From positions 24,713 to 88,712 of the IMG/VR virus record IMGVR_UViG_3300019762_000007: a DNA stretch of 64,000 bases; one strand, 5' to 3'. Each line of letters opens with the position of its first letter. The first letter of the stretch is position 1. A program made the position numbers and the translations under genes. The notes beneath the pieces are model-generated. The model was given only the letters and a program-made list of their open reading frames with translations, was not told where the DNA came from and did no database searches. The stretch is from a virus. This document shows, in pieces, positions 1 through 64,000 of the stretch.

Positions 1-4
1 CATA

Positions 5-796
5 TTACTTTAATTCTAATTTTAATTGTTCTGTAAATGTTTTATCCTCTGCTAATTTCTCAGCTGCTTGTGTAATAGAATAACCTAAGATATTCTCTCC
101 ATGCATTACTACTCCTTCATGGGTAATAGAAACAATATTCTTATTTAAGAACTTTCTAAGTAGCACAGTGTACTTTAATAGTTTATTATCAATAAAGCTC
201 ATAAACTTATTGTAATCTGATTCCATTAAATCGCCTAATTTAGCTTCTACTCCATCTTCAGTAAGTGTTGTAGGATCAAATCCATAAGCATATAGCATAT
301 CAGATCTCTGCTCTAGCGTTAAGTTTTCAAAAGCAGCATTGGCTTTACGTCGTGCTCTACCTCTTTCATTCTCTTTCTTAACTACTTCTTCCTCTACATA
401 TAGAACATAGATAGCATTAGCATTTACATTCAAGTCATCTATACCAACTGCAACTTGTGGTTGTGCTTTAAGGAAGTTGATATAGAGATCTTCTAATGGA
501 TCATCTGAATTAAGCTCCATTACCTTACCATCTACTTTAATACAGAACATGTCCCAGTATTTTGAATTTGGTGCTAACTCTCCAGGTTTTAAATTTAACT
601 TCTGTTCAAATAGTTTCTCTGTACCAGGAATTTTAACAGTCCTCCCTTTATCATCTTTACCTTCTGTGTCGCAAGTTAAACCTGTATTAGGTCTACCATG
701 TTTATCAATAGAAGGTCCAATAGAATCTTTACTTCCTCTGTACTTTAATTTTTTGACCCAAGGGTCCTCTCTTACCAATCTAAACTTGTAAATCAT
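5..796 (-). CDS. Conserved crAss-like head-module protein downstream of MCP
   Basis: 263-aa ORF directly after MCP with its own TAnnTTTG promoter; position typical of crAss-like capsid modules. Confidence 0.6.
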   Translation of the reverse strand: MIYKFRLVREDPWVKKLKYRGSKDSIGPSIDKHGRPNTGLTCDTEGKDDKGRTVKIPGTEKLFEQKLNLKPGELAPNSKYWDMFCIKVDGKVMELNSDDPLEDLYINFLKAQPQVAVGIDDLNVNANAIYVLYVEEEVVKKENERGRARRKANAAFENLTLEQRSDMLYAYGFDPTTLTEDGVEAKLGDLMESDYNKFMSFIDNKLLKYTVLLRKFLNKNIVSITHEGVVMHGENILGYSITQAAEKLAEDKTFTEQLKLELK

Positions 797-817
797 ATTT
801 AATTAATTTAATTTCCT

Positions 818-825
818 CAAATATA
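818..825 (-). promoter_or_regulatory. Bacteroidota-type -7 promoter element (TATATTTG)
   Basis: Matches TAnnTTTG, ~20 nt upstream of ATG at 796. Confidence 0.6.
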
Positions 826-844
826 CAATAATTTCTAGTAACAA

Positions 845-880
845 TAAAAAAAGAGTTGCAGTTTTTAGTCTGCAACTCCT
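845..880 (-). terminator. Intrinsic terminator after MCP
   Basis: Minus strand GAGTTGCAG-loop-CTGCAACTC followed by a T run. Confidence 0.8.
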
Positions 881-937
881 GAAATTAAATATTAGATATA
901 GTTGTTGATTGATCTTCTCTAATTAAGATACTAGTTC

Positions 938-2395
938 TTAAAAATTACCGCCTACCATTACCAATTCTCCGCATGATGTAGGATCTTGTACTTGAATACC
1001 GATCTCTGCAAGCATATGAACCTTGTAACCGTCGAATCCAGAAGAACCCATAATAGAGATTGACTTCTTAACTCCAGAAGGAGACATAGAACCGCCCTCA
1101 TACCACATTACAGTCTCACTATCTCTTTTGGCTACTTTACGAATATTAGCTTTACCATTGATAGTGCCAAAGTTCATGAAAGTGATACGGTAAGACTCAA
1201 TTGGACGACCTGATACAGGGTGTAATTTGCGGTTACGAATAGTATCGTCATAAGGAGCAAATTCTTTCATTGCCAAGTTGATACCATTAATAAACTCTAC
1301 ACGTTTATAATGACCAGTTAGTAACAAGTCGGAACCAGAACCTCCAATAAACTTAGTATCGTTCACCGTAATACCCATAAGAGCAGTATACTCCTTCATG
1401 GCTTTACTGAACTCAGACATACCCATTTTACCAGTTAAGCCTACAAAGTTATGATTACCACCACCTTGTGAAGCATTATAAGAAAGCTCCATTAAGAAAT
1501 CTTCTAATAACTCATAAGTAAGTTTAGCATAGAAACGCTTATTTGCTGGACTAATTTGTTGACGGAAACCAGCACCAGTATAAACAGGTCTTTGGTTTTC
1601 ACCCATTAATTTGACTCTACCTTGTGCATCAGAGTTATAAGTAGATATCAAAAGCATACGGTCAATTTCTTGATACCATTGTGCCATAGCAGTCCACTCT
1701 AACAATTGAGTAAAATAACGTGTTTTCTTAGAACCGTCTGGCGAATATAGTTCGATAACCATAACATCAGTAGCAGCAGAACGAGTAATGCTATATTGCT
1801 TACGAATAGTAGTAAGTCTATTTTCCAGAGTCATAGGAGCTTGGAAGTCTGTTCCACCTCCGTCAGTTGATCCTTCAGAAACAGTAGAATAGTCTTTAGA
1901 GAAAGCACCACCTAGGTTAAAGTTTGAAGCAGCATACCATTTATCATTATCTGCTAGAGTAGGTACAATAGTATAAATAAAATCAATACCATTACTACGA
2001 ACTGCTTGTACACGGTACTGGTTACCATCGTTATCTACAATGTTATCAGTAACTTTGAAAAAGTCTTCTGCAAAACGAACCATAATAGGTGTTTGTCCTT
2101 TACCAGGATTCGCTGTAATATTTATTGGTGCTCCAGAGATTTCAATAACACGACCATCTTGCCCATGAAGGTCCCACTTGTACGTATTACTATTAATATA
2201 CTTAGTATTACCGACACCGCCTGTCAAGGCTGCAATAACACTTTCTCCTGTTGTACCAAAAGCATAAGCAAGAACAGATTCAAACTGTTCTGGTTTTGTT
2301 AAGTACAAATTACTTAGGTGAGATGCTTCAGTCATTCCAGTAGGAATAGCTCTCAACTTATGTAATTGTAACGGGCTAACTGTTGTTTGTTTCAT
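938..2395 (-). CDS. Major capsid protein (crAss-like)
   Basis: 485 aa; gene order TerL-portal-acidic protein-MCP; crAss-type segments (TGAGFRQQI, TGKMGM, C-terminal GIQVQDP). Confidence 0.85.
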   Translation of the reverse strand: MKQTTVSPLQLHKLRAIPTGMTEASHLSNLYLTKPEQFESVLAYAFGTTGESVIAALTGGVGNTKYINSNTYKWDLHGQDGRVIEISGAPINITANPGKGQTPIMVRFAEDFFKVTDNIVDNDGNQYRVQAVRSNGIDFIYTIVPTLADNDKWYAASNFNLGGAFSKDYSTVSEGSTDGGGTDFQAPMTLENRLTTIRKQYSITRSAATDVMVIELYSPDGSKKTRYFTQLLEWTAMAQWYQEIDRMLLISTYNSDAQGRVKLMGENQRPVYTGAGFRQQISPANKRFYAKLTYELLEDFLMELSYNASQGGGNHNFVGLTGKMGMSEFSKAMKEYTALMGITVNDTKFIGGSGSDLLLTGHYKRVEFINGINLAMKEFAPYDDTIRNRKLHPVSGRPIESYRITFMNFGTINGKANIRKVAKRDSETVMWYEGGSMSPSGVKKSISIMGSSGFDGYKVHMLAEIGIQVQDPTSCGELVMVGGNF

Positions 2396-2414
2396 TATTA
2401 TTATAATTTAAAAT

Positions 2415-3413
2415 TTAGTCTTCAATTGTTATCTGTCTATCAAAGAAAGAACCTTCTGGAACTCCTTTACTTTCAGTAACAGTTCTTCTAGTTGTAAGTC
2501 CAGTATTGTGTTTTGGATCAGCTTTTGAGAAGAACTTTCTAGTTTCTCTGACAGCTTCTGTCTTAGCCTTTCTATCAACAGTACCTTTATCGACACCTAG
2601 ATATGACAAATATAAGAGTTTAAGCCTATTTTCCTCTGTATTTTGAAGTTCTGCCTGAGTTTTTCCATCTTTTACTGGCTTAAACAGGAAATCAACAAAA
2701 CCTTTTTTAGATTCAGGTGTCATATCATATCCTGCAAGTTTGTCTAATTTCATAATATTAGACTTTACTTCATCTACATATTCTGCCTCAGCCTTTAATT
2801 CAGCTTCTTTTTGTGCCGCTATCTGAGTCTCTTCAAGTTTACTTAGATATTTCTGTGCGACTTTAGCTTCTTTCTCTCCTTTGTCAAGCTCTAGCATCTC
2901 AGTAATCTTCTCCTCTGCCTCTTCTGGATCATATCCAGTTGATTCGTAATAAGCTTTAAGCAAAGTTCTTTGATTCTCTTCTGAACTAATATCCATAGAG
3001 CCAAATGATCCTACTTCCTCTGTTTCTATAGTAGACATATTAGCCATTAGATTTTCATAATGAGCTTTTATTGCCTTAGTATTATCCTTCAGCATCTCTT
3101 TGAATCCTTTAGGTGTAGGCTCATACTCCTTACCATCTTCTAGAAAGATCAATTCCTCTTCATGTAAAGTATTAGCGATATCCTCAAATATTTCAATACT
3201 ATCTAGCTCTTCTGGAGTTTCTACCGTACCATCTTCTACTACAACTTCGTCTACTAAAACTTCTTCAGTTGTTTTTGTAACTTCTTCTGTAGCTTCTTCC
3301 GCTACTACTACGTCTTCTACTTCAACAGTATCTTCTACTATCTCTGTGTTTTCAACACTCTCTGTAGGTACTTCAAAGTCCCCAAAGAATGTATTAAATG
3401 TTTCATTTGCCAT
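2415..3413 (-). CDS. Acidic scaffold-like head protein
   Basis: Very Glu-rich N-terminus, coiled-coil centre, located between portal and MCP. Confidence 0.65.
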   Translation of the reverse strand: MANETFNTFFGDFEVPTESVENTEIVEDTVEVEDVVVAEEATEEVTKTTEEVLVDEVVVEDGTVETPEELDSIEIFEDIANTLHEEELIFLEDGKEYEPTPKGFKEMLKDNTKAIKAHYENLMANMSTIETEEVGSFGSMDISSEENQRTLLKAYYESTGYDPEEAEEKITEMLELDKGEKEAKVAQKYLSKLEETQIAAQKEAELKAEAEYVDEVKSNIMKLDKLAGYDMTPESKKGFVDFLFKPVKDGKTQAELQNTEENRLKLLYLSYLGVDKGTVDRKAKTEAVRETRKFFSKADPKHNTGLTTRRTVTESKGVPEGSFFDRQITIED

Positions 3414-3426
3414 CTTTTATCTATAT

Positions 3427-5877
3427 TTAATTTTTACTAGGGTTGGGTTTGTTTTTAGCTATCTCAACCTTAGATTTAATATCTTCTCTTTTAACTTGTA
3501 TATCCTCTGAATGTTGTTTATCCTCTATACTTATCTTATGTTTATCCAAATCAATTTTATTGTTAGAGTCCTGTAAAGATAGTTGTTTTTCTAGAACAAG
3601 CAATTCTTTAGCGTGCTCAAATTTCAATTCTTCTCTAGCATCTTCTCTATCATCTGCCATTTGTTGTAAAGCATCTGCTCTATCTAAGGCTTCTTGCGCT
3701 GCTTGTTGCTCTGCTTCAGCTTGTTGTTGCGCTTGCTGCTCTCTAGATTCTACATTACTTACAAGTATACTTGTCTTTTCAGAAAGAGATTTAGTGTTGA
3801 TTGACTGTGCCAAGTCTTTTAAATTTGCTACTCCTTGTTGTATAGCCACGTTTAAAGCTTCATCTAGTTTGTCTAATTTCTCTCCATCTTCAACAGAGTT
3901 AGATACATAAACCCCTAAAGTAGAAGTATTAAGCAGGTAGTGGTCTAGTTTGATTGTCTCAGATGTTAAGCTATCTGTTACATACTCTAATACATCTGTA
4001 TCTACATAAGCAATCTTTGCTGCTTCCAGCATATAGTTAAGAACTTCTTCTTTAAACATGTCGTGCATGTAGAATAGAGATCTTGTAACATTAGTAGACT
4101 GTATAATAGCTCTTTGTGCTCCAGTAGCTGTCTCTGACCTTCCTATATCTCCCTCTCTTTGTGGTGATACCCCTGTTATTGCTCTAATCTGTTCTTCAAG
4201 TTTACTAAGTATTTGCATATATTCTCCAACTATATTGGACAAAGACATGTCAATTGAGTTAAACTGATTAAACTTAGCTATAGAATTAGGATCTCCCTGT
4301 CTTCCTTCTTCTTGTGAATTAATCCAAGCAACACCAAGGTTATCAAAGTGATACATCCACTGGTCTACTGACCACCCTAAAGATTTAGGAAGTTGTGCCA
4401 CGTCCATAATGAACTTTTTACCTTTAGCCTTAGCCAATTCTAATTCAAGTCTATACCAAACAATAAGGTAAAATATTTGATGAGGTTTAATTAAGTCTAC
4501 TATACTAGTAGGTTTAGAATTAAGTTTATTATGAACTATTCCTACATAAGGTAAATAAGGTAACTGGTTTTCTAAAGGTCTTATGTTAATATAAATATCA
4601 CCACATTTATGCCCTTCCCAGATTTCCCATATCCACTCCCACTTAACAGTTGCTCCAATCTCACTTAACTCTTTTGGCATTACATAAGTATCTTCTACAG
4701 TATCAAGTACTTCCTCTCCAGATAGTGGATCAATATATCTAAGTTCCCCTACTTTTCTGAGAGATCTCCAACATACAGTATCAACTTTAATATAATTAGG
4801 TCTATCGTTACTAGAATTAATTCTACTCATGGAATTAAATTCATAGGCAAATCCTAATTGATCGCCTGTTCCAAAAGAAGATATATTTCCTTCTTCAATT
4901 CTTTGAATTTCACTGTCACTTAAATACTCTCCAAATTCGTCTAGAATCGTACCTACGCTTAACCATCTCTCTTCTCTAAACCAGTTGGCTTTGTGTATAA
5001 ATGGTGTATCATTATCTAAATCATAATCTATATGAAGTAAATTTACATTTCTAGTACTTACTTTATCCTTATCTACTGTAATTTTGATAATTTCTTCAGC
5101 ACCAATAATAGCATCATTTAGAGCTACAGAGAATTTATACTTAAGTTTCTCCTCTCTTGACATGTATTCTATCAATCTATTACATGCAATTTCAGATGGA
5201 TGTGCATATTTAGTAGACATCTGTTCTTGTATTACAGCTGATAAAGCCTCAAAATCAGGGTTTTGTACATCTTCTTCCTGAACTGGTTGTTCTTGTCCCT
5301 CTAAATCAAAAGGTTTTGGTGCTTTCTCTTCTGGTACCATTCCTTGAGCAACCCTGAATTTATTATAACTGTCAAAAATTTTATCCTCTGACTCTGATTC
5401 ATTAGGATTAATTAATGGTGGAGTATCAACAGATGTACCATTGGGTTTTGGAAAAGCTTTATTTAGTTGCTCAATAGCAGCATCTAAAATGGCCCTAGAT
5501 TTCTTCTGGCGTTTCTCTGATATAATAGTACCATTTACTGCGACAGCAGAAAAGGCAAAAGGAAGTTTAAGCTCTTCTCCTACTAGTGCACTGATTTGTG
5601 ACCTTATAATATTATACCCACGCATCCTAGCAGGAGCCTCTCCCTCAGATCTACCAGAATTATAAGGATCTAGAATATATTTAAAATCTATATTCTCGTA
5701 GTTAGAGTTAACTAAATCATAATTATCCTCTTTATCTTGCCTATTAGTTCTACCATACTTATTAGTCGTACTAGCAGATGCTATAATAGCGTCTACGTTC
5801 TCATGTTTCCATGTGTCAGTTTTCTTGCTACTGTGTATCCTCTGTTTTGGTAATGTTAATTTAAACTGTTGTTGCAT
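3427..5877 (-). CDS. Portal protein
   Basis: 816 aa after TerL; portal-like motifs (NIIRSQISALVGEE, ITGVSPQREG), Gln-rich coiled C-terminus. Confidence 0.85.
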   Translation of the reverse strand: MQQQFKLTLPKQRIHSSKKTDTWKHENVDAIIASASTTNKYGRTNRQDKEDNYDLVNSNYENIDFKYILDPYNSGRSEGEAPARMRGYNIIRSQISALVGEELKLPFAFSAVAVNGTIISEKRQKKSRAILDAAIEQLNKAFPKPNGTSVDTPPLINPNESESEDKIFDSYNKFRVAQGMVPEEKAPKPFDLEGQEQPVQEEDVQNPDFEALSAVIQEQMSTKYAHPSEIACNRLIEYMSREEKLKYKFSVALNDAIIGAEEIIKITVDKDKVSTRNVNLLHIDYDLDNDTPFIHKANWFREERWLSVGTILDEFGEYLSDSEIQRIEEGNISSFGTGDQLGFAYEFNSMSRINSSNDRPNYIKVDTVCWRSLRKVGELRYIDPLSGEEVLDTVEDTYVMPKELSEIGATVKWEWIWEIWEGHKCGDIYINIRPLENQLPYLPYVGIVHNKLNSKPTSIVDLIKPHQIFYLIVWYRLELELAKAKGKKFIMDVAQLPKSLGWSVDQWMYHFDNLGVAWINSQEEGRQGDPNSIAKFNQFNSIDMSLSNIVGEYMQILSKLEEQIRAITGVSPQREGDIGRSETATGAQRAIIQSTNVTRSLFYMHDMFKEEVLNYMLEAAKIAYVDTDVLEYVTDSLTSETIKLDHYLLNTSTLGVYVSNSVEDGEKLDKLDEALNVAIQQGVANLKDLAQSINTKSLSEKTSILVSNVESREQQAQQQAEAEQQAAQEALDRADALQQMADDREDAREELKFEHAKELLVLEKQLSLQDSNNKIDLDKHKISIEDKQHSEDIQVKREDIKSKVEIAKNKPNPSKN

Positions 5878-5895
5878 ATCTTTATTTTATTTTAA

Positions 5896-5903
5896 CAAAT
5901 ATA
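5896..5903 (-). promoter_or_regulatory. Bacteroidota-type -7 promoter element (TATATTTG)
   Basis: TAnnTTTG in the TerL-portal gap. Confidence 0.55.
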
Positions 5904-5911
5904 GTAATTAA

Positions 5912-8900
5912 TTAAAACAACTTTCTAGTAAAGAACGAATCTACTCTAGTTATGTCTTCTTTTTTCTCTACTACTATTCTATGCATCTGCTGTTTCTGTA
6001 TAATACATAGCATCATTGCAATAACACGGTCAAAGTTTCCAGTAGCATTATAAGTAGCTAACTCAGTTAAAAGTCCTACAGAGTAAATCCTATGTAAGTT
6101 TTTTACACCATCTCCTGCATCTGTAAGTAGCCAATCTCTAAGATAAATCTCAGCCTCTTCTTTTACATTCTTATTCATATGTTGACCGAGCTGTCTATTT
6201 ACTTTAGAATCTACATTTGCTTTAAGTACAGTTGGTGTAGGTGCGAGGTACTGTAAACTATTGTGAGATTCAAAGTAAGATTTAATATTCATCTTCTCGT
6301 TCTCATATAAACAAGTACCATACATATTATAATATACTAATAATCTTCTACAAGTTTCATAGAAGTCTCTAGCTAATGCAGGTCTTGCTGTGTATTCCGC
6401 TACTATCTGATCGTACCCTGATCCTCCTACACATTGCCTCTTCATAATAAAGATAGACCCTAAAGAAACAGAAGTTGCTGCTTTGTCTTGGTCATAAGGG
6501 TCACAGTTATGGTGTGATATGCCTTTAGATAGATATGTATGAGTCTCACATTCTAAGTTATAGACGGGTCCAGTATAAGTAGATTTAGTTACGTCTTTAA
6601 CCTGAAAGTATATGTATTCTAAGTCATTGCTAATAAAGCAGCCCATTTTAGGCTCCTTTCTAATAGTAACTATATCTTGTATTTTAGCTAATTTTATGTT
6701 CTTGTTATTATTTATACCTATTTGTAACTTAATCGTACTATGATGACTAAGTCTTAAGTGATATGTTTCACCAGTTATAGAATTTAAACTATTTATAGTA
6801 GCTGTTCCTGCTTTTCTTAAAAGGTTAATACTGCTGACTATACCTACACTAAATAATATATCTTGAATATCTTCTAGCAATTCTAGACTAATGCTAACAA
6901 ATTCTGTTATAGAATAGCCATTTGTATGTGTTGATATACATCCGTCAGAGTCTAAGTACCCTTCTAACAGTTTGAATTTAAAGTCCTCTTTTATATATTT
7001 AATACTCTCAGATATGTGTTTACCTTTTGCACCTTTTCCAAAAATAGAAGACAAGAAGCGAGATATACCCTCATGAGAGAAGGAGACTTCTACACAATTT
7101 TCTCTAGTTCTACTGTTAGCTGACTTTCTAAATAAATTCTCGATAACAGATTTAAGTCTTTCAATAGTATATAATTCTGTAGCATTAAGTGCTACAGATA
7201 CCCTGTTTCTACCTTTATCACACCAACCATCTCCTAACCACAATCCTACAAACCACCAAAAGTCGTCAGACTCTAGCATCTCTTCTGGGATATAGTGTAT
7301 ATTTAAAGGCTTTACTTTTCTATAAATATTAGGAAACTTAGACCACTGTCCCACAGTTACATCCTTAGCTTCTACATAATCAAAACTAAATAAAGACTCG
7401 TCTATAGTTTTATCTGATCTATAAGGAGTATTACTAACATATATAGGATGCTCCTCTGTAAAATTAGTTGTTCTAAATGTGTTAGACATTTTGAATCTGT
7501 AAGTAGGATGCTCAACTTTATTACGTATTTGTAGATTTATTATACTAATCTCTTCCCCATCTTTATTAATTAACTTATCATCTAAAGAGACCTCTTCTAT
7601 TGATTTCAATCCTGAAGTAGTTATAACCTTTTCACCAGGTGTTAGGCACCCACCCATATACATTCCGTATCCTGCTTCTGGTGTTGGGTGTTCCCATATT
7701 TGGACTGCTCCTGTGTTATCTGCATCAGGTTTTACAGGGTAACCACAAACTTGTAGTTTACCAGAAGTATCAGGTACGAAGTTTACCTTCCCTTCTGCGG
7801 TGGTAATTAGTTCTCCAATCTGTCCTTTTATCTCACCGTCTAAAGAGGCATTTACATAGCCTAATTGGGCACGTAAGTCCGCAACTGGCATAATACTACC
7901 TCCAGCTACTAAGAAGGCCTCTCCGGGGAATATAGGACGCTGTGTAAGCTCGTCATTATATGCTTTCTTATTATTAGCTTTAGCTTTAACTTCTCTAGCT
8001 CTTAATATATAATAAATAGCTGCTTTGTAATCTGTATTACCAAGTTCGTCTTTATACTGGTTGAGTCCCATCCAAGCAGGAATAAACAAGCCAATCTCTT
8101 TATCTGTCTCACCATAGTGATCCTTTCGGGCTACACATGCCCAAGCTCTAGGGTCATAGAATACAGAATAGATAGCTAAACTAGCTCCTCCGTCCATATC
8201 ACCTCCAGTACCTGTCATCCATAATCCTCCAAACTTCTCTCCACCTGCTACCATACACTCTCCTAGCTGTCCCATAGCCCCTAATAGATTATACATTAAA
8301 CCTATCTCGTCTAGAACTCCGAATATATAGCGGTTACCATTACCAGCAAATATATTAGCGTCAAAAGATCTATGTTGGATATTAGATTTAGTACCTTTAA
8401 ATTTCCATGTTCCACCTTCTTTAACTTTATACTCATGTCTAAAAGGATTCTTTCCGTTCCCACAGTCTAGGGAACCAGCTGTAAGCCTAGAGAAAGGGCT
8501 AGGGTAAGTTATAGATCCTACACTTTGAGACCCTACCATTTCCTCCATACCAAGTTTGAACTTTGATACAGTATCACCAGAATACTTAGAGTCAATAGCA
8601 CCTATTAATTGTTCTGCTGTAGGAGGCTTCCCTTGTGAATGGGCTAGCTTAGCAGCTTCATAAGATGTAACACCAGAAGTAATAAAGGTATATCCTACTA
8701 ATCCACTCATTGTATAAGACTTACCTACTCCTCGACTTTCGATATCGGCTAGATTAAGAGCCTCATTAAACATAAGTATTGTACCTAGAGGTTTAGTTTG
8801 GTATTCCCAAAGCATTTCATCTGCTGGTTTATACTTCTTATAAGTACCAGAAGAGGTAAGAAGGCTTTCATGTGCTCTGTCCTTGGCTCCTAGATTGCTC

Positions 8901-9349
8901 AGTCTAAACTTTAGTTCGAGTACATCTTCTTCACTCTCATTAGGATTTAGACCTTCTAGTGCTCTATGTGCTGAAAACTCATCATCTAATTCAAATCCAG
9001 AAAAACCTCGCATTTCATAATATAGATAGAATTTAATCCATTCAACGTCACGTATCTTAGGCCTTCCAATTACTTTACCTTTAATATCAGACTTATCGTC
9101 ATTAAGTTTAATACTCCAGTATTTACCATAAAAGTACATTGCTCCAGGAACCCACTTATGTAATCCTTCATGGCTTACCCAGAATCCATCATATATTCTT
9201 CTTTCTTCTTCTCTCCAATATAACTTATACTTTATTGATAAAGGATTAATAACTTGTACAGGGCCTCTAAGTACCTTATCTAAAGGTATTTTGTTTATAT
9301 ATAGAATCTTATCTATATTAATCTTACCTAAATATTCATCTACTGTCAT
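5912..9349 (-). CDS. terL: Terminase large subunit with intein (~764 aa after splicing)
   Basis: Walker A SRGVGKS, Walker B GVLDEIG, coupling motif MTGTGG, nuclease GG|CDPY and NFDRV. Confidence 0.92.
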   Translation of the reverse strand: MTVDEYLGKINIDKILYINKIPLDKVLRGPVQVINPLSIKYKLYWREEERRIYDGFWVSHEGLHKWVPGAMYFYGKYWSIKLNDDKSDIKGKVIGRPKIRDVEWIKFYLYYEMRGFSGFELDDEFSAHRALEGLNPNESEEDVLELKFRLSNLGAKDRAHESLLTSSGTYKKYKPADEMLWEYQTKPLGTILMFNEALNLADIESRGVGKSYTMSGLVGYTFITSGVTSYEAAKLAHSQGKPPTAEQLIGAIDSKYSGDTVSKFKLGMEEMVGSQSVGSITYPSPFSRLTAGSLDCGNGKNPFRHEYKVKEGGTWKFKGTKSNIQHRSFDANIFAGNGNRYIFGVLDEIGLMYNLLGAMGQLGECMVAGGEKFGGLWMTGTGGDMDGGASLAIYSVFYDPRAWACVARKDHYGETDKEIGLFIPAWMGLNQYKDELGNTDYKAAIYYILRAREVKAKANNKKAYNDELTQRPIFPGEAFLVAGGSIMPVADLRAQLGYVNASLDGEIKGQIGELITTAEGKVNFVPDTSGKLQVCGYPVKPDADNTGAVQIWEHPTPEAGYGMYMGGCLTPGEKVITTSGLKSIEEVSLDDKLINKDGEEISIINLQIRNKVEHPTYRFKMSNTFRTTNFTEEHPIYVSNTPYRSDKTIDESLFSFDYVEAKDVTVGQWSKFPNIYRKVKPLNIHYIPEEMLESDDFWWFVGLWLGDGWCDKGRNRVSVALNATELYTIERLKSVIENLFRKSANSRTRENCVEVSFSHEGISRFLSSIFGKGAKGKHISESIKYIKEDFKFKLLEGYLDSDGCISTHTNGYSITEFVSISLELLEDIQDILFSVGIVSSINLLRKAGTATINSLNSITGETYHLRLSHHSTIKLQIGINNNKNIKLAKIQDIVTIRKEPKMGCFISNDLEYIYFQVKDVTKSTYTGPVYNLECETHTYLSKGISHHNCDPYDQDKAATSVSLGSIFIMKRQCVGGSGYDQIVAEYTARPALARDFYETCRRLLVYYNMYGTCLYENEKMNIKSYFESHNSLQYLAPTPTVLKANVDSKVNRQLGQHMNKNVKEEAEIYLRDWLLTDAGDGVKNLHRIYSVGLLTELATYNATGNFDRVIAMMLCIIQKQQMHRIVVEKKEDITRVDSFFTRKLF
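6506..7648 (-). mobile_element. Intein with LAGLIDADG endonuclease in TerL (381 aa)
   Basis: Starts CLTPGEKV, block B TEEHP, motifs VGLWLGDG and LEGYLDSDG, ends HHN before extein Cys. Confidence 0.93.
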
Positions 9350-9933
9350 ACCATTCCACTATCACCTAAAGAAGGAACTGCTCCTCCAAAACTGTTACTT
9401 GCACTTTGATTCTGTAACTCTGCTCTCAATTCTCTAATCTTACCATATATCTTATCAGTAGATGTGATCATAACATCTAGGTCCTTTGCAGTACCTTTAA
9501 CCAATATAGGCTTAGTACTCCCTTCTGGTACATCCCAACTGTCTAAAGAATAAGGAGTATCCCTAATAAACTTGTCTCTCTCTACTAATTTAGATTCTAT
9601 ATCTCTTAAAGACCTAGATAGTTTTGTATCTATAAAATCAATAAAGGCTTTCTTAGTTACATTCCATTCCTCGCTACTTCCTACATATTTAATAAGGTCC
9701 ATATCTACTATCGACACTGCATTCTCATATGCTTCATCTTCTGGGGCATTATATAACTCACTATCTAAATCCAAAAGTAGAGTTAGTCCCCACATTAGCT
9801 TGATACTCTTGTTCTTGTTAGTACTTCTATCTTTCTTAAATATATCTTTAAAGAAAGGGTGTGCTTTAAATACAGGAAACAGTTCCCAGAAGTCATCTGT
9901 AGCATCTCCATTAAAGGCTTCATAATATTTCAT
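9346..9933 (-). CDS. Hypothetical protein upstream of TerL (small terminase candidate)
   Basis: 195 aa, overlaps TerL start by 4 nt; position only. Confidence 0.5.
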   Translation of the reverse strand: MKYYEAFNGDATDDFWELFPVFKAHPFFKDIFKKDRSTNKNKSIKLMWGLTLLLDLDSELYNAPEDEAYENAVSIVDMDLIKYVGSSEEWNVTKKAFIDFIDTKLSRSLRDIESKLVERDKFIRDTPYSLDSWDVPEGSTKPILVKGTAKDLDVMITSTDKIYGKIRELRAELQNQSASNSFGGAVPSLGDSGMV

Positions 9934-10079
9934 ATCTCAAACATTTTATCTAAATCGTGCATTGTAATTGGGTCCTCTAGACCATCTCCTACAGCTACCA
10001 ACCATTCAGCCATTTCCTCAGGCTTTGGATCATATAGCTCTAAGACAAATCCACCCATTTGAACTTTTATTATTTCCAT
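9930..10079 (-). CDS. Small hypothetical protein (49 aa, not in ORF track)
   Basis: MEIIKVQMGG...KMFEI*, ATGA overlap with next gene. Confidence 0.6.
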   Translation of the reverse strand: MEIIKVQMGGFVLELYDPKPEEMAEWLVAVGDGLEDPITMHDLDKMFEI

Positions 10080-10126
10080 ATAAGTGTAATAAGATTAGGG
10101 AAGTATTTACTCCCCTAACAATTTAA

Positions 10127-10975
10127 CTATTTAACTACTTCTAAGTATATATCACACAGAGATCTTATAGGAGTTATAAACAACATATCTTTATCCCATT
10201 TACCAAGTTTAGAGTATGTAGGGTAATTTTTACCCACCTTAGTCTTTCTAATTTCTGTAACAACCTTAGCAGTAAAGTCAGAATCTGAAACAGATTTCCA
10301 ATCTACTTCGCTGAACTTAATAGACAGTTTATCCTTAACCTCTTTAACTTTAGCTTCAATTTGTTTATTAAGCTCTTCTATTAATAAATCTCTACAAGGC
10401 TTGCGCTCTTTAAGGTAGTCCAATTTAACTGTATCAGAGTAAGCACTCATAACAGCTCTCTGAGATTCTTTGAAAGCTAATACTGCATCCGAGTCATTCT
10501 CTATACCTTCTGGTTGTTCTGGTATCCCTAAAGAAGCGATAAAGGCTTTAGCATCTTTCTCATCGGGTTCGGCTTTGTCAGATACGTATGTAACATAATA
10601 GTAATAAGGAGATCTTTTACACTTATACAGTTCTTTTCTCCAGAACTCTCTTTCTTCAAACAAAGCATTAAAAGCATCAATGGAAATAGTTTTTCCAGCT
10701 ACATCTACAATCTTAGGTATAAGTTCTACATCCTCACTATTATTACCAACCTTAATCACTTTTGGTTTCATGCCACTCTCACCATTATACAAGATAAACC
10801 CTGTATCTGCTATCTTCATCAATTGATCAAATGCTAAACCATCTGGGATAGATGTAACATCGTAGATAACTTTAAATTGGTTTCTATACTCACTAATCTT
10901 TGCAGGACTAGCATTCTCTAATACCTCTTGTTCTAACTCTAAGGCTTTAACTTCTTTTACTGATAATTTTTCCAT
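10127..10975 (-). CDS. Hypothetical protein
   Basis: 282-aa ORF translationally coupled to upstream gene. Confidence 0.65.
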   Translation of the reverse strand: MEKLSVKEVKALELEQEVLENASPAKISEYRNQFKVIYDVTSIPDGLAFDQLMKIADTGFILYNGESGMKPKVIKVGNNSEDVELIPKIVDVAGKTISIDAFNALFEEREFWRKELYKCKRSPYYYYVTYVSDKAEPDEKDAKAFIASLGIPEQPEGIENDSDAVLAFKESQRAVMSAYSDTVKLDYLKERKPCRDLLIEELNKQIEAKVKEVKDKLSIKFSEVDWKSVSDSDFTAKVVTEIRKTKVGKNYPTYSKLGKWDKDMLFITPIRSLCDIYLEVVK

Positions 10976-11220
10976 TACTTTAAATTTTTTATTAACTCCA
11001 ATTGATCTTTACTAAGATCTATAATTTTGCTAAGATGTTCTGCCCTAGCTTTACTAACTTTAAATATTCCTAAATGCTTTAACCTAACTGCTTCAAACTT
11101 TTCACTACTCATAGCTCTAGCAACTAATTCTAACTGTGCTCTAAGACATGCCCTACTGACATACCTATAAGTACAATGCTCTTCTGCTACTTCTGCATGT
11201 ATCTCATCAATTGCGGTCAT
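10975..11220 (-). CDS. IHF/HU-like DNA-binding protein
   Basis: 81 aa, helix pair then VRLKHLGIFKV (HU-like VxLxxFGxF). Confidence 0.65.
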   Translation of the reverse strand: MTAIDEIHAEVAEEHCTYRYVSRACLRAQLELVARAMSSEKFEAVRLKHLGIFKVSKARAEHLSKIIDLSKDQLELIKNLK

Positions 11221-11563
11221 ATGTTAGACTTATAGATGTTGGTATAACACTCATATCTATATCACTAAACTTTGTTAAGAACTTCTTATCCTTTAGGGAC
11301 TTAATTAAGTATCCAAGATACTGTTTTGAACCAATACCTAAAGTAGTACCATATTGTGCTCTACTTTCAGTAGACAGCAGGAATGATGGAATAAACTTAA
11401 CAGCTAGTCCATCTTCTGCTAATTGTAGTCTTTTCTCTAATAATAAGGTAGCTAATTCTATCTCATTATCAGATAACTTCCATAAGAAGTTAGACATCTG
11501 GATAATTTTAATGAGAGCATTATTTGCTCTAGCACTCTCTAATGTAATTAATACTGTACTCAT
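11207..11563 (-). CDS. Hypothetical protein, possibly winged-helix DNA binding
   Basis: First gene of the minus-strand operon; LSDNEIEL...YLIKSLKDKKFL pattern. Confidence 0.5.
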   Translation of the reverse strand: MSTVLITLESARANNALIKIIQMSNFLWKLSDNEIELATLLLEKRLQLAEDGLAVKFIPSFLLSTESRAQYGTTLGIGSKQYLGYLIKSLKDKKFLTKFSDIDMSVIPTSISLTYDRN

Positions 11564-11583
11564 ATAACTAATTTTAATTTGAA

Positions 11584-11614
11584 CAAATATAGTACATTAC
11601 TGTGTAAGTACAAA
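11584..11614 (-). promoter_or_regulatory. Full Bacteroidota housekeeping-type promoter for the head operon
   Basis: Minus strand TTTG-N19-TATATTTG, matching the -33/-7 consensus. Confidence 0.8.
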
Positions 11615-11793
11615 ACATTATTGGGTAAATAGTTTCTATAGATGTTGGCATTTCAAAATTTTTTTCTGTGGTAGAAATATACACTCTCTATCCATTACCT
11701 CCCCCACCTCGTCTCTTCGTTCCGACTGGGGGGTAACCAATACAACCAATTTCTACTACGTCAATTTTATTTTAACTATAAAAACTAGAAATT

Positions 11794-12234
11794 ATGAGTA
11801 CATTAACAGCAGAACAGCAAGCAGTAGTAGCACAGATGTTGAGTAAGTTTAACTTAGCTGACGCTAATATTAAACAATCAAATCTTGAAATATCAGGCGA
11901 GATGCCTAATATCAAGGTATCTGATGTTGTAACATTCTTACAAGCATCTGGATTTCCTGATACATACTTTGGTCATTCATCTACAGGCAATGCATTTGTA
12001 TTAGCTTGGTCTAAAGCTGAAGGCAAGAGATTCTTTGTTAACTTCTTTACTACTGATTACAAGAAGATTGATGATAGCATAATGGCTGATATCTCTGAAG
12101 ATACTAATATCACATTCCGTGAAGCTAGATATCGTCAAGATTATACTTATGTTCATCCTACTACTAAAGTAGAGACATTGTATGCTAAAGGCAGTACAAT
12201 CTACTCACTTGTATTAGAAGAGATTGAAGAATAA
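11794..12234 (+). CDS. Hypothetical protein, first gene of plus-strand accessory region
   Basis: 146-aa ORF with AT-rich leader, followed by a terminator. Confidence 0.75.
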   Translation: MSTLTAEQQAVVAQMLSKFNLADANIKQSNLEISGEMPNIKVSDVVTFLQASGFPDTYFGHSSTGNAFVLAWSKAEGKRFFVNFFTTDYKKIDDSIMADISEDTNITFREARYRQDYTYVHPTTKVETLYAKGSTIYSLVLEEIEE

Positions 12235-12237
12235 TAG

Positions 12238-12265
12238 AAAGAGAGCGTAAGCTCTCTTTTATTTT
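12238..12265 (+). terminator. Intrinsic terminator
   Basis: AAAGAGAGC-GTAA-GCTCTCTTT then T-rich tail. Confidence 0.8.
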
Positions 12266-12356
12266 CACTTATAATCCAGTACAAACAATTTCTATTGTTT
12301 AATAGTTTTTATCAAGCAATCAATAACGAAACAATCAATAATCAAATAACGCAACC

Positions 12357-12725
12357 ATGAGTAATAGTCTAATATTCAGAGTAAATTTAGCTACATTCCT
12401 AGTAATGCTAGCAATTGGAGTAACAATTGGATTAACCCAAAAGGATAGTAAGGTAATTACACCTAAGGTACACAATGTAATACAGGCTAATCAGAACATA
12501 TTAGTATCTAGTCTAGCATCTAATAACGAGATATTATCTGTATTAGATTCTAAATTAGAATCAGCATTAGAAAACTTGGATAAAGCTACTAGATACACTC
12601 ATGATTCAGGAGCTATTAAGAATCCCCAGAAGTACGAAGAGTGTAAGTTAATAGTTGAAGAGCTACAGAATACAATAGATACTTATGAAAGGATTAATAA
12701 GATACTTAGGAGTTCTTTGAAGTAA
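12357..12725 (+). CDS. Membrane-anchored coiled-coil protein
   Basis: N-terminal hydrophobic helix, 122 aa. Confidence 0.65.
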   Translation: MSNSLIFRVNLATFLVMLAIGVTIGLTQKDSKVITPKVHNVIQANQNILVSSLASNNEILSVLDSKLESALENLDKATRYTHDSGAIKNPQKYEECKLIVEELQNTIDTYERINKILRSSLK

Positions 12726-12876
12726 GCCAGAAGTAGAAGAGGATAGAAAGAATAAGCCCAGATCTCCTTTGGACAGAGTCTGGGCTAATTGCTAATTGCT
12801 AATTGCTAATTGCTAATTAACATACTATTTATATCTTATTCTTTATGTATTACCTCTCTTCTACTTTCGGGGCTTA
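12723..12876 (+). ncRNA. Long-stem structured element enclosing a heptamer repeat
   Basis: Arms AGTAGAAGAG/CTCTTCTACT and AAAGAATAAG/CTTATTCTTT; inner hairpin AGCCCAGA/TCTGGGCT. Confidence 0.5.
12784..12818. repeat. Tandem repeat (GCTAATT)x5
   Basis: Five exact copies. Confidence 0.95.
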
Positions 12877-13004
12877 GTAGTTGTTGTTTCTTTTTGAACA
12901 AAACATACCGCAGCTCTCCTCGCTTGACTGTCGCAAGCTCGGTATTTTTATTTACATAAACAAGCATTTTACTAACTATTTTATAACTAAATAACGAAAT
13001 AATC

Positions 13005-13385
13005 ATGAAAAAGATTAAGAATTATATAAATAAAAGATTCTTTGCCAGAAGTACAGTAGAGAAAGAACTCATTACTCTGAAGTCTAGGTATGAAACATTA
13101 CTTAGTATTGCTGAAGATGGTGATTGGGAGAGTGCAAAGATATACAGCAAATACTATAATATCTCTTTTGGTATTTGTAAATACTTACATATTAAATTAG
13201 GTATAAGATTTAATCGTGAGGAAAGTATATATCTATTCGGCACTTGTTTGTTTCTAGGAGAAAACTCCATAGGAACCTTTTTATGCTATGGTTCTGCTTC
13301 AGGAATACAAATAAGGATAGATTGGTTAAATAATATTACAGAAGAACAATTAAACATATTAGTTAAACTTTATAAAGAATCTTAG
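13005..13385 (+). CDS. Hypothetical protein
   Basis: 126-aa ORF with AT-rich leader. Confidence 0.65.
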   Translation: MKKIKNYINKRFFARSTVEKELITLKSRYETLLSIAEDGDWESAKIYSKYYNISFGICKYLHIKLGIRFNREESIYLFGTCLFLGENSIGTFLCYGSASGIQIRIDWLNNITEEQLNILVKLYKES

Positions 13386-13508
13386 TTATGAATACTTTAC
13401 CAATAGTAGTAGAACAAGGAAGAAAAGTAATAGCATGTGATGATATTCATCAATTTGCTGAGTTAATTAACTTTTACTTTGATAATAAACAATAAAACAT
13501 TTTGAGTT

Positions 13509-13625
13509 ATGGTAACTTTAGAAACAATATCAAGAGTAACATTGACTGCTGCTGTAATAGTAGGGTCAGTAATAGTAGTATATTCAATAGGTAAGTCAAT
13601 TTATGACTATTTCAAGAAGAAATAA
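13509..13625 (+). CDS. Small membrane peptide (38 aa, not in ORF track)
   Basis: MVTLETISRVTLTAAVIVGSVIVVYSIG...KKK*. Confidence 0.5.
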   Translation: MVTLETISRVTLTAAVIVGSVIVVYSIGKSIYDYFKKK

Positions 13626-13713
13626 GTCTCTTAGAATCGCATAGATGAAAATAGACTGTATATCTGTACAGTCTATTCAATTCTCAGTTAGTTAATAATT
13701 AACCAAAAATATC

Positions 13714-13974
13714 ATGAAAAGAGTAAAACTAGTTAATTGCCTGTATGCTAAAGAAAGCAATACAAGTAAAATAGTAGATTTATATGAGACTCCAGAAGAG
13801 TTATTATCTGCATTACCTAATGCTTTTAACACTATTTTTCTTAAGATAGCTCTTAAAGATCCTAGATGTATAGGATTTGTAGTTATTAATGAAGAAGGAG
13901 ATTGGATACAGGTACTTAAAGATGAAATAATAGAGATTACTGAGGAAAATAACAGTGAGAATGCTTTATTATAA
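13714..13974 (+). CDS. Hypothetical protein
   Basis: 86-aa ORF with AT-rich leader. Confidence 0.65.
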   Translation: MKRVKLVNCLYAKESNTSKIVDLYETPEELLSALPNAFNTIFLKIALKDPRCIGFVVINEEGDWIQVLKDEIIEITEENNSENALL

Positions 13975-13999
13975 AGTTTAATTTTAAGTTATAAGTGTT

Positions 14000-14058
14000 T
14001 GATAGATAGAGTATTACAGAGGGTATAAACCAATATACCCATTTTACTCTATCTATCA
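14000..14058. repeat. Long inverted repeat / hairpin
   Basis: TGATAGATAGAGTA/TACTCTATCTATCA plus inner GGGTATA/TATACCC. Confidence 0.7.
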
Positions 14059-14164
14059 TTAGTCTTACTATAGATTACTATAGCTTAAACTAGAACAATA
14101 GACTATTATCCTATCACGCTAAATTGCAATTCTAAACAAACTATTAATACTAATTATTAATAAA

Positions 14165-14452
14165 ATGATAATAGATATAACGACTATACTACCTTTTGGT
14201 AAATATAAAGGAGAATCAATAGAAACTTTATTCAATAGAATATCTAAAAGAGAAGCTAATAGTTTAATTAATTATTTTAATTGGGTAGAAAAGAAAACTC
14301 AGCATTCATTAACTATAAAAGCAAACTTATACTTAGAAGGCATAGTAGATTACTTTGCATTACGCATTAGTAGTTATAGTTCTAAACCTAAAAGTGATTT
14401 ATATCTATCTGATAGAATAGATGGTAACAATCCTTGTGCATTTATACATTAA
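14165..14452 (+). CDS. Hypothetical protein with PFGKYKG motif
   Basis: LPFGKYKG as in DUF3820/exonuclease-X C-terminal-type domains. Confidence 0.6.
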   Translation: MIIDITTILPFGKYKGESIETLFNRISKREANSLINYFNWVEKKTQHSLTIKANLYLEGIVDYFALRISSYSSKPKSDLYLSDRIDGNNPCAFIH

Positions 14453-14489
14453 ATTCTAAACAAATTACTAACGCTAAAAACTATAAGCT

Positions 14490-14915
14490 ATGTCAAAACA
14501 GAATAACATAATAGAACAATTAGAGTTGCCACCATTAGGATTAAAACCAAGAAGACTTCATGATGCTGGTAGAATAAAAGATATAGTAAGTGCTATCAAC
14601 AGATATCGCGAAGCTAAATTGGAAATACCTAAAGAGTGGACAGAAGAGTATAATGATTTAGTTAATACTCCGATGATAGTCACAATACAAGGTGAACTTA
14701 AAGCTGGTAATATAGTAATCAATACTATAGAGGGATTAAGAACTTGTAATATAGAAGAACTTGTTAAGCAACATATAGATGGTTTATTATATGATTTAAA
14801 CTTAACAGAGCCAGAAATATTAGCAAGTAAATCATTAAACTTGATTAATAACTATGCTATCTTTAATGTTATCAAGTTATTACATAAGAAATGTAACGAA
14901 GTGAAAAGAAAGTAA
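14490..14915 (+). CDS. Hypothetical protein
   Basis: 141-aa ORF. Confidence 0.65.
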   Translation: MSKQNNIIEQLELPPLGLKPRRLHDAGRIKDIVSAINRYREAKLEIPKEWTEEYNDLVNTPMIVTIQGELKAGNIVINTIEGLRTCNIEELVKQHIDGLLYDLNLTEPEILASKSLNLINNYAIFNVIKLLHKKCNEVKRK

Positions 14916-14935
14916 CTAACTAATACTAAATTGTA

Positions 14936-15241
14936 ATGATACTACGCAATCAACAAGTCGGAAATAATAAGGATGTGACTGTAATATCTCTTGGCCAGGG
15001 TACAATAGGTATAAGTGCTATTTGGCAAGAAGGAGAAAGAGCTGGAATTACTTTTGTAACAGTACCAAAAGAAGATATAGGTACAGAACAAGATAATGAT
15101 GGCAGTATGGAAGTACTACTATCTTTTGAGAATATCGAAAGCTATAATGTATTTTATGAGTACTTACTTAAAGTTAGAGATAAAATCCCTGGATTTAATC
15201 AGGAAGATTTTATTTGTGGAGAATGTGGTATGGAACAGTAA
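14936..15241 (+). CDS. Hypothetical protein
   Basis: 101-aa ORF preceded by a repeated leader. Confidence 0.65.
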   Translation: MILRNQQVGNNKDVTVISLGQGTIGISAIWQEGERAGITFVTVPKEDIGTEQDNDGSMEVLLSFENIESYNVFYEYLLKVRDKIPGFNQEDFICGECGMEQ

Positions 15242-15258
15242 ATTAATACTAAATCGTA

Positions 15259-15387
15259 ATGGAAGATTGTGAAATAGGGATCTGTGAAGAGGAAGAAGAA
15301 ACCATTTGTCCAGAATGTGGAAAGTTGATTATACTAACATGGAGCGGAATTAGATGTCCCAATTGTGGTTATTTTGACTGTTATTAA
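15259..15387 (+). CDS. Small zinc-ribbon protein (42 aa, not in ORF track)
   Basis: CPECG...CPNCG; same leader as neighbouring genes. Confidence 0.7.
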   Translation: MEDCEIGICEEEEETICPECGKLIILTWSGIRCPNCGYFDCY

Positions 15388-15404
15388 ACTAATACTACAT
15401 TGTA

Positions 15405-15716
15405 ATGGAAGATAGAATAAATTTCCTTATTGGCGATAAGAGATATTGGATACCTAATACAGATTATGAGGATGCTAATTCTGCTTTGGACGAGGCTTTT
15501 ATTATTGAAGATGCTTCTAAGATTAAAACCAATGCTGACTCTGATTCATTTTCAAAGGCTTATTGGGATAATATCCAAAAGGCTGAGGATAAAATTGTAA
15601 AAGCAGAGGAATCAATCAAAATAGCTAAAGAAGATGCTGACAAGAAGATTGAAGGCTTTAATAATCAAATTAAAGTACTTGAGAAAAGATTAAATACTAT
15701 TTTATCTTCTAAGTAA
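15405..15716 (+). CDS. Hypothetical coiled-coil protein
   Basis: 103-aa ORF preceded by the repeated leader. Confidence 0.65.
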   Translation: MEDRINFLIGDKRYWIPNTDYEDANSALDEAFIIEDASKIKTNADSDSFSKAYWDNIQKAEDKIVKAEESIKIAKEDADKKIEGFNNQIKVLEKRLNTILSSK

Positions 15717-15727
15717 TTTAAAACGTA

Positions 15728-15788
15728 GGCTATATACTCATTAGGGAGTTATCTAGATTAGGTGCTGGTTCGATTCCAGCTATAGTCT
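15728..15788 (+). ncRNA. tRNA-like RNA 1, anticodon arm reduced to a 3-nt-loop stub
   Basis: Acceptor GGCTATA/TATAGTC, D arm CTC..GG..GAG, T arm GCTGG-TTCGATT-CCAGC; only ~15 nt between D and T arms. Confidence 0.75.
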
Positions 15789-15826
15789 CTAATTATAATA
15801 TAAACTAATAACTAATAACTAATATC

Positions 15827-16210
15827 ATGACTAAAGAACAAGAGAAACTAAAGAAAGCTTGGGTCAAAGCCCATTTAGAAACTGCTAAAGAATATGAAGA
15901 AAATACACATCGTTGTACTGTTGATTATTGTAAGTTATGTATTACAGTTCGATGTAATGATGGCTCATGTAACCTATGTTCTCAATCTATATTTAGTGGA
16001 ATGGTAGGGTGTAAGGATAGACACTTAGAAGCTAAGCCTAGCTTCTATGTAAAGAATACTATACCTTATATAGAGTATCATAAAGAGGTAGCTAAACTCA
16101 TCAAAGACAGTGATAGACCTTTTAATAAGGATAACACTTTTACTGCTACAATGGGGAAGAAGATAAAACTATTAGATAAAACTATTTATGAGAAGTATAA
16201 CCAGAAGTAG
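15827..16210 (+). CDS. Cys-rich hypothetical protein
   Basis: CKLC and CNLC motifs. Confidence 0.65.
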   Translation: MTKEQEKLKKAWVKAHLETAKEYEENTHRCTVDYCKLCITVRCNDGSCNLCSQSIFSGMVGCKDRHLEAKPSFYVKNTIPYIEYHKEVAKLIKDSDRPFNKDNTFTATMGKKIKLLDKTIYEKYNQK

Positions 16211-16330
16211 ATATAGATAACTAATCTGTGAGCTAATTATACTAATATATATACAATAAACTAACTTGGAATATAGCTTGGTTTATTGTACATGTATTAG
16301 AGTTTATTAATGGTTTAATATTTTAAAATA

Positions 16331-16720
16331 ATGTTAGAAAATAAAGCTAGAGATATTATAGTAAGTCATGCAAGAGCCACTCTTACTAAAATACCCGTAG
16401 AAAGCGGGGCATGTAGATATAATTTCCGATGTCACAATAATGCTGTAAATGACGCTCTAAATAATAATCAAGATTCTATAGCAATGTGTATTTATATTGA
16501 TGAAGGTTACCCTGTAATTCATTTCATAAATATAGATAATGACGGAATATATACTGATAATACATTAGGAAGATGGAGTGAGACTGTAGAATATTTCTTA
16601 GTAAAGAAAATACCTAAAGTGGATTTCTTTACTGTTAGTACAGTATTCTCCGCTTATAGAAAAGAATTAAAACGAAAAATACCATTCGTTATAAGAATAC
16701 TTAACTGGTACAAATTTTAA
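16331..16720 (+). CDS. Hypothetical protein
   Basis: 129-aa ORF, CHNNAV motif. Confidence 0.65.
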   Translation: MLENKARDIIVSHARATLTKIPVESGACRYNFRCHNNAVNDALNNNQDSIAMCIYIDEGYPVIHFINIDNDGIYTDNTLGRWSETVEYFLVKKIPKVDFFTVSTVFSAYRKELKRKIPFVIRILNWYKF

Positions 16721-16724
16721 TACT

Positions 16725-17018
16725 ATGAAAATAGAGGATAAAGTAAAAAAGCTAATAGCTGAAAAGTTAGACTTAGATTCTGAAGATGTTAAAGCTATCA
16801 CAGATAAAACAACTTTTGAGTTTTTAAAAGCAGATGAATTAGATATTATAGAAATAATAATGGATTGTGAAAAAGAGTTCAATATTATTTTTACTGTAAA
16901 AGAAGATACTAAAATTGCTGGTACGGAAAATGCTACAGTACGAGATTTAATAGAAATTATTAAATCTCATTTACAAAACACCAACAAAGTTAACAACGCT
17001 AGTGACTCTAAAGAGTAA
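16725..17018 (+). CDS. Acyl carrier protein-like protein lacking the phosphopantetheine Ser
   Basis: IEDKVKKLIAEKL...LKADELDIIEIIMDCEKEFNI...TVRDLI aligns with ACP; DSL motif reads DEL. Confidence 0.8.
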   Translation: MKIEDKVKKLIAEKLDLDSEDVKAITDKTTFEFLKADELDIIEIIMDCEKEFNIIFTVKEDTKIAGTENATVRDLIEIIKSHLQNTNKVNNASDSKE

Positions 17019-17058
17019 TTAACTTTAGATAGCCTGTAATTCTAGAATTGTTGGAATA

Positions 17059-17131
17059 GGTATATGTAATGCTCAGTTGGTTAGAGAGCTACTCAAGGGA
17101 GTGGTCGTAGGTTCAAGTCCTACCATATACC
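17059..17131 (+). ncRNA. tRNA-like RNA 2, anticodon arm replaced by a tetraloop hairpin
   Basis: GGTATATG/CATATACC, D arm GCTCAGTTGGTTAGAG, GCTACTC-AAGG-GAGTGGT, T arm GTAGG-TTCAAGT-CCTAC. Confidence 0.75.
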
Positions 17132-17132
17132 C

Positions 17133-17223
17133 AAAAGATACTAGAGAATACAGTTCGAGGCTGTACCTGCTTTTCAAAAGGGCGGACAAGTAGCATAATA
17201 ATGGTTAATGCGCAGTATCTTTT
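17133..17223 (+). ncRNA. tRNA-like RNA 3, circularly permuted (T arm before D arm; Y RNA/YrlA-like topology)
   Basis: Closing stem AAAAGATACT/AGTATCTTTT; TACAG-TTCGAGG-CTGTA; closed hairpin; TA-GCAT-AATAATGGTTA-ATGC. Confidence 0.7.
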
Positions 17224-17228
17224 AATTA

Positions 17229-17398
17229 GGACATATAAGCTCATTGGATAGAGCTTATACATATCAAGCGTAAAAAGTATAGATATACGGAGGTAAAGAT
17301 TGAGATACCTGAATAGACAGGCTAAGAACTTCCCATGATATACTCTCAATAGCTTCTAGATATAGTATAGGTAGTTGGTTCGATTCCAACTATGTCCT
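17229..17398 (+). ncRNA. tRNA-like RNA 4 with ~119-nt structured insert in place of the anticodon arm
   Basis: GGACATA/TATGTCC, GCTC-ATTGGATA-GAGC, GTTGG-TTCGATT-CCAAC. Confidence 0.75.
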
Positions 17399-17401
17399 CA
17401 A

Positions 17402-17562
17402 ATAGTAATGTGCTTTTTTAGTAAAGTACCTTATATACAATAGATAAGTATTTGTATACGAAATACTTATTGCGGAACATTCTTATATACGAATACAGGT
17501 AGAGCGCTCACTGACTGTATACGAAAATTAAGAAGACCTTGACAGGTGTAGAAAATTACTAT
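17402..17562 (+). ncRNA. Multi-hairpin element with repeated TATACGAA
   Basis: Closing ATAGTAAT/ATTACTAT; hairpin ATAAGTATTT-GTATACG-AAATACTTAT; three TATACGAA copies. Confidence 0.5.
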
Positions 17563-17602
17563 AGAGTTTATGAAAAAGGTTCTCTAAAAACCTTTATATT
17601 AT

Positions 17603-17755
17603 GTGCAAGTATCTTAATTGGTAAAGAAGGGAGCGGAAGTTAACTCCCTTAGAGAATTAGTATAGGCTTGAGTTCGATACTAGTTGGCAGATGACTAGAA
17701 ACATTCTCTGATCGCAGAACAGCGGAATATGTAGGTTCGAATCCTACCTTGCACA
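17603..17755 (+). ncRNA. tRNA-like RNA 5 with ~103-nt branched insert
   Basis: GTGCAAG/CTTGCAC, TCTT-AATTGGTA-AAGA, GTAGG-TTCGAAT-CCTAC. Confidence 0.78.
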
Positions 17756-17757
17756 CA

Positions 17758-17982
17758 AATCAAGAATAACCAAAACACTACCAACTGTGAAGTGTGTAGT
17801 GATTGTTTTTCATTTTGTTTTATACATGTACATTACAATACTATAATCCTCCCTAAGAAAGTTGTGAAACTAAACTGGGTAGTATAAACTAGAAGGATAG
17901 TTTACTTATAGTATTTAAAGTTAAATTTGACTTTTTTCATTGAGTTTGATTATTGGTTAATTAGTAAAGGTTATTCTTGATT
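17758..17982 (+). ncRNA. Large structured RNA closed by a 14-bp stem
   Basis: AATCAAGAATAACC/GGTTATTCTTGATT perfect; inner AATACTATAA/TTATAGTATT and CACTAC/GTAGTG. Confidence 0.6.
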
Positions 17983-17991
17983 ATTTTATTT

Positions 17992-18071
17992 ACCAGAAGA
18001 GTTAGAACTGGTTATAAGATTGCATTTATTGTACTAGGTACAGTAGACAGTTCTATAAAAGCTCTTCTGGT
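17992..18071 (+). ncRNA. Long hairpin element
   Basis: ACCAGAAGAG/CTCTTCTGGT and AGAACTG/CAGTTCT. Confidence 0.5.
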
Positions 18072-18103
18072 TTTATTTAAAATTTATATTTAAACTATAT
18101 AAT

Positions 18104-18328
18104 ATGAAATACGAAGATTTAGAGCAACATTTCACAGCTCCTAAAGTAATAAGTGGTATGTTTAGTAGTAAACGTATACCAAGAAAACTAAAGAAGAAAG
18201 TTAAAGCTTTTTGTTATGTACATTGGGAAGATTTAACTAATGGTCAGAGATTGTGGTACTACTTAGGAAATAGTAATAAGAGTTATAAAGCATTTCTTAT
18301 TAAACAACTTTGCAATAATTGTAACTAA
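18104..18328 (+). CDS. Hypothetical protein
   Basis: 74 aa, RIPRKLKKK motif common in small phage proteins. Confidence 0.6.
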   Translation: MKYEDLEQHFTAPKVISGMFSSKRIPRKLKKKVKAFCYVHWEDLTNGQRLWYYLGNSNKSYKAFLIKQLCNNCN

Positions 18329-18339
18329 AACTGTGTAAT

Positions 18340-18612
18340 ATGTTTGAATTGAAAACTAAAAGAAAGTTTAATGAGCTAATTTCTAGCGAATCCTATAAAA
18401 TCTCTGATTTTGAAATAGTTGAATTTAGTAAAAATAAATTTGCAATTAGAAAAAAAAATACTATTGTTTATAGGGATTTAATTACTAGTAGCGACCTTTA
18501 TTGGACAGTAAACGATAAATTCTTTGAAGATTGCCTAACTACTAAATATAAAATAATAAAAGAATTTTATAAAATAGTTCCGCAAAGTTATCTTATTATA
18601 AAAACTTATTAA
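18340..18612 (+). CDS. Hypothetical protein
   Basis: 90-aa ORF. Confidence 0.6.
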   Translation: MFELKTKRKFNELISSESYKISDFEIVEFSKNKFAIRKKNTIVYRDLITSSDLYWTVNDKFFEDCLTTKYKIIKEFYKIVPQSYLIIKTY

Positions 18613-18725
18613 ACACCTTATTATGCAATATTTAATAGGAATTATATTAGGTCTTTATATTCTATATAAAGCCAAAAGAGCTAAGGATTATAACACTAGT
18701 ATTTATAAATCTAAATCAGATAGAG

Positions 18726-19010
18726 ATGGAAGAGAGTACGGGAAAAGAGCTATTTCAGCTTGTAGAAGATCTAAAGAAGGATATAAAGAAACGTGAGGTT
18801 ATTACTGGAGAAAATATACCATTAGATAGGGAGATAAAACGCTCTGTAAATTATTACCTAGTTAGACATTACCCTAATCTAAAAGCATATAAGCCTTTTC
18901 ATGGTGCCTGTTTACAATGTAAATCCCAAGTAAATCTAGGAATTGGTAGATGTGTTGGGTGCAAGTTTATGGGAGTAGATCATGAACTACCAGATTTAAG
19001 TATGTACTAA
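18726..19010 (+). CDS. Hypothetical Zn-binding protein
   Basis: CLQC...CVGC. Confidence 0.6.
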   Translation: MEESTGKELFQLVEDLKKDIKKREVITGENIPLDREIKRSVNYYLVRHYPNLKAYKPFHGACLQCKSQVNLGIGRCVGCKFMGVDHELPDLSMY

Positions 19011-19023
19011 AAACAAAATAGTT

Positions 19024-19785
19024 ATGGCAAAAGTAACAATGGATGACTCAGAATACGAGTTATTAAAAGAAAACAAAAGACTTTTAGAAGAAGCTTTAAG
19101 TGAAACTAAAAGACAACAAGCTGAGATTGATAGGCTCAATAAAGAAAAGTTAGAGATTCTAGAGAACTCTAAAATGAAAGTAACTAAGGTAACTAGACTA
19201 GAAACTTATGAATCTGTTTGGATAGATCAGCCTGAGGTTTTTGCTTTAGAGCAATTGAATAGAAATCTTACGCGTCATTTTAATAGTTATGGTACAAATG
19301 TGTCATTTAAAAGTGTTAAGAGCGTAATTGATACTTTCTTTAAAAGAGTAGTAACAACTTCTGACCCTAAAATAGAAATAACAACTTTAGGACTAGATGA
19401 AGTTAGAAAAGAGATTAGAGAGGAGTTACAAAGTAAGATTGATTCAGATATTAAAGACAAATTAGCTAATGCTGATAAAGCTTTAGAAGCTTATTCTATT
19501 TTATCTAAAACTGTAGATGATTTAAGAGAGGAGAATTATAATCTTTCAAAATATAACTCCGACCTTATAGACCATAATGTAAAGCTCAAAGATGCTGAAA
19601 GTAATCTGAGTAAATTAGAAAGTAAATATCAGAGGAATTTAGATCTTCTTACTAAATATACATATTTATGTAAAGAGATCCTAAAAGCAACACCAGAAAC
19701 TGTATCATCTTTTGGTAATAAGGAAATTGTTAAAAAAGTTAAACGATTAATAGAAACAACAAGAACATGGAAAAACCTATTTTAA
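19024..19785 (+). CDS. Coiled-coil hypothetical protein
   Basis: 253-aa ORF with heptad character. Confidence 0.7.
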   Translation: MAKVTMDDSEYELLKENKRLLEEALSETKRQQAEIDRLNKEKLEILENSKMKVTKVTRLETYESVWIDQPEVFALEQLNRNLTRHFNSYGTNVSFKSVKSVIDTFFKRVVTTSDPKIEITTLGLDEVRKEIREELQSKIDSDIKDKLANADKALEAYSILSKTVDDLREENYNLSKYNSDLIDHNVKLKDAESNLSKLESKYQRNLDLLTKYTYLCKEILKATPETVSSFGNKEIVKKVKRLIETTRTWKNLF

Positions 19786-19825
19786 AAGAAGGAGATTATT
19801 GTGACGGTAAAAAGGTAATTGGGCA

Positions 19826-20299
19826 TTGTTGTATTTAATAGCAGAAAAATTTGGTATCCCAATTAATTATACTGGAGAGAATCCTGATTATGTTATATTT
19901 AAAGAAGGAGCAATTTCCCCAATAGCTACAATAGTATTATCAAGAAATACATTAAAACTACCTAAATTAGGCTTTCTTGAAAGAATGCTAAATATGGTAG
20001 AAACTAAACCTATTAATATAGGTCCTTTTAAACCAGAAGAGTATCCTAGGATGCTAGTCTGGGATGATGTTGAAGAGTGTGCTGAAGAGAGAATAGTATT
20101 ATGTAATTTCACAGATAATTATAATTATCCTGTGATTACAGTTACTGATGACACTGAAAAAGAGTTTTTAACTTACAAAGAGTATTCAACAACTAACTAT
20201 AGAAACTGCAAACCTATTCCAAAAGAACCAGAAACAGTTAAGATGACTGTAGCTGAGATTTCTAAAGCTCTGAGAAAGAAAATAGAAATTGTAGAGTGA
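19826..20299 (+). CDS. Hypothetical protein (true start possibly 19767 via -1 frameshift)
   Basis: TTG-start ORF; C-terminal KMTVAEISKAL motif. Confidence 0.6.
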   Translation: MLYLIAEKFGIPINYTGENPDYVIFKEGAISPIATIVLSRNTLKLPKLGFLERMLNMVETKPINIGPFKPEEYPRMLVWDDVEECAEERIVLCNFTDNYNYPVITVTDDTEKEFLTYKEYSTTNYRNCKPIPKEPETVKMTVAEISKALRKKIEIVE

Positions 20300-20352
20300 T
20301 TCTAAGTAACTGAACATTTAATAAATGCTTCGCTGGTACTTATGAAAATAAT

Positions 20353-20427
20353 AGAGCTGTAACTTAATTGGACAAAAGAGGGAGACTTTTGACTCTCTTG
20401 ATGTAGGTTCGAATCCTACCAGCTCAC
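20353..20427 (+). tRNA. tRNA-like RNA 6: Gln/Lys-type tRNA with an 8-nt anticodon loop
   Basis: GAGCTG/CAGCTC with 1:72 mismatch, GGAGA-CTTTTGAC-TCTCT, GTAGG-TTCGAAT-CCTAC. Confidence 0.7.
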
Positions 20428-20447
20428 TGATTAAAGAAAATAAACTT

Positions 20448-20663
20448 ATGAAAATTAAATGTAGTAAATGCGGGGAAGAACATGAACAGACATTATCTAA
20501 CTGTTGTTGGATTTACTGTGATTGTGGTGCTAAAATATGTGGAAGTTGCGGATCAGAGGCTTTATCACAAATGGATATTTCAGAAGATGATGACGAAGCT
20601 GGTTATTGGTGTACACTTCAATGTGATGCCTGTGGATTAGAGGGATGTGCAATGTGCATTTAA
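20448..20663 (+). CDS. Cys-rich acidic small protein
   Basis: Several CxxC pairs in 71 aa. Confidence 0.65.
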   Translation: MKIKCSKCGEEHEQTLSNCCWIYCDCGAKICGSCGSEALSQMDISEDDDEAGYWCTLQCDACGLEGCAMCI

Positions 20664-20714
20664 AATAAATTAGAAACAAACCTATATTTAAGTCTAAGCC
20701 CCTTAAATGCTAGG

Positions 20715-20809
20715 TATAGAAGTTATTAAGTAAACTATTATAAGAGCCTTCAGTGTTCATACACTTACTCGTTCTAGAGTAGCTTAGTTTACAATTAATA
20801 ACTTCTATA
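20715..20809 (+). ncRNA. Branched stem-loop element
   Basis: Perfect 15-bp TATAGAAGTTATTAA/TTAATAACTTCTATA, then GTAAACTA/TAGTTTAC and two small hairpins. Confidence 0.55.
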
Positions 20810-20859
20810 GTTTCTAAGTAAATATTAAATAAGCTAATTATTAACTAATACTATTAATT

Positions 20860-21108
20860 ATGAATTTATTAAGCTACGTACTTATAGCAGTATTGTTTAT
20901 ATATGCTGTTATCACAGGTGTTTATACTTTCAAACAAAGAATAATCACAAGAAAAATTATTAAAACTAAAATCTCTGCATTAAATGCTGAACTAGAGCAA
21001 GCTAGAGAACAACAATCTTATTGTAAAGAAAGAGGTTGTTTGTATACAGGTAATTTAAATGATATAGGAAAAGAGATCAGTAACCTTAAAAAACAACTAC
21101 TATGGTAA
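20860..21108 (+). CDS. Small membrane protein
   Basis: N-terminal TM helix then coiled coil. Confidence 0.6.
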   Translation: MNLLSYVLIAVLFIYAVITGVYTFKQRIITRKIIKTKISALNAELEQAREQQSYCKERGCLYTGNLNDIGKEISNLKKQLLW

Positions 21109-21177
21109 GAACAAAAAGACCTAGAATTGTTAGAAAGAAATACATATTAGTTTATTCTACTGAAAATAGGAGGAAAC

Positions 21178-23664
21178 ATGAGTGATTTACGAATGCCGCT
21201 AAAGGTAGAAACTTTAGTGTTTGAGGAGTCCTCTAATAGCTTTGAAAATGTTAGTTTATGCGGATGTTCTATTGCATCTGGAAGGAAAGACTGTGATGAT
21301 ATACCTTGCGGACGATGTTATTTAAACGAAGATAACAGGAAAGACTTAACTAAATACCTAGAAGAAAATCCTTCTTTATATCCAAATATCCGAAAAGCTA
21401 TAGGTTTACCTAAAGAAGATATTAAAGATGTTCCTAAAGTATCTGATAAGTATTCTGAATATGATAAGTATAAAGAAGCTAGATTGAAGTTACCTATAAG
21501 TACAGCTATACATTGTAACTCTAGAGAAGAAAGAGATTTTATAGTATCAGAACAAGTGGAATCTACTTCTCCTTTTATAGAAAAAGGTTATATAAGACTG
21601 AAATATGGTTATGATACTTTATCTTTTGCTTTTAGAGAAAATATACCTGTGTATTCTTTTGAATCTTATCTTAAAGCTGATTTATCTAAGCCATTAAAGT
21701 TAGATAAAGACGGTAACATATTAAAAGACGAACCTTTTGTAGTTTCTATTGCAGATACTGCTACTGAAGAGCAGAAGAAAGCCAGAAGAGCTATTAAAGA
21801 TATAATGGTTAAGTGTGAGTTACAAATACAATGGGACTTTATAGTAGAGGATTGTAAAATAGATCTCAATGTAGCTAGATGGGGAAGGTATAAAGAAGAG
21901 TCTTATATAGACATTCAAAACAGAACCTATGGTAAATGTCGTGTCACTAACAGTAAAGTCATATCATTTGAAGAGTGGTTACATTATACACCAAAGACTG
22001 AAACTAAAAAAGAACCTTTCCACATGATAGGTGCTGGTAAGATTCAAGAGCTAGAAGTAGAAGGTACTATATATAAAGTTCCTGATATTAGAGGTGTAGC
22101 AAAAGGATACGAAGCGTCCTTAGATGGATTTGATGAAGAAAATTTACATTTTTGTGAAGTATTGAATATCAATAACTGTGTTGTAATACAGTGCAATCAA
22201 TGTATATTAAACAGTTCTACTTTCGGCTTAGATAAATTCAAATCTTTAATAAAAACTAATCCTAATTATGCTGATTTAAAACCTTTATTAACAAAACAAG
22301 ACGAAGATGATAAAACCAATGTTCCCTTGAAATCAGAAGTTAAAGTAGAACCTGTAATTGAGTCTGAAAACAAAATAGAATCTATAACCTCTAGTGATAA
22401 TTCAATTGTCAAGGATTTGAAATATAATATAGGAGATCTAGTAGTAACTGATTCAGGTATTATGCGGAAAGTAGTGGATATAGATAGTAAAGGTTACACA
22501 CTTCTAGAAGGGTCTCCGATTAAATGGAGAGATCATGAAATAGATCATACTCTAACTAATCTACTTCAGAGGAATCCTCATTTATTTGAGAGCGAATCTA
22601 ACTTTAAAGATGTGTATAAAAATTCTAGTATAAATGAAGAACCTATGAAAGAGAGATTTAAACCTGGTGATAGAGTTAAGGTTATTGCCAATACTAGCGG
22701 GCATAGATTTAAAATAGGCTCTATCATTACTGTAAGAGAACTTAGTGAAAACGACTATTCATTTAAAGAAGGAGTATGGTATTTAACAGACAAGGAGCTA
22801 GAGTTACATGTAGAAGATTCTAAACCATCTATACTAGAAAGTAAGTTTAAGGTTGGTGATAAAGTCCGTATTGTTGCTTGTACGCATAATCACGGATTTA
22901 AAATTGGTACTGTAGTCACTATAAAAAGCTATGGCTCAGATTTTTATAGTGTAGAGGAGGACCGTTGGGTGGTTACACCTGAAGAAATTGAATTAGTTGA
23001 AAGGGCTACTCCTGTATCTAATGTACAAGAAAGCAAATTCAAAATCGGTGATAAGGTTAAAATAGTTGCTAATAATTGCAGTCATTATTTCCAAATAGGC
23101 TCTATAAAAACTATAACTTTTGTCACATTTATAGGAAGTAAAAAAGGAGCTAGATATTATTTCAATAGGCAGGATACTTCTGGATATTTTGCAAAAGATG
23201 AAGATTTAGAACTAATTACTGAAGAAACAGAAGTAAGAGACCCAATATTATTTAAAGAAAAAACTTCTATAATAGTAGACTGTATAACTTATGATGTACC
23301 TTGGAATATAGACGTTAATATAACTTGTGATGTTGAAGATGGTTATATATGTGGGTGTGATGCTTCTTCAGTTTCTTGTACAAAGATAGAATGTGGTAAA
23401 TGCTTATTTAATTCAAATAACAGTAAGGTCTTTACTAATTTAGTTAAAACAGATTCTAGGTTTAGTATGTTTAAACATTTGTTACCTAAAGAGACTAAAG
23501 ATCCTGTTGAATCAGTTTCTGAAAGTATTAGTTTAGTTGGTTACGGACTACGGGGCAAATCTTCTAGTAGCTTAATACCAAAGGAAAAACCTATTAAGGA
23601 GTGTAAAAAAGAGGATAGTTTAACAACTTTCTCTCCAAGTATTTATAAAAAATTTAATATTTAA
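21178..23664 (+). CDS. Modular protein with SH3/KOW-like repeats and Cys-rich modules
   Basis: KYNIGDLV, RFKPGDRV, KFKVGDKV, KFKIGDKV repeats; three C-x4-C-x2-C modules. Confidence 0.7.
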   Translation: MSDLRMPLKVETLVFEESSNSFENVSLCGCSIASGRKDCDDIPCGRCYLNEDNRKDLTKYLEENPSLYPNIRKAIGLPKEDIKDVPKVSDKYSEYDKYKEARLKLPISTAIHCNSREERDFIVSEQVESTSPFIEKGYIRLKYGYDTLSFAFRENIPVYSFESYLKADLSKPLKLDKDGNILKDEPFVVSIADTATEEQKKARRAIKDIMVKCELQIQWDFIVEDCKIDLNVARWGRYKEESYIDIQNRTYGKCRVTNSKVISFEEWLHYTPKTETKKEPFHMIGAGKIQELEVEGTIYKVPDIRGVAKGYEASLDGFDEENLHFCEVLNINNCVVIQCNQCILNSSTFGLDKFKSLIKTNPNYADLKPLLTKQDEDDKTNVPLKSEVKVEPVIESENKIESITSSDNSIVKDLKYNIGDLVVTDSGIMRKVVDIDSKGYTLLEGSPIKWRDHEIDHTLTNLLQRNPHLFESESNFKDVYKNSSINEEPMKERFKPGDRVKVIANTSGHRFKIGSIITVRELSENDYSFKEGVWYLTDKELELHVEDSKPSILESKFKVGDKVRIVACTHNHGFKIGTVVTIKSYGSDFYSVEEDRWVVTPEEIELVERATPVSNVQESKFKIGDKVKIVANNCSHYFQIGSIKTITFVTFIGSKKGARYYFNRQDTSGYFAKDEDLELITEETEVRDPILFKEKTSIIVDCITYDVPWNIDVNITCDVEDGYICGCDASSVSCTKIECGKCLFNSNNSKVFTNLVKTDSRFSMFKHLLPKETKDPVESVSESISLVGYGLRGKSSSSLIPKEKPIKECKKEDSLTTFSPSIYKKFNI

Positions 23665-23691
23665 TTTTAATCATTTTAATAAATTTTAATT

Positions 23692-24168
23692 ATGACAAGT
23701 AAAAAAGTAGAAGTAGTGAAGGTAAAAGAGTTAACAATCATGGCTAGAATCAAAGCTAAGTTTGAAATGGGTGAAATGGGACATATCAACTCTTTCTTTA
23801 TTAAGGAAGTAGATAAGTTGCGTTCTGATATCAAAGACATTCAATGGGATATTGATACCCTTACTCGTGAATATGAGAAAAAGTCTAAAGACTTAGAATC
23901 ACTGGCTTTAACGGCTTTCGAAACTCTTGAAGCTGCTGCTGAAAACATCACTAACGAAGATGTTAAAACAGAAGCTGCTAAAAAAGCATTTGCTCCTAAA
24001 TATTGGAAAGGAGTAGAAAGTGCTGAAGCGGAAGTTAAAGCTGTAGAGGTTAGAGTTGACGAGCTTACTAAAAACTACAATGCTGAGAAAGAAAAGATGC
24101 AAACTGAAATCGCACTTCTTCAAAGCAGAGTAGATCTTATCTATGGCAAAGATGCTATAGAAGAATAA
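23692..24168 (+). CDS. Coiled-coil hypothetical protein
   Basis: 158 aa, followed by a terminator. Confidence 0.7.
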   Translation: MTSKKVEVVKVKELTIMARIKAKFEMGEMGHINSFFIKEVDKLRSDIKDIQWDIDTLTREYEKKSKDLESLALTAFETLEAAAENITNEDVKTEAAKKAFAPKYWKGVESAEAEVKAVEVRVDELTKNYNAEKEKMQTEIALLQSRVDLIYGKDAIEE

Positions 24169-24192
24169 ATAAAAAGAATATATAAATAATAT

Positions 24193-24228
24193 AAAGTAAG
24201 CTTCTTAGTTGAGGCTTACTTTTAATGT
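24193..24228 (+). terminator. Intrinsic terminator
   Basis: AAAGTAAGC..GCTTACTTT hairpin with T-rich tail. Confidence 0.65.
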
Positions 24229-24235
24229 TTTTATT

Positions 24236-24634
24236 ATGGTACTTACAGATACAGCAGAATATTGGCAAGATGTAAAAAGACATTATCCCTATACTGGACG
24301 TGAATTTTATCATATTCCAAATGCAAATTGCGGACACAGACATTTGCATGAAGCGAAAAGAATTGATGACGTAAATTGTTTTGCTTGTTTAAAGCTTATT
24401 GAACAAGGCTATGAACATGGGTTACCAAAAGGAGAGACGGACTTTAGAAGTAAAAAACAAAAGAAACGTGATAAACAGGCTGAGTTAGCTAAAATTGAAC
24501 GAGAAAAGCTTGGAAAATGTAATTGCGGCTATCAGAGAGTAAAAAGACTAAATAAATCAAAAAACGAATATTTTTTAGGTTGCTCCAATTATCCGAAATG
24601 TAAAATTACTAGTAGTATTTTAAATGTTTTGTAA
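24236..24634 (+). CDS. Protein with C-terminal topoisomerase-type C4 zinc ribbon
   Basis: CNCG...FLGCSNYPKC; ATG at 24236 preferred because the tracked start lies inside the terminator. Confidence 0.65.
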   Translation: MVLTDTAEYWQDVKRHYPYTGREFYHIPNANCGHRHLHEAKRIDDVNCFACLKLIEQGYEHGLPKGETDFRSKKQKKRDKQAELAKIEREKLGKCNCGYQRVKRLNKSKNEYFLGCSNYPKCKITSSILNVL

Positions 24635-24698
24635 CAAGTGAATAAAGTTAATACTTTTATCTAGTAGTAAAAGTTAATACGCAACTAAAATATATTAT

Positions 24699-24805
24699 AC
24701 TAAGGTGGCGGAATTGGTAGACGCATACCTAGAAGCAGTGAAATGAAAGCAGTTACAGGTTCACAAGGTTACGGCAAGTTGCAGGTTCGAGTCCTGCCCT
24801 TAGTA
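24699..24805 (+). ncRNA. tRNA-like RNA 7 (Leu-type D arm) with 56-nt non-canonical central region
   Basis: ACTAAGG/CCTTAGT-A, TGGCGGAATTGGTAGACGC, GCAGG-TTCGAGT-CCTGC; no 7-nt anticodon loop. Confidence 0.75.
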
Positions 24806-24829
24806 CTGAGTAATTAAATATTTAAACTT

Positions 24830-25285
24830 ATGATAGCAAACATTGTAGAAACATGTGTAAGAAAGCATACTGGAGGAGAAGAGTTCTTTACTGCTTTAGA
24901 TTTAAGATTGAAAGATAGAACTATATTATGTAGCCTCTTAGATGAAGTACTAAAGTTCCAGTACCCAGAAGTAGAATCTATGGGTTTAGTGGTGTCTGGT
25001 AAGTTTGGTCAATTTGTGTCAGATAATTCCCCTACTGGTAACATACTGCACGTATCAGGAGGTTTAAGGGAAGATAAACCCTTAGAGATAATAAGACATT
25101 TAGAAGATACAGAGTGTAAACACTTTATATTTCTAGATGATTCTTTTTATTCTGGTAAGACTAGAGATACTATTAAAGAATATTTAGAGAGTAACGGTAA
25201 TACATTATTAGAGACATTTGTAGTATATGATGGCTCTAAAGAAAAAGATGAGAATGTACATTCTTTGTACAGATATTATAAATAA
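24830..25285 (+). CDS. Type I phosphoribosyltransferase-fold protein
   Basis: PRPP-binding loop FIFLDDSFYSGKT. Confidence 0.7.
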   Translation: MIANIVETCVRKHTGGEEFFTALDLRLKDRTILCSLLDEVLKFQYPEVESMGLVVSGKFGQFVSDNSPTGNILHVSGGLREDKPLEIIRHLEDTECKHFIFLDDSFYSGKTRDTIKEYLESNGNTLLETFVVYDGSKEKDENVHSLYRYYK

Positions 25286-25290
25286 TAGAA

Positions 25291-25419
25291 GCTCCGTGTG
25301 AGGGAGACAATATAATAATAACAAGCTGAAATAGAAGGCTAATCTACTTCTGGTTCCTTTGGGGATAAGTAAGTTATTATTGGCAGCTAAATAGAGCTGG
25401 TTCGATGCCAGCATGGAGA
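25291..25419 (+). ncRNA. tRNA-like RNA 8 with stemless D loop and long inserted arm
   Basis: CTCCGT/ATGGAG, TAATAATAAC/GTTATTATTG, GCTGG-TTCGATG-CCAGC. Confidence 0.6.
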
Positions 25420-25431
25420 TTAAAATCTCAT

Positions 25432-25528
25432 TATCTCTGGAGATCTTTATTTAGCCTTCAAGCATGAAAGTGTTTGTCGTATAGAGAAATCTAATTGTGC
25501 GACCTTGAGTTGATTACTCAAGGAGATA
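25432..25528 (+). ncRNA. Multi-branch structured element
   Basis: TATCTC/GAGATA closing, GTCGTA/TGCGAC, CCTTGAGT/ACTCAAGG. Confidence 0.4.
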
Positions 25529-25561
25529 TAAAAATTAATTACTAAATAAATAAAACTTATT

Positions 25562-25930
25562 ATGAAACAAACAAAAAGTGTTAACGATTTAATGGTAGTT
25601 ACAGATAAAATAACTATAGGATTAGTACCAAGTCAGAGAGTAATGGTTACTAAGAAAAGTATTATTGCTCAAACAGTACTAGCAACTCCTCACTCTTTGT
25701 ACAAGAGTCTTGAAACTCCTATAAGAAAGAATATTTCTAAGGATTTATCAGTAGTAGTAACTAAGCATTCTACAGTAGGTTATCTTACTTACTCAGTCTC
25801 TTTTAAGCCTTTAACTAATTTAGTTAAAGTATCTAATCAAGCTAAAGCTTTAGCAATGGCTACAGCTAGACAATTAAAAGCTTCTGCTATGTTAGAGGAT
25901 GCCCAGTTACTAATTGATTTTACTAAGTAA
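25562..25930 (+). CDS. Hypothetical protein
   Basis: 122-aa ORF. Confidence 0.65.
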   Translation: MKQTKSVNDLMVVTDKITIGLVPSQRVMVTKKSIIAQTVLATPHSLYKSLETPIRKNISKDLSVVVTKHSTVGYLTYSVSFKPLTNLVKVSNQAKALAMATARQLKASAMLEDAQLLIDFTK

Positions 25931-26082
25931 TGGTAGGATTATTATCAGTTATCTTAGTTATAGTTGGTTGGAACTCTATTGTTAACTCTGTTAGAATTAG
26001 AAAACTTGAGACTATTAAAGAAGATATTGAGTACCAGCTTCAAGAACTACAAGATGAAGTAGCAGAATTAAAGTGTAAATAA
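25930..26082 (+). CDS. Small membrane protein (50 aa, not in ORF track)
   Basis: MVGLLSVILVIVGW then coiled tail; TAATG overlap. Confidence 0.55.
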   Translation: MVGLLSVILVIVGWNSIVNSVRIRKLETIKEDIEYQLQELQDEVAELKCK

Positions 26083-26126
26083 CAATAGTGACTCTTCTTT
26101 GCAGGAGTCACTTTAAATAAAATTTT

Positions 26127-26342
26127 ATGGAAAATAAAGATAGGTCAGCTTTTTCTTGTGTAAATGATATTTACTTACAAGAAGGTTTAACTAAAAGAGA
26201 GTACTTTGCTGCTAAAGCTATGCAAGGTATATTAAGTAATAATCATTTACTTGAAAAGTTAGGTAACGTAGACGGAAATAATACGTCTTTAGCTGTAATT
26301 TCATATAGAGTAGCAGATACTATGTTAAATATAGATAAATAA
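26127..26342 (+). CDS. Conserved small phage protein
   Basis: GLTKREYFAAKAMQG motif. Confidence 0.7.
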   Translation: MENKDRSAFSCVNDIYLQEGLTKREYFAAKAMQGILSNNHLLEKLGNVDGNNTSLAVISYRVADTMLNIDK

Positions 26343-26351
26343 ATTAGTATT

Positions 26352-26597
26352 ATGAGTTGGAAATTTGAAAAATCGTTTAGAGAAGCGCATCCTGAAACAA
26401 TAGGGGAAACAGACAGTCATTTTGATTTAGACAATTATAAGGACTGGCTAGAAAAGCAATTAGAAGCTAAAGATAAAACTATAGCATCTTTGCAAGAAAG
26501 TCATGATTTCTTAGAGTGTCTTGAATCTGCTGGAGTAGATAATTGGGATGGTTATGAGCTTGCCCAATGCATGATGAAAGAAGACTATGGGTATTAA
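26352..26597 (+). CDS. Conserved small phage protein
   Basis: FLECLESAGVDNWDGY motif. Confidence 0.7.
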   Translation: MSWKFEKSFREAHPETIGETDSHFDLDNYKDWLEKQLEAKDKTIASLQESHDFLECLESAGVDNWDGYELAQCMMKEDYGY

Positions 26598-26635
26598 TAC
26601 CTAATTGTTAGTCAATACAGTACAATTTCTTTTAG

Positions 26636-26643
26636 TATATTTG
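26636..26643 (+). promoter_or_regulatory. Bacteroidota-type -7 element (TATATTTG) upstream of RNAP
   Basis: Identical to the head-module element, 24 nt before ATG 26668. Confidence 0.6.
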
Positions 26644-26667
26644 ATAAAATTATTTAATATTAAAAAT

Positions 26668-29600
26668 ATGACGTGTAAAGTAACTAGTAAAGTTGAAGAT
26701 TCTAAAAATCAACTAAAGTCAGTTGTATCACAAGTTGAGCCTAAAGAGTCATTGAATCCAATACCAGCAGGGTTTATATCCCATACTACTTATGGTATAG
26801 CTGTGGACAATATGACTTCAGGCTTACTAAAAGAAATTACTGCTGTTAAAGAAGCAGGAGTTATTACTCAGGTTCCTTTAGGAGAAATTACTTATGAAGA
26901 TATTCATTCTGCTTATAAAAGAGTTGTAAATAGACTTGAAAAGATTCATACCGATAATCTAAGTAAGATTGCTAATATAGAGCAGAGAATGCTTGAAGCT
27001 ACTTTTGATGAAGCTAATAGACCTAAAGCTGAGAATGCAATATCTATAATAAAGGCAGCTAATCTAGAGCTAGTCGAAATGATGAGACCTGATAATCATA
27101 GATTATTAGAGGACACTACCAGAATGTTAAAATCTTTAGGTATTAATGTTTCTTTGGCTAAACTAGAAGTATCTTTAATGTCTGAGGAGGATTATAAAGA
27201 GTTTTCTAAAGAGTATGAAGAGGAAAATGATGCTGAACAGAATAGTAAAGAGAGAATTTATTCTCAGGATTCTGCTTCTATAAACCCAAAAGATACTGTA
27301 GGTACAGTTATCAAGTTGTATCTACAAACTCAAGTTGAGAAGAGATATGATAAGGATGGTAATATAGTACAAGTAAGAGATCATAAAGGTTTCCCAAAGA
27401 AGATAAATGTTAGTAGGACTATTGCAGAGCTTTATTCAGTTCTTTCAGATATCAGTACTTATGAAGGAATGATAGAGAAACTTAAAGTTATTGGAACTGA
27501 AAATGCTAATCTAGCTTCTATAGCTAGTGACTTAGAAACTAAAGCTCTTGAAGACCCAGAAGCAGAATATGCTACTTTCGCTAATACTTTCTTTACAGTG
27601 TTTAATACAAGTTATACAGAAGGTAAAAAGATTATAAAGGATTTACAGATTGTAAATAAAGAAGATAATCCTGAAGCTGAAATGTGGGGATCAGAGTTTG
27701 GTACTGGTGAGCAATCACAAGAAATTGCTAAAATTTCTGTGATATCTTCAAATACTTCAGCAGGAGAAGAAGGTTTATTTAATGAATGGAAGTCTGCTTT
27801 CAATCTAATTCTCATTAAAAATAAGGAAAAAGAAGAAAGAGATTTCTTATTAAAGTCAGGTGCTCAGGTAGCTCTAGACTTGTTGAATGCTGTTTCTTTA
27901 TCTGAGAATACTTCTAAAGGTTTTGAGAAGGTTAAAGATATACTTCATTCTAGGTTTATCAATGTAATGAAAATTGCAGGTATAGAAATGTCTCATGAAG
28001 GTATGAATGCTTTAAAGGAGAGTTTCGATTTCAGGGCCAGAAGGAAAGCTAAGATGGATGGGAAAGAGTATGTTGAAGCTCCTGCTGAATATTTAGCTTA
28101 TCTCAAGAATACTGTTAAATTTACAGTAGATGATTTCTTACATAAAGGAAAGAACTTTATTAATTCTAGTAATCAATCAGACAATCAAGTAGCTAAGATT
28201 AAAGACTTAGCTTCTGCCCAAAGATCCATTGGTACTGATGCTACAGTAGCTTCTTATATTAATGACAACCTCAAGACTTATTTTGCTATCGGCAATTCAG
28301 ATTATGTTAAAACTGTAGTAGCTTCTATTAAAAATGGATCATCTAGAGTTGTTAATAAGATTGCGGAATCTACTAGATTATTTAAAAATCTAAGTAATGT
28401 AGACAATTTAGGGAAACCTTTAGCTGAAATTAATAGATTTGATACTGATGGTAGTGCTGGTGACTTTAAAGAGTATTCTGATTTAAGTCAAGCCTATACT
28501 ACTAGACTTAATATGGCTTTCAATCCTTTATTTAAAGATAAGAAAGTAAGTACTGAAAAAGAGAAATACACTATTAGAGCTAAAGCATTTAATAATGTTG
28601 GTTACTATTTTGTCCCAACTCTTAGTGATAGATCTCATGCTGACTTATTGAAGTCTTCTAGTCTTTTATCTAGAGATAGTAGAGGAGAAATTACATCTCC
28701 ATTTGATACTTCTGGGAACTTAAAAGAAATATTCAGTAGAGAGTTTACTAATATATCTTTAGCTGAGGCTAATGAAGCTAATGAAGTTAGAATGTTACAT
28801 ACTCTAATGTCTAAGTGGGAAAAAGCTACAGATGAGCATTTCAATGAAGTTATTGCTATCTATGAAGAATCTGATTTAGGTACTTGGGTAGCTGAATTAA
28901 AAGAGTCTAAAGATTCTAAATTAGCAGATAAAATTAAATCTACTTTTGTTAAGAATTATCATGTTAATAAAAAAGGTGGTTTAGGAAATGCTGGGTGGCT
29001 ACAAATAGTTCCTCAGCTTAATACTCTTTTAGAATTTGACGAAACTACTGGAGCTATTGCTAATCTTGAGATATTATCTTCTCCTAAAGCATTAGAAGTA
29101 ATTACTTCTTTTGTTAAAGAACAGTATAATTATTTTGAAGAAGAATTGATAGATGGAGGATTCTTAGGTAAGTCTGCAAAAGGTAATTTATTCCTTACTA
29201 GTGATTTAGGTGCTACTTTAATACAGAGCCCTCAAAGTAAGAATATGGTCGATTCTTTACAGTCTATGTTTATCAATGACTTATTGAATAGCTACGAGTA
29301 TATGATTAACTTCCAAGGAGGTGTACAATATAATACAGCAGCTGATTTTCAATCTTATTATGATTCTTATAAAACTGACCCTGCAACTGCAAAGTTAGAT
29401 TTACAAGATATGATTATTGACTCTAATAAGCGTATGTCATTGCTAACTTCTCCCCAAAGTAAAGGTAGAATTTCTACTGATGAAAATCCTGGTGGCATGA
29501 AAGCTACATTTAAAGTAGCTATTTGTAAAGATGTTTATATTCAAAGTGCTTTTATGGACATGTATAAAGCAGTTCTTGCTAATAATGCAGACGTATATAG

Positions 29601-32600
29601 TATTGATAAGTTGAATATGACTGATGCTCAAGGTCTTTGTACTCCTGAAAGATTTAAAGATATTTTAGGTGGTAGAGGTGCTTTTAGTTACGAGAAGTAC
29701 GACTTGTACGATAGACTTATGGATCCTGGTTATGAGGTTACAGTAGAAGATCTTGCAATAGTTCATAGTCATTTAAAAGGCTCTTACTATGGATTACATA
29801 CTCATCCTTCTGGTAGAAAGATGATGATGAATCTAAAGTATTCTGTTATGCCTTTATTTCCTGCATTAATTGCGCATAGTAAAGAATTAACAGAAATAGC
29901 TAAAGTTATGAGAGACCAGAAGATAGATGAGGTTACATTCTCATCTGCTGTTAAAGTTGGCGCTTATAATGTAAATGACTTGGTAGATGAAAATGGAAAC
30001 ATTAATCAAGAATTAATGTCTATTGAATTAGATTCTAATTTCTATGGAGAGCCTGTTACTGAATCTGCTGAAGCTAAATCAGAAGCTGGTTTAGGATCTC
30101 AGATTAATAAGCTTATTAATGGTAATATGGAAATCTACAAAGGAGCTTTATTTAATGTAAATGGAGTTACTTATGCAGCTGAAGATATGGCTAGTATGTA
30201 CAATGACGTTGTTAGTAGTTTATTAGCTGTAGGATACGAAACCTTTAAAGGAGATATTAATACTAAAGAAAAGTTATACAAAACTTTAATTGACGCTTCT
30301 CAGAACAATAAGTATAGCAATGATTCTTCTACTCTTTTAGACCAGTTATCTTATGATAAAGAAACTAACGAGTTAGAGATACCATTTGACTTTCCTTTAT
30401 TAAATCATAGAATAGCTCAACAGTTATTTACAGTAGCTAAAGGTAAAGTATTAAAACTTAAAATGCCTGGCACTGCCGCTATCCTTGCTACTTCTTTAGG
30501 GCAGTATTCTTTACAAGAACAAAAAGAATCTGAGAGACTTAAATTTGTAAGACTTGTTGATTCTACTGGTAAAGAGTTAACTGCTGAAGAAACTAAGAAG
30601 TTTAATGATAACAAGAATAGACTTGTTAAGGCTATTAGAGCAGAAGAGAACAATGCCGAAAGTACATACAGTACTACAGATGTATTGGCTCCTTCTTTAA
30701 TATCAATGGACGATATACAAAATCTTTCTGTAGAAGAGTTAAACTCTTTAGCAGCTGATTTCAATTTATCTAACCCTTTTAAAAATGATACTAATAATGT
30801 AAAATTTAAAGAATGGCTAACTACTGACAAGTTTGATAGAGTTGAGAAGAGGTATCCTAAAGAGATTAAGGTAGATATATATTCTTTTCCTACTTCTAAG
30901 TTACAAGAGATTATTGAGGTATTTTCTAAAGAGATTCCTGGAGAGTATATAGCAGACGGAAGAGATTTTAAATCCCTCTTATTGCAAGAGTATGGAATGA
31001 GTGACTCTCAATATAAGTTTGCTAAGGCTAATGAAGTGTTATTAGACAATCTTAGTAAACTAAGTCTAGATGCTAATTTTGATGTAGTCGCACAAACTCT
31101 ATTAGATGAAAATGTAAGAGTTCGTGATAAAGGTCAATTATCTTTATTTGAAGGTAAAGAGGAATTTATAGACTCTAAAGAATTAGAATCTAAGAAAAAA
31201 GCCTTAGTAGAAGCTATTAATTCTGGAAAAGTTACTATCTCTCAAGAAAATATTATTGATGTTGTTGAAAATACTAAGTTGGATTCTCTTAGACAAGAAT
31301 TAGCTGAATTAAGCCAAGAATACACAGTGGCACCAGCTGAGTGTGTTGCTTCTGGAAGTTATTTCACTAAGAGATTTAAAGAAATAGCTAAGGATTTAAC
31401 TAAGCAATTTCTTTCAGAAAGAAAAGGTATTATTACAGCTTTAGAAGAAGAAGCTAAGTACACTAGTATTTACGAGTCTCTTGTAGAGCAATTCTTATTT
31501 AAAGATGGTTCTTATAATATGGAAGCTCTTGAGGCTGCTGGATTATTAGATACCATTGCTTACAGAATCCCCACTCAATCTAAGTCTTCTGCTGTTCCTG
31601 GTAAGATTGTTAGAATACTACCAGAACATAATGGTGCTGCTATTATCTTTCCTGCTGAACTTACTGCTCAATCAGGAGCTGACTTTGACTATGATAAAGT
31701 ATTTGTAGAAATGCGACCTTTTAATATTGTAATGTATGAAGATGGTAAGATCAAGATGAAAGCTATTCACCCTTTTGGGAAATCAAAAGCATCTTTAACT
31801 TCTAAATTATTTAATATGCAAAGAAGTATTCTTACTTCATCTATGTTCTTTGAAGAGTTAATTACTCCTAATAGTACTAAGATGTTTACAGATGCTTTAA
31901 AGGATATTAAGGCTTTATCAAAGGAAGCTGTTGAAAGAAACCTTTCTTTATTTTCTATAGTTACTCAAGAGAACCATAGAATTAAAAATAGAGATAGTGC
32001 TATTCTTATTGGTGCATTTGCTAATGCAAGTATGTTACATATGATTGCTCAACAAGTTGATATCTCATTCCCTAAAGGGTTCTCAATAGACTCTACAGTT
32101 TATAAGGATTTAGGTAATGTTTATACCAATAGTAATGAGTTGATTTCTGAAGTAGTTAGTCAGGCTTTATCAGCAGCAGTTGATAATGCTAAAGACCCTA
32201 TTTTAGGTAACCTAAATATTAATACTCTTACTGCACCTCTTGTAAATGCTAGTTTATTGCTAGGAGTAGATCTTAATTATGTCACAGAGCTAATTAATTC
32301 TCCTGCAATTACTACTTTTCTCAAAGGAGTAAGTACACTTATTAATAAAGGTGTTAGCCAGGATGTAGCTATTCAAAGATCTTTAAATGCTATTGATGCT
32401 GAGATTATCCAAGCAGATGCTAATGGCAATAGTATCTTAGTCCCTAATAATTCTATAAAACTTAATTATAGAGGAGACAGTACAAATGAAGACTTCATCA
32501 TTGCTTCTTTTGGTAAACTCTTTAATGCTGGTAAATCACTATCTACTTTCTATGGTTCTATTAATTTAGATGCCAAGAAGCCTGTTAGTAATGTTGCTGG

Positions 32601-33750
32601 TAATGTTAGAAAGATTATTAGATTGTCTAAGTATATGCCTAATCTTGTCAAAGAAAGATTCCCTATGCTTGTTACAGCAGAGAAAAGTGATTTATCTGTT
32701 AATGAGGAACAACTTAGTAATCATACTAATGGAGGGTTTATTAAAACTGGTTTATTAGATGTAGTTGAAAGAATTGGAAAGGAAACTGGAGATCTCTCAT
32801 TTGCCCATCAAAGAACCTACTCTATGCTGGATCATACTTTAGGGTTTAAAGCTAGTGAAGCTGACTTTATAAAAGCTTCTAAAGTATTAGCTACTACAGC
32901 TCATTATGGATTAGCTAATTCTTATTTATCAGGATTATTAAACTTCTCTAATATAAATCATATATTATTTAATGAGGATACTAATTTCTCTAATGATTTG
33001 ATAAGTATTAAGAATGCTTTAAATAATTTAGCTGCTAAGAAGGGAATTAAGTCTGTATTAGCTAGAGCATTAACAGTATCTGAGAATGTTTTAAATTCTC
33101 CTAATTTTGGTGCTTTAACAGCCAAAAGGATAACTATACCTGTTGCTTTCTTAAAATCTTTAGAGTCTGGAGAGAAAGCTGATATTCAAAGAGAGATGTT
33201 AGAGTTATATGAAACTTATCCATCTTTAGTTGAGGGTTTAGTTATGTCTGGAATGGCAGTAGAGGGTTTTGATAGATATGCTGGTTCTCTTAAAGATATT
33301 ATTCCTTTAAAGGTTTATGCAGATTTAGGAATTATAGAGGAGCATAAGCAATTAGCCAAACAGTACGAAGATGCTGGTAATGTTACTTTACCTTTAAAGG
33401 CTGTATCTAATTATATTCTTAACAATATGGATAAGTTTAGAAATAGACTTCAGACTATAAAAGCTGAGAATTTAATTGATACTTTAAAAGTATTTAAAAC
33501 AAGATTTGAGGATTATAAATCTGTACCAGTAGTGTTTAATGTTTCTTATAAGAATGGGGAATCTGTTCTTCATAAGTTACAATTAGATTCTAATGGTGAG
33601 CTTACTGCTGTTGAAACACAGTCTAGGGGTTTAGGATTTCTAAATGATTTTACACTTGATGGTGATATGTTTAGTATTTCTAAGATGTCAGAAGTATTGC
33701 CTATAGTTTCAGAATCTGTAGAAGATATGAATGATGGTTGTATAATTTAA
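26668..33750 (+). CDS. crAss-like single-chain two-barrel DNA-dependent RNA polymerase (~2360 aa)
   Basis: Catalytic SGADFDYDK, YRIPTQ, TDAQG, SSAVKVG, AVDNAKDP; ATG 26668 preferred to the tracked TTG at 26605. Confidence 0.88.
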   Translation: MTCKVTSKVEDSKNQLKSVVSQVEPKESLNPIPAGFISHTTYGIAVDNMTSGLLKEITAVKEAGVITQVPLGEITYEDIHSAYKRVVNRLEKIHTDNLSKIANIEQRMLEATFDEANRPKAENAISIIKAANLELVEMMRPDNHRLLEDTTRMLKSLGINVSLAKLEVSLMSEEDYKEFSKEYEEENDAEQNSKERIYSQDSASINPKDTVGTVIKLYLQTQVEKRYDKDGNIVQVRDHKGFPKKINVSRTIAELYSVLSDISTYEGMIEKLKVIGTENANLASIASDLETKALEDPEAEYATFANTFFTVFNTSYTEGKKIIKDLQIVNKEDNPEAEMWGSEFGTGEQSQEIAKISVISSNTSAGEEGLFNEWKSAFNLILIKNKEKEERDFLLKSGAQVALDLLNAVSLSENTSKGFEKVKDILHSRFINVMKIAGIEMSHEGMNALKESFDFRARRKAKMDGKEYVEAPAEYLAYLKNTVKFTVDDFLHKGKNFINSSNQSDNQVAKIKDLASAQRSIGTDATVASYINDNLKTYFAIGNSDYVKTVVASIKNGSSRVVNKIAESTRLFKNLSNVDNLGKPLAEINRFDTDGSAGDFKEYSDLSQAYTTRLNMAFNPLFKDKKVSTEKEKYTIRAKAFNNVGYYFVPTLSDRSHADLLKSSSLLSRDSRGEITSPFDTSGNLKEIFSREFTNISLAEANEANEVRMLHTLMSKWEKATDEHFNEVIAIYEESDLGTWVAELKESKDSKLADKIKSTFVKNYHVNKKGGLGNAGWLQIVPQLNTLLEFDETTGAIANLEILSSPKALEVITSFVKEQYNYFEEELIDGGFLGKSAKGNLFLTSDLGATLIQSPQSKNMVDSLQSMFINDLLNSYEYMINFQGGVQYNTAADFQSYYDSYKTDPATAKLDLQDMIIDSNKRMSLLTSPQSKGRISTDENPGGMKATFKVAICKDVYIQSAFMDMYKAVLANNADVYSIDKLNMTDAQGLCTPERFKDILGGRGAFSYEKYDLYDRLMDPGYEVTVEDLAIVHSHLKGSYYGLHTHPSGRKMMMNLKYSVMPLFPALIAHSKELTEIAKVMRDQKIDEVTFSSAVKVGAYNVNDLVDENGNINQELMSIELDSNFYGEPVTESAEAKSEAGLGSQINKLINGNMEIYKGALFNVNGVTYAAEDMASMYNDVVSSLLAVGYETFKGDINTKEKLYKTLIDASQNNKYSNDSSTLLDQLSYDKETNELEIPFDFPLLNHRIAQQLFTVAKGKVLKLKMPGTAAILATSLGQYSLQEQKESERLKFVRLVDSTGKELTAEETKKFNDNKNRLVKAIRAEENNAESTYSTTDVLAPSLISMDDIQNLSVEELNSLAADFNLSNPFKNDTNNVKFKEWLTTDKFDRVEKRYPKEIKVDIYSFPTSKLQEIIEVFSKEIPGEYIADGRDFKSLLLQEYGMSDSQYKFAKANEVLLDNLSKLSLDANFDVVAQTLLDENVRVRDKGQLSLFEGKEEFIDSKELESKKKALVEAINSGKVTISQENIIDVVENTKLDSLRQELAELSQEYTVAPAECVASGSYFTKRFKEIAKDLTKQFLSERKGIITALEEEAKYTSIYESLVEQFLFKDGSYNMEALEAAGLLDTIAYRIPTQSKSSAVPGKIVRILPEHNGAAIIFPAELTAQSGADFDYDKVFVEMRPFNIVMYEDGKIKMKAIHPFGKSKASLTSKLFNMQRSILTSSMFFEELITPNSTKMFTDALKDIKALSKEAVERNLSLFSIVTQENHRIKNRDSAILIGAFANASMLHMIAQQVDISFPKGFSIDSTVYKDLGNVYTNSNELISEVVSQALSAAVDNAKDPILGNLNINTLTAPLVNASLLLGVDLNYVTELINSPAITTFLKGVSTLINKGVSQDVAIQRSLNAIDAEIIQADANGNSILVPNNSIKLNYRGDSTNEDFIIASFGKLFNAGKSLSTFYGSINLDAKKPVSNVAGNVRKIIRLSKYMPNLVKERFPMLVTAEKSDLSVNEEQLSNHTNGGFIKTGLLDVVERIGKETGDLSFAHQRTYSMLDHTLGFKASEADFIKASKVLATTAHYGLANSYLSGLLNFSNINHILFNEDTNFSNDLISIKNALNNLAAKKGIKSVLARALTVSENVLNSPNFGALTAKRITIPVAFLKSLESGEKADIQREMLELYETYPSLVEGLVMSGMAVEGFDRYAGSLKDIIPLKVYADLGIIEEHKQLAKQYEDAGNVTLPLKAVSNYILNNMDKFRNRLQTIKAENLIDTLKVFKTRFEDYKSVPVVFNVSYKNGESVLHKLQLDSNGELTAVETQSRGLGFLNDFTLDGDMFSISKMSEVLPIVSESVEDMNDGCII

Positions 33751-33770
33751 CTACTTAACAATTTGATTAT

Positions 33771-33803
33771 AAGGCTTACTATTAATTTAGTAAGCCTTTT
33801 TTA
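33771..33803 (+). terminator. Intrinsic terminator after RNAP
   Basis: AAGGCTTACT-loop-AGTAAGCCTT followed by a T run. Confidence 0.85.
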
Positions 33804-33818
33804 TAAGATTAAACTACT

Positions 33819-34040
33819 ATGAGTAAAAAACAGACTTTAGAAAGTAAAGATAGACCTATATCTACACGAACAATTAGTGAAAGTATTCTATTAGATCAAT
33901 TAGATAAATGGACTATTGCATGTGAAAAGCAAGCAGAAGCTATGAGGGCTGCTGGTATGAAAGAAATAGCGATAGGAAGTGAGGCGATGGCGACTGCCTA
34001 TTGGGCAGTAAAGCAGTTCGTAGAAATTAATTCTAATTGA
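33819..34040 (+). CDS. Hypothetical protein
   Basis: 73-aa ORF. Confidence 0.6.
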   Translation: MSKKQTLESKDRPISTRTISESILLDQLDKWTIACEKQAEAMRAAGMKEIAIGSEAMATAYWAVKQFVEINSN

Positions 34041-34306
34041 TGAAGATGATAAATTGGAGATGTATAAAAACAGACGGATTTCCGACTGAGAGTAATAAAA
34101 AATACTTAGTTACTGATGGTAAAGATATTTCTACAAGTGACGCAAGTATAGATAAAAACTATGCTACAGGAAAAACTAAGTTTAATAATTGGACTGGTGA
34201 TGATAATACATGGGAAGACAATTCATGTTGTTCAGGAACTAGAGTATTTGATTTAGTTCCTACTCATTGGTGCCCAATTGATGAGTTAAATTTACCTAAT
34301 TTATAA
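34037..34306 (+). CDS. DUF551-like small protein
   Basis: W..P..YLVTDG...PTHWCP pattern. Confidence 0.6.
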   Translation: MMKMINWRCIKTDGFPTESNKKYLVTDGKDISTSDASIDKNYATGKTKFNNWTGDDNTWEDNSCCSGTRVFDLVPTHWCPIDELNLPNL

Positions 34307-34316
34307 AACAAAGAAT

Positions 34317-34667
34317 ATGACAAAAGAGAAAATTGCCGAAAGTAGTATCAAGTTTAATGGTACTAAGTTGGAGCTTACAGGAGAAGTTCTAAATGTAATG
34401 AACATCTTCAAGATTGAGGGTTATGCCGAAAGAGTATCTAAGGCTAAAGAGAAGACTAAAGAGCTTAAACTTAAAATCGCTGAGTTTAAATCTCAGCTAA
34501 ATGCAGGTAGTTTGACTCCAGATTCAATTTCAAAATATGGAGATTTAAAGCAAGCTTTATATATACTTAAGGACAATAAAAATTGTTCTAGTTACTATGA
34601 CATTGCTATTATTCCTCAATCAATAAGAGGAGACTTAAGACATGGTAAGTACAATAACCGTAACTAA
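34317..34667 (+). CDS. Hypothetical protein
   Basis: 116-aa ORF. Confidence 0.6.
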   Translation: MTKEKIAESSIKFNGTKLELTGEVLNVMNIFKIEGYAERVSKAKEKTKELKLKIAEFKSQLNAGSLTPDSISKYGDLKQALYILKDNKNCSSYYDIAIIPQSIRGDLRHGKYNNRN

Positions 34668-35130
34668 TATTACGGAAAAGATATTAAATAGTAAAATTTA
34701 TTCATTTGTAGAGTTTGAATTCAAAGGAAGATTTATAGAAGTTGGAGGTAAAAAATTATTAAAGCCTACTAGAACTGCTACTAAAGTCTTCTTTCAACCT
34801 AGTGCGGATTTACCCTTTGAAGTTAATGATATTGTAGAAGGAGATATAATACCCTTTGCCTATCTATACTTTAGGGGCTTTATTCCAGTACTAGGTAACT
34901 CTCTATCTACATCCTTTAGTGCTCTATGTGAGCAAGCTATAGAAGAAGAGATAGAATACAGAAAATATAAGACTCGTAAAAAGCCTGTAACAGGTAGGTC
35001 GGATTTTCCTGAATATCAAATGGTTAAGATTACTAGTAAAAACTTTAGTAAAGTTAAAAGTTCTTTATTTGCTAAAGGTTACTTTCTACATCGTGTAGAA
35101 GATTTAAAAGAACAACATCTTATTTTATAA
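34642..35130 (+). CDS. Hypothetical protein
   Basis: 162-aa ORF. Confidence 0.6.
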   Translation: MVSTITVTNITEKILNSKIYSFVEFEFKGRFIEVGGKKLLKPTRTATKVFFQPSADLPFEVNDIVEGDIIPFAYLYFRGFIPVLGNSLSTSFSALCEQAIEEEIEYRKYKTRKKPVTGRSDFPEYQMVKITSKNFSKVKSSLFAKGYFLHRVEDLKEQHLIL

Positions 35131-35150
35131 TTTTTAATATTACAACAAAA

Positions 35151-35948
35151 ATGATCAATTTTGATTTTTTAAAGAACGTACAATTAGTTGCAACTGAGTC
35201 TAAAATCGCAACACCAGGTAGAGTATCAGTAAGTAAGCAACCAGCAGAAGGCGCAGATTTGCGTCTAATGAAGAATGGAGCAATTTATCCTAGTGAGGCT
35301 TTAGTAGCTAAATATAACTTAGAATTTCCAAACCGAGGAGTTTCTTCAGATGCTCAAGGATTTGATGTATTTACAGGAGGAGCCTGGGAAATGTATCCTG
35401 CAGAATTAGAGAATGTAGTATTTATTGCAGCAGTTTCTAAATCTTTACCTAAAGTAAGCTTATTTGGTAAATGTGCTTATCAAGTTGATGATACACCTTC
35501 TTCTTCTGTAATTGAACAAGGGTCTGTATCTGCTGGTAAATTAGTATATGCAGCCTTACATGAAGCTTATGGTTTTGAGTTTGCAGAAGATCAACAATTC
35601 GTAGATCTATTAATTATGGAAGACATTTCTATTCCTTCTCCAACAAATGTGTTCTATATTCCTAAACCGCTTCTTTCTAGAAAGACTGGAGTTAAGTCTA
35701 CAGAGCATTTACGTAGAGATGGTATTGTAGTTAACCCTTTGGTTATTTACAATCCCGTTGTAGTTGATGTTTGCAATGATGTTCCAGAAGGAGCTAATGT
35801 TGAGGAGTCAGATGACTTATCAAACGAGCAAGTTGTATTTACTGAAGAAGCTAAAGCTGATGTGGTAGTAGAGAATATCTCTGAGAATAATCAAGCAGCT
35901 GCTGCATTTGATGCACAAACTTCAAGTTTCCATAACCCAACTATGTAA
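35151..35948 (+). CDS. Hypothetical protein with acidic tail, upstream of PolA
   Basis: 265-aa ORF. Confidence 0.7.
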   Translation: MINFDFLKNVQLVATESKIATPGRVSVSKQPAEGADLRLMKNGAIYPSEALVAKYNLEFPNRGVSSDAQGFDVFTGGAWEMYPAELENVVFIAAVSKSLPKVSLFGKCAYQVDDTPSSSVIEQGSVSAGKLVYAALHEAYGFEFAEDQQFVDLLIMEDISIPSPTNVFYIPKPLLSRKTGVKSTEHLRRDGIVVNPLVIYNPVVVDVCNDVPEGANVEESDDLSNEQVVFTEEAKADVVVENISENNQAAAAFDAQTSSFHNPTM

Positions 35949-35950
35949 TA

Positions 35951-38900
35951 TTGGGCACTTTATATTACTACGGAGATGATGTAAATCTCTCTAAATACAA
36001 ACGTAATGTAGAGTTTAACTTTGCATTAGGAAAACTTAAAGAGCTTAAACAAATTGGATTGGACGTTGAGACTAATTTAGCAACTTATGAACAAGGATTT
36101 AAGTTAACTACAGTACAGATTAGTAATATAAAAGGTGATGAAGTTTATGTTTTTCAAATGTCTTTCTTAGATGCTGAAGAGAAACATAAACTTCTCTCAT
36201 ATCTAGCATCCCCAGAAGTAGTAAAGATATGTCAAAATGTGCCCTTTGAGTACAATCGACTTCAACAAGAAGGTTATATTGCAGAGAACTTTTGGGATAC
36301 TATGATAGCTGAGAAAGTTATCAAATCAGGTGAAGCTGAAGTAAAAGGTTCTTATTCTCTAGAAACTGTTATATATGAAAGATTCGGTGTATTATTGAAC
36401 AAAGATATGCAAAAACAGTTCGGAGATAATATTATTACAGATGAGAAGCTTGAGTATGCAGCAATGGATGTTGTTTACTTAGGTAGATTAGCTAGAATAC
36501 AATATCTTCTACTTAAGGCTGACGATCAGTTAGAGGTAATGAAGCTTGAAAATGAGAATATTCTAGCTTTAGCTGATATGTCTTATGAAGGATTTACACT
36601 AGATGTTCCTAAATGGTTAGACAATATTGAGAAAGCACAGCCTTTATTAGATGCTTCAATTGAAGAATTAAATACTATTTTAAAAGAAGACTTTAGAGAA
36701 CAAGCTATTAAAGATAAGTTTCTATTTGTAGAATCTCAAATTAGGTTTAATAAGAGATCTAGTACAGATAAATTAAAATTGCTTAGTTTAGTATTTGACG
36801 ATATAGAAGGTACTTCTGAAGTATACCTTAAATCTTATCTAAAAGAAAAGGATTCTAATTTTCCTAATGTAGATGGTATGACTGCTAGACAGGCTAATCC
36901 TATTATTAAGGAGTATTTATCTGTATATGAGAATAACAATTTTACCTTAATTAAATTGTTACTTAATAAAGACTACCTAACATTCTTCAATGCTTTCCTC
37001 ACTAACTTCAGGGAAACTGTAATAAAGGAAGGTTTATATCTTCCAGAGAACTCTGTAGATATTAATTGGGGCAGTACTTCTAAAGTGTTAAAGGTTTTCC
37101 AATATGTAGATCCTAGAATAACATCTACAGCTGCTGAAGTAGTTGCAGACAATTTGCATAAACATAGGATATTCAAAAGCTATCAAAGAAGACAATTTTC
37201 TAATTCCTTATTAACTAAATTTGGTTACGGATTCTTAGATAAAGTAGATCCAGATGGAAGGATTAGGTCTAGATATGACCCTATTAAAACTACTGGCAGA
37301 ATAGGAAGCAGTTCGCCTAAAATATGTTGGGCAGCGTGACCGTGAGGCACGTAAAAAATATCGGATGAATTGCTGGAAACCCTTTGGGCAATCGGCAGCC
37401 AAGTTAGAGATACATCTCTAAAAGGTTCAGAGACTACCTGAGCAATAAAGTTTGCTTAATAACAGGAAGTAGCCAGTAGTAGTTTATTGGTGAAAAAGCG
37501 TCCGACAACTTTGAATACACTGGAAATTATTGTATTTTTACATAAAATATTAAATTAATACAACAGATACCAGTATGGAATTAACTAAAACAGAGCTTAT
37601 GGCTCTACTATCAACAACAGACTTTCATAAGGAAATAACAGCCAGTACAGGCGTACCTGTGTGGAAACTAGAGAACCTAATAAAGAGATATAGCCTACAA
37701 GGATACAGAGATGAGAATAGATACAAATGTATCGAGCACTTATTAACTGTAGACAGCCCAGATTTTTGTTATTTATTAGGATTATGGGTTACTGATGGGT
37801 ATTGGAATGAAGGTGCTTGGTGTATAGGGCTTAATGATAGAGATGTTTTACATAGACTAGGTAAAATATTTAATTGTAAAGTGTATACGTCTAAACAAAA
37901 AGGAAAGAGCATCAGATATATCTTTACACTACCCTCTAGATTTTGTGATAAAATCAGGGAGTTGGGATACACACAAGGAGCTAAAACTTTTGATGTTCAT
38001 TTACCTTACATACCAAAGGAAAATTGGAAATATGTTATTAGAGGTATGCTAGATGGAGATGGATCAATTACTAAAATAATTAGAAATTACTCTGCTAGTT
38101 TCTTTTCTGTATCTAAAAACTTATTAATGGAATATACTAGGTATTTAACAGAGCTGGGGTTTAAATATAGTATACATTCACACGGGAAGTATGGTAAGTC
38201 TAATGTAGTAGTGAACTCCTTAGATTTTTTACTATATGTGTATACAGATAGATATGATTTATGTTTAGATAGAAAATTAAAAACAGTTAATGATAAAGTT
38301 GAAGAGATAGTCCAAGCCTATTCGATAATAAAGAATAGGAGATAGAACATGCAACAGATTCCTGCAAACGCATTGCCTAAAGATAGACAGAATGATTATC
38401 GTAATGCTTTTATACCTAACTATCCTGGGTGGAAAATAGTATCTGGAGATATGGTTGGTCAAGAATTGGCTATTATAGCTGTAAGATCTGGAGAACCTTT
38501 ATGGCTACATGCTCTTAGAAATTCTTTAGACTTACACTCAATTTCTGCTGCAATAGCTTATGGAGATAAGTGGGTGAAAGCAGCAGAACCAGATTGTGTA
38601 TTTGAGAAATTAAACGAATCTGGAGAGAAATCTTGGTTTAAATGTGACTGTAAAGGTCATAAAGAACTCAGGACTAATGGTAAAGCTGTGAATTTTGGTC
38701 TTGCTTACGGAATATCTTTTATAGGATTAGCTAATGACTTAAAAATACCTGAACAAGAAGCTAAAGATTTAATGAAAGATTACTTTAAAGGTTTTCCTAA
38801 GATTGCATCTTTCTTGTATAGTAGAGGTCAACTGGCTATGAAGTTAGGCTACTCTGAAACAATGAGTAAGTTTAAAAGAAGAAGACATTTTCCTGATTTT

Positions 38901-39209
38901 GGTAAACCTGGCTGTGATTATGGAGCTATTGATAGAGCAGGTAAGAACGCTGTGATACAAGGTGAGGCTGCTGACCAGATAAAACTAGCTTTAGTTTACT
39001 GTAGACGCTGGATTAATGATAACAATCTTAGAGATAAGATTAAATTAGTCTGTACTGTACATGATCAAATTGATACTATGTGTGCTCCAGAAGTAGCAGA
39101 AATGTGGCGAGATAAGTTGCAGTTCTTTATGGAGAAGGCAGCTTTTGATTGTTTGGGAACAGATTTATTAAAAGCAGAAGTTAATATAACAGACAAATGG
39201 AGTAAATAG
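35951..39209 (+). CDS. polA: Family A DNA polymerase; exons 35951-37318 and 38346-39209 (~743 aa)
   Basis: Exo LDVET and YAAMD; splicing restores TTGRIGSSSP|NMQQIP; motif A GDMVGQE, B KAVNFGLAYG, C VHDQ. Confidence 0.92.
37319..38345 (+). mobile_element. Group I intron in polA (1027 nt)
   Basis: P1 GCCU/GGGC, P10 AUGUU/AACAU, P AAUUGCUGGAAAC, Q AAUCGGCAGC, R GUUCAGAGACUA, S AAGAGAUAGUCC, terminal G. Confidence 0.92.
37575..38345 (+). CDS. Intron-encoded LAGLIDADG homing endonuclease
   Basis: YLLGLWVTDG and IRGMLDGDG motifs. Confidence 0.88.
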   Translation: MELTKTELMALLSTTDFHKEITASTGVPVWKLENLIKRYSLQGYRDENRYKCIEHLLTVDSPDFCYLLGLWVTDGYWNEGAWCIGLNDRDVLHRLGKIFNCKVYTSKQKGKSIRYIFTLPSRFCDKIRELGYTQGAKTFDVHLPYIPKENWKYVIRGMLDGDGSITKIIRNYSASFFSVSKNLLMEYTRYLTELGFKYSIHSHGKYGKSNVVVNSLDFLLYVYTDRYDLCLDRKLKTVNDKVEEIVQAYSIIKNRR

Positions 39210-39210
39210 T

Positions 39211-39360
39211 ATGACAAAAATATTAAAATGTAACTGCGTTAGTGAGTTCCAAGATAAAACTTACGGAGTAGGAAATAGAGTATTTAATGAATCTGAAAAA
39301 GGAGCTACTTGCACAGTATGCGGCTCATATAATTCAGGTAAATCTTCAATTAAGAAATAA
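39211..39360 (+). CDS. Small Zn-binding protein (49 aa, not in ORF track)
   Basis: CNC...CTVCG; fills the gap between two genes exactly. Confidence 0.65.
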   Translation: MTKILKCNCVSEFQDKTYGVGNRVFNESEKGATCTVCGSYNSGKSSIKK

Positions 39361-39602
39361 TGAATGTAGTAGAAAATTATAGAAAAGGGGCATCTAAGAT
39401 ACTAGCTGTTTTTACTAAAACTGTAAAAGAACTAGAAGACTTAAACAGATCAATTGCTAAAAAGAAAGATAGCAATGAGACAGTAGTTAATAACCTAAAA
39501 GGTACTATAAACTGCCTAAAGAGTGAGAATACTTTGTTGTGTTTGGAGCACTCTAAGAATGTAGATACCATCAATAAGTTAAATTCATTATTTGGTAAGT
39601 AA
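39360..39602 (+). CDS. Coiled-coil hypothetical protein
   Basis: 80-aa ORF. Confidence 0.6.
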   Translation: MNVVENYRKGASKILAVFTKTVKELEDLNRSIAKKKDSNETVVNNLKGTINCLKSENTLLCLEHSKNVDTINKLNSLFGK

Positions 39603-39604
39603 CT

Positions 39605-39850
39605 ATGAAGTTAATATTATATGTACAGCCCAATTGTGAGCCTTGTACAATTTTAAAGAATTACTTAGAAACTGAAAGTATTCTACAATACTTTGAAATA
39701 AAGGATGTTACTTTAAAACGTGATATAGCTCTAGAAGCTAAAGGTCATGGAATAAAGAATACTCCTGGAATGATAGGTATTGCTGAAGATGGTAAGGTTA
39801 CTAAACTTAGTAGACTTAATGTCTTAGCTTTCGTAGATAAACACTTTTAG
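39605..39850 (+). CDS. Glutaredoxin/thioredoxin-like protein
   Basis: CEPC active site and cis-Pro NTP. Confidence 0.75.
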   Translation: MKLILYVQPNCEPCTILKNYLETESILQYFEIKDVTLKRDIALEAKGHGIKNTPGMIGIAEDGKVTKLSRLNVLAFVDKHF

Positions 39851-41026
39851 ATGACTAGAGATGAAGCACAAGAATATTGCGTTGATGTCTGGTTAGTAAG
39901 TAATCGTAAAGGTACTTTACACTTATCTACAGGTTTTGGAAAATCAAAAGTTACAATAGATATTCTCACTGCTTTATATGAAGATGGTACTTTAGATGAA
40001 AATTCTAAAGTACTTCTTCTATCTAATTCTGAGGATCTTAGAGATAAGAACTGGAAAGATGATTTTGAGAAATGGGGCAAGTCTGATATTTATAATAAGT
40101 TAGATAGCCAATGTTATCAGACTGTATATAAATGGAAAGATAAAAAATATGACTTTGTAATTGCTGATGAATTAGATTATGCTTTGACTGAAGCGTATTC
40201 AGAAGTATTCTTTAACAACTCTTTTGGCATGGTTCTAGGATTAACTGGAACTATATTTGGAGATGATAAAATAGAGTTACTAAATAAGATAGCTCCAGTA
40301 GTTGTTAAGATTGATCTTAATACTGCACAATCTATGGGAATACTTAATAAAGTAAATGCTGTATTTGTAAAGTACTATTTATCTAATGAAAAGAACATTG
40401 AGGTTCCTGCTAAAAATCAAAAGTTTTTTACTTCTGAAAATGCTCAATATGCTTATTATGTTAATAAAGTATCTAGTTTAATGGTTGAAAAATCAATGAC
40501 TTGGATAAAAGAAGAGAAAGCTAAAATAGATAAAAAGATTACCTTTGTTACTAGGAACAGAGCTAATCTGTTATATAGATCTTCTTCAACAATTAAAACT
40601 ACTAAGCAATTACTAATTAAGTTGCTATCAAAGAAAGTAGCTGTATTCAGTATGTATACAGATATTGCTGACTTATTAGCTCGTAATTCATATCACTCTA
40701 AAAATAAGCAATTGAATAACTTAGAGAGATTCCAGAATGGGGAAATAAGACTACTTTCTATATGTAAGGCTGTAGATAGAGGCGTTAATATACCTGGTTT
40801 AAATACAATAGTACTTAGCACTTTTAACAGCTCTAAGACTAGGCTCCATCAGATTGTTGGTAGAGGTTGTAGATTAAAACCAGAAGAGTATCTTACACTG
40901 TATATAATGCTTCCTTACTATATAGACGTTAAGACTAGTACTGTAAAAGCTACTAGGCAAGTCGAGTGGGCAAGAGAGGCAGTAAAAGGTTTTAAATTTA
41001 ATTCAATGGAGGTTATTAACTTATGA
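39851..41026 (+). CDS. Superfamily 2 helicase
   Basis: STGFGKS, DELD, GLTGT, RGVNIP, QIVGRGCR. Confidence 0.85.
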   Translation: MTRDEAQEYCVDVWLVSNRKGTLHLSTGFGKSKVTIDILTALYEDGTLDENSKVLLLSNSEDLRDKNWKDDFEKWGKSDIYNKLDSQCYQTVYKWKDKKYDFVIADELDYALTEAYSEVFFNNSFGMVLGLTGTIFGDDKIELLNKIAPVVVKIDLNTAQSMGILNKVNAVFVKYYLSNEKNIEVPAKNQKFFTSENAQYAYYVNKVSSLMVEKSMTWIKEEKAKIDKKITFVTRNRANLLYRSSSTIKTTKQLLIKLLSKKVAVFSMYTDIADLLARNSYHSKNKQLNNLERFQNGEIRLLSICKAVDRGVNIPGLNTIVLSTFNSSKTRLHQIVGRGCRLKPEEYLTLYIMLPYYIDVKTSTVKATRQVEWAREAVKGFKFNSMEVINL

Positions 41027-41469
41027 GAAAATACACACAATTTGAAATTGTGGATAAAATGATAGACTCTGGTGTTATAGCTAGAGTCGGGGAGCAGTAT
41101 GTAATTACTGCCAAGTTTGAGAAGTTTGATAATTCTGCTACTAAAGTTCCTATTAAAGATAAAGTAGACAAGCTAAGTGAGATTGTAGCCCTAGCTAGAG
41201 TTCCTTTGCAAGCACTATCTCCTGTAGGTACTTATTATCCTTTACGAAATAGATCTCAGGCAGCTAAGGATAAAGTTAACTATCTATTATCTACTGGTAA
41301 ATATACCACAGATCAATTAGTTAAGGCTATGAATAAGTATTATAGTACAATTACTACATGCCCGAAAGTAGTAAGTAATATGGTATTAGATGGTATCCTT
41401 GAGGACTATGCAAATAACCTTTCTGATACTTCTGGAATAGTTACTAATACAAATGGGTTTATGTTGTGA
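41023..41469 (+). CDS. Hypothetical replication-associated protein
   Basis: 148 aa, coupled to the DnaB-like gene. Confidence 0.55.
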   Translation: MRKYTQFEIVDKMIDSGVIARVGEQYVITAKFEKFDNSATKVPIKDKVDKLSEIVALARVPLQALSPVGTYYPLRNRSQAAKDKVNYLLSTGKYTTDQLVKAMNKYYSTITTCPKVVSNMVLDGILEDYANNLSDTSGIVTNTNGFML

Positions 41470-42701
41470 GTATATTTCAGAAGGAAGTTTTACAGCCTAT
41501 TTATGATGGGTTAACTAAGAAAGCTAAGATTATACCAATTCATCTTGATAGGATAGGAGAAGTTATACCTATTCGTAAATCAATTTATACACTAGTTGGA
41601 GGTAATACTGGATGTGGAAAGACTTCTTTTGTAGACGATACTTATATCTTAGAGCCTTTAGATTGGTTATCTAAGAATAAAGATAATACTGATGTAAAGT
41701 TGAAAGTTCTATATCGCTCAATGGAAAGAAGTAGAAGTCTTAAATTGATTAAATGGACTTGTTGGAAATTGCATAAAGATTATAATTTATATATAGATGC
41801 AGAGACTTTGCAAGGATTTAAAAAAGATAAGATAGATACTACTACATGGGAATTGATAAAAAAGTGTACAAATTGGGCTGAATCTCTATTAGATAATGTA
41901 CAAATTGTAAGTGATAGATGTACTCCAAAGGAATTAAAGAATTGGGGAGACTCCTACGCTTTTGATAATGGTAAATTATACCAAGCTGATAGGGTGGGTG
42001 TCAAGGAAAATGGCAATGTTGGGTATACTTATAAATTTTCTGGCGATAAGACTAAGACACTATCTACTGGGGAAGTAGTACAATATGTAGAAGTTCCTGA
42101 CCTTTCTGGTAAGTTACATACTCTTGTTCAAGATGATAGGATATATTTTGAAAGAAATGCTAATCTTATAACTGAGGTAATCGCTGACCATATTGGAAAA
42201 TACGCTATGGATCCTGGTGGAAATAGAAAATCTATAATAGATGAAGCCTCCATGCACATGAGTGACTTTAGAGATACATACAAATTTAGTCCTATAGAAA
42301 TATCTCAGTTCAATAGAGCCATAGGAGATATACAAAGGACTAAAGTATTTGGTGCAGATGTATCACCAAAATTGGAAGATTTCAAGGACACATCAAGCAC
42401 GCAAGAGAACTCAGATTTAGTGTTATCTCTATATAATGCTAATAGATATAAGGCTTATGATACTAATGGATTCTATCAAGGGTATAATATTCGTGATAGA
42501 CTTATTTCATATAAGACAGGGGCTGCTAGATTTAGATATTTATCTATCCTTAAGAACTCTTATGGTCCAGATGATATATCAATTGGTTTGAAGTTCTTAG
42601 GAGAGGTTTCAAGATTTACATCTTTGCCTCCAGTACCAAAAGAAGGAGAAACTAGTCTTGCACTAGAGAAAGTGTACGAACAAGTATGCTTAGGATTTTA
42701 A
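41466..42701 (+). CDS. dnaB: DnaB-like replicative helicase
   Basis: GGNTGCGKT, SME, ADHIG, ISQFNR, ILKN. Confidence 0.8.
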   Translation: MSIFQKEVLQPIYDGLTKKAKIIPIHLDRIGEVIPIRKSIYTLVGGNTGCGKTSFVDDTYILEPLDWLSKNKDNTDVKLKVLYRSMERSRSLKLIKWTCWKLHKDYNLYIDAETLQGFKKDKIDTTTWELIKKCTNWAESLLDNVQIVSDRCTPKELKNWGDSYAFDNGKLYQADRVGVKENGNVGYTYKFSGDKTKTLSTGEVVQYVEVPDLSGKLHTLVQDDRIYFERNANLITEVIADHIGKYAMDPGGNRKSIIDEASMHMSDFRDTYKFSPIEISQFNRAIGDIQRTKVFGADVSPKLEDFKDTSSTQENSDLVLSLYNANRYKAYDTNGFYQGYNIRDRLISYKTGAARFRYLSILKNSYGPDDISIGLKFLGEVSRFTSLPPVPKEGETSLALEKVYEQVCLGF

Positions 42702-42718
42702 TAATTAATAAATAATTT

Positions 42719-43414
42719 ATGGCAGATTTAATTCTAGTCGAAGGTGATTCTGGAACTGGAAAGAGTACAAGTTGGAGAAATGTTCCAGCTAATGAGAGTT
42801 TTATAATCAGACCTAATACTAAAAGTTTCCCTTTTAGAGGGGCTAAAGTCAATTATACAGAATTTGTTCCTACTACAGGAAAAGGAAATGTTTGTACTTT
42901 AGCAGATTTCTCTCAAATTGGAAGCTGGTTAAAAGCTATTAGTGATAACCTAAAGCATGTTAAGTATATCCTAATAGAGGATCTTACTCACCACATGACT
43001 AATACAACTTTAGGTAAAGCATTTTTGGCTCAAAATTCAGGTAATGCTGCATTTGCTAGATGGAATAAGTTTGGAGCAGACATTAACGATAATCTATTTA
43101 AGTCTACTTTAGGGCTTAGAGACGATTTATTCATCACAGTGTTCCATCATACTCAAATAGATGATTCAGGTAAAAGAGTATTTAAGACACAAGGGAAACT
43201 AATGGAAAACGCAATTGACCCAGTTTCTCATTTTACTTATGTATTCCATACTAGTATAGTAGCAAGTAATGATAAACGTGAATACATGTTTATTACAAAT
43301 AATGATGGAGTACATCAGGCTAAAACACCAATGGGATGTTTTGCAGATCTTTATATCGAGAATGATATGATGAAAGTATTTGATACAATTAATAAATATA
43401 ATTTAGGAGAGTAA
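42719..43414 (+). CDS. AAA_24/Sak4-like ATPase
   Basis: GDSGTGKST, ILIED, AKTPMGCF. Confidence 0.8.
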   Translation: MADLILVEGDSGTGKSTSWRNVPANESFIIRPNTKSFPFRGAKVNYTEFVPTTGKGNVCTLADFSQIGSWLKAISDNLKHVKYILIEDLTHHMTNTTLGKAFLAQNSGNAAFARWNKFGADINDNLFKSTLGLRDDLFITVFHHTQIDDSGKRVFKTQGKLMENAIDPVSHFTYVFHTSIVASNDKREYMFITNNDGVHQAKTPMGCFADLYIENDMMKVFDTINKYNLGE

Positions 43415-43444
43415 TCTCAGTAATAATTTTAATACAATACAACA

Positions 43445-44239
43445 ATGGCACAATTAGGAGTAGGGATTCATGAAGGAATCACTTTAGGTGAAGGAACAGG
43501 TTACGCAGAAGGTAAAAATGGTAAATCATTTATCAAAATAGTTTTCGAACAAATTGTAAAGATAGACAACTACCTTGAAATGTTTGATTCTAATGAGTCA
43601 GCAGAAAATGGTAAGCAATCAATTGTAATCTTTGGTATTAATGCTACAGATTTTAATGGAAATCAAAAAGAGTCAGCAGCTCTAATTGCAGAAGTACAGC
43701 TACTTAAGAGAAAATTACAAGACACGCTAAGTATGCACATGACAGTAGAACAAGCTTCTTCTGTATTTGGTACTAAAGTAATCTTTAATGGCACAGGTGT
43801 TTTAGAGAACCCTGCTAATCTACCTAATCTTATTACTCAACAAGCGGTTTTAGATAAGGTATATGAAAACTTAGGTAAGGCATTTGATACCGCAGCTAAG
43901 AACTTAGTAGGAGTTAATCCGTTTAGAGTTAAGTTACCTAGACAGAGTGAGGCTAAACATTCAGCTACAATTCAATGCTCTAAAGGAGACACTTGGATTG
44001 AGTCTATGCTTGTCCCTAAAGACCAATCTAAGGTAATGTGGACTGCATGGCAAATTGAAACTAAGCGTTTTGACGGTACTCCAGTAGCTCCAGATGTAGT
44101 AGTTGAAGAGGGTGCTCCAGCATTTACAGCTCCTATTGCTCCAGCTTTTTCTGCACCAGAAGAAGTGACTCAAGCAGTAGATCAAACAGAAGCAGCACCT
44201 GATATGTTTTCAGCACCAGCTTTTAGCAGTCCAGAGTAG
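43445..44239 (+). CDS. Putative single-stranded DNA-binding protein
   Basis: Follows the Sak4-like gene; low-complexity acidic Pro/Phe tail. Confidence 0.55.
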   Translation: MAQLGVGIHEGITLGEGTGYAEGKNGKSFIKIVFEQIVKIDNYLEMFDSNESAENGKQSIVIFGINATDFNGNQKESAALIAEVQLLKRKLQDTLSMHMTVEQASSVFGTKVIFNGTGVLENPANLPNLITQQAVLDKVYENLGKAFDTAAKNLVGVNPFRVKLPRQSEAKHSATIQCSKGDTWIESMLVPKDQSKVMWTAWQIETKRFDGTPVAPDVVVEEGAPAFTAPIAPAFSAPEEVTQAVDQTEAAPDMFSAPAFSSPE

Positions 44240-44244
44240 ATTAA

Positions 44245-45273
44245 ATGGGTATACTAGAGGATAGTCTAAAGTCTTTAGAATTATCTGTCGAGAATATATT
44301 ATCTCTTGTAGATGATTATTCTATTTATACCCATTATATAGAACAGGAATTAGAGTTGGGAGACACTTATTCTTCTCCATTAAGAGATGATGATAGTTCT
44401 CCTTCCTTTAGTTTATTTTACAGTTATGGGAAAAACAAAGTAGATAAGATATATTTTAAAGACCATGCTTTAGGGTCAGGAGATGTATTTGATTTTGTAT
44501 CTCTATTATTTAGGGATAGCTCAGGTAGATTACCTTTTAATAAAGTACTAGAACAAGTAAATAAAGATTTAAACTTAGGTTTAGGTTCTGGAAAGTATGT
44601 ACAGAATTGTACTAAACGAATTAGAACTAGACCAATTGAAAAAGAGAGGAAGAAAATATTCATAGTATCTAAAAAAGTAGAATCTTCTAGATTTTTAGAT
44701 TACTGGAAGTCTTTAGGTATTTCCAAAAGAATAAGAGATATGTATTTCTGTACTGAGCCTAGTACAGTAATATACAAGGGGAAAAATTCTATGGATTACA
44801 CATATCCTAGTGGTTTGACCATTGCTTATAGAATATACGCTGAGTATAAGCTATATAAACCTTTTGCACCTAAGAAAGATAAGTTTAGAAATAATTATCC
44901 TCCTGAATTTGTAGAAGGTTGGTTACAAATTGATTGGTCCAGAACTGATTATATTTGTATAACTAAAGCAATGAAGGAGTGTATGTACTTTAGGGAACAC
45001 TGGGATATTCAAGCTATTGCTGGAAAGAGTGAATCTAATATGATACCTGATTTTCTTATGGCTAAAATATTAAAGCACTTTGATAAAGTTTATATATGGC
45101 TGGACCCAGATGCTACTGGTATACTTTATACTTCTAGATATCTAGAATTGTACCCTACTTTAATACCTTGTCATATGCCAGAAGATGCAATTGATAAGGA
45201 TATAACTGATTTTCATCTTCACAATCCATTTAATTTAACAGACCAATTGGTCAAAACAAATTTTAATTTATGA
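44245..45273 (+). CDS. DNA primase (crAss-type)
   Basis: SPLRDD..PSF, FKDH..GDVFDFV, TOPRIM WLDPDATG, KDITD. Confidence 0.8.
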   Translation: MGILEDSLKSLELSVENILSLVDDYSIYTHYIEQELELGDTYSSPLRDDDSSPSFSLFYSYGKNKVDKIYFKDHALGSGDVFDFVSLLFRDSSGRLPFNKVLEQVNKDLNLGLGSGKYVQNCTKRIRTRPIEKERKKIFIVSKKVESSRFLDYWKSLGISKRIRDMYFCTEPSTVIYKGKNSMDYTYPSGLTIAYRIYAEYKLYKPFAPKKDKFRNNYPPEFVEGWLQIDWSRTDYICITKAMKECMYFREHWDIQAIAGKSESNMIPDFLMAKILKHFDKVYIWLDPDATGILYTSRYLELYPTLIPCHMPEDAIDKDITDFHLHNPFNLTDQLVKTNFNL

Positions 45274-46337
45274 TTGAAAAAATTGTAGGCCTACTTAACT
45301 CTGGAAAGAGTGGAAAAGTAGGCTCTTACGAAGTAAAGCATTTAAATAGACGAGATGTTAGATATAGTTACGTATATAATGACGGAACTAAAATACTATC
45401 AGCAAAGTATACTACTTTTGGGTTGTTTAAAGCACTTGCTTTAGTTGATTATAATGTCACAAGAGATATTATTAAGCTTTTAAAAGAACCTAAATCTCCT
45501 GAAAAGGTGATAGACTGTGATGAAATAATTTCAGCTTTTGTAGGACAATCTGCTTATAAAGATGAGTATTATACAGTAGCAACTAAATCACTGCTTAGTG
45601 AGTATAATGTGACTTTTACTTCCCTATACTACAAAAATAACTTAATGGCTTTAGTAATATCTACTAATACTTACACACAATTTAATATGTACTGTAAGAA
45701 CTCACAAAATCCTTTATTTATGGAGAGATTGCTTAGTACTATTTTACCACCAAATGAATATAAAAAATTGTTAAATGAGAAGTTTGACTGTGTGCGTACT
45801 TTTAACTCTGCTATATTTGTAGGAGGTATTGCAGAGACTCTTATAAGTATGACAAAGACTAGAGAAGATTTCATTGCTAGTCAGGTAAAAAAAGCTACTA
45901 AAGAGGAGGCAAGAGAAAGAAAGTCCTCTGAATTGGAACCTAATCAAAAACAATCTCATTACCCAGAAGAAGAATCACTAATATTGATATCTGATACTAT
46001 TGGACTGAATGGATGGGAATTTGATGTATTTAAAAGATTATATCGTTGCCGAAAGAAAGGAGAGTTTGCTAAGGATTTGGGTAAGATCTTAGATACAATT
46101 GATTTGTACATATCAGAGTATGAAAGGATCAAAGATCTTAAAAATGGTACAATTAGTGAGTTTCTGAGATTAAATTCAAGTTTCAGTTTGTCTAACAAGT
46201 TAGGACTTAATTGTTGGGAATCCAATATTTTTGCTTTAATTTGCCAATGTAGAGTATCTGGACATCTTGAGACAGACTTAAATAAAGCTAAGATAACAGT
46301 AAAAAATTATCTTAGAGAGTATTCACCAACAAAATAA
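45270..46337 (+). CDS. Protein with tandem C-terminal DUF3310-like domains
   Basis: SHY...GLNGWEFDVFKR.YRCRKKG..KDL and a second degenerate copy. Confidence 0.55.
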   Translation: MIEKIVGLLNSGKSGKVGSYEVKHLNRRDVRYSYVYNDGTKILSAKYTTFGLFKALALVDYNVTRDIIKLLKEPKSPEKVIDCDEIISAFVGQSAYKDEYYTVATKSLLSEYNVTFTSLYYKNNLMALVISTNTYTQFNMYCKNSQNPLFMERLLSTILPPNEYKKLLNEKFDCVRTFNSAIFVGGIAETLISMTKTREDFIASQVKKATKEEARERKSSELEPNQKQSHYPEEESLILISDTIGLNGWEFDVFKRLYRCRKKGEFAKDLGKILDTIDLYISEYERIKDLKNGTISEFLRLNSSFSLSNKLGLNCWESNIFALICQCRVSGHLETDLNKAKITVKNYLREYSPTK

Positions 46338-46340
46338 ATT

Positions 46341-47021
46341 ATGAGATTTTATGCCAAAATTATTCTTTCTATCCTACTATTTTCAGTTCAAATTTCTGTA
46401 ATAAATTGTACTAGAGCAAGATCCTTTGCTTACGAGGACACTCTATTACGGGAAGTTGAAAGTATGGTTAAAAACAACAATTCATTCAAATTAGCTTTAG
46501 CTATAAGAGAGTCTTCAAACAATTATTGTGCTTGGCACAAAGGCGGAGCGTTAGGTAAATATCAATTTATGCCTAGAACTTTAAAAGGTTTAGGGTTAGG
46601 AGATTTTACCTTAAAACAATTCATACAAACTCCTTCCTGCTTTAGTCCTAAATTACAGGAATATGCATTAAATTTAAAAATCAATGATGATATAAGAATA
46701 TTATCTGATTTTAAAGGAATTAATTACCTAGAGAAATATATAGGTAAAGAGTTCCTAGGTACAAAAATAACTTTGGCAGGAATCTTAGCTGCTGCACATC
46801 TTGGAGGAGTCTATGGAACTATAAAGTTTCTTGACTCTTCTGGGAAATACAATCCATCAGATTCTAATAAAACAACTATTGGTAAGTATCTGGTAGAATT
46901 TTCTAAGTATAATTATAATAATAATGTATTATGCGAATTAAAAAAGGTGAAAATAGAGGGCATAAGTCACTCTTTAAAAGAAAGATATATGTCAAGTTTA
47001 CATCTCCTTACTCTCAGCTAA
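46341..47021 (+). CDS. Lysozyme-like peptidoglycan hydrolase with signal/anchor sequence
   Basis: IRESS...GALGKYQF...LAAAHLGG. Confidence 0.7.
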   Translation: MRFYAKIILSILLFSVQISVINCTRARSFAYEDTLLREVESMVKNNNSFKLALAIRESSNNYCAWHKGGALGKYQFMPRTLKGLGLGDFTLKQFIQTPSCFSPKLQEYALNLKINDDIRILSDFKGINYLEKYIGKEFLGTKITLAGILAAAHLGGVYGTIKFLDSSGKYNPSDSNKTTIGKYLVEFSKYNYNNNVLCELKKVKIEGISHSLKERYMSSLHLLTLS

Positions 47022-47446
47022 GTTGTAAAGGTAACTGGATTGATGTTTCTGCTGTTGAAGGGTACACTTTTAAAACCAACAATAACAACTTTGAATCTAT
47101 CAACATTCCTTTAGGGATTATTACTGAAATGCCAAAACACTATAGAGCTGCATTAAAATTTAGAAGCTCAACTTGTGATAACTATGGTATTTTACAGAGA
47201 AATCCTGAAGGGGAAATAGAGCCTGATTTTGGTAAAGAGTGGAAACTACCTGTTGTAGTTTTACCTAAATTTATTAGAATGTTCAAATCCATAAACCCAG
47301 GTGATAGAGTAGCACAGATTAATTTTAGTCTGCAATCTACTGCTCCTTGGTATGAAAAGATTAGAGAGTTATTTATTAAACAGGAAATTATAATAGTAGA
47401 TGGGGTAAATTCTACTAGAGAAGGTTTTGGATCAACTGGTAGATAA
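46931..47446 (+). CDS. dut: Trimeric dUTPase-family protein (divergent)
   Basis: FRSS, GDRVAQ, REGFGSTG. Confidence 0.75.
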   Translation: MRIKKGENRGHKSLFKRKIYVKFTSPYSQLSCKGNWIDVSAVEGYTFKTNNNNFESINIPLGIITEMPKHYRAALKFRSSTCDNYGILQRNPEGEIEPDFGKEWKLPVVVLPKFIRMFKSINPGDRVAQINFSLQSTAPWYEKIRELFIKQEIIIVDGVNSTREGFGSTGR

Positions 47447-49899
47447 TGGAAATAGATATTAAGAGCACAGGTGGCTCTTCTTCTATTGTTAGGGGTATAG
47501 CTGATGGAGCTATGCCCCTCATTATTAAAACAATTCAAGAAGACCAATATAAGTACCCTATAAAATCTGCTATTAGAGAATTAGCTTCTAATGGAAGAGA
47601 TTCTATCTCTGAGAAAAGACTTGCAATTGATATAATACAAAACGGAGCTGAGATTAGTAAATATTATAACACAGAAGCTGTTGTAAACGATCTAACTAAA
47701 GACAGTTCATTTAACAGAGAGTATTATGATCTAGATTGGCTAGATACTGAAGATTCAGTTCATATTGTATATACAGAAAAACCTAATGAGCTTAGAGACC
47801 ATATCAGCATTAAAGATACAGGTGTTGGGCTAGGTGGTAGACGATTGCAGGGTTATATGGAACTCGGATACTCCACTAAAAGATTAAGCAAAACTGTACT
47901 AGGCTTCTTTGGTTTTGGTGCTAAAGTTGCTATAGCTACTGGAGCAGAGTTCTATAAAGTAGTTTCTAACTATAATGGAAAGAGATTTGAGTTTGATATT
48001 TATGGAGATGATTATGTTAACTGTACGCCTCCGATAGGATATGATTCATTCAACCCAAAAGAGATTTGGGAAGTAGAGGTTAAGCTTCCTACTGGTGAGA
48101 TAGTTAAACAACATAAAGATATTTACTATATCAACACTACTGAGAAAAATAGTGTTACTATATCATTCGATGTTAAAAATCCTAGGGATAATAGAAGAAA
48201 GTATAGAGAAGCTGTTAAAGATCAATTAGCTTACTTTGGTGATATTATTAGATTTGATTGGAAGGATTACTATGATACAGAGAATATAAAATTCTCTCCT
48301 ATAGAGTATGAAGATGAACAAGTTATAATAGCTGAAAGGTCTCCTTATAACGTACCTCATTTAGTTCTTAATGGTGTTAATTATGGTCCTATAGATTTTG
48401 GAGAGATGGAACGTGAGAGAATGACTGGAGGTATAGGAATTAAAGCCGACATCAATCAGCTAGAAGTAAATCAATCTAGAGAGTCTATAAAGTATTCCAA
48501 TAAATCTGTTACCTATATCAACTCACTTTTAGAGGGTATATCTGACAAAGCTCATAAAGAGATTATGGAGAATGTGGATGTATCTTCAATTGTAGGATGG
48601 ATGACAGTTAATAATACCTCTGCTTCTTCTGGTAATGAAGTCTTTAACAGATATAGAGGATTAGTTAAAAGAGACTTATTCAGCAAGACCTTTATTACCC
48701 CTTCTGGGTTTACTTTAAAATCTGCTTCAGATTTAACTACTTTCTTAAATATAAGAGAAGTTAACAAACCTTATGAAAAGGTATGTCTATCAAGCCCTGT
48801 AACAGTTCTAAAACCTTTAGTTGTAGTTAATTTTGATTCTTCTGCTTACTCTTATAGAAAGGTAGAGTATATCTACTCAACTTTGAATAATAATAGTAGT
48901 TTTACCTATATAACACCTAAGTCTTCTTCTAAAGATGTAGACCTAACTGACGAGTTATTAGCTCAGTTCTTAATTGTACCAGAAGTACTAGATTGGGATA
49001 AGGTTATTGTACCTGACGATTATAAGACTAATATTAAAGAGGCTGAAGTAGAATCAGAGGAAGCCAATGAGTTAGGTATAACAGAAAAAGATCTAAAATT
49101 AACTGCTAGAAAAGAAAAGAGAAGTTTTCCTAGCAGAAAAGTAATATATAATAGAGGGTCAGGTGGCTATAATAAATTTATAATACAAGAACAGAATGTT
49201 AAAGATCTTTTAACAGCTCCTAAACATAGTATTATTTATGGCTTTACAGAAAGTAGAGATAATTTATTACTTAGCCATATTGTTACAAATAAAACTGTAC
49301 TTTTAATATCTAAACAATATTCTAAGTATTTTACAAATCAATTACATGTTGATGCTGCGATGTTTAATTGCAGTGATAATAAAATTTATATGACAGAAGA
49401 TTTTTATAAAACAGCTCTCACTATATATATAGAAGATAAGCTAAGAAAAATGGATTTATCATCATATACTGCACTCATACCTAATATTGTAGACAAGTTA
49501 CTAGAGTTACGTAAAAGTCTTAAAGATCATACTAAAGATCTTTCTTATAGTCAGCGAGAGTTTATTGATAAGTTAGGGTTTAGAGATTTTATTCAACCTT
49601 TATGTAAACTACAAGATTTCGGAATAGAAAATTTATCTGAAGAAGAGCTTGCTAAATTAAAGTCTACATATGGGGGTAGTATAGGAGTGATGTCAATATT
49701 CCCAGAAGAGATAGTTGAGAAGCTCAGGGAGGTTAGAACAGTAATTACAGACGATATGTTAGAATTTTTAGATAGTTATAAGTTTAATATTAATAGATCT
49801 AATGTATTACTAAAAGAGTTTCTTGATTACAAAGAAGTATTCAAGATAGACACCAATTTAAAAAAGGAGGAAATAGATGATTCTATTAATGAAGACTGA
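47446..49899 (+). CDS. rIIA: RIIA-like protein with N-terminal GHKL ATPase
   Basis: IRELASNGRDS, DTGVGL, GFFGFGAK, EVNQSRESI. Confidence 0.8.
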   Translation: MEIDIKSTGGSSSIVRGIADGAMPLIIKTIQEDQYKYPIKSAIRELASNGRDSISEKRLAIDIIQNGAEISKYYNTEAVVNDLTKDSSFNREYYDLDWLDTEDSVHIVYTEKPNELRDHISIKDTGVGLGGRRLQGYMELGYSTKRLSKTVLGFFGFGAKVAIATGAEFYKVVSNYNGKRFEFDIYGDDYVNCTPPIGYDSFNPKEIWEVEVKLPTGEIVKQHKDIYYINTTEKNSVTISFDVKNPRDNRRKYREAVKDQLAYFGDIIRFDWKDYYDTENIKFSPIEYEDEQVIIAERSPYNVPHLVLNGVNYGPIDFGEMERERMTGGIGIKADINQLEVNQSRESIKYSNKSVTYINSLLEGISDKAHKEIMENVDVSSIVGWMTVNNTSASSGNEVFNRYRGLVKRDLFSKTFITPSGFTLKSASDLTTFLNIREVNKPYEKVCLSSPVTVLKPLVVVNFDSSAYSYRKVEYIYSTLNNNSSFTYITPKSSSKDVDLTDELLAQFLIVPEVLDWDKVIVPDDYKTNIKEAEVESEEANELGITEKDLKLTARKEKRSFPSRKVIYNRGSGGYNKFIIQEQNVKDLLTAPKHSIIYGFTESRDNLLLSHIVTNKTVLLISKQYSKYFTNQLHVDAAMFNCSDNKIYMTEDFYKTALTIYIEDKLRKMDLSSYTALIPNIVDKLLELRKSLKDHTKDLSYSQREFIDKLGFRDFIQPLCKLQDFGIENLSEEELAKLKSTYGGSIGVMSIFPEEIVEKLREVRTVITDDMLEFLDSYKFNINRSNVLLKEFLDYKEVFKIDTNLKKEEIDDSINED

Positions 49900-52164
49900 T
49901 TACAGTGAATACATTCATGTAACAGCAGGAGTAAAAATCTTTAATTTGCCTTTCAAGGAGGAAACTAAAGATAATGTATTAGAAGCAGTAACAGCATATG
50001 AAGAAGCTGTTGAAGCTGGTGATATTAAACTAGTTAGAAGTATTATTGCAGAAGTAGATACTTACTGTGAAGGATTATTAAACTCGTCGGAAATGCTGCC
50101 AATAGGCAAATACCTATTGCATGATGTAGTTAAAAATGTATTTTACTTTACATTTGAAGATGTAGCATTGAACTATCCACTACCACAAAAGTTTGTAGAT
50201 ATCTTTATGAAAGATGCCGAAAGTGGTAATAGTTCTGATGGACTAGCTTTGTACATTGGAAGGTTTATTAATAACCCTTACTTTGAGTTAAGTAGATTAG
50301 ACCAGTTAGCAGAGGAGATTTCTTCTACTTATACAGTAGCATCTAAACGAAAAGAGTTTGAAAAAGCTGGCTATTCCTATGAAGAAGCTAAAATTAGAGC
50401 CACTGTACCTGATAAACAGGTTACAAATAATGGTATTTTAGTTACTTATAAAGTAGTTGATGAAGTATTGGATGCTTATGCTTTAGACAAAGATGAGAAA
50501 CGAATCACTGTACCTCGTTATCCTTACACTAAAACTGTTGATCCAGATACTGGAGAAATAACTACTGATGTAACTTACCCTGAATTTGTAGAAGGTAGAC
50601 TATTTAAACCAGCCATTCACTCTTCTGGGGACAAATTTCTTTGTGGAGATAAGCTTATGTATAACTATAAAGTAGGTGTAAATCACTCTTTACCAAGTTG
50701 GGATATGGTATCTACTACTGATGGTCGTAGCCATGAAAAAGGATTACATAGCGGTAAAGTTTGCCGCCTTTCAGCGTAAGCTGTTATTGAAAAGCTAAAT
50801 TTATTTAGTGAAAAATTGTCCAAAAACGGTGAAGGTTAACACTGCTACGGAATAAATTATATATCTTTGTATATGTTTAATTAATAATATATACATGTCA
50901 TTAAAAATAAAAGAAGAAAAAATTTTAGATATTATAGATAACCATAAAGTAGATAAACTTTCTGTTAGTGAGATTTCTAAACTTCAAGGTTTACCTAATA
51001 GTACAATATACGCAATACTGAAACGACGATGTGTAACTATAGATAAGTCTTGTACAGATAGAAGAATGTACAAAGTAAATGATAATTATTTTGATGTTAT
51101 AGACACTACTGAAAAAGCATATATTCTTGGTTTGTTAGCAGCAGATGGTTGCGTTACCTCAAGAAACAGATTACTTTTTAAGCTTGAAGTATCGGATATA
51201 GAAGTTGTTAAGTATGTATCTAGTAAGCTAAGTGATAGGCCTCTACAAGATGATAAGCGTATAGCATCTTCTGGTAAATTTTGTCATTCTGTTAGATTGG
51301 AAATAGTATCAAAAAGATTAACATCTTCTCTTTCTAAGTTGGGTATTGGGTTACATAAAACAAGTAATGAAATATTCCCTGACATCAAAGATGAATTTAA
51401 GCCTGCTTTTATACTAGGGTTTTTTGATGGAGATGGTAGTGTATCTAGAAGAAACATACCATTAAAGCGTAAAAAGTCTATACAAGTATACATATGTTGT
51501 ACTAATAGAAAGTTCCTTGAAGATATACAAGTATTTTTAGGGTTCGGTTCTTTGTACACAGAGAGGAGAAAGACTTTAGATATGTATACATTAAGATTTA
51601 ATTCTTTTGAAGATAAGAGAAAGCTTTTTAATTTACTTTACTCTTCACATGATTTTTACATGGAAAGAAAATATAATTTATATAGCAGTTATATTAATAC
51701 CGTGCTAAGCTACGAGAATGGTAGCCAGTGTAACGCATAGGTACTGAGCGATATATCAGCAAAAATGTACCCACGAGTGGACGACAACCAACAGTCCGTT
51801 GGTTGAAAATATATGCTAAACTGGGTTGTACTGACCAACCGATGAAAATGAGGGAAACCTCCAGAGCCTAAGATAAAAAACTTAGGGTTAATAATAAATG
51901 GGACTTGGGTATATAAATAACTACTTAGGGAAAGGCAGACAATTACTTTGTGCATTTGTTGATCCTGCTTTGATTGGTAAGTTTACTGGAGTTGGTGGAG
52001 AACTTACTTCTAAAGACTTATTTATCTATGGTCATGCTAATCCAGAATTAGTTACTGGTAGTTTGTATCACCATAGTAAATTATTCCCAGTTACTGATGA
52101 TTTAAAAGCTTCTATTAAAGAGAATATCGAAAAGATTAACTCTATACTAGACGCTAATATCTAA
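49877..52164 (+). CDS. rIIB: RIIB-like protein; exons 49877-50755 and 51901-52164 (~380 aa)
   Basis: Follows rIIA; NNP and G.LVTYKVV; splicing restores EKGLHSG|GLGYINNY...VDP. Confidence 0.78.
50862..50869 (+). promoter_or_regulatory. TAnnTTTG element (TATCTTTG) for the intron endonuclease
   Basis: 25 nt upstream of ATG 50895. Confidence 0.5.
50895..51740 (+). CDS. Intron-encoded LAGLIDADG homing endonuclease with N-terminal HTH
   Basis: AYILGLLAADG and FILGFFDGDG. Confidence 0.88.
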   Translation: MSLKIKEEKILDIIDNHKVDKLSVSEISKLQGLPNSTIYAILKRRCVTIDKSCTDRRMYKVNDNYFDVIDTTEKAYILGLLAADGCVTSRNRLLFKLEVSDIEVVKYVSSKLSDRPLQDDKRIASSGKFCHSVRLEIVSKRLTSSLSKLGIGLHKTSNEIFPDIKDEFKPAFILGFFDGDGSVSRRNIPLKRKKSIQVYICCTNRKFLEDIQVFLGFGSLYTERRKTLDMYTLRFNSFEDKRKLFNLLYSSHDFYMERKYNLYSSYINTVLSYENGSQCNA

Positions 52165-52202
52165 TAAATAAGGCTACTGTGTAATGCAGTAGCCTAATTA
52201 TT

Positions 52203-52607
52203 ATGGCTAAGAATAGAAATAGATCCGCAGGTAATGGGTATGAATTAACTACAGCTCATAGACTTAGAGAGTGTGGGTATCCAGAAGCAGCTAGTACACG
52301 AGAGTGTAATAAAGCTAGAGATAATAAGAAAGTAGATATTTGTAATAGAAATGAGGGTGATGAAGGAGAAGGTAGGATGCCTTTCAACATTCAATGTAAA
52401 AACCTTTGTACTAATGCAAATTACGTAAAAATACTTCAAGAGATGGAGAAACATAATGGTACTAAAAGACCTAATATAGTACTCCATAAAAAAACAAAGA
52501 AGGTTGGTACTAAGTTCATGCCTGAAGGAGAGTATGCAATAATGTCTGCTGAGTCCTTTTATGAGCTTTTAGTTAAATTTAATAAATTATGCAAAGAAGG
52601 ACAGTAA
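52203..52607 (+). CDS. PD-(D/E)xK nuclease, Holliday junction resolvase-like
   Basis: GNGYE...VDI...NIQCK. Confidence 0.7.
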   Translation: MAKNRNRSAGNGYELTTAHRLRECGYPEAASTRECNKARDNKKVDICNRNEGDEGEGRMPFNIQCKNLCTNANYVKILQEMEKHNGTKRPNIVLHKKTKKVGTKFMPEGEYAIMSAESFYELLVKFNKLCKEGQ

Positions 52608-53365
52608 TAGATGCTGATAGTATAATACATGCTGTAGCTAGTATCAATGAGAATAATACTTCTAATGATTTACAAGTAACTACTGAAGTGGCTTTTAGGA
52701 TTAATACAATCCTAAAGAATACCGATGCTACTCATTATGTAGGATTTATTGGTGTTTCAGGAGGTACTTATAGACATAAGTTAGCTGTCACTAAACCTTA
52801 TAAAGGGAATAGACCTACAGAGCCTTCAAAGGGTATGAAAAGATGGAGAAAAGTAATTGAAGATTACATGATGTCTAATTTTAATATCTATCAAGTAAAA
52901 GACGTAGAAGCAGATGATTGTTGTATATCATATGCTGAAATGTTTAGTAATGTTACTATTGCTAGCAATGATAAGGACTTGAGACAGAAAGCTGGAAAGA
53001 TTTATGTTTATACTGGTTCTAAGAATAGAGCTGAAGGTTTACATATAATAACAGAGGAAGAAGCAGAGCTAAACCTTATGTCTCAGATGATTACAGGAGA
53101 TGTAGGCGATTCTATATCAGGTCTCCCTGGTAAGGGCAAGGTATTTTTAGATAAAATGCTTGCTGAAGGTAAGAATCTAAGCGATGTGATAGAGTTATAT
53201 AGAAGTACTGTAGGTGATACATACTTACTAGAGCAATATGAATTACTTAGAATGAAAAGAGATTTATGTCCTATCTATCCTTTTAGACCTGTACCTGAAT
53301 TTGTACAACATACTTCATTTGACACACCAGAGACAAGATTTCCTTTTGCTGCATTCGAGCAGTAG
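52589..53365 (+). CDS. 5'-3' exonuclease (T7 gp6/T5 D15-like)
   Basis: IDADS, YKGNR, EADD, SNDKDLRQ, GDVGDSISGLPGKG. Confidence 0.85.
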   Translation: MQRRTVIDADSIIHAVASINENNTSNDLQVTTEVAFRINTILKNTDATHYVGFIGVSGGTYRHKLAVTKPYKGNRPTEPSKGMKRWRKVIEDYMMSNFNIYQVKDVEADDCCISYAEMFSNVTIASNDKDLRQKAGKIYVYTGSKNRAEGLHIITEEEAELNLMSQMITGDVGDSISGLPGKGKVFLDKMLAEGKNLSDVIELYRSTVGDTYLLEQYELLRMKRDLCPIYPFRPVPEFVQHTSFDTPETRFPFAAFEQ

Positions 53366-53393
53366 AAGATAGTATGTACCATTAAATTTTTGA

Positions 53394-53885
53394 ATGCCTA
53401 ATATGGTACAAGATTTATATAAAAAGGAAAATTTAATAAAGGACTTTCTATTTCCTTTATTAGATTTAGATAAACAAACACTAGGAGAAGAGTACATCTC
53501 TCATACATCATATATAAAAGGTAAAGGAATAGTACAGATATTTTATACTGTACAAGTAGTAGTAAATACAGAACATAAAAACTATCATTCTGATTTTTAT
53601 ATAGATTCTTTACATTGTGTCGAGTATAAGCTACCTAAAGAGTTTATAACTGATGCTGATAGTATGAGTATTGGAAGCTATCACCTAGTTAAACCTACAA
53701 CTAAGGCAAAGATACTTAGTTGCGGGTCATTAAAATATAGAAAAAACTTTGCTGAAAAGACTGTAATTAGCGACAAACACGCTTTATTACTTATGTGTGA
53801 TGAACATTACTATGAGTTTGTTTGTTCTACTTTAGGCATTGATATGGAGGATATTGACTTTGGTACTTTTGGTGCCTTTAATTAA
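53394..53885 (+). CDS. Hypothetical protein
   Basis: 163-aa ORF. Confidence 0.6.
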   Translation: MPNMVQDLYKKENLIKDFLFPLLDLDKQTLGEEYISHTSYIKGKGIVQIFYTVQVVVNTEHKNYHSDFYIDSLHCVEYKLPKEFITDADSMSIGSYHLVKPTTKAKILSCGSLKYRKNFAEKTVISDKHALLLMCDEHYYEFVCSTLGIDMEDIDFGTFGAFN

Positions 53886-53894
53886 AATTTATAT

Positions 53895-56852
53895 ATGCTT
53901 AAATTTAAACTTAATGAGGAGTTTCTAGCCCCTTACAAAAAGTTAAAGCCTAATTTCGGCTTTAATGGTTTAGGAGAACTGGTCTATCTCAGGACTTACT
54001 CCAGAATTAAAGAAGATGGTTCTAAGGAAGTGTGGTTTGATACAGTACTTAGAGTAGTAGAGTGGGTATTTAATACACAAAAAACTCACATAGAGCTTAA
54101 TGGTCTAGGTTGGAAAGAGACCAAAGCTCAGAAATTAGCTATGGATATGTTTGACAGAATGTTTAACATGAAGTTTTTACCATCTGGTAGAGGTTTGTGG
54201 ATGGCTGGATCTAAATATATAGATGAGAAATCTTTGTACGCAGCATTAAACTCTTGTGCTTTTGTTTCTACAGATGACTGCCCTGCGGATAATCCTGCCA
54301 AACCTTATACATTTCTTATGGACATGTCTATGTTAGGTGTAGGAGTTGGATTTAATGTCAATGGTATAGGGATTACTATACATAAACCTAGTATAGAAGA
54401 TAACTATTCCTTTACTATTAAGGATTCAAGAGAAGGTTGGGTAGAGGCTTTAAAGATCGTTATCAACTCATTCTTACTCCCTGATAGAACATTACCTTTA
54501 TTTAACTATAGTGAAATTAGACCGTATGGAGAGTTAATTAAAGGCTTTGGAGGTGTTGCATCAGGTTCTGCCCCATTAGAAAAGCTACTTAATCAAATTA
54601 TAACTCAATTTTCTAACAGAGAGGGAGATACTACTACTATTACAGATATAGTAGATATTATGAATAAGATTGCTTGCTGTGTAGTGGCTGGAAATGTTAG
54701 AAGGTCGGCTTCTATTGCTCTATCTGAGCAAAATCATGAGTTTTCTGAACTTAAGCACTACACATATAACTCTGAGAAGCAGATTTATGAAGGACCAAGT
54801 GCCGAAAGAGCTGAATATGGTTGGGCATCTAACAATAGTATCTATGCTAAAGTTGGAATGGATTATAAAAATATCGCTGAGTCTATAGCAATTAATGGAG
54901 AGCCAGGTTTATTCTGGTTAGATAATGCTAAAGAGTATAGTAGAGTGTGTGATCCTAAAGATAACGCAGATAATAAAGCTTCTGGGGTCAATCCTTGTTT
55001 CACAGGGGATATGAGAATTAGAACAGAGAGTGGTTATAAGACATTTTCGGAGCTAGTAAATACTAGACCTAATTTAGTCAATAGACGTAATGAGATAGTT
55101 CCAGGTCATGTTTGGTCTAACGGAATCAAGCCTATTTTAGAAATTAAAGCTGGTAGTACTAAAAACCCTATTGTTATAAAGTGTACTCCTGATCATAAGT
55201 TTTCTGTAGATGGTTCTGAGGTTATGGCTAAAGACCTTAAAGGAAGACGATTAGAATTAGGCTATTCTATGAGAGATACTGGTTTTGATAATGATACTAC
55301 TAGACTTGGTTTTATTCAAGGAGATGGGGCCATTAGACAAGATTGGAAAAAATCTAGACATAAGACTGTGCAAGTTTGTTTCACTCCTGTTAAAGATGAC
55401 GAGGTTTTAACACTATTTGACTATACTGATACTACTAGACAAAGTATTAAAAACACCTCAATAACATATGAAGAGCTTGAAACTTCTGGATTTGATTTTT
55501 CTATTCGTAAAAATAGACGACTACCTAGGGTACATTTTAATTCTAATGACTTTTTATGTGGTCTGTTTTCTGCTAATGGCTCTGTAATAAAATCAGGAAA
55601 TAGAGTAGCTTTAAAAACAGCTTCTATTGATGAGGCTAAAGATGTTGCTGAAATATTAGCTAGTATAGGTATTGAAAGCTATACTACAACTAATAAGCCT
55701 AAAGAAGTATTATTTTCAAATGGCGCTTATGAGTGTGCGGAGTCATATGATGTTAATATATCACAACTTTCTAGTTTAATTAAATTTGCAGAACAGATAT
55801 CTTTTATACAAACATATAAAAGAGAGAGTCTCTCAGAAATACTTGAAAATAAGAGACCTTACGTTTATAGTATTGCTGAAGCAGGTAACGAAGAAGTATT
55901 TGACTTTAGTCTACAGGACGATACTCATTGGGGTATTGTTGAAGGAGTTATAGCACACAATTGTGTGGAACAGACATTAGAATCTTATGAATTATGTACA
56001 CTTGTAGAAACATTTCCTACAAATTGCAGTGATCTAGAAGATTATAAGAAGACTCTAAGAGCTGCTTATTTGTATGCTAAGACTATTACCCTCTGTAAAA
56101 CACATTGGGCAGAATCTAATAGAGTAATGCTTCGTAATAGAAGAATTGGTACATCTATAACAGGTATAGCCCAATTCAAAGACAAGTTCGGACTACCTAA
56201 ACTAAAGACTTTACTTACTTCTGGGTATGAACACCTTAAAGAACTTGATTCAGTATATTCTGATTGGTTCTGCGTCCCTAAAAGTATCAAGATGACTAGT
56301 GTTAAGCCCAGTGGCTCTGTTTCACTTTTGGCTGGCTGTACTCCAGGAGTACATTATCCAATAAATACTACTTATTTAAGGAGAATGAGATTATCTGCAA
56401 GTTCAGAGCTAGTCTCTAAACTTAGAGAGGCTAACTATAATCTAGAACAAGCTATGGAAGATCCTACAGGTCAGACTTTAATAGTTCAGATACCTGTACA
56501 TCTTTCAAAAGTTAGGTCAGAAAGAGAAGTTAGTATGTGGGAACAGTTAGAGTTAGCTGCATTCTTACAAGAACATTGGGCAGATAATCAGGTATCAGTT
56601 ACTATAACATTTGATCCTAAAACTGAAGGAAAACAAATTGCATCTGCATTGGATTTCTTTCAATATAGATTAAAAGGTGTTTCTTTCTTACCTAGATTAG
56701 AATATGGAGCTTTTCATCAAATGCCTTACGAAGAAATTACTTATGAACAATACGCTGATATTACTTCTAGACTTCTTCCTATTAACTTGTCAGGTTTTTC
56801 TGAAGAAGGTGTAGGAGAAAGCGGGTGTTCAAATGATGGTTGTACATTTTAA
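53895..56852 (+). CDS. nrdJ: Class II (B12-dependent) ribonucleoside-triphosphate reductase with intein
   Basis: RTYSR, LPSGRGLW, VVAGNVRRSA, NP|CVEQ, VKPSGSVSLLAG, C-terminal CSNDGC. Confidence 0.92.
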   Translation: MLKFKLNEEFLAPYKKLKPNFGFNGLGELVYLRTYSRIKEDGSKEVWFDTVLRVVEWVFNTQKTHIELNGLGWKETKAQKLAMDMFDRMFNMKFLPSGRGLWMAGSKYIDEKSLYAALNSCAFVSTDDCPADNPAKPYTFLMDMSMLGVGVGFNVNGIGITIHKPSIEDNYSFTIKDSREGWVEALKIVINSFLLPDRTLPLFNYSEIRPYGELIKGFGGVASGSAPLEKLLNQIITQFSNREGDTTTITDIVDIMNKIACCVVAGNVRRSASIALSEQNHEFSELKHYTYNSEKQIYEGPSAERAEYGWASNNSIYAKVGMDYKNIAESIAINGEPGLFWLDNAKEYSRVCDPKDNADNKASGVNPCFTGDMRIRTESGYKTFSELVNTRPNLVNRRNEIVPGHVWSNGIKPILEIKAGSTKNPIVIKCTPDHKFSVDGSEVMAKDLKGRRLELGYSMRDTGFDNDTTRLGFIQGDGAIRQDWKKSRHKTVQVCFTPVKDDEVLTLFDYTDTTRQSIKNTSITYEELETSGFDFSIRKNRRLPRVHFNSNDFLCGLFSANGSVIKSGNRVALKTASIDEAKDVAEILASIGIESYTTTNKPKEVLFSNGAYECAESYDVNISQLSSLIKFAEQISFIQTYKRESLSEILENKRPYVYSIAEAGNEEVFDFSLQDDTHWGIVEGVIAHNCVEQTLESYELCTLVETFPTNCSDLEDYKKTLRAAYLYAKTITLCKTHWAESNRVMLRNRRIGTSITGIAQFKDKFGLPKLKTLLTSGYEHLKELDSVYSDWFCVPKSIKMTSVKPSGSVSLLAGCTPGVHYPINTTYLRRMRLSASSELVSKLREANYNLEQAMEDPTGQTLIVQIPVHLSKVRSEREVSMWEQLELAAFLQEHWADNQVSVTITFDPKTEGKQIASALDFFQYRLKGVSFLPRLEYGAFHQMPYEEITYEQYADITSRLLPINLSGFSEEGVGESGCSNDGCTF
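54996..55961 (+). mobile_element. Intein with LAGLIDADG-type endonuclease in NrdJ (322 aa)
   Basis: CFTGD start, TPDHKF, LGFIQGDG and LCGLFSANG, ends AHN before the catalytic Cys. Confidence 0.92.
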
Positions 56853-56861
56853 ATCAATACA

Positions 56862-57209
56862 ATGGTTAATTTTAATATAAATTTAGTGGCATCAGTATGT
56901 CACAACGTAAATAAAGTAATATGTGATTATTTAGGAGATACTTCACAAGTAACTTTTGATATCGCAGAGGAGTGGCAAAAGGAATCTGCTATTAAAGGAG
57001 TTCAGTTTTTACTAGACAATACTGACGCTACTCCTGAAATGCAGCACGAGAGTTGGGTACAAGCTAAACTGGATGATGGCTGGAAATATGGAGTTGTAAA
57101 GGACGCTAATCTTAAAACACATCCTTGCATAGTTCCTTACAATCAATTACCAAAAGAACAACAATTGAAGGACTACGCTTTTCAAGCTGTTGTAGAATCT
57201 TTCTTATAA
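56862..57209 (+). CDS. RyR-domain protein
   Basis: HESW...GWKYG...THPCIVPYNQLP...KD. Confidence 0.8.
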   Translation: MVNFNINLVASVCHNVNKVICDYLGDTSQVTFDIAEEWQKESAIKGVQFLLDNTDATPEMQHESWVQAKLDDGWKYGVVKDANLKTHPCIVPYNQLPKEQQLKDYAFQAVVESFL

Positions 57210-57991
57210 TGGAGATATTAAAGAAAATTAATATAACAGATAATAGTTACTTAGGTCTAGTTGACCTAAGTTCCTATGGTACAGATTATAAGAGATTAGT
57301 TACAGACTGTGCTGCTGTTACTAGAGGTAAAGAACATTGTCAGAATGTAGAATCTAGATACAAAGCTTTAGCTTCTGAACATAATGGTATTTCTGGTAGA
57401 CCTTTTGAATACGTACCTATAAAGATTAAGAAGTCAGTTCTATTTGATTTCTTTGGAGGCATGGCTTATGTTCCAGAAACATTCTTTAGGTTTGCACATT
57501 CTTCAGAAGGTGGAGTATACTTTAAAACTAATCTTAGAAACTTCTTGCAAACTATGCAAGTCAACCCTAGAAAAGTTTATTATGATTTAGCAGACTTCTT
57601 AACTACTGATAGTGACTTTAAAATCATTAGAGGTAGGATACCATTTAAAGCTTATTATCAATTAGCTACTCATACTCAGGTAAGTAGTATGTGTGAGACT
57701 AGTAGAATAGTATCTGCTAAAGGATTAGAATTTGATTGTAGTGATACAGTAAGTCAGAATGCTGCTGATTCTATTCTACAATTATTGATTTCCCTAAAGG
57801 ATAGTGGAATGTCTCAGGATGATTTGAGTAACTTCTATCCTAGGAATCTAATGGTAGATTGTGTATTTGCAGGATGGTCTTCTGATACTTTGGGGTATAA
57901 ACAAATGGTAGAGGTTAGGCTAAATACTAAGCACACACAAGCAGAAGCTAAGAAAGTTACCTCTGCAATTAAAACTTTATGCAATTTATGA
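57209..57991 (+). CDS. Divergent ThyX-like flavin-dependent thymidylate synthase
   Basis: RPFE, QLATHTQVSSMCETSR (RHRx7S-like), R..KHTQAE; ATG 57209 coupled to the upstream stop. Confidence 0.55.
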   Translation: MEILKKINITDNSYLGLVDLSSYGTDYKRLVTDCAAVTRGKEHCQNVESRYKALASEHNGISGRPFEYVPIKIKKSVLFDFFGGMAYVPETFFRFAHSSEGGVYFKTNLRNFLQTMQVNPRKVYYDLADFLTTDSDFKIIRGRIPFKAYYQLATHTQVSSMCETSRIVSAKGLEFDCSDTVSQNAADSILQLLISLKDSGMSQDDLSNFYPRNLMVDCVFAGWSSDTLGYKQMVEVRLNTKHTQAEAKKVTSAIKTLCNL

Positions 57992-59037
57992 TTAAAGGAT
58001 TTAAGCCAATGCTAATTCCTAATTCTAAAGAGGACGATGGTAATAGCCTTCGTTCTCTTAAAGAATTAGGAGTAGATCCTAGAGACTATTATTTCTTTTT
58101 AAAGAAAGATGGTTGTAGGGTAGAACTTATTGATGGCGATGTATTAGGAAGAAGTTTGAAACAAGTTCCTAGTAATTATTACAATGATAAGTATAAAGAT
58201 TTAGCTCAATATCTTAGACAACATGGTGTAGTTTTAGAAGGAGAACTATTCTCTCCAAATATGTCCTTTAGGGAAATATGTAGATTTTATAAAACTACTA
58301 ATGTTATTTATAACCGAAAGGACTTAGAGAAGTCTAAGACATTTGATAAAGATTGGAATGGTAGAACAATAGACTGGATGTCTACTTACCATGATGATTT
58401 GAAACTTTATGTGTTTGATTGTTATGTACAATCTAGACCAGAATTGTCAATATGGGAGAGATTAGATTATCTTAAAATACTTTTAACTAATTCAGGATTT
58501 AATGGTATACTAGAGTTTCCTCAAAAGTTAGAACTTCTTGGTTTACAAGATAAAACTTATGACGAGATCTATGATATTATGGAGGAGACTTTTGAAGAAG
58601 TTCTTTCTAAAGGATATGAAGGTATTGTACTAGTTAATAAAACTAAACCTTATAGATTTGGTAGAGCTACTCTTAAAGAGAAGTGTATCTATAAAATCAA
58701 AGAAGATGCTCTAGAATATGACGGTCAGATTATTAATGTAACTGAAGGTACCCGTGCTAAAGAAGGTGCTCCAAAAAGTACTAACGAGTTAGGTAGAAGT
58801 GTTACATCTAAACTACAAGAAGATAGAGAACCTTCTGGTATTGCTTCTGGATTTGATGTAATGTATAATGGATATAGAAACAATGTATCTTTACAAGGTT
58901 TCAACCATAATGAATTAAGGCAAATACTTATTGATAAAGATAAGTATATTGGTACTTGGATTAAGTATAAAGGCATGAAGCCGACAAAAAATGTACCTAG
59001 ACATTCTAGGTTTTTAGAATTTAGAGATGATAAGTAA
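57979..59037 (+). CDS. lig: ATP-dependent DNA ligase
   Basis: KKDGCR, EGELF, VFD, EGIVL, KIK, PRH..F..FR.DK. Confidence 0.88.
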   Translation: MQFMIKGFKPMLIPNSKEDDGNSLRSLKELGVDPRDYYFFLKKDGCRVELIDGDVLGRSLKQVPSNYYNDKYKDLAQYLRQHGVVLEGELFSPNMSFREICRFYKTTNVIYNRKDLEKSKTFDKDWNGRTIDWMSTYHDDLKLYVFDCYVQSRPELSIWERLDYLKILLTNSGFNGILEFPQKLELLGLQDKTYDEIYDIMEETFEEVLSKGYEGIVLVNKTKPYRFGRATLKEKCIYKIKEDALEYDGQIINVTEGTRAKEGAPKSTNELGRSVTSKLQEDREPSGIASGFDVMYNGYRNNVSLQGFNHNELRQILIDKDKYIGTWIKYKGMKPTKNVPRHSRFLEFRDDK

Positions 59038-59074
59038 TTTTTAATATTTATAGTTAAATTGACACTAACTATTA

Positions 59075-59111
59075 AGCCCCTTCTGCTCACGCAGTTGGGG
59101 CTATTTTTTTT
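59075..59111 (+). terminator. Terminator at the convergent junction
   Basis: AGCCCC..CTGC-TCAC-GCAG..GGGGCT followed by a long T run. Confidence 0.75.
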
Positions 59112-59607
59112 ACTTGTCTAACTTTAATTGAGGTGTCCAGTTTATATAAACTGTTTTACCTTTTGTTTTATCATAGTAAGCTCTTAATATTTGCTTCCGA
59201 TTACCGCTTCTTTTATAAGAGAAGTGTACCCAAGCAGGATCATTATCATTTCCATGCTCATATATAAGTTGGTCAAAGTTTAGTGATGTTCTAATAAAAT
59301 CAAACAATTGTTTATTAGTAACTTTACCATACATGTCCGCATCAATGTCTAATGCCTGTCCTAAACTATGTTGACTTGTAGTACTGCCTCCTACCTTCTC
59401 ATTTACTTCACTACTTCTGTAACCTGATGATATAAATATAGGCACTCCAAAATGAGTTCTTATTATATCAAATACTGAACAAGTCAATTTTAAGTTCTCT
59501 AAATGAGTATAAGTAGGCTCATTATCTATACCATACTTTTGGGCTTGTTTACTTTTTAATACTTCTACTTTAGAAGCATATATACTTAACATTTTATTTT
59601 CCATCAT
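59110..59607 (-). CDS. Peptidase M15 family endolysin
   Basis: ISSGYR, SQH..GQALD, WVHFSY. Confidence 0.85.
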   Translation of the reverse strand: MMENKMLSIYASKVEVLKSKQAQKYGIDNEPTYTHLENLKLTCSVFDIIRTHFGVPIFISSGYRSSEVNEKVGGSTTSQHSLGQALDIDADMYGKVTNKQLFDFIRTSLNFDQLIYEHGNDNDPAWVHFSYKRSGNRKQILRAYYDKTKGKTVYINWTPQLKLDK

Positions 59608-61294
59608 ATATAAATAACCAGTTATATCTCTTTGCTGTATTTGTTGGACTCACTTGCATATTTTCTAATACCCATATCTTTTCAGCAGTACTCCAAGAAG
59701 TAGCTAATGTAGTTAAGTTTCCTTCATCTAAATCATGAGAAAATCCAGATGGTTGTTGAAATACACCATTAGTTACAGTTTCATTAGCTGATGTAGAGTA
59801 ATCCACTTCTTTAATATAAGTGGTTTTCAGTAGATTTCTATTTTCAAACAGCGTATTTATACTATCTGTTACATTTTGTACAGATAAAGAAGTGTTTTTA
59901 AAACTATACCATCTCCATTTAGCTTGTACATAGTTTATCACGGCTCCAAAATTTCCTCTAACAGCAAGACCATTTATTGTAAAAGTACCTCCAAGATTTT
60001 TATCGATGAGTGCTGCTACAGTGCACGAACTTAGTGTACTCATGTCTTCTATATTACCAGTTAAATAATCACTTTCAATCTCTAACCAAGTTAGTTTAGG
60101 TGTATTAAACATGTAGTTGTGATCACTCCATTTACCAGTTACATTGGGTACCTTAAATATATGCCTCTCATATAAAGGAGCGTAAGGTTTAGCTATAAGT
60201 TCTGTTAGGCTTCCTGTTATTCCACTAGAGTTTAAAGCAAATTGTCTAAACCTATAAGGATTTCCTACAGTAAATGGGACATCCCCAAATATTGCAATAT
60301 CACCTACTATATTATCATTTTTATAAAACATATAAAAACTTCTAAGCCTTACTACACCATTGTCCCTTAGTATAGATAGCTCAAATGCCTCTTTTTCTCC
60401 TGGAACATACCACTCAAATAAAGGATATTGTATAGTATTGTCCCATGATCCTGTAATACCAGACTCATTAATTTGTAGCCTTACTAATGATAGATTACTG
60501 TTACTAGTTATAGTTCTTATGTCTCCTACTAATTCTGGATTTTGTTGTGCAGTAAACAATGCTACATTAGTTGATAGTATAGAGTTTGTTATATCAGCTT
60601 TTATATTACAAGCTCCCAGTGTTACGTCAGTGAGCGAACTACTTGATAATGCCTTGTTTACATATTGTTTATACTCTGTCCCATTATTTATATATACCTG
60701 ATTTATATAACCAGATAAATAAAGTTCTGTTAAATTTACTTGAGAGTTTATACCAGATATAAGATTTTTACTCTCGTCTAATAATGTTTTTCTTAGATAA
60801 ATGCTCTTCAATTGTGCAAAATCACCAAAGTTTATGGTGTTGTGTGTAGTAGCACTTGAATTATAAACGTAAATTGATTCTAATGCTGACATATTACTAA
60901 TAGTAGCATTCCAGTAAAAACTTATAGGTAAATACTCCCCTCCTATTCTCTTTATATTAGACAAATCCCCTTTTATATTTATAGTATATACCCCATTTGT
61001 ATATCCTACAGTTATTGGGGTACTTGATGTAACCTCTTCATAATTTGTACCATTTCCAAAATCAATATATACTTTTTTTAAATGGTCGTTATAATCATGA
61101 AGCTCTATAATTATTTTATTAGTTTGTGAGAGTGTCCTATTTATAGTGAATAATGGTAACCATTCTTCTACTACATATATAGAACTATTTCTTTTTATAG
61201 CTTTTATCCCTTTTATACTAGAATCTTCTTTTAATAGAGTAGCAGAGTTTATAACTCCGCTACTTTTAATCTTTATATCTTTAATAGGTATCAT
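59594..61294 (-). CDS. Leucine-rich-repeat-like tail/receptor-binding protein
   Basis: Repeated ITG/LVG-D-I solenoid motifs, located in the tail region. Confidence 0.5.
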   Translation of the reverse strand: MIPIKDIKIKSSGVINSATLLKEDSSIKGIKAIKRNSSIYVVEEWLPLFTINRTLSQTNKIIIELHDYNDHLKKVYIDFGNGTNYEEVTSSTPITVGYTNGVYTINIKGDLSNIKRIGGEYLPISFYWNATISNMSALESIYVYNSSATTHNTINFGDFAQLKSIYLRKTLLDESKNLISGINSQVNLTELYLSGYINQVYINNGTEYKQYVNKALSSSSLTDVTLGACNIKADITNSILSTNVALFTAQQNPELVGDIRTITSNSNLSLVRLQINESGITGSWDNTIQYPLFEWYVPGEKEAFELSILRDNGVVRLRSFYMFYKNDNIVGDIAIFGDVPFTVGNPYRFRQFALNSSGITGSLTELIAKPYAPLYERHIFKVPNVTGKWSDHNYMFNTPKLTWLEIESDYLTGNIEDMSTLSSCTVAALIDKNLGGTFTINGLAVRGNFGAVINYVQAKWRWYSFKNTSLSVQNVTDSINTLFENRNLLKTTYIKEVDYSTSANETVTNGVFQQPSGFSHDLDEGNLTTLATSWSTAEKIWVLENMQVSPTNTAKRYNWLFIYDGK

Positions 61295-64000
61295 ACTTCT
61301 GGTGTTTGTAATGCATCTATTTGTGCTTGTAAATTACTTATCAGTGCATCTACTTCTACTTTAGTGTATGTAGTAGCTTTTTCTGCCCTGTCATCTATAA
61401 GTGCATTAATTTCTATTTTTGTATATTCTATTCCTGGTGCAGAGTAAAATATAGTACCATCCTCTTTTGTAAGAGCTGTAGCCTCATCTACCCACTCATC
61501 TAGTAATACTGAAGGAGCAGTATCTTTCCATTTAGGAAGACCAGTTTCTAAAGTTAATACCTGTCCGTCTGTGCCTAAAGTAGGGGCTGTGATTTTTGAG
61601 TCAACTTTATTGTCAATTTCTACTTTAGTATACGTATCAGGTATTAAGTTATCAATCTCTGTTTTATTATAATAATCTTCTAATGTAGTAGAAAGAGACG
61701 ACTCAGTGACTGGTATTTTAGCAATTTCTTCTATAGGCTTAAATACATAGTTATATGTATCTATCTCTGATTGATTGGTCACTTCAGTTATACTAGAGGT
61801 TACATCAAATATTGTAGCAGAATCTAATAAACTGAAAGATGTTGCATCTGCCGTAAGTTTTACCATTACCTTATCAGAAGCTGCGCCTACTATTCTTAGA
61901 CGGATTTCCTCTATATAAATTAAGTCGATACTGCTGTTACTTAATATTGTTATTTTAGGTGAAGATCCTCCTACCACAGAACATCTTACACCACCTCCAT
62001 CAGAAATACCACTGCACCACATAGTAAACTCTCCTGAAGATATATTTTTCTGATTTGTAAAGACAAAATATCTACTTACTGCTGAAGGAGTAAGACTATA
62101 ACTCTTTGTAATGTCTTTTAATCTATATTTACTAGAAAGTGCAATATTTCCTTCATATAAATCCTTAGCTGAAAAATCCTCTAAAATATTACCATTTACA
62201 CTAGCTTTACCTTCTAATAGTGTAGTAATCTCCGCTTTAGTATTATACAAATCATCATGATTGTGAGCATCTGCTGGCATTGAAGCTAACTCTACACCTT
62301 TTTCTAGTTTTCCTATAGCTATACTTATACTATCATCAATGCTTATAGCTTCTTTAGCTAGAGCTTTACCATAAGTTACGCCCATAGTTAGATCGTCAGC
62401 AGTATCAGGTATATCAGGTTTATTTAATAACTCTGCATCCCCAGAAGTAGCGTCCCAATCTGTCTTTACATTCTTTTGGGCATCTGCTGGAGCGTGAGCA
62501 CTCTGACTATGAGAGTAAGCGTCATATATTTTACTAAGTTCGTCTGCTGATATATGAATTTTTCCAGCTCCCTGAAGAGCCATAGAATCGTGGTCCAGGG
62601 TAGAGGATACATTATAAGATACTTGAGCTACATTATCAATTTGTTTATATGTACCATCACCGCTTGTAATAAGTCTACCTAAATAAACATGCTGAGATGA
62701 AATATATTGTGGTACAGAAGGTCTATCAAGATGCTCTCTAGCTAATGCTAAAGAGTCAAATTGAAACTCATCTACTAAAACTGTAGCATAGTTCCTGTCA
62801 GTACCTACATATCTATATACCCAAGCTACCATATACTTATCAACACCTCCAGATTGTAATGTACCAGTAGCAACATCTGAATATTTACCTATAGGGATAG
62901 TAGCTGAATGCGCTGTATACAACCAGGACCTATCTGTATTATAGTAATGGATATCGAATAAAACAGTGTTAGGATCAGCAGAAGAATCAAATTGATTCAT
63001 GTCAGTAGTTATAACACCTTTCCATACTGTACCACCATTTATAAATAAATTATCAGAGCCTCCTATAGATGCCTCAAGACCGTTTTCAATTTCATGTCTA
63101 TTTATTCTTACATCTTTGTTGTGAAGCTTATTAGGAAGGCCTTCAGAGATTCCTATCCACTCTGTAACATATAATCTAGTCTCTGCTCTAAGAAGTGAAA
63201 TAACTGGTAGTATATTGGACTCTTTAATGTCAGCTTTATTAGTATCAACAAAATATTCAGCACCTATAGCTGTCTTACGTATCTTAACATAGTACATTAC
63301 AAGCTCTTGTGGGAATGATACGTTTTCCACTCCTGCCACATTAAGCTTAAGTATCTTACCATAATGACTTGCATTATCATAAATAGAGACTAATACAGGC
63401 AATAAATTTATAGTCCCGTCTCCATTGTCAGTGTACGTTACTGTAGACCTAGATAGACCAGCATTTTGATAAACTTCTTCTTTTACATGAACATTAGGAA
63501 CTTCCAAAGACTCATCTAATGGCGCATAGCCTCCAGCAGCTCCTTTATTAACTATTTGTTCAAAAGAAGAACTGTCCATCCCATCTAATAAATCACTATC
63601 AGGAGCCTTACCACCAGTAGCAGCATCACCAGTCAATCCTTTAGGACCTCTCCACATATAACCTTCTGACCAATCCCCAGAAGTAGATGATAGTTTCTTA
63701 TACATTAATCCTGAGTTATCATCTAAGAATAAGAAGTCCTTAGCAGAGTCGTCATACAAATCTTTATCGACATAAGTTCCAGAAGCATCAGGGAATCCTA
63801 CTTTACCTACTTCTCCGTCATTACCAGCTATGCCATCAATTCCTTGAGCACCTCTAACATTAATAGCAGACGATGCAAACAATGTATAACCTAAAGGACC
63901 TACATATAATGCTTGTTCTATATTGTAAGGCTTACTTCCACTTCCTCCTACCCAATCTACTACTTTAAGAACTGACTTGTAATTGTCAATAAACTCTATA
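61291..64000 (-). CDS. Tail fibre protein, 5' end beyond the window
   Basis: Frame stays open from 63882 to the window edge (VVDWVGGSGSKP); GxY triplets and YTKxEID repeats. Confidence 0.7.
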   Translation of the reverse strand, partial: IEFIDNYKSVLKVVDWVGGSGSKPYNIEQALYVGPLGYTLFASSAINVRGAQGIDGIAGNDGEVGKVGFPDASGTYVDKDLYDDSAKDFLFLDDNSGLMYKKLSSTSGDWSEGYMWRGPKGLTGDAATGGKAPDSDLLDGMDSSSFEQIVNKGAAGGYAPLDESLEVPNVHVKEEVYQNAGLSRSTVTYTDNGDGTINLLPVLVSIYDNASHYGKILKLNVAGVENVSFPQELVMYYVKIRKTAIGAEYFVDTNKADIKESNILPVISLLRAETRLYVTEWIGISEGLPNKLHNKDVRINRHEIENGLEASIGGSDNLFINGGTVWKGVITTDMNQFDSSADPNTVLFDIHYYNTDRSWLYTAHSATIPIGKYSDVATGTLQSGGVDKYMVAWVYRYVGTDRNYATVLVDEFQFDSLALAREHLDRPSVPQYISSQHVYLGRLITSGDGTYKQIDNVAQVSYNVSSTLDHDSMALQGAGKIHISADELSKIYDAYSHSQSAHAPADAQKNVKTDWDATSGDAELLNKPDIPDTADDLTMGVTYGKALAKEAISIDDSISIAIGKLEKGVELASMPADAHNHDDLYNTKAEITTLLEGKASVNGNILEDFSAKDLYEGNIALSSKYRLKDITKSYSLTPSAVSRYFVFTNQKNISSGEFTMWCSGISDGGGVRCSVVGGSSPKITILSNSSIDLIYIEEIRLRIVGAASDKVMVKLTADATSFSLLDSATIFDVTSSITEVTNQSEIDTYNYVFKPIEEIAKIPVTESSLSTTLEDYYNKTEIDNLIPDTYTKVEIDNKVDSKITAPTLGTDGQVLTLETGLPKWKDTAPSVLLDEWVDEATALTKEDGTIFYSAPGIEYTKIEINALIDDRAEKATTYTKVEVDALISNLQAQIDALQTPEV

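Follow-up and report, generated by a model that had tools for sequence, protein, structure and literature searches.

How can a phage gene encode a protein that aligns with acyl carrier protein (ACP) over the whole ACP core and yet lack the serine that carries the prosthetic group, and what might such a protein do during infection? The question is raised by a 97-residue open reading frame in the window, by which we mean the entire 64,000-nt stretch of DNA that was analyzed. The source record is an 88.7-kb IMG/VR virus, 59% complete by the CheckV estimate, with head genes of the crAss type (portal phrog_6547, major head protein phrog_11589, and a long TerL). For the major capsid protein, identity to described crAss-like phages does not exceed 41%, and a few uncultured contigs reach 51–58%. 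The phage DNA is present in microbial-mat metagenomes; the source virus is a crAss-like phage of microbial mats. The gene lies where the structural module gives way to the replication module, in a run of small plus-strand genes with no assigned function, and its ATG is 4 nt past the stop codon of the upstream gene. The features referred to below are as follows.

16331..16720, plus strand: upstream gene, 129 aa, phrog_6596, function unassigned in PHROG; a neighbor for which no link to the ACP-like gene was found.
16725..17018, plus strand: open reading frame of the serine-less ACP look-alike (P0001), 97 aa, assigned from family matches and predicted models.
16836..16838, plus strand: GAA codon for Glu38, at the phosphopantetheine-bearing Ser site of the DSL motif, placed by sequence and alignments.
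16836..16880, plus strand: predicted helix II, the ACP docking helix, residues 38–52, from the AlphaFold2 model and the column comparison.
16920..16934, plus strand: five extra residues, G66–A70, in the loop before helix IV, from the column comparison.
16977..17015, plus strand: C-terminal tail, residues 85–97, past the ACP core (last block pLDDT 56).
17060..17131, plus strand: tRNA-like element beginning 42 nt downstream of the stop codon of the ACP-like gene (37 bits against the Rfam tRNA model; no call by ARAGORN).

A preliminary description of this DNA held that the protein aligns with ACP from end to end. The family searches bear this out, since the PF00550/AcpP match extends over the whole core and HMMER aligns residues 1 to 75 with E. 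coli AcpP chains, placing LKADELD over LGADSLD. The match to the PF00550 PP-binding model, a search that the same description had proposed, reached 23.1 bits (E 9.1e-5) against a gathering cut-off of 20.8. The protein also matched phrog_5934, “acyl carrier protein,” with an E value of 3.1e-8, and 76 PDB ACP sequences at E≤1, the best at 8e-7. It matched TIGR00517 at E 1.7e-11, yet the score of 43.8 bits lies below the equivalog cut-off of 70.45; the AcpP equivalogs NF002148-51 were likewise not reached (44.2 bits versus a cut-off of 71). Judged from its sequence, the phage protein is a diverged member of the ACP family that fails the family's defining chemical feature.

In ACPs, 4′-phosphopantetheine is attached to the Ser of the D-S-L motif. 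The corresponding column is Ser in 174 of the 204 aligned domains among the search hits; in the phage protein GADSLD reads KADELD, as had been noticed at the outset, with Glu38 at the attachment site and residues 20 to 80 otherwise devoid of Ser. By established ACP chemistry, a protein whose attachment Ser is Glu cannot be loaded, and the phage protein is thus unable to take phosphopantetheine at the canonical site, hence not an acyl carrier, in agreement with the earlier view that it is non-loadable. An assembly error as the source of the Glu codon is excluded by a contig from another run (X3, record 10) that spans 16562–17309 with zero differences; contigs of four other mat runs carry the same sequence with no variants. 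Going from Ser to Glu takes two or more base changes. The carrier Ser has truly been lost from this protein, and not by accident.

AlphaFold2, run with an alignment of 115 sequences that consisted mainly of true ACPs, returned a model with a pLDDT of 86 and helices at residues 3–14, 19–24, 38–52, 58–65, and 72–92, while the single-sequence AlphaFold2 model was poor (pLDDT 50). The top Foldseek matches of the model were E. coli AcpP complexes (TM 0.88 by target, rmsd 1.2 Å), and a single-sequence model from the ESM Atlas (pTM 0.73) also fell nearest to ACP clusters, some of them viral. The predicted fold is therefore ACP-like, a point on which the preliminary description had made its reading depend. 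That description also named helix II as the ACP docking surface, and the acidic residues of this region, D37, D40, E43, and E49, are indeed kept, together with F52. The protein has a pI of 4.7 and a net charge of about −8.

Compared with E. coli AcpP (9ka7, 1l0h), the phage protein is alike in its four-helix fold, size, and charge, with 36–45% identity, and the two have in common the acidic helix II, the D-x-L-D motif, the following E, and E-x-x-F. The phage protein differs in having Glu for Ser, in scoring below the equivalog cut-off, and in carrying five more residues before helix IV, three more in loop I, and a 13-residue tail.

Two sets of domains, 40 distinct ones with Glu or Asp and 285 with Ser, were aligned to one HMM and compared. 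The docking positions are kept at least as well in the former as in the latter: the Asp before the site (D−1) is present in 100% of Glu/Asp forms versus 99% of Ser forms, D+2 in 100% versus 85%, E+5 in 97% versus 94%, and the invariant E+11 in 100% of both. Two features set the acidic forms apart. An insertion of 2–5 residues before helix IV occurs in about 50% of Glu/Asp forms versus 2–8% of Ser forms, and two columns in helices III and IV that are mostly Ala hold Leu, Val, or Phe in the Glu/Asp forms. We take these two Ala columns to line the acyl pocket in ACP structures, and bulkier Leu, Val, or Phe at them would fit a pocket that is filled. Most of the Ser domains are, however, conserved AcpP orthologues, and general divergence may account for part of the contrast. 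The preference for Glu or Asp at the Ser site fits a mimic of the phosphate, but no better than it fits an acidic residue that caps helix II or one that strengthens a metal site. The strictness of this preference is also the only point in favor of a reading in which Glu38 is itself a covalent loading site, bearing a carboxylate-linked cargo as in amino-group carrier proteins. We regard that reading as highly improbable, given that Glu38 is internal, not C-terminal as in known carboxylate carriers, and that the scans of neighboring genes turned up no loading enzyme, whether a ligase, an ATP-grasp protein, or another kind.

The window's protein is isolated among known sequences. A search of 5.8 billion proteins, with an exhaustive search of 1.84 billion representatives, recovered the protein itself (on three contigs) and then only cellular ACPs, the nearest of which keep Ser and are 37–59% identical to it. 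Megablast of the locus against phage records returned nothing, and scans of viral contigs with the protein, alone and together with the upstream gene, found no relatives. The lone tblastn match, MT835512, was set aside: it is a bacterial contig with the gene order plsX-acpP-rnc and an ordinary Ser-bearing ACP, not a phage relative. A PP-binding match was absent from the nearest crAss-like contigs (those with 51–58% capsid identity), one of which is 87% complete, and for this reason the gene is dispensable in that lineage. Bacterial acpP contigs from runs X3 and X5, whose flanks encode GADS, match window positions 16838–16887 at 42 of 50 bases, a weak hint that a bacterial acpP of the same mat may have been the source of a captured gene.

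Serine-less ACP look-alikes nevertheless recur in other phages. The matches in the representative search included nine other proteins with Glu and two with Asp at the Ser site; with the query counted, the non-Ser tally of 10 Glu, 2 Asp, and 5 others is biased by the query's own Glu and is not a frequency. The nearest phage homologue, P0039 (41–42% identity), was found by a pattern scan of viral contigs and reads GADELD; it lies on a 265-kb jumbo-phage contig next to a gene that, as read from its open reading frame, is dUTPase-like, with a tRNA-Asn gene 780 nt downstream. A further family, P0043/P0183/P0185, keeps DELD. The ACP homologues extracted from isolated phages present a different picture, with DSLD in 14 of 16; the two others are DELD in Salmonella phage SKML-39 and DNLD in Vibrio phage 277E43-1. 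In the latter (L040, OX241464.1 53589-54122) the DNLD domain forms the N-terminal part of a longer hypothetical protein. The SKML-39 protein drew 271 tblastn matches, essentially all in the family Ackermannviridae. Glu or Asp occupies the site (D[E/D]LD) in seven of seven sampled Ackermannviridae proteins, which are 37–100% identical to that of SKML-39; the seven represent Kuttervirus, Agtrevirus, Limestonevirus, Taipeivirus, and one unassigned Aglimvirinae phage, out of 271 records that carry the gene. The preliminary description had proposed to check whether DEL is conserved in phage homologues: P0039 has it, the sampled Ackermannviridae have Glu or Asp at the site, and most homologues from isolated phages keep Ser. 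The concern that close homologues might retain Ser did not materialize: there are no close homologues, and P0039 has Glu.

In Ackermannviridae the gene always follows a ∼2.2-kb gene for a structural protein with a vWFA domain, and in CBA120 (L050:3001-3312) it stands two genes before an annotated RNA polymerase ADP-ribosylase. These genes have been termed “putative acyl carrier protein,” and one peptide of such a protein was detected in Sajous1 virions (PMC10892097). In the literature that we searched, the absence of Ser from phage ACP look-alikes is neither remarked on nor investigated. The Ackermannviridae proteins (CBA120 orf142, LIMEstone1 gp113, SKML-39, Maynard, 0507-KN2-1, Menlow) have the Glu/Asp site and the lengthened loop before helix IV in common with the window's protein; they differ in length (103–113 aa), in a long insert after helix I, and in host range and phage family. 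No specific kinship between the two is detectable, and the shared substitution may be convergent. An HMM built from the Ackermannviridae proteins does not favor other Glu/Asp forms over Ser forms in its ranking. A tree of 115 sequences does not resolve, and the Glu/Asp label needs eight changes on it. The acidic substitution therefore looks convergent across lineages on the sequences compared, and the window's protein is a further, independent member of an uncharacterized set of phage serine-less ACP look-alikes.

These observations bear on whether the gene is a decaying auxiliary metabolic gene, that is, a captured host acpP that has lost its Ser, has no function, and is heading for loss. Its lineage-specific occurrence, with neither close relatives nor a counterpart in related contigs, and its score under the AcpP equivalog cut-off would agree with decay. 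The open reading frame is, however, intact, tightly packed among its neighbors, and identical in several samples; its docking residues are kept and its fold is predicted with confidence; and the two or more base changes behind Glu38 produced an acidic replacement that is shared with the sampled Ackermannviridae and other lineages. We consider decay quite unlikely.

Bacteria also encode serine-less forms. One family consists of 77-residue standalone proteins with the motif GADE[LM]D that are 36–38% identical to the phage protein (L056, L057, L028, L015, and L021), located by pattern scans at the following positions.

L056:3992-4225: 77-aa Glu paralogue.
L057:3992-4225: 77-aa Glu paralogue, near-identical protein.
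L028:4992-5225: 77-aa Glu paralogue.

L056 and L057 are Clostridiales/Eubacteriales metagenome-assembled genomes, and L028 is an unclassified metagenome contig. Pfam scans of the neighboring genes in L056 and L028 place the paralogue between plsX and rnc, with smc next in L028. The plsX-rnc interval is the usual slot of the ACP gene in Firmicutes. When L056 and L057 were searched whole, each was found to encode a canonical GADSLD ACP elsewhere as well (L064/L065). This arrangement suggests a tie between serine-less forms and a partner in lipid synthesis. Unlike the phage gene, the paralogue is chromosomal and its product has no loop insertion; literature searches found no characterization of it.

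Other bacterial Glu/Asp domains are parts of larger proteins. A 290-residue protein (L030:2642-3514) combines an N-terminal TIR_2 domain, ThsB-like in PADLOC, with a charged linker and a C-terminal PP-binding domain bearing GADELD, and from this architecture it may be a defense-type protein that uses a serine-less ACP module. Glu/Asp forms also occur as the PP-binding part of a 1068-residue protein with TPR and DUF2971 regions (L014:113-3319), as an internal Glu-type domain ahead of a heme-binding-type motif region in a 1765-residue Bacteroidetes protein (L058:5-5302), and as the N-terminal domain of a 205-residue Bacteroidales protein (L061:3989-4606). Many Glu/Asp domains are preceded by a signal peptide or lipobox-like N-terminus (L017, L019, L022, L023, L027, L029, L059, L062, and L063), and these forms are presumably exported. 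Exported forms cannot meet cytoplasmic ACP partners, so the fold is evidently used as a general module too.

The exported forms, which cannot act on cytoplasmic ACP clients, lend something to the notion that what the acidic phage protein mimics is not ACP: it might be a nucleic-acid mimic directed against restriction or DNA-binding defenses, or else a binder of divalent metal. Glu38 would add to the acidic residues with which helix II begins, in a protein that already has a low pI and a charge of about −8, and the protein is small, its gene lying among other small phage genes that have no assigned function. The acidity is no less in true ACPs, though, so that the charge is inherited and not new; the pattern of conservation is that of the ACP docking helix; the protein has no similarity to known DNA mimics; and PADLOC models of defense and counter-defense gave no family at E≤0.01. 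We hold such a mimic to be improbable.

What, then, would a non-loadable ACP do for a phage? ACP is highly connected, its partners including enzymes of fatty-acid, phospholipid, lipid A, biotin, and lipoate metabolism as well as IscS, MukB, and SpoT. Our preferred reading, which we rate at about an even chance, is that the phage protein is a pseudo-ACP that binds one or more partners of the host ACP as a decoy or modulator. It would be a cytoplasmic protein with a stable predicted four-helix fold and an intact acidic helix II that is never phosphopantetheinylated or acylated, and it would act purely through protein-protein binding by occupying the ACP-docking site of at least one host protein. 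The first candidate targets would be holo-ACP synthase (AcpS), because its natural substrate is unmodified ACP, and the PlsX/glycerol-phosphate acyltransferase step, because the Clostridiales Glu paralogue sits beside plsX. Host lipid synthesis or ACP-dependent signaling would then be damped or redirected during infection. That ACP clients are bound, which ones they are, and what the phage gains are all inferred, on the strength of the retained helix II and, by analogy, of the toxicity of apo-ACP. The preliminary description, which had proposed a possibly phosphomimetic decoy that blocks ACP partners or an ACP-dependent defense effector, is thus supported in part: the fold, the lost Ser, and the docking residues agree with it, and a role that involves a defense effector or SpoT would be conjecture.

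Several results support the preferred reading: the protein is ACP in fold and family with Glu at the Ser site, its docking residues are as conserved as in Ser forms, and the acidic change recurs and is maintained in Ackermannviridae, the jumbo phage, the P0043/P0183/P0185 family, and the paralogue in the plsX slot. Furthermore, no phosphopantetheinyl transferase gene was found in the whole 88.7-kb record. Obligate apo-ACPs (E. coli apo-ACP and Synechococcus ACP S39A) are likewise folded and unmodifiable; they are laboratory constructs with Ala or Thr, whereas the window's protein is a natural phage product with an acidic residue. PMC4736557 reports that over-expression of the obligate apo-ACP S39A suppresses growth and, citing Keating et al. 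1995, that glycerol-3-phosphate acyltransferase is inhibited by apo-ACP. The Plasmodium falciparum mitochondrial ACP has likewise lost its prosthetic group and works through partner binding, being essential through its binding to Isd11-Nfs1 (PMC8547962); it differs in being eukaryotic and organellar, with an LYR protein as its partner. On the other side, several ACP partners mainly recognize the phosphopantetheine arm or need the Ser, so that a serine-less form may bind poorly, and IscS does not bind S36T ACP (PMC13343975). In bacteria many Glu/Asp forms are either exported as lipoproteins or built into large proteins, and such forms cannot be decoys of cytoplasmic clients. The closest crAss-like contigs, moreover, do not have the gene.

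The Plasmodium protein is also the precedent for a second role, in which the phage protein would not inhibit but would be a stable accessory part, as adaptor or structural subunit, of a complex made by the phage or of a host complex that the phage has remodeled, much as ACP is for MukB or Nfs1-Isd11. The fusion of bacterial Glu/Asp domains to TIR, TPR/DUF2971, and other regions suggests a general docking module of this sort, as do the position of the Ackermannviridae gene after the vWFA structural gene and the peptide from Sajous1 virions. Against an adaptor, helix II retains exactly the residues that host enzymes use, the gene is missing from the nearest relatives, and no co-occurring partner gene emerged. 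Family scans of the neighboring genes gave no informative family, and the upstream phrog_6596 gene is found in many unrelated siphophages whose records are absent among the ACP-like matches. Overall, an adaptor seems rather unlikely, and the decoy or modulator remains the reading that we carry forward.

A broader and more speculative proposal, which we think unlikely, is that Ser-to-Glu ACPs are convergent mimics of holo-ACP that dock on PlsX or AcpS, serve housekeeping in bacteria, have been copied by phages, and act as bait or anchor in TIR fusions. If this were true, the plsX-linked Clostridiales paralogue would be a housekeeping regulator of the entry of acyl chains into phospholipid synthesis; crAss-like, Ackermannviridae, and jumbo phages would each have made their own copy to seize host membrane synthesis; and bacterial immune proteins such as the TIR-pseudo-ACP fusion would employ the same module as bait or anchor. 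Even in its narrower form, the proposal would add a new kind of tool for host takeover, a natural ACP copy that cannot be loaded and that several unrelated phages retain, and the plsX-linked paralogue suggests that bacteria employ the same device. A serine-less ACP might further be used as a ready-made probe to learn which of the interactions of ACP are important in infection. The database name “acyl carrier protein” is misleading for such genes. Since the Ackermannviridae members are cultured phages of E. coli, Salmonella, Klebsiella, and Dickeya, the idea is directly testable.

The preliminary description had further placed the gene directly upstream of a cluster of tRNA mimics. The position is right, in that the element at 17060–17131 follows 42 nt after the stop codon, but no functional tie between the two was found. 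The element folds into a cloverleaf whose anticodon arm has a 7-bp stem and a 4-nt loop, with a folding-energy z-score of −2.7. The terminator scan found no terminator-like site between the stop codon and the element and none in the rest of the region scanned, where promoter-like sites occurred at chance level. Other phages also have ACP-like genes near tRNA genes, and such proximity is common for accessory genes. A second tRNA lies at window positions 20353–20427 on the plus strand (Rfam 43 bits), for which ARAGORN gave a four-base anticodon, “tttg,” with no amino-acid identity.

The large terminase gene of the same phage (window positions 5912–9349, minus strand) is unusual in length. Only the C-terminal part of its 1145-residue product matches TerL, and residues 568–869 match a PHROG family annotated as the large subunit of anaerobic ribonucleotide reductase; the extra segment may be an insertion, for instance an intein.
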